The notes under the pieces are model-generated. The model saw only the letters and a program-made list of their open reading frames with translations, was not told the DNA's origin and made no database searches. This document shows, in pieces, positions 1 to 18,034 of a stretch of 18,034 nucleotides of DNA. Within the stretch, counting starts at the first letter, position 1. Each line of letters begins with the position of its first letter. The stretch spans positions 1 to 18,034 of the forward strand of contig NW_021824605.1 of assembly GCF_006345805.1 (NCBI RefSeq). Direction: 5' to 3'. This stretch comes from Octopus sinensis (lineage: Eukaryota). A program made the position numbers and the translations under genes.

Positions 1-259
1 TATATATATATATAACTACACAGAAAAGTGTGTAGACACGCGCAAACGCTCACACAGGCATACACACGGGCGCGCACCCAAATCAATCAATCTCTCTCTT
101 CTCTCTCTCTCTCTCTCTCTCAATATATATATGAGTTAACGCTTGATTCTATGGTTGCCGAGATACGCGATTAATTACTAAAAGAGTTCCATCATAATTT
201 TAAACATCAAATTTACAACTAGGTTACATTCCACTGAATGTCTTTATTTCTGGTTGTAG

Positions 260-520
260 AATCTGAACTGAGATCTCCTCGCTCTTTCTAGAAGGTCGCG
301 TGACCACACTGACGCTCTCTACTTAGTTAATATTGCTGCTAAATAGCAACAAACGATCTCTCAGATTCATCAGATCACGAATCAAAGACAGGTTCCAACC
401 ATGACTATCCAGTATCTATCACCAACAGTGATCTTTGCAAACATGACTGTTGCATAATCACTCCTCCTCTCTTTCAAAACGGCAGGGCATCATTTGAGAG
501 AGATTTGATAGCGAGATCCA
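260..520. mobile_element. Decayed interspersed repeat fragments, possibly MITE-like
   Basis: CTAAATAGCAAC..ATCTCTCAGAT (~338-367) is loosely inverted to ATCATTTGAGAGAGATTTGATAGC (~489-512). A related motif, CTGCTAGAAATAGCA, recurs at ~11349. Family assignment is from recollection only. Confidence 0.25.
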
Positions 521-1068
521 GGGAATGAGTAGAAGTATCCTTAAAGTATCATATTCAATGAAGTATAATGAAGGCTCTTACGGTGACCCCTGGAGAAGAT
601 CGAATGCCGAAACATAGAAGTTACGAGAGCTACTAAGCAAACATAATATCGCCTATAAAGTTTGATGTCAATTCACAGAATTCTATCTTCTGTTCCTCAA
701 TAAAAGGCCGATAGTTCGAAATGTCGGCACCTCTCTCTTGTCGATCGTATCTATATTTCTTTAAACCTTCCCACTTATTCTTCAAAGTAATTCAATTGCT
801 TCAGAGAGGAGTCCATTAACTCGATAAGTGATAGTTGTTGATTATGCGACCAAAGCCACTCAAATTTCTCGATTTTCAACTTAGTTATAAAGAAGCCTTC
901 GGAACACTTGCTGACACTGGAGCTCTTCTATACAGGTTTGCCATTCATATATAACCACATATAGACACACGAACACACAGACCGTACAAAAGAAAAATAA
1001 ACAAACTCACATACATACACATACGTGCGCTCCTACGCGCATAATTGATATAACTATTATTTGACTGT

Positions 1069-1242
1069 GGCCATGCTGGTGCACCACCTTGAAGAATCTG
1101 AGGGGAAGGAATCGATATTTTAAGCCTGATTGCTCTTCTGTCTGGTCCTTTTGCCGAAAGAATTGGTTACAGGAATGTAAGCACACCAACGCTGTTTTTG
1201 AAGCGGCGGTTAAAGGAAACACACACACACACACACACACAC
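1069..1242 (+). mobile_element. Old SINE-like repeat, 3' portion ending in (CA)n
   Basis: GGCCATGCTGGTGCACCACCTT...TTTGCCGAA..GTTACAGGAATGTAAGCACACCAAC then (AC)n. Its distal part resembles the reverse complement of 1628-1725. Confidence 0.5.
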
Positions 1243-1411
1243 ATGTATATACATAGGTGGCTGTGTGGTAAGAAGTTTGCTCCCAAATCAAATGGTTCCG
1301 GATTATTCCCCAATTCGTGGCCCTTTCAGCAAGTGCCTTTTCCATGTCCACGAGCTGACCAAAGCCGTCTGAGTGGATTCGGTACATAGAAACTGAAAGA
1401 ATCCCGTCGTG

Positions 1412-1416
1412 TATAC

Positions 1417-1447
<31 letters not shown>

Positions 1448-1610
1448 CGCGCGCGTGCATGTGTGAGTAGGGCGGGCGTGTGTGTGTGTGTGTGTGTGTG
1501 CGGGTGGGGGTGGATGGGTGCGCGCGCACGTGCATGTGTGTGTGTAGGGCGGGCGTCTATGTGTGTGTGTACGGGCGGGTGTGTGTGAACGGGCGGGTGT
1601 GGTGTATGTG
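1412..1610. repeat. Compound (TA)/(TG) microsatellite with interspersed GGGCGGG units
   Basis: Directly visible; GGGCGGG occurs four times. Confidence 0.9.
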
Positions 1611-1627
1611 TGATGACCACTTCAGAA

Positions 1628-1725
1628 TCGTTGCTGGTGTGTTTACGTCCCCACAACGTAGTAGCTTGGAATAAGGGTCCAAGAGGTCGAGTGTCAGCCT
1701 TAAGTAAAATAAGTACAGGACCCAG
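1628..1725 (-). mobile_element. SINE-like fragment of the same family as 1069-1242, opposite orientation
   Basis: GTTGCTGGTGTGTTTACGTCCCCACAAC reverse-complements to GTTGTGGGGACGTAAACACACCAGCAAC, similar to GTTACAGGAATGTAAGCACACCAAC at ~1166-1190. Confidence 0.45.
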
Positions 1726-1760
1726 CATTTACGCAGTCTAATGACAGAAGCTAGTAAAAG

Positions 1761-1764
<4 letters not shown>

Positions 1765-1791
<27 letters not shown>

Positions 1792-1793
1792 TG

Positions 1794-1841
<48 letters not shown>

Positions 1842-1916
1842 TATACATATATATATATAGATATATACACACACATATATATAGATATGTATAGATTTGA
1901 ACTATATATATATATA
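1765..1916. repeat. (TACA)/(CA)/(TA) compound microsatellite
   Basis: Directly visible. Confidence 0.95.
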
Positions 1917-2394
1917 ACCCACAGACGAATATTTGTAGGCACACATATAGACTTAGATGCATACTGAGAGAAAAATATTCACAGAAGCGTCTTGTGTAGA
2001 TATAGGGGAAGAGAGAAAGAGAGAGAGAGAGAGAGAGATCACACAGTCTATCACAGTATGAGATACAATAAAACGAAGTTCAAAGAGAAATCGATGTTAA
2101 TCGAGAGATTATGCGGTAATTATTGTGTCGGGATAATCATAGCTGGGTTCCAATACAAACAAAGACATACTGCCATAAACGTGATCATGAGGATGTGTGT
2201 ATAATACATGCTACACATACACACATACACACATATGTGTACAGACACGCACGCATGAACCCCCCCACACACACACACACATTTCTTGGTATGCCTACCA
2301 CTAGAATTCCTATGTAAATGATATATACTTTTTATTCGGCGAATTGCATTTTTCTCAGAAATGAATAATAATAATAGTAATAAAAATATTTATT

Positions 2395-2504
2395 GTCGAA
2401 GTTGTTGTTGTTGTTGTTGTTGTAGTTGTTGTTATTGTTGTTGTTTCAAATTTTGGCCCAAGGCCAGCAACTTTGGATGGTGGAGTATGTCGGTTTGATC
2501 GATC
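2395..2504 (-). mobile_element. 5'-truncated SINE tail (tail-B type) with (AAC)n tail
   Basis: TTTCAAATTTTGGCCCAAGGCC aligns with TTTCAAATGTTGGCACAAGG at 15937 and with the reverse complement of CCTTGTGCC..GAAA at ~10078. (GTT)n lies at 2395-2443. Confidence 0.6.
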
Positions 2505-3546
2505 TTAGGCGCAGCAAACAGTCGAGGTAGGTAGTAAAGTGCATTCTTCAATCCGGCACATCACTCACCCTAAGCATTCGGGCGAACTACTGCATAAATA
2601 CGCACGCATCTGGTTAGATTTGAGTAACCCCGTTCATCATGGCCAGCCAAAGATTGAAGTGAGGCTTTGTCATCACGTTGCACCTCGGCCACTCAGCGCC
2701 ATCGGAAGGCTTTCCGCCCCTCCTGCCTTAAAGCTTGCAGATTAGATCGGACAACTTAACCTTCGTTGCTTTGAAAAATTCGTCGATGGCCAATGACACC
2801 GCAAACACTCGCCGCCAGCACATTGGTTGCGATTAATTTTTTGGATGGTTTTTTTCCTGATTCTCTATCTGACCAGGTCTTCCTCTGATCTATTTTTCTT
2901 TATCGCTATTTTCTTATTGAACCTAATCGATGCAATTTTAATCGCCCTTTTCATGGTGAACGACTATTTCTTGTTGACGATTGCACTCATCAACTCCCGT
3001 TTAACTAGTTCACTGATCCAGCCTTTGTAAGCTTGGCGCGCCGGGGCCGAAGTTTTCAGCTTCCTGTAAACAAGCTACTACTGCCTACAAAACCTATTCA
3101 CGTCTATCGTACAGATCAGAAATTTAAGGTCTGTGTAGCAGAGGGTTTCAAACTGTGGATAGCCGACACTACCCCTCTCTACTTGATTCGATGTGGATGT
3201 CAGGATGCAGTCTGGCGCATTGGGGAAATACAGTTCATATCTGTTTCTTTATTACCCACAAGGGGCTAAACACAGAGGGGACAAACAAGGACAGTCAAAG
3301 GGATTAAGTCGATTTCATCGACCCCAGTGCGTAACTAGTACTTAATTTATCGACCCCGAAAGGATGAAATGCAAAGTCGACCTCGGCGGAATTTGAACTC
3401 AGAACGTAACGGCAGAAGAAATACGGCTACGCATTTCGCCCGGCGTGCTAACGGTTCTGCCAGCTCGCCGCCTTAAATGCAGTTCATATCTGTCAGACAG
3501 ATGGAAACGACTGAGCAGGTTTGTGAAGTTTTTGCATCCCTCTATA
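2503..3546 (-). mobile_element. Decayed L1/Tx1-type LINE ORF2 fragment: C-terminal APE endonuclease plus linker; interrupted by a SINE
   Basis: Manual minus-strand translation after removing the SINE: RFHLSDRYELYFPNAP...YPQFETLCYTDLKFLICTIDV (TDL at the APE S/TDH position, 3123-3137), YRKLKTS (cf. YWKLNTS, 3048-3068), K*SFTMKRAIKIASIRFNKK, and YLDCLLRL (cf. L..LP.LS) at the end. Multiple stops and frameshifts. Confidence 0.7.
3245..3474 (-). mobile_element. Full-length tRNA-derived SINE (family 1, tail A) with 19-bp TSD
   Basis: Near-identical in reverse complement to 9705-9934. A box TGGCAGAACCG and B box AGTTCAAATTCC on the minus strand. Flanks are AAATACAGTTCATATCTGT (3226-3244) and AAATGCAGTTCATATCTGT (3475-3493). 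Confidence 0.92.
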
Positions 3547-3667
3547 TGTTAAGAGTTGTTTGGATGATTTAAAAAACAATTTTCGCTCGTGGGTTGTTTG
3601 TTGGTTTTCATTTCCATTAAACTTTTGTTGTTCGTGCATTATGGTAATGAAACTTGTTTCTTCTTCG

Positions 3668-3810
3668 TTGTTGTTGTTGTTGTTGATGTTTTGGTTTGCT
3701 GGCATGCTAAGATTTGCTGCTGCTACTGCTGCTGGTATTGGTGGTGGTGGTGGTGGTGCTGGTGGTGGTGCTGGCGGCGGCGATGTTCGTAGTAGTGTTG
3801 GTGTTGTCGA
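3668..3810. repeat. Compound trinucleotide repeat (GTT)/(GCT)/(GGT)
   Basis: Directly visible. Confidence 0.9.
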
Positions 3811-5685
3811 AGATGGTGTACAAGTCTCGTTGCTGGGCGATATTTACCTTCTCTCCGTTTGAATCTTATGTTGTACATACAAACAAGCCTTTATCTCTTC
3901 CATAATTAGGTGAACATAACGAAGCTCTTGTCCCTGAACATTAATTAAATACATATTCCACTAAAGGCTTTTGTATATTTGTGTACAATATGATTTATAT
4001 GTCACATAAACATTGTTCTACATTTGACATGTGCGATAAAACATTAACCTTGTTGATTTTATTCTTCAACATGTTAAACACTGCTTTATATATCACATCC
4101 GACCTCCTTTTGTATCTCTTGTAATTATTGTTGCTTGTAATAGATTTTCTTCGGTTTGTAAATACATAGCGAAGCAGCAAAGTACTTCAAATTTTCTGTT
4201 TAAACAACTGCGGTTGCATCTATCGCTTTACTTAACGGTTTTGTTCGATTTTGTGGATGTTCAGGGATTTCAAGTTTCGCTAATGATCGTAAATGTTGGT
4301 TGTTATCGTCATCGTCATCGTTATCGTCATCGCTATTGCTCTTGTTGTTGTGTGTGTATGTGTGTATACGTGTTGTGCGTCTGTTTCCGTGTGCATCTGT
4401 ATGTGTGTGTGTGCGGGGGATGTTAGGTTTATTTACTGCAGTTAGACGAGAGGTTATAAAAGCCTTCGCAGCAGAAAGTAAACCAAAATAAACAGGTTTT
4501 GTTACCCTCTGTTCTCAAACAAAAAGTAATTGGATGGTTCTGCCTTGCTTCCACACTGCCTGGGTTCTACTGAGAGACCAAGCACCGATTACTTACAAAC
4601 AGGTCCTATGAGCAATGCGGTCAAAGATCAAAACAAGGTTATTTGTACATTTGATTATGTTCCGCAGAGTAAAGGTTATAAGCTGTAGACAAACTAAATT
4701 AAATTTTACTGTGCACGAAAATGTATCAACTGTTTAAACCCGCCACCGAATAATAACCAGTATGTACATTAGACATCAAGGCATTTCAACTAAGTATTGG
4801 ATTGTATCTGATTTAAATAGCAATTGCCATGAAAATCCGAACCTATATGGTTTCAAAGCAAAATTAAACAACCGAATATTACGGCTTCAGCACAACTTAG
4901 AGCAATAAATTTCCTAGATTCAACACCGGTGAAGTATTATATGAGGAATTTTTTATGGCCTCACAGAAGAGATATGATCAAAGTCCTGTATCTCGTATAT
5001 TAAGTGGACAATACTAGACCTTAGTATGTTTCAATTATCTCGATGATTCTCAACCGTTTTTTTTTTTTTGCCTATTTAGCATTTTCTTTTGGTTTCTATT
5101 TTACTCAGGTGAACCTTCGTAGCCATTCCATGTTTCAAAAACATCCAATCATAATTAAATATTATTAGAAATTGTCTAAAAAGTTGCTGAAACTTTTTAT
5201 ACTCTATTGTGTATTGTAGTTTTACTAATTTATTGCATTTCGTTTTTCTGTGTGGTTTGCAGATAAACTTTAACAACAAAATCTTAGATGGATCCGATTG
5301 AGGACCAACGTGATAAGCCTTTTTCTGAAACCTTAAGTTAGACAACTACTATAAGTCAGTAGATAGTGAAGGATTTCCAGTTTCAATAAGCTTGATCTTA
5401 GTTGTAGAATACGGGTCCACTGCTTCGCCTGTCGCTGAAAATACACAAAAACGTCATTCAGTCATTTTATTCCAGCTAAAACCAACGGAAAATTCTTCAT
5501 CTGATTATAAAAAGAATGGAAGGGAATGTTCCATGGATTCATACCCGTTGGTACATTACTACTGAAACGGCTCTCGACTGTCATTGGATTCTTCTCCTTA
5601 CAGTGAACATAAAGATAATGACATTATTTACATTATTTACGTTATTTACATTTGACGGATATTTCTCCTCATTTTGTTTGTTGTT

Positions 5686-5731
5686 AATACAAAGTTTCGA
5701 CTGATATACCCTCCAGCCTTCATCAGGTGTC
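5686..5731 (-). ncRNA. Type I minimal hammerhead ribozyme-like motif (left arm, degenerate)
   Basis: GACAC-CUGAUGA-A-GGCUG-(10-nt loop)-CAGUC-GAAAC-UUU-GUAUU. Core and stem II are intact; G16.2 is changed to U and stem I has one mismatch. Confidence 0.7.
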
Positions 5732-5794
5732 CTGGGGAAATTTCGAACCTGGGTTCTTATTCCTAAGGTATTTTTCGATGTTATTATTGGTCAT

Positions 5795-5858
5795 TGCTTG
5801 GAATCGAACTCGAGACCACGGGATTAGTAGCTCGCGCTTTTAACTACTATGCCATATA
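5795..5858 (-). promoter_or_regulatory. tRNA-like head with Pol III A and B boxes
   Basis: Minus strand reads TGGCATAGTAG (A box, 5844-5854), then GCTACTAATC (anticodon-loop-like), then AGTTCGATTCC (B box, 5800-5810). Each box has one deviation from consensus. Confidence 0.65.
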
Positions 5859-5880
5859 CCCGTGGGCATATGGCGTAGCC

Positions 5881-5882
<2 letters not shown>

Positions 5883-5930
<48 letters not shown>
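5883..5930. repeat. (TAA)16 microsatellite within the right arm
   Basis: 48 nt of perfect TAA repeat. Confidence 0.95.
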
Positions 5931-5932
<2 letters not shown>

Positions 5933-5979
5933 TCGAAAAATACCTTAGGAATGAGAACCCATGTTCGAAATTTGCCCAA

Positions 5980-6025
5980 GACACCTGATGAAGGTTGGAG
6001 GGTATATCCGCCGAAACGTTATGTT
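5980..6025 (+). ncRNA. Type I minimal hammerhead ribozyme-like motif (right arm)
   Basis: GACAC-CUGAUGA-A-GGUUG-(10-nt loop)-CCGCC-GAAAC-GUU-AUGUU. Core is intact and stem III has an ACGU palindrome; there is one mismatch each in stems I and II. Confidence 0.72.
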
Positions 6026-6761
6026 TACCACAAACAAGATGAGGACAAATATCCGTCAAATGTAAATAATGTAAACAATCTAAATAATGTACATAATTCC
6101 TCCTCTCTTAAATATAGAACTGTATTAAGATAATGACGATTATAAAGTTCCATTGAGCCAGCATCAGCTGCTACATGGCGGGACTTGGATCTGTGATATA
6201 CTCTTGCATCAATTAAGAGACTGGCGAGAAGAGCGGTCGAAATATTTTGGAAGACAGAACTCCATACGAGAGTGTCTGTATCTTTGCCGGCTGCGATTGA
6301 GTGAGTGGTGCTGCCAACAGACTTTTCTGTGACCGAACGGCTCAAACCATAGAGCGAACTATCCACCACTTCCGTAAAGAGGAGCGCACAAAGGATAGCT
6401 TCATCACTGCCCACTCAATGCAGCGTCTGTACAGGAAATCACGTGATAGATTGGCTAAAAGATGATAGTCAGATGCATTGAGAGAAAGAGGGGGACAGAC
6501 AAATCATGAACATTGAGTAACAGATACACGGATAAATAGATATGTGCGCGCGTGTGAGTTTGCTTGTATGTATGTCTAGTTAGAGACGGACAAACGGACA
6601 GACGAAGGTAGGCAAAATAGATTTCACTCGCCTTCATATATAAAAAAAAATAATAAACAATTAGTAACAGAATTTATGCTATTATAAATCACATTTGCCA
6701 TATGTCTGTCTCTCGACAACTTCCTTTCTACCCCCGCCTCTCTCTCAGTACTTACAGATTT

Positions 6762-6767
<6 letters not shown>

Positions 6768-6803
<36 letters not shown>

Positions 6804-6936
6804 GAATGTAAATATGTATATATATATATATGTGTGTGTGTGCGCATGTAAATATGTACGTGTATATATATGCATGCAAGTATGTATGTATATATATATA
6901 TATGTATGCATGTAAATATGTATGTGTATATATATA

Positions 6937-6971
<35 letters not shown>

Positions 6972-7032
6972 CATATATATATGCATGGAAATATGTATGT
7001 ATATATATATATATATGTATGCATGTAAATAT

Positions 7033-7085
<53 letters not shown>

Positions 7086-7126
7086 TATATATATGCATGG
7101 AAATATGTATGTATATATATATATAT

Positions 7127-7158
<32 letters not shown>

Positions 7159-7159
7159 C

Positions 7160-7198
<39 letters not shown>

Positions 7199-7262
7199 TA
7201 TATGCATGAAAATATGTATGTGTATATATATATATATATGCATGCAAATATGTGTGTATATA
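6768..7262. repeat. Complex (TA)n minisatellite with recurrent GCATGNAAATATGTA anchors
   Basis: Anchors at 6804, 6844, 6872, 6908, 6983, 7021, 7095, 7204 and 7240. Confidence 0.9.
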
Positions 7263-7574
7263 CGCAGAAGCAGATGGATTGATATAGCAAACCTTCAACT
7301 ATAAACATCAGATGTTCACTGAACCAAATTATGCAATAACTTGCATATTATGCATACATGCATACGTACATACAAATATACACATGCATTTGTATATATT
7401 AATTTCATACATATGAAAAGATACACGCATAAACGGATACACACACCCACGTGCATATACAGAAGCATACGTATGCGCATGCTCAGAGTATGTGCGTCTG
7501 TGAATTTCCTATAAAACGTCGTCTTATCCGGAACGTTCGTAAGTGATACGTAAAAAAACTGTCAGTGTACGCAC

Positions 7575-7665
7575 AAGAGGGTGTGTGTGTGTGCATACAG
7601 GTGTGTGTGAGTGTGCGTCTGTGTGTGTGTGTGTGTGTGTGTGTTGAGTGTATGTGTGTGTTGGT
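7575..7665. repeat. (TG)n microsatellite
   Basis: Directly visible. Confidence 0.9.
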
Positions 7666-7883
7666 GTACACAATATTTACAGATCTGGGAACCTGGCCTC
7701 AAGGCTCACAAAAATAATGTTGTAATACCAATGATATATATTTTATGAGACACGTTCCTCCATATATCATCCGCCAACAGAGTTACCTTCCTTACCCCCC
7801 ACCCTACTCCCCCATCGTCCATTTCATTTTTTTGTCTTATGACAGATTGCTGCTGTTGAATAAGTGTGATACACCTTAACTGT

Positions 7884-7975
7884 TTCTTCTCTTTCGTTTT
7901 CTTCTCCTCCACCTTCTTTTTCTTCTTCTTCTTCTCCTTCTTCTTTTTCTTCTTCTTCCCCTTCTTCTTCTTCTT

Positions 7976-8045
<70 letters not shown>

Positions 8046-8282
8046 TATTATTATTATTATTATTATTATTCTAACTCTACTTCATCTTTCTCTTCTTTTT
8101 CTTCTCCTTCCTCCTTCCTCTTCTTCTTTCTTCTTCTTCTTCTTTACCTTTTTCTTCACCTTCTCCTTCCTCCTTCTTCCGCTTTCTTCTTCTTCTTCTT
8201 CTTCTTCTTCTTCTTCACCTTCTCCTTCCTCCTTCTTCTTCTTCATCTTCTCCTTCTTCCTCTTCTTCTTCTTCTTCTTCTC

Positions 8283-8313
<31 letters not shown>

Positions 8314-8362
8314 TTCTTCATCTCCTTCTTCTTTCTTTCTTCTTTCCACCTCCTCCCCATCC
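7884..8362. repeat. (TTC)n/(TTA)n/(CTT,CTC) compound repeat; long homopyrimidine tracts
   Basis: Directly visible. (TTA)n at ~8005-8069 separates two pyrimidine tracts. Confidence 0.95.
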
Positions 8363-8469
8363 ATCACACCCCGCTGTACATTTCTATGACCACTTCTTCT
8401 TGGCCCTTTTCATGCAATGTATTTTCCCTTAAAAAATAAATGTTCACATATCTCACTGTATGCACGACT

Positions 8470-8535
8470 GTATATATATATATATACATACATACATACA
8501 TATACATATATATATATACATATATATATATATAC

Positions 8536-8566
<31 letters not shown>

Positions 8567-8715
8567 AATGTGTGTCTGCGTGTGTGTGATTGTTTATGTG
8601 TTTGTGTGTTTATATGGGTGTGTGTGTGTGTCTGTTTGTGCGCGTGTGCGCATGCGGGTGTGCGTGTGTGCGCATGCGTGTGTGCGCATGCGTGTGTGCG
8701 CATTCGTGTACATAT
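8470..8715. repeat. (TA)/(TG)/(GCGCAT) compound microsatellite
   Basis: Directly visible. Confidence 0.9.
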
Positions 8716-9469
8716 ATGTCCTTTATCAGCGCCTTCGTCCGTTCAACCGAACTCTTCAGTTATAAATGCACAGAAAATTACTTCCGCCTTATATATAGAT
8801 CGAAAAGAGGATGTTGTTTTATTCTGTTTAGAAGAGGAGAAAGAGAAAAGAGGAAAGAAGGGAGGGAGGAGAGGTGGGGAAGAGAAAACGACAGACAGAC
8901 AGAAATATAAAAGAAATCGTGAGTCTTGGGATGGTCTTTTGCTAACCCGTGTTTGATGCTAAATGACCTTTAAAGACGTGAAATTTGTTTTCTGGAGAAA
9001 GAGAGAAAGAGAGAAAGGCAGAGAGAAGGCGAAGAAAGAAAGAGAAAGAAAAGAAGGGGAAGAAGAACGGAGAGAAAGGGGCTTCTTTTCAATTATTTAC
9101 ATCGATGGTTTCAACCCGTTGAAATTTAATTACAATTCAAGTTGTCGTTCTTTATTCGGCCATTGTTTTCGAAAGCATCTCCTTTTCTCTCCCCCCTCTC
9201 TCTGCTTATTATATACATATTAGGGCGATAGATGAAGGTGACATCATAAAGGTTACATTTTTGACTAGTTTTGTGGGGCTGTTTACACAAAAGGTGAGTG
9301 GAAGGAAATGGAAGAAGACGGTAAAATATGAGAAATTATGAGTAGTAAAAAACGCCTGTAACACCATGACTCCTTATACAGGAGAAATACCAAATAGGTC
9401 CAGTCAAGGAACCCCGTAGATCCGGGACTATCAAAGCCACGAGTCCTCACCCAACTGTTGTCTAATCTA

Positions 9470-9600
9470 CCCTAATGCTCAACTGATACTTATTACACCA
9501 AAATGAAGAAAGGCTTCAGTAGAATTCGATCTTAGAACATAGAGCAACAAGAAATGCTGCTAAGCAATTTCTCCCATGTCCTTACCGTACTTGTAGCTTA
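9470..9600 (-). mobile_element. Highly diverged family-1 SINE remnant
   Basis: AGAATTCGATCTTAGAACATAGAGC..GAAATGCTGCTAAGCAATTT loosely matches GGAATTTGAACTCAGAACGT..GAAATACGGCTACGCATTT at 3390-3437. Confidence 0.4.
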
Positions 9601-9704
9601 CGATCTGGGAAAAATAAGAACGCAACAGTGTTAACTCATCGCAAGTATCAAAACGTTGATGAAAGCACGCGGACAGTATACAAACAATATTTATAGACCG
9701 TAAT

Positions 9705-10103
9705 GCGGCGAACTGGCAGAAACGTTAGCAGCCTGGGCGAAATGCTTAGCGGTATTTCGTCTGCCGCTACGTTCTGAGTTCAAATTCTGCCTAGGTCGAC
9801 TTTGCCTTTCATCCTTTCAGGGTCGATTAAATAAGTACCAGTTACGCACTGGGGTCGATATAACCGACTTAATCCGTTTGTCTGTCCTGGTTCGTCCTCT
9901 CTGTGTTTAGCCCCTTTTGGGTAGTAAAGAAATAGGCATTTCGTCTGTCTTATGTTCTGAGTTCAAATTCCACCGAGGTCGACTCTGCCTTTCATCCTTT
10001 CGGCGTCGATAAATTAGGTACCAGTTGCGTACTGGAGTCGATCTAATCGACTTTCCCGCACGCCCAAAATTTCGGGCCTTGTGCCTAGTTTAGAAAAGAA
10101 TAT
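9705..10103 (+). mobile_element. Dimeric tRNA-derived SINE: full monomer (tail A) followed by a headless monomer (tail B)
   Basis: A box TGGCAGAAACG (9714-9724) and B box AGTTCAAATTC (9777-9787). The body GTTCTGAGTTCAAATTC..GGTCGACT.TGCCTTTCATCCTTTC occurs twice (from ~9771 and ~9954). Confidence 0.9.
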
Positions 10104-10199
10104 TTTTATATTGGCTAGCAAGAAAATAGTATATAAAAACGAAAGATTTCGTGATGTGGAAAAGGAGGGAAGAACCCAAATTAGTTTGAAGGAAACTCC

Positions 10200-10513
10200 T
10201 CGGTGCGTACATAATTCCAGCTTCTTGTGATGGTCGGGCATCTCTAAAAGCGCATTTTTCAATGTTCGTCGAATCCTGCTTCAAGTTGCCTGATTAAGGG
10301 CGATACCATTAACCCTCTTAATCCCAACATTTGTATATCTCCTCTTAACTCTCATCGGTGGATAGCATGTCCCAGCTTCATTCTCACACACCACTTCAAA
10401 TGCTCTTGAAGAATCTAGCGAGAGCTGCAATCCAGACGAACAAGACATAACCCCAACTCTTTCAGCAATGGGCACAAAACAACATCTTTTTCTATAGTCA
10501 GCAGATAGTGGAG
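10200..10513 (-). mobile_element. Possible very old RTE-like LINE C-terminal remnant (host of the 10514 SINE)
   Basis: Weak minus-strand resemblance only: LLKELGL, ILQEHLKWCVRM (cf. LQERRLRW.GHV.RM) and RGDIQMLGL. Confidence 0.25.
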
Positions 10514-10805
10514 ACACATGGTCTAGTGGTTAGAGAAGCGGATTCGCGGTCGAGGGATCGCGGGTTCGAATCTCAGACCGGGTGATGTGTGTTTTTATGA
10601 GCGAAACACCTAAGCTCCACGCGGCTCCGGCAGAAGGTAATGGCGAACTTCTGCTGACTCTTTCGCCACAACTTTCTCTCAATCTTTCCTCTGCATCTTG
10701 CAGCTCACCGGCGCCCCGTCCAGGTGAGGTACCTATACGCCAAGGAAACCGGGAAACCGGCCGTTATTAACCAGGCATGGCTCGAGAAGGAACAAACAAA
10801 AGAAA
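10514..10805 (+). mobile_element. tRNA-derived SINE (family 2) with perfect 16-bp TSD
   Basis: A box TGGTCTAGTGG, B box GGGTTCGAATC, and an A-rich tail ACAAACAAAAGAAA. TCAGCAGATAGTGGAG lies at 10498-10513 and 10806-10821. Confidence 0.9.
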
Positions 10806-11389
10806 TCAGCAGATAGTGGAGGTCTACCCGACCGAACTTGGCAAAAGGAAGTCAATATATTTAGCTTCAGGATGAACTCAGCCTGTAGCTGGTACCCTTT
10901 TAGTTGTAGCAGCTTTCCAACGGCTAAGCCAAAGCAGAAGTTTTTTTAAGCCAGCAGTAGAAGCTGTTCAACATCTAAGATGGTAAATATAGATACAATT
11001 AATTTTGATTGTTATGTAAAGAAGCAAAGAAAAGGCGGAGCAGTTCCTCAGTTGTCCTCCCTGTTGGCTGTTGTAAAAATAATGATATTCATATTAAGCT
11101 AATATATTTTCTCTTTTATCATATGTCTGAATATTCCGTTGTTGTTAAATGTTTTAATAATTAAACATACTCTCATTTGTCTAATTACCTACTTATTATG
11201 CGAGTGGCATTTAAAATAAATGTAATCCATCATCATTATAATGGTTAATTAACTCTTTCAGACATTTCGCACCTGATAACTACATTGAGTGGCTTCTATT
11301 CTGACGTTGGAATGAATCAATGATAGGACTTATTTGTGTTCTCTCATTCTGCTAGAAATAGCATCCCAGTCACAAAATACTCAAACCAC

Positions 11390-12372
11390 GTTATATCGTA
11401 TTGAAAAGGCGAAGGACGGTGTGAACGTATCCTGGCGAAACCACTACAGATTATTTTTGCAGAGCTTTCTTGCAAATCGCAAACTGCCAAGCAAACTGAA
11501 GGGTGGAATAATATGCCCAATGCATAAAGGTGGATGCAGAGCAGATGCCAAAAGTTATAGACCTATCTCTCTGTTTTCACACATCAGCAAAGTCATGGAA
11601 CGGATAGTCAGAGGGAAACTAATCGCATTCCTTGAAGAAAATAACTTGCTGAGTGATACCCGGCATGGCTTTCGACTATGTAGGAGCTGCCTGACCCAGC
11701 TCTTACAACATTATGACTGGGTGTTGAGGCAGTTACTCATCAACTCAAATGTGGACCTGATATAACTTGCTTTGCGAAAGCTTTTGACAAAATGGATCAT
11801 GGTATGATATGCCACAAACTGCGTGATTTCGGCAACGCTGGAAAACCTGGAGAGTGGTTACATGACCTTCTGAAAGATAGAAGTTAGGCAGTGGTGGCCA
11901 ATCGACTCACCTCAAATAAAACACGCATAGTGAGTGATGTTCCACAGGGCACTGTCTCGGGACTACTGCCTTTCATAGTGGCCCTCCCAGATATGCCCTC
12001 AGCTGCCCGGATGGCCACTCTTGCTAGCTACGCAGACCACACGAAAGTCTCGGAGAAAATACAAAACCCTAGCGATGGTGCACACATGCAGCAGGAGTTG
12101 GACACAATTTACAGTTGGGCTGAGGAAGATAATATGCAGTTTGATGCTGGCAAACTCCAAGCCCTGCACTGCCAGCGTATAAAGTGGAACGTAAAACTTA
12201 CAGGCTGCACTAAATCAGTGCAGGACCTGGGTATCGACATGAGCGATGATACCTCTTTCCAAGTGCACATTACCAAGATGGCTGGCTGGATCTTGAGAAC
12301 TTTCAGAACCAGAAAGAAGGAAATCATGATCGTTCTCTGGAGGAAATTCGTCCTCAGCTGCCTGGACTCCTG
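11390..12372 (+). mobile_element. Decayed LINE reverse transcriptase (CR1/L2/Jockey group)
   Basis: Motifs YRPISLFSHISKVMERIV, RHGFR..RSCLTQLL, FAKAFDK.DH, VPQGTV, SYADHTK (YADD with D>H, 12029-12040), MQFDAGK, and DLGI.MSDD..FQVHI. Frameshift near 11770 and stop near 11885. Confidence 0.92.
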
Positions 12373-12450
12373 TGAGGAGTGTCTTAGCTGTTTCAGCCTT
12401 TCCCAGTAACAGAGCTGTTGCAATGAGACGATCTTCCAGAGTAGTCCAGG
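12373..12450 (-). mobile_element. Short inverted piece of the same LINE family (WKIVSLQQLCYWERLKQLR)
   Basis: 12412-12439 matches 12953-12980 at 27 of 28 nt. Confidence 0.8.
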
Positions 12451-12467
12451 CATAAATATATGTAATG

Positions 12468-12505
<38 letters not shown>

Positions 12506-12519
12506 AATATATTGCTACA

Positions 12520-12990
12520 CTGTTATTAGAGAGATCCTCCTCTGATGGGTAGCATTTGATGACTAAGGGAGTTTGATATCGCTCCCTTCATTTACGCCTC
12601 CTGCCGCGAGGTAGATTCACCTGGGACTCGCGACAGGAAGAGATCCAGTTTTGATTTGAAAACACCTACATCCACTTTGTGTAGGTACCCCGCTCAGGCT
12701 CTTTGGGAGACTATTAAAAAGCTGTGAGCCCCGGAAACCCAGGCTGTTGCAGTAAACAGTCTTGAAACGCGACGGCATTACTGGGATCTTTCGCACCATG
12801 CAGTGGAGACTCGTTCTGGAATTTGTGTTGCTTTCAATGCCAAAATTTGGCACAATGCTTTCCAGGATCTTCCAGGTGTGTATTACTGCACATCTCTCTC
12901 GCCTTCGCTCCAGTGAATAGAGTCTTAAATGCTTCAGCCGTTCAAGGTAGCTGAGCTGTTGCAATGAGACGACCTTCCAGGGTTGGGATC
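12520..12990 (-). mobile_element. 3' end of a CR1/L2/Jockey-group LINE ORF2 plus short 3' UTR
   Basis: QQLSYLERLKHLRLYSLERRRER..WKIL..GSQLFNSLPK, then LDLFLSRVP in a shifted frame; a typical C-terminus for this group. Confidence 0.85.
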
Positions 12991-12998
12991 AGTAGTAT

Positions 12999-13063
<65 letters not shown>

Positions 13064-13065
13064 AT

Positions 13066-13250
13066 GAAGTAAATCCCAAGAAGAACAAACATAAAAACAC
13101 CAACGCGAGGACGGGGCACATGACGTTCAGGGAAGGGAAGATGGTTTAACGTTTCGAGCAACGCTATTCTTCAGAAACAGAGGAAAGTCTAATAGAAAGG
13201 AAGACGGAGTAAGAAGATCGCCAACGATTCACGTGGTTACATTTTGAATA
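13066..13250 (-). mobile_element. Short hammerhead-bearing (Penelope-related?) element between TA microsatellites
   Basis: ~185 bp of non-simple sequence containing the HHR motif at 13144-13178, flanked by (TA)n at 12995-13065 and (TA/CA)n at 13250-13385. Confidence 0.5.
13144..13178 (-). ncRNA. Type I minimal hammerhead ribozyme-like motif
   Basis: GUUU-CUGAAGA-A-UAGC-GUU-GCUC-GAAAC-GUU-AAAC. Stem I is a perfect 4 bp, the core is intact and stem III has an ACGU palindrome; the stem II closing pair is broken (U/C instead of G-C). Confidence 0.7.
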
Positions 13251-13294
13251 TATACACACACACACACACACACACATACATATATATAATATAT

Positions 13295-13371
<77 letters not shown>

Positions 13372-15529
13372 CGTGTGTGTGTGTGTTGATTAATATATAT
13401 AAATCTCCGTTGATTTACCAGAGCCGATACATTAGAGGGCTCAATTCAAATGTAGAGTATTCTTTAATTCCTTATAACTATAAGGTTCCACATTTCCAAT
13501 ACTCAGAGATACTCGTTTTCGATTATCAGCCGTTAAATCGAACCTGCTTTTCTTTTGAATATTCACCCTGTAATTCGTCTTCTTATTATTATTTTTCATA
13601 TCTCAAATGCAAGTTTGAAGGTAACGTTTACTCTTACGTTCTTTCGTTAATTTTTTCTTTTAATCTAATGAAGGACGCGTCCAAAAACGTCTGCTTCAAG
13701 CGCACATCTTTTATTTTATCTGATTTTTTTCGGGAGAATATTGTTATAAACGTCATAAACTACGTAGAATCCCCATAGAGAGGTTGTTGAATCGATTTAT
13801 CCCATCCGTTTAATAATAGTAATAGTGATATCATGAATAATATTAATAAAAAAACAATTTAGGTTTATATATAATAAATCTGAAACATCTTGTTCGAATG
13901 GAGTTAACATTTGTATTTGAAATGTTTGATATCTGAATAGAGAGGACGTTGCTTGCTCACCCACTAATATTGACAATATGAGAAAAATGAACTCCTTGGA
14001 AGAAAATCTATCGATAATATGCTTAACCGGATATATAATTGTAAAAATCTTCTAAAATGTCAATTGGATAACCTACTCTTAAGAAATCATCTCCGTTAAT
14101 AAATGTTTAGTAACAACAACGGAAAATATTTAATATTATTATGGTAGTTGCGCAACTGATTTTAAATCTAGAGTATAAAATCAGGTTTCTTCGTTTACAT
14201 ATAGAAAGAAAAGACTTCACTTTTTGAAGTATATTTGTGTGAAACCTCAAAGAGGGGAAAGTTAAGTCTGATATTAATTATTCTATATGCAGTGCACCTT
14301 AGGATAATGGAAGAAAACTAAAATGCAACTTATTCCTCAAGGGGACATTGCTTGTACTTAGACCCAGATCCAACTTCTTAAATATAACAAATGAATTAAA
14401 GATAGGATGTACACTTGTATTTAAAAGAACCCTTCAAACCGTCCAAACTAAATGGCGTACACTGATTTGTGTACGCCATTATAATAGGTTGGGTCTGCTT
14501 TTCCTGGATCGCTATACTTACGATATTTAACGTATTTAGATTTATTTAGTAAATACACTAATATCTATTCGATCTGATCAATTTAAATTTCTTAATTTTC
14601 TGATTATTAGTGCTAAATATTTTTTTTCGAATTCTGTAATTAGCAAGTTTAAATTATTTAATAAATTATTTTTTATTGTTTAATTTATTTTAATTATATT
14701 TTTTAATTTTATATTTTATTATAACTTACATTAATCATATTGCACTTATTCTAATTTTTAAATATTTATATTTTTTAGGAAATATGATTTGTTTGAAATA
14801 GAATATTTTTCTCAGTGAATGATATATTAATTTCCATTGGAAATTTCATTAACTGAACTCAAGGTTTATATTTAGAATTAAATCTACTGGAATTACGTTT
14901 CCATTGTAACATACTTAATGTATCAACCGAATATCTTGGTTCTACATACCTTTCCTGTGAATTTGAATTGATCGGTACTAGTTCAATTGTGGTATGAATT
15001 TTACCATAAACATATGTTAAGTTGCCAGGAGGGGTTGTAGAAAGTAAGTATCATATTACAATTCTGTCATGAACTGATAAAGACAATTAGGTAGGTCGGT
15101 TCAAACACCTCCCAATAGCTTATACCGGTCAAATATTGTCTATCTGCCTTCAAATGTTATCAATTCCAAGTCGTGTGGTTTAATTTTGACAAATGCAAGA
15201 CAGTTTTAAATTTCTCAATCTCTATAGAATCTTAGTCAATCAAATATTGAATCGATTAGATACATCTGTATCGCAATTTTTTGGAATTTGCCAGTCTATA
15301 CGAAACGCGCGTAAGCTGATTAAATATTGCATGTCGTTTCCTGCTATACACTGTGGCCCTTAAAAAAATTAATTCAGTATTTGAACATCGGATTTATAAA
15401 TTGGTCGGGCAGCGGGAAACTATTTAATGCAAAGACTTGTTAACCAAGTTTGATCCTTATTGTCAACTTATAGAGTATACAACTTGATTTTTTATTACTT
15501 TTCTCTTGTGCTTATATACATTTATACAC

Positions 15530-15605
15530 TCACACACACACACATGAACACACATGAACACACCCCTCACACGCAAACACACACACACACGTACGCACGC
15601 ACACA

Positions 15606-15684
<79 letters not shown>

Positions 15685-15700
15685 GATATATATATATTTT
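15530..15700. repeat. (CA)n/(TA)n microsatellite
   Basis: Directly visible. Confidence 0.95.
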
Positions 15701-15835
15701 GAATATTGCGCTTAGAAATTGCGAGACTAAAAACTTGGTGTAGAACTTATATATAGAAATGCGTGTTATCCGAGTGGAGAGCGGTAATAAGGAAATAATA
15801 CGACAGAGGAATTAGATGACAGATAAACTTCATTG

Positions 15836-15899
15836 GCTTCCAGCTGTTTCAACTGAAAGATGCAGTACCTGAATAATGCATTAAGCTCTTCATCAGAGC
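15836..15899 (-). ncRNA. Type I hammerhead-like motif with AGCU palindromic loop (degenerate)
   Basis: GCU-CUGAUGA-(39-nt weak stem II region)-GAAAC-AGCU-GGA-AGC. U16.1 is changed to G. Confidence 0.55.
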
Positions 15900-15934
15900 T
15901 TTCAATATATGCGTTAGTAATAGTTCAATATATT

Positions 15935-16151
15935 GGTTTCAAATGTTGGCACAAGGATCGCAGTTTTTTAAGGAGTGGCTAAGTCGATTACATAGACCCC
16001 ATATCTCAACCAGTACTTAACTTATCGACCCTGAAAGGATAAACGACATAGTTTACCACGGCGGAATTTGAACTCAGAACGTTAAGATGGACGGAATGCA
16101 ACTAAGCGTTTTTTTTCCAGGATGCTAAAGACTTTGCCAGTTCACCGCCTT
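15935..16151 (-). mobile_element. Diverged family-1 SINE (head plus tail B) with imperfect TSD
   Basis: GGCGGAATTTGAACTCAGAACG and GCCAGTTCACCGCCTT match family 1. AGTTCAATATATT (15922-15934) resembles AGTTTAATATATT (16157-16169). Confidence 0.85.
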
Positions 16152-16201
16152 ATTTCAGTTTAATATATTAATATTTACATCACCTCAAGCATTATATTCG
16201 A

Positions 16202-16281
16202 GGCTCCGATGAAGCTATAAAGTGTTACCCATGCACTCAACTATGAGTACACTTCGCTTATAGCAGAAATAGCTGTAAGCT
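16202..16281 (+). ncRNA. Type I hammerhead-like motif with long stem II and AGCU palindromic loop
   Basis: GGCU-CCGAUGA-A-GCUAUAA...UUAUAGC-A-GAAAU-AGCU-GUA-AGCU. Stem II is a perfect 7 bp and the site is GUA; deviations are U4>C, C15.2>U (wobble) and one extra A before G12. Confidence 0.65.
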
Positions 16282-16429
16282 TACGAAGCTCATAAGATAA
16301 TAATTTATTCTTCTGTCATCTCATTTTCTTGCACACATACATATACACGCACCCTTACGCACACACACAATAACTCACATACACACAGAGAATAACACAC
16401 ACGCGCACACATACCACACACACACATGC

Positions 16430-16469
<40 letters not shown>

Positions 16470-16893
16470 TATTATATATACATATATATGCTTTCTTGCA
16501 AGGAATATAATGTTCTTAGCTTAGTTTTTCCTTGGGGCTGGCCAGATTGGAGAATTCTCGAGTATAACAAGCCCAAATTACAAAGATAATCTGGAACTCG
16601 ACTGAGGATAGAAAACTCCGAATAACCCGTCCTTGTTTTCGTTGTATGATCTCTGTGGATGTTTTGTTGTCCCTTTTTTGTATCACCTAATTATCTGGAT
16701 GCTTTGCGTTCTTGTCCCCTTTTTTGCATTTTTTTATATATAAAATATAGTGGCGTACGTAGACTCTGGCCTCTTATATGTAAGTATATTATACCTATAT
16801 ATATATATTTGAACATGGGGAACGGTTAATGTCGACAAATATCTCTTCTCTTCTTTCTCTCTCTCTCTCTCTCTCCATTTTTTCTTCTCATTT

Positions 16894-16929
16894 CTTTGTA
16901 TCGAAGAGCGTGGGTTCGAAACGTCAAAG
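16894..16929 (+). ncRNA. Fossil hammerhead fold with decayed core
   Basis: CUUU-GUAUCGA-A-GAGC-GUGG-GUUC-GAAAC-GUC-AAAG. Stems and spacing are exact; the core has 3 mismatches to CUGANGA. Confidence 0.5.
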
Positions 16930-16951
16930 GCAGTCGCACAGCCATACACAC

Positions 16952-16957
<6 letters not shown>

Positions 16958-17003
<46 letters not shown>

Positions 17004-17029
17004 TGTATATATATATATATATATACATG

Positions 17030-17063
<34 letters not shown>

Positions 17064-17072
17064 TACATACAT

Positions 17073-17136
<64 letters not shown>

Positions 17137-17138
17137 CA
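16958..17138. repeat. (TA)n/(TACA) microsatellite
   Basis: Directly visible. Confidence 0.95.
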
Positions 17139-17364
17139 TTTAAATTTAAATTTAAATTGATGAGGCAAAGTTCTAAATGCAAAGCCACAAATCCGGAGTC
17201 TGGAATTATCCGGTAAATTTTTAGTAGTTTTATTTGTCTTTTGTCTCTCTCTCCTTGTGCTATATGAACACTTAATGTGGTCTTAGAGTCAGATCCTAGC
17301 TTCTATTTTTAGCATGCCGGTATATCGTAGATACCCTAAGTTATAATTTGAAATATATATATAT

Positions 17365-17396
<32 letters not shown>

Positions 17397-17494
17397 CATA
17401 TATATGTATAAGGTGGAAAGGAACACACGAGTTGATATATATGAAAAACAAGTCAAAAATAGAAAATGCTAAGATGATTTTATAGTGAATCTTT

Positions 17495-17531
17495 CAGTAC
17501 CGTTTCGGTCATTTTGAGACCTTTTCAACTG
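17495..17531 (-). ncRNA. Type I minimal hammerhead-like motif with U3/A8 core variant
   Basis: CAG-UUGAAAA-GGUC-UCAAAAU-GACC-GAAAC-G-GUA-CUG. Confidence 0.6.
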
Positions 17532-17796
17532 TAACGATTAAATAATTAAATTTAGAAAAATTTAGAAAAATTAGAAGAAAGGTTTTTTTAAAGAATACTT
17601 CCATAGTAGTGTTCAGATATAGGTGGCATTCTGCCTTTCTCTGACTCCCTTGTTTGCACTTGTGTATTCGAGGTCGTTGTGTTCTTGAGGGGTGGGAGTG
17701 GGAAAATCTGGGGCTGGTCAGTGGCGACCGGCAGTCGCTGCGTAGGCGTTATACTTAAAGACATTAGTGACAAGGTTAAGGGGTAGAAGGTGGAGA

Positions 17797-17965
17797 AGTA
17801 GAAGAAGAAGAGAAGATGACGGTGCCGATGATGATAACGATGAAGAAGAAGAAGGAGAAGGAGAAGATGACGATGATGATGGTGGTGATGACGATGACGA
17901 CGATGATGATGATAATGATGATGATGATGAAGAAGAAGAAGAAGAAGAGAAGAAAAAAACAGAGA
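17797..17965. repeat. (GAA)/(GAT)/(GAC) compound trinucleotide repeat
   Basis: Directly visible. Confidence 0.9.
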
Positions 17966-18034
17966 AGGGAGAATATGAATGGGTGAAGATATAGCTGTGA
18001 TGGGGCGATTCGTAATGGATTCTATGGAATGTAA

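What the first reader, a model, noticed from the sequence alone, without database searches (positions are those of the whole stretch)
5612..6137. Palindromic mobile unit: tRNA-headed, twin-hammerhead element inserted as one piece with an 11-bp TSD
Seen: two ~168-nt arms in head-to-head inversion (about 90% identical); a central hairpin CTATGCCATATACCC-GT-GGGCATATGGCGTAG (5847-5878) built from the two heads; Pol III A/B boxes in the left arm; a hammerhead fold and three 9-nt TGTAAATAA-type repeats in each arm; a ~35-nt extension on the right arm only; and the direct repeat AAGATAATGAC on both outer flanks. Established: Penelope-like elements carry minimal type I hammerheads in their pseudo-LTRs, often show inverted terminal structures with a 3' extension, and the schistosome Sm-alpha repeat combines a tRNA-like head with a hammerhead. 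Inference: this is a non-autonomous, Pol III-driven, SINE/retrozyme-like parasite of a Penelope-type RT whose transposition unit is the whole palindrome. I cannot confirm whether it is already described.
Basis: partly seen in the sequence, partly recalled or inferred. Interest (0 to 1): 0.85.

Follow-up and report, generated by a model that had tools for sequence, protein, structure and literature searches.

The report
Inverted pair of hammerhead-bearing tRNA-SINE copies
Two copies of a small tRNA-headed retroelement carrying a decayed Penelope-type hammerhead ribozyme lie head to head within one 11-bp target duplication, a layout typical of Penelope-like integration, so this looks like a new family of a known kind of element, seen at one locus only.

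Summary
Two 168-nt arms are inverted and 90% identical. The unit ends in 9-nt tail repeats, there is a 32-nt near-palindrome at the centre, and one arm carries a 36-nt extension. An exact 11-nt direct repeat flanks the whole (P<5e-5 in flank shuffles).

The left copy, on the minus strand, is the complete unit. It has A and B boxes in exact tRNA register, a body and a tail. The right copy keeps about 22 nt of the head; the remaining ~59 nt of the tRNA-like part (including both boxes) is absent and a (TAA)16 array sits in its place.

Each arm holds CUGAUGA, a bulged A, a 6-bp helix II and GAAA(CGU). This is the Penelope-type minimal hammerhead, and both copies are decayed. Rfam models miss it.

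The inverted head-to-head copies, the junction palindrome, the 30-40-nt tail on one end and the short target duplication together match the published signature of Penelope-like element (PLE) integration.

Best reading: a Pol III-type, SINE-like non-autonomous element mobilised by a PLE reverse transcriptase/endonuclease. The palindrome is then a product of one integration event that primed both DNA strands, not the transposing unit.

No other copy and no partner PLE could be retrieved from any collection. Copy number, family consensus and partner identity remain untested. I class it as a new member of a known kind, of moderate interest.

The parts
5612..5622 (.). Left copy of the target-site duplication, AAGATAATGAC (14 nt, ATAAAGATAATGAC, if one mismatch is allowed).
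   Evidence: No flank shuffle out of 20,000 gave a direct repeat of 11 nt or more abutting the arm.
5623..5861 (-). Left copy, the complete ~239-nt unit: tRNA-like head, body, min-HHR and (TGTAAATAA)n tail. It has no 3' extension.
5800..5861 (-). tRNA-derived head. Unit position 1 is 5861. A box TGGCATAGTAG at 5854-5844, with its T at unit position 8. B box AGTTCGATTCC at 5810-5800, 44 nt start to start.
   Evidence: 16/18 match, none in 200 shuffled windows; only a degenerate cloverleaf; no tRNA call.
5685..5732 (-). Min-HHR of the left copy. Helix I 2.x strand 5732-5727; CUGAUGA 5726-5720; bulged A 5719; helix II 5718-5713 / 5704-5699 (6 bp, intact); GAAA 5698-5695; CUU-U 5694-5691 (palindrome broken by G->U); 1.x strand 5690-5685 (4 of 6 positions pair).
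   Evidence: and direct reading.
5621..5652 (-). 9-nt tail repeats of the left copy (3.6 copies).
5847..5878 (.). Near-palindrome at the head-to-head junction (15 + GT + 15, 13/15 complementary). It extends to about 5840-5885.
5864..5885 (+). Remnant of the head in the right copy, GGGCATATGGCGTAGCCGTTAA (18/22 identical to the left head).
   Evidence: global alignment and BLAST.
5883..5930 (.). Perfect (TAA)16. It stands where the left copy has the rest of the tRNA-like part (~59 nt, including both boxes) and AATAATAA.
5923..6090 (+). Right arm: body, min-HHR and tail repeats, 90% identical to the left copy.
5979..6026 (+). Min-HHR of the right copy. 2.x strand 5979-5984; CUGAUGA 5985-5991; bulged A 5992; helix II 5993-5998 / 6007-6012 (one U.C mismatch); GAAA 6013-6016; palindromic A-CG-U 6016-6019; U17 at 6020; predicted cut 6020|6021; 1.x strand 6021-6026 (A.C mismatch, then 5 bp).
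   Evidence: direct reading, and the criteria.
6059..6097 (+). 9-nt tail repeats of the right copy (4.3 copies).
6091..6126 (+). 36-nt 3' extension present on this copy only, read here as the PLE 'tail'.
   Evidence: Literature on the tail.
6127..6137 (.). Right copy of the target-site duplication, AAGATAATGAC.

Best explanation
A short retroelement of about 240-275 nt was inserted once by the reverse transcriptase/GIY-YIG endonuclease of a Penelope-like element (PLE). The unit has three modules:
- a tRNA-derived head with Pol III A and B boxes;
- a body carrying a PLE-type minimal type I hammerhead;
- a 3' module made of (UGUAAAUAA)3-4 followed by about 36 nt.

**Proposed integration (inferred)**
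1. The endonuclease made staggered nicks 11-14 bp apart in an AT-rich target.
2. Both 3'-OH ends primed reverse transcription of element RNA.
3. On one strand synthesis began at the inner start site, giving the left copy, which ends in the 9-nt repeats.
4. On the other strand it began about 36 nt further 3', giving the right copy with its 'tail'.
5. The two cDNAs met at the RNA 5' ends and were joined by a template jump. This left a head-to-head palindrome with 2 extra nucleotides, flanked by the duplicated target.

**Later changes (inferred)**
- The arms diverged by about 10%.
- Both hammerheads picked up disabling substitutions.
- The right copy lost most of its tRNA-like part at an AAT tract that grew into (TAA)16. 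Alternatively, that copy was 5'-truncated from the start.

**Shown versus inferred.** Shown: the anatomy, the non-random A/B boxes, the ribozyme motif and the target duplication. Inferred: Pol III transcription, the PLE partner, and the order of events.
For: - **Architecture:** inverted arms, tail repeats and direct repeat. The duplication is significant.
- **Duplication versus element end:** the direct repeat has the same orientation on both flanks while the arms are inverted. It therefore cannot be element sequence in both copies.
- **Age consistency:** a 14-nt version of the repeat with 1 mismatch (7%) is about as diverged as the arms (10%). This fits one event, though the numbers are small.
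- **Ribozyme motif:** a single hit in the window, against 0.0067 expected per shuffled window.
- **PLE-specific ribozyme features,** taken from Cervera & de la Pena 2014 (PMC4209133): an unpaired nucleotide between A9 and G10.1, a G10.1-C11.1 pair, a long (6-bp) helix II, palindromic 15.2-16.2 with no helix III hairpin, and a short helix I. That paper also reports pairs of min-HHRs 100-700 bp apart on opposite strands.
- **Helix II substitutions:** two of the three differences between the arms in helix II keep pairing (G-U to G-C, C-G to U-G).
- **PLE integration hallmarks in the literature:**
  - an inverted copy at the 5' end and a 30-40-bp tail on one end (PMC8557442);
  - inverted pLTRs, 8-10-bp duplications, a 31-bp tail on one inverted pLTR and palindromes at head-to-head junctions (PMC3846280);
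  - in vitro, the enzyme cleaves and extends both strands, prefers AT-rich DNA and starts reverse transcription at two internal sites whose spacing equals the tail, and the start-site region lies roughly 90 nt downstream of the ribozyme cut (PMC11167929). Here the corresponding distances are about 70 and 106 nt.
- **Pol III head:** 16/18 match to the A/B boxes with tRNA spacing, and the unit's 5' end falls at tRNA position 1. The only other such hit in the window is a bona fide tRNA-SINE.
- **Defined 5' end:** both copies end at the same 5' nucleotide, which points to a defined RNA 5' end rather than random truncation.
Against: - Only one locus is available. There is no second copy in the window or in any searchable collection, so repetitiveness, consensus ends and solo or tandem forms are unknown.
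- No PLE RT or GIY-YIG domain is present in the window, so no partner is shown.
- Neither hammerhead is intact. The ancestral state cannot be inferred from two copies, the Rfam models give no hit, and folding energies are not better than shuffles.
- The tRNA cloverleaf is not preserved.
- A 9-nt tandem-repeat tail is more typical of LINE/SINE 3' ends than of described PLE ends (my own knowledge).
- The absence of T4 runs in the sense strand is expected from its low T content, so it is not independent evidence.
Confidence: 0.55

Rival explanations
1. It is not a separate SINE. It is a severely 5'-truncated insertion of an autonomous PLE, consisting of two inverted terminal (pLTR) fragments. The tRNA-like stretch is then part of, or captured into, that PLE's pLTR. 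The integration mechanism is the same, but the element is not Pol III-driven.
For: - Inverted pLTR-only structures, tails and junction palindromes are described for autonomous PLEs.
- Most genomic min-HHRs are single or paired relics of truncated PLEs.
- The unit length of 240-275 nt is close to the pLTR lengths of 181-218 bp reported there.
Against: - The A/B boxes match 16/18 with exact tRNA spacing, and the unit's 5' end falls at tRNA position 1.
- Both copies share the same 5' end, which is unlike random 5' truncation.
- Described pLTR promoters are of the TATA/Inr type.
Confidence: 0.2
2. It is a LINE-dependent tRNA-SINE with a 9-nt repeat tail. The pair arose either by twin priming on both strands by a LINE enzyme, or by two independent insertions with the second landing at the 5' end of the first. 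The CUGAUGA...GAAA motif has no PLE meaning.
For: - Short tandem-repeat tails are typical of SINEs that depend on CR1, L2 or Rex-type LINEs (my own knowledge).
- Non-LTR RT fragments lie in the same window at 11.3-13.0 kb.
- An ordinary tRNA-SINE with a 16-bp duplication lies at 10515-10805.
Against: - The LINE 3' end visible in the window does not share the tail.
- Two independent insertions would need an exact 5'-to-5' juxtaposition and a second insertion with a duplication of 2 bp or less.
- The unique 36-nt extension on one copy only, and the PLE-specific ribozyme features, are left unexplained.
Confidence: 0.13
3. It is a non-autonomous DNA transposon of the foldback, MULE-like or MITE type, with 168-bp terminal inverted repeats carrying subterminal 9-nt repeats and an 11-bp target duplication.
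For: Long inverted repeats with outer tandem subrepeats and 9-11-bp duplications are features of Foldback and Mutator-like elements (my own knowledge). The arms and the duplication are real.
Against: - The termini next to the duplication are not inverted repeats of each other: ATTATTTAC... on one side against AATACAGTT... on the other. The right end has 36 unmatched nucleotides.
- This model does not explain the tRNA boxes at the inner ends or the ribozyme motif.
Confidence: 0.05

Closest known systems
Sm-alpha / Sj-alpha SINE-like elements of Schistosoma
   Same: Both are short non-coding retroposons that combine a tRNA-derived Pol III head with a hammerhead ribozyme (PMC2770079).
   Different: - Sm-alpha carries a canonical type I hammerhead with a helix III hairpin that Rfam-type searches find by the thousand (the hairpin detail is my own knowledge). 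Here the motif is the minimal PLE type and Rfam models miss it.
- Sequence similarity between the two was not tested.
- The source organism here is unknown.
Insertions of Penelope-like elements (Penelope/Poseidon, Neptune, Naiad; the A. vaga Pen families)
   Same: Head-to-head inverted terminal repeats, a palindrome at the junction, an optional 30-40-bp tail on one end, a short target duplication and a min-HHR in the repeated part.
   Different: - There is no RT/GIY-YIG ORF between or beside the repeats.
- The unit starts with tRNA-type A/B boxes rather than a TATA/Inr promoter.
- It has a 9-nt tandem-repeat tail.
Metazoan non-LTR retrozymes
   Same: Small (170-400 nt) non-coding elements with a type I hammerhead that are thought to depend on PLEs (PMC7229834; bioRxiv 10.64898/2026.07.22.740005).
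   Different: - Retrozymes are defined by tandem arrays that yield circular RNA. Here there is no tandem copy.
- The two ribozymes are on opposite strands and both are damaged.
- A tRNA head is present here.
Non-autonomous Chlamys PLE derivatives such as MRC1 of Chlamydomonas
   Same: Short non-coding elements that share only the 3' end with an autonomous PLE and show PLE-type insertion structures.
   Different: Those have no canonical hammerhead and no tRNA head. The host here is different and is probably an animal.

Membership tests
PLE-type minimal hammerhead (Cervera & de la Pena 2014) | Catalytic boxes CUGANGA and GAAA in type I order. | tested here: met
   Present in both arms (5985-5991 / 6013-6016 and 5726-5720 / 5698-5695).
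PLE-type minimal hammerhead (Cervera & de la Pena 2014) | An unpaired nucleotide between A9 and G10.1, and a G10.1-C11.1 pair. | tested here: met
   A at 5992 and at 5719. The G-C closing pair is present in both arms. Criteria.
PLE-type minimal hammerhead (Cervera & de la Pena 2014) | Long helix II (6-8 bp). | tested here: met
   The left copy has 6 contiguous pairs. The right copy has 5 of 6, with one U.C mismatch.
PLE-type minimal hammerhead (Cervera & de la Pena 2014) | Palindromic 15.2-16.2 with no stable helix III hairpin (a motif that works as a dimer). | tested here: inconclusive
   The right copy has ACGU and meets the criterion. The left copy has ACUU and does not.
PLE-type minimal hammerhead (Cervera & de la Pena 2014) | Helix I of 4-5 bp joining the two flanks of the core. 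| tested here: inconclusive
   Right copy: an A.C mismatch at 1.1-2.1, then 5 pairs. Left copy: 4 of 6 positions pair, interrupted.
PLE-type minimal hammerhead (Cervera & de la Pena 2014) | Self-cleavage, and a location in the pLTR of a PLE. | not testable with these tools
   This needs an in vitro assay and the source genome.
PLE-mediated insertion | Head-to-head inverted copies with a palindrome at the junction. | tested here: met
   Criterion.
PLE-mediated insertion | An optional 30-40-bp tail on one end only. | tested here: met
   36 nt at 6091-6126, absent from the left copy. Criterion.
PLE-mediated insertion | A short target duplication around the whole structure. | tested here: met
   11 nt, P<5e-5. 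Duplications of 8-10 bp are reported for A. vaga elements.
PLE-mediated insertion | An autonomous element with RT and GIY-YIG domains that shares the 3' end. | not testable with these tools
   None is in the window, and the source genome is absent from all collections.
tRNA-derived SINE | Internal Pol III A and B boxes with tRNA spacing at the 5' end. | tested here: met
   16/18 match, 44 nt apart, A box at unit positions 8-18. None of 200 shuffled windows had a hit.
tRNA-derived SINE | A recognisable tRNA cloverleaf or tRNA homology. | tested here: not met
   No Rfam tRNA hit and no default ARAGORN call. ARAGORN gives only a poor model at -ps80.
tRNA-derived SINE | Many dispersed copies, each with its own target duplication. 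| not testable with these tools
   There is no other copy in 18 kb and no external copy. Here the duplication surrounds the pair, not each copy.
Non-LTR retrozyme | Head-to-tail tandem repeats, each with one hammerhead. | tested here: not met
   There is no tandem copy, and the two motifs are on opposite strands.
Foldback / MULE-type DNA transposon | Terminal inverted repeats that start directly at the target duplication on both ends. | tested here: not met
   The right end has 36 unmatched nucleotides, and the outermost bases do not match.

The most novel reading that the evidence does not exclude
This is one copy of an undescribed class of Pol III-transcribed, tRNA-headed SINEs whose 3' module, from the min-HHR to the tail, is borrowed from a Penelope-like element. 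The locus would then preserve a footprint of PLE enzymes priming reverse transcription from both target strands on a trans-mobilised Pol III RNA. SINE classification, as I know it, lists only LINE partners. That would make this a 'tRNA-PLE' SINE outside schistosomes.
Probability: 0.4. Interest if true: 0.55.

Novelty: new member of a known kind. Interest (0 to 1): 0.4.

Why it matters
PLEs are the least understood class of eukaryotic retroelements. Their odd insertion structures (inverted copies, a one-sided tail) were explained biochemically only in 2024. This small non-coding element shows all of these marks at once and starts with a tRNA-type promoter. If confirmed, it suggests that PLE enzymes can be parasitised by Pol III transcripts, as LINE enzymes are by ordinary SINEs. 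It would also tie schistosome Sm-alpha-type elements, animal retrozymes and PLE minimal hammerheads into one picture. On the practical side, such palindromic pairs are easily mis-annotated as MITEs or as microRNA-like hairpins: Rfam's MIR5048 model scores this locus at E=5e-13, although at 61.5 bits it falls below that family's gathering score of 160.

Tried and rejected
- **Rfam:** a gathering-threshold scan of the whole window gave nothing. E-value scans of the locus and of the head and ribozyme sub-regions gave no hammerhead or tRNA hit. They returned only hairpin artefacts such as MIR5048 and mir-10.
- **ARAGORN:** nothing at default settings.
- **Single-strand folding:** z-scores of +0.42 and -0.66, and the hammerhead is not in the minimum-free-energy structure.
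- **Other copies:**
  - BLAST of both arms against the window found none.
  - Exact patterns in viral contigs found none.
  - A back-translated arm alignment in metagenome contigs gave 240 pattern hits, none confirmed.
  - The 19-nt tail pattern in metagenomes gave 8 chance hits with no further similarity.
  - The ribozyme pattern in GTDB genomes gave 1 chance hit.
  - A six-frame pseudo-protein of the element against the 5.8-billion-cluster protein collection found nothing.
  - The same approach with the ordinary SINE at 10.5 kb, run as a positive control, also found nothing. The collection therefore does not cover this genome, and the negative results say nothing about copy number.
- **Literature full-text search** for sequence fragments found nothing.
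- **Source organism:** the closest LINE RT relatives are 50-74% identical and sit on short ENA or NCBI contigs. The organism stays unknown. My guess of a penaeid shrimp, from the microsatellite density, is unverified.
- **Pfam scan** of 150 ORF segments of the window found only weak RVT_1 matches, with no GIY-YIG and no PLE RT.
- **ORF across the empty site:** a 145-aa ORF has no significant Pfam match.
- **Rejected ideas:**
  - Fold-back duplication of a single insertion. The flanks are in direct orientation, not inverted.
  - Coding potential of the open frame through both arms. In my hand count of codon differences, nearly all substitutions are non-synonymous (only one clearly silent change, GGC/GGT); the sequences are.
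Full report
**1. What is in the sequence**

Region 5612-6137 holds two inverted arms, 5621-5788 and 5923-6090. They are 168 nt long and 90% complementary, with 17 differences split 9 transitions to 8 transversions. The outer end of each arm consists of 9-nt repeats of the TGTAAATAA type, 3.6 copies on the left and 4.3 on the right. A perfect (TAA)16 lies at 5883-5930.

An exact 11-nt direct repeat, AAGATAATGAC, lies at 5612-5622 and 6127-6137; it is 13/14 identical over 14 nt. The left copy of this repeat abuts the left arm directly. On the right, 36 unmatched nucleotides (6091-6126) separate the arm from the repeat. In 20,000 dinucleotide-preserving shuffles of the flanks, no direct repeat of 11 nt or more abutting the arm appeared. 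Sampling real window positions with the same geometry gives about 1%, but those cases come from microsatellite arrays, and this repeat is not a microsatellite.

The window contains no further copy of the arm. It is eukaryotic and rich in repeats: 19% of it is tandem repeats and 16% is microsatellite.

**2. Anatomy of the unit**

Read on the minus strand, the left copy (5861 to 5623) is the complete unit. It starts GGGTATATGGCATAGTAG. TGGCATAGTAG matches the Pol III A box (TRGCNNAGTGG) and AGTTCGATTCC matches the B box (GGTTCGANNCC), together at 16 of 18 specified positions. The boxes start 44 nt apart, and the T of the A box is unit position 8, which is exactly the tRNA register. None of 200 shuffled windows had any such pair. 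The only other hit in the real window is a bona fide tRNA-derived SINE at 10515-10805, which has its own 16-bp duplication TCAGCAGATAGTGGAG.

The cloverleaf itself is not preserved. Rfam's tRNA model and default ARAGORN find nothing, and ARAGORN gives only a poor model at 80% stringency.

The right copy keeps the first ~22 nt of the head (5864-5885, 18/22 identical). Together with the left head this forms the central near-palindrome (E=9e-5). The right copy then runs into (TAA)16, where the left copy has the rest of the tRNA-like part (~59 nt, including both boxes) followed by AATAATAA. After that it resumes homology. The two copies therefore meet 5' end to 5' end, with two extra bases (GT) between them.

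**3. The hammerhead**

Rfam's hammerhead models give no hit, even at E<=10 on an 86-nt slice. Minimum-free-energy folds are no better than shuffles.

Both arms nevertheless read as follows: [AGACAC or GGACAC] CUGAUGA A [GGYUGG AGGGUAUA UCMGYC] GAAA C(G/U)U U [AUGUUU or GUAUUA].

A descriptor requiring CUGANGA, an optional single bulge, a helix II of at least 5 bp and GAAA hits the left copy and nothing else in the window on either strand. Shuffled windows give 0.0067 hits.

Cervera & de la Pena (2014) list features of PLE minimal hammerheads that were not part of their own search descriptor:
- a nucleotide between A9 and G10.1;
- a conserved G10.1-C11.1 pair;
- a long helix II;
- a short helix I;
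- palindromic 15.2-16.2 instead of a helix III hairpin.

Here the bulged A and the G-C closing pair are present in both arms. Helix II has 6 bp in the left copy and 5 of 6 in the right. Two of the three substitutions in helix II keep pairing. ACGU is intact in the right copy and mutated to ACUU in the left. Helix I has five pairs after a 1.1-2.1 mismatch in the right copy, and four of six positions pair in the left.

At each damaged position the other copy carries the compatible base. With only two copies this cannot be turned into an ancestral reconstruction. I conclude that this is a genuine PLE-type min-HHR, now decayed in both copies. The same paper reports pairs of min-HHRs 100-700 bp apart on opposite strands, which is the arrangement seen here (about 260 bp).

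**4. How it got there**

The published structural signature of PLE insertions has four parts:
- an inverted copy adjoining the 5' end;
- an optional 30-40-bp tail on one end;
- a short duplication of the target;
- a palindrome at the head-to-head junction.

These features are described in Craig et al. 2021 and Arkhipova et al. 2013, the latter with 8-10-bp duplications and a 31-bp tail.

Frangieh et al. 2024 showed in vitro that a PLE protein cleaves and extends both target strands and prefers AT-rich DNA. It begins reverse transcription at two internal sites, and the interval between them is the tail. In their element the start-site region lies roughly 90 nt downstream of the ribozyme cut site.

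The locus fits on every count:
- an AT-rich target;
- an 11-nt duplication (14 nt with one mismatch);
- one copy ending at the 9-nt repeats and the other 36 nt further on, which is about 70 and 106 nt downstream of the predicted cut at 6020|6021;
- heads joined at a palindrome.

The duplication is in direct orientation while the arms are inverted. The 14-nt version with one mismatch is about as diverged as the arms, as expected if both arose in the same event, though the numbers are small.

I therefore read the palindrome as the product of a single integration that primed both strands using monomeric RNA. It is not a palindromic transposing unit. A Pol III transcript from the left copy's boxes runs outward on the minus strand, away from the right copy, and the right copy has no boxes, so the palindrome cannot be transcribed as one Pol III unit.

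**5. Alternatives**

(a) *Inverted terminal fragments of an autonomous PLE rather than a SINE.* The integration mechanism would be the same. The exact tRNA register of the boxes and the shared 5' end of both copies argue against it, but only a genome-wide census can decide.

(b) *A LINE-dependent SINE pair.* The 9-nt repeat tail is LINE-like, and LINE fragments are present in the window. However, the visible LINE 3' end does not share the tail. Two independent insertions would need an exact 5'-to-5' hit with no duplication of their own. The one-sided 36-nt extension and the PLE-specific ribozyme features would also go unexplained.

(c) *A foldback or MULE-type DNA transposon.* The ends abutting the duplication are not inverted repeats of each other.

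**6. What could not be tested**

No collection available here contains this genome. DNA pattern scans of viral, metagenome and prokaryotic genome contigs returned nothing, or chance hits only. A six-frame protein search with the element found nothing. The same search with the window's ordinary SINE, run as a positive control, also found nothing. No PLE RT or GIY-YIG domain is in the window. Copy number, consensus ends, solo versus paired forms, the partner element, expression and cleavage activity all remain open.

**7. Comparison and verdict**

The closest known things are four:
- schistosome Sm-alpha/Sj-alpha, which combine a tRNA-derived head with a hammerhead that is canonical rather than minimal;
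- PLE insertions themselves;
- metazoan non-LTR retrozymes, which are tandem, are now argued to be PLE derivatives, and are not tRNA-headed;
- non-autonomous Chlamys elements.

The element works like a SINE that depends on a PLE. It meets the structural tests for PLE-type integration and most of the tests for a PLE min-HHR. It fails the test for a retrozyme because there is no tandem arrangement, and it fails the test for a DNA transposon. I class it as a new member of a known kind. Interest is moderate. It would rise if a genome-wide census showed a large Pol III-driven family with a PLE 3' module.

Noticed in passing
window 10515-10805 (+), flanks 10499-10514 and 10806-10821: A different, ordinary tRNA-derived SINE. 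Its A/B boxes match 16/18, it has an A-rich 3' end (GGAACAAACAAAAGAAA), and it is flanked by a perfect 16-bp target duplication, TCAGCAGATAGTGGAG. Neither Rfam nor default ARAGORN calls it.
   Followed up: partly
window 11334-12409 (+); 12360-12453 and 12617-12988 (-): Decayed fragments of a non-LTR retrotransposon. There are RVT_1 pieces on the plus strand, with the closest relatives 50-74% identical. On the minus strand there are two copies of a CR1-like C-terminal segment (83-nt direct repeat, 78% identical, 541 bp apart), each lying beside an (AT)n array. The visible 3' end does not share the tail of the element studied here.
   Followed up: partly
window 6784-7239, 7884-8344, 1794-1916, 16958-17136 and many others: Microsatellite load is very high. 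Examples are (AT)~229 and (TTC)~152. Microsatellites make up 16% of the window and all tandem repeats 19%. This suggests an invertebrate genome of the penaeid-shrimp type, but that guess is unverified.
   Followed up: partly
window 9768-9870 and 9951-10053: A 103-nt direct repeat, 85% identical, spaced 183 bp apart. Its nature is unknown.
   Followed up: no
window 1443-1606: GC-rich tandem repeats with periods of 77 nt and 18 nt (GTGTGTGTGTACGGGCGG-like), embedded in TG/TA microsatellites.
   Followed up: no
window 5190-5622 joined to 6138-6414 (minus strand): When the insertion is removed in silico, a 145-aa open frame runs across the empty site. It has no significant Pfam match, so it is probably chance, but an interrupted exon or older repeat is not excluded.
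   Followed up: partly
window 5697-6014 (+): Rfam's plant microRNA model MIR5048 scores the palindrome at 61.5 bits (E=5.5e-13; gathering score 160). This is purely because the region is a long hairpin, which shows how inverted retroelement pairs can be mistaken for microRNA precursors.
   Followed up: yes
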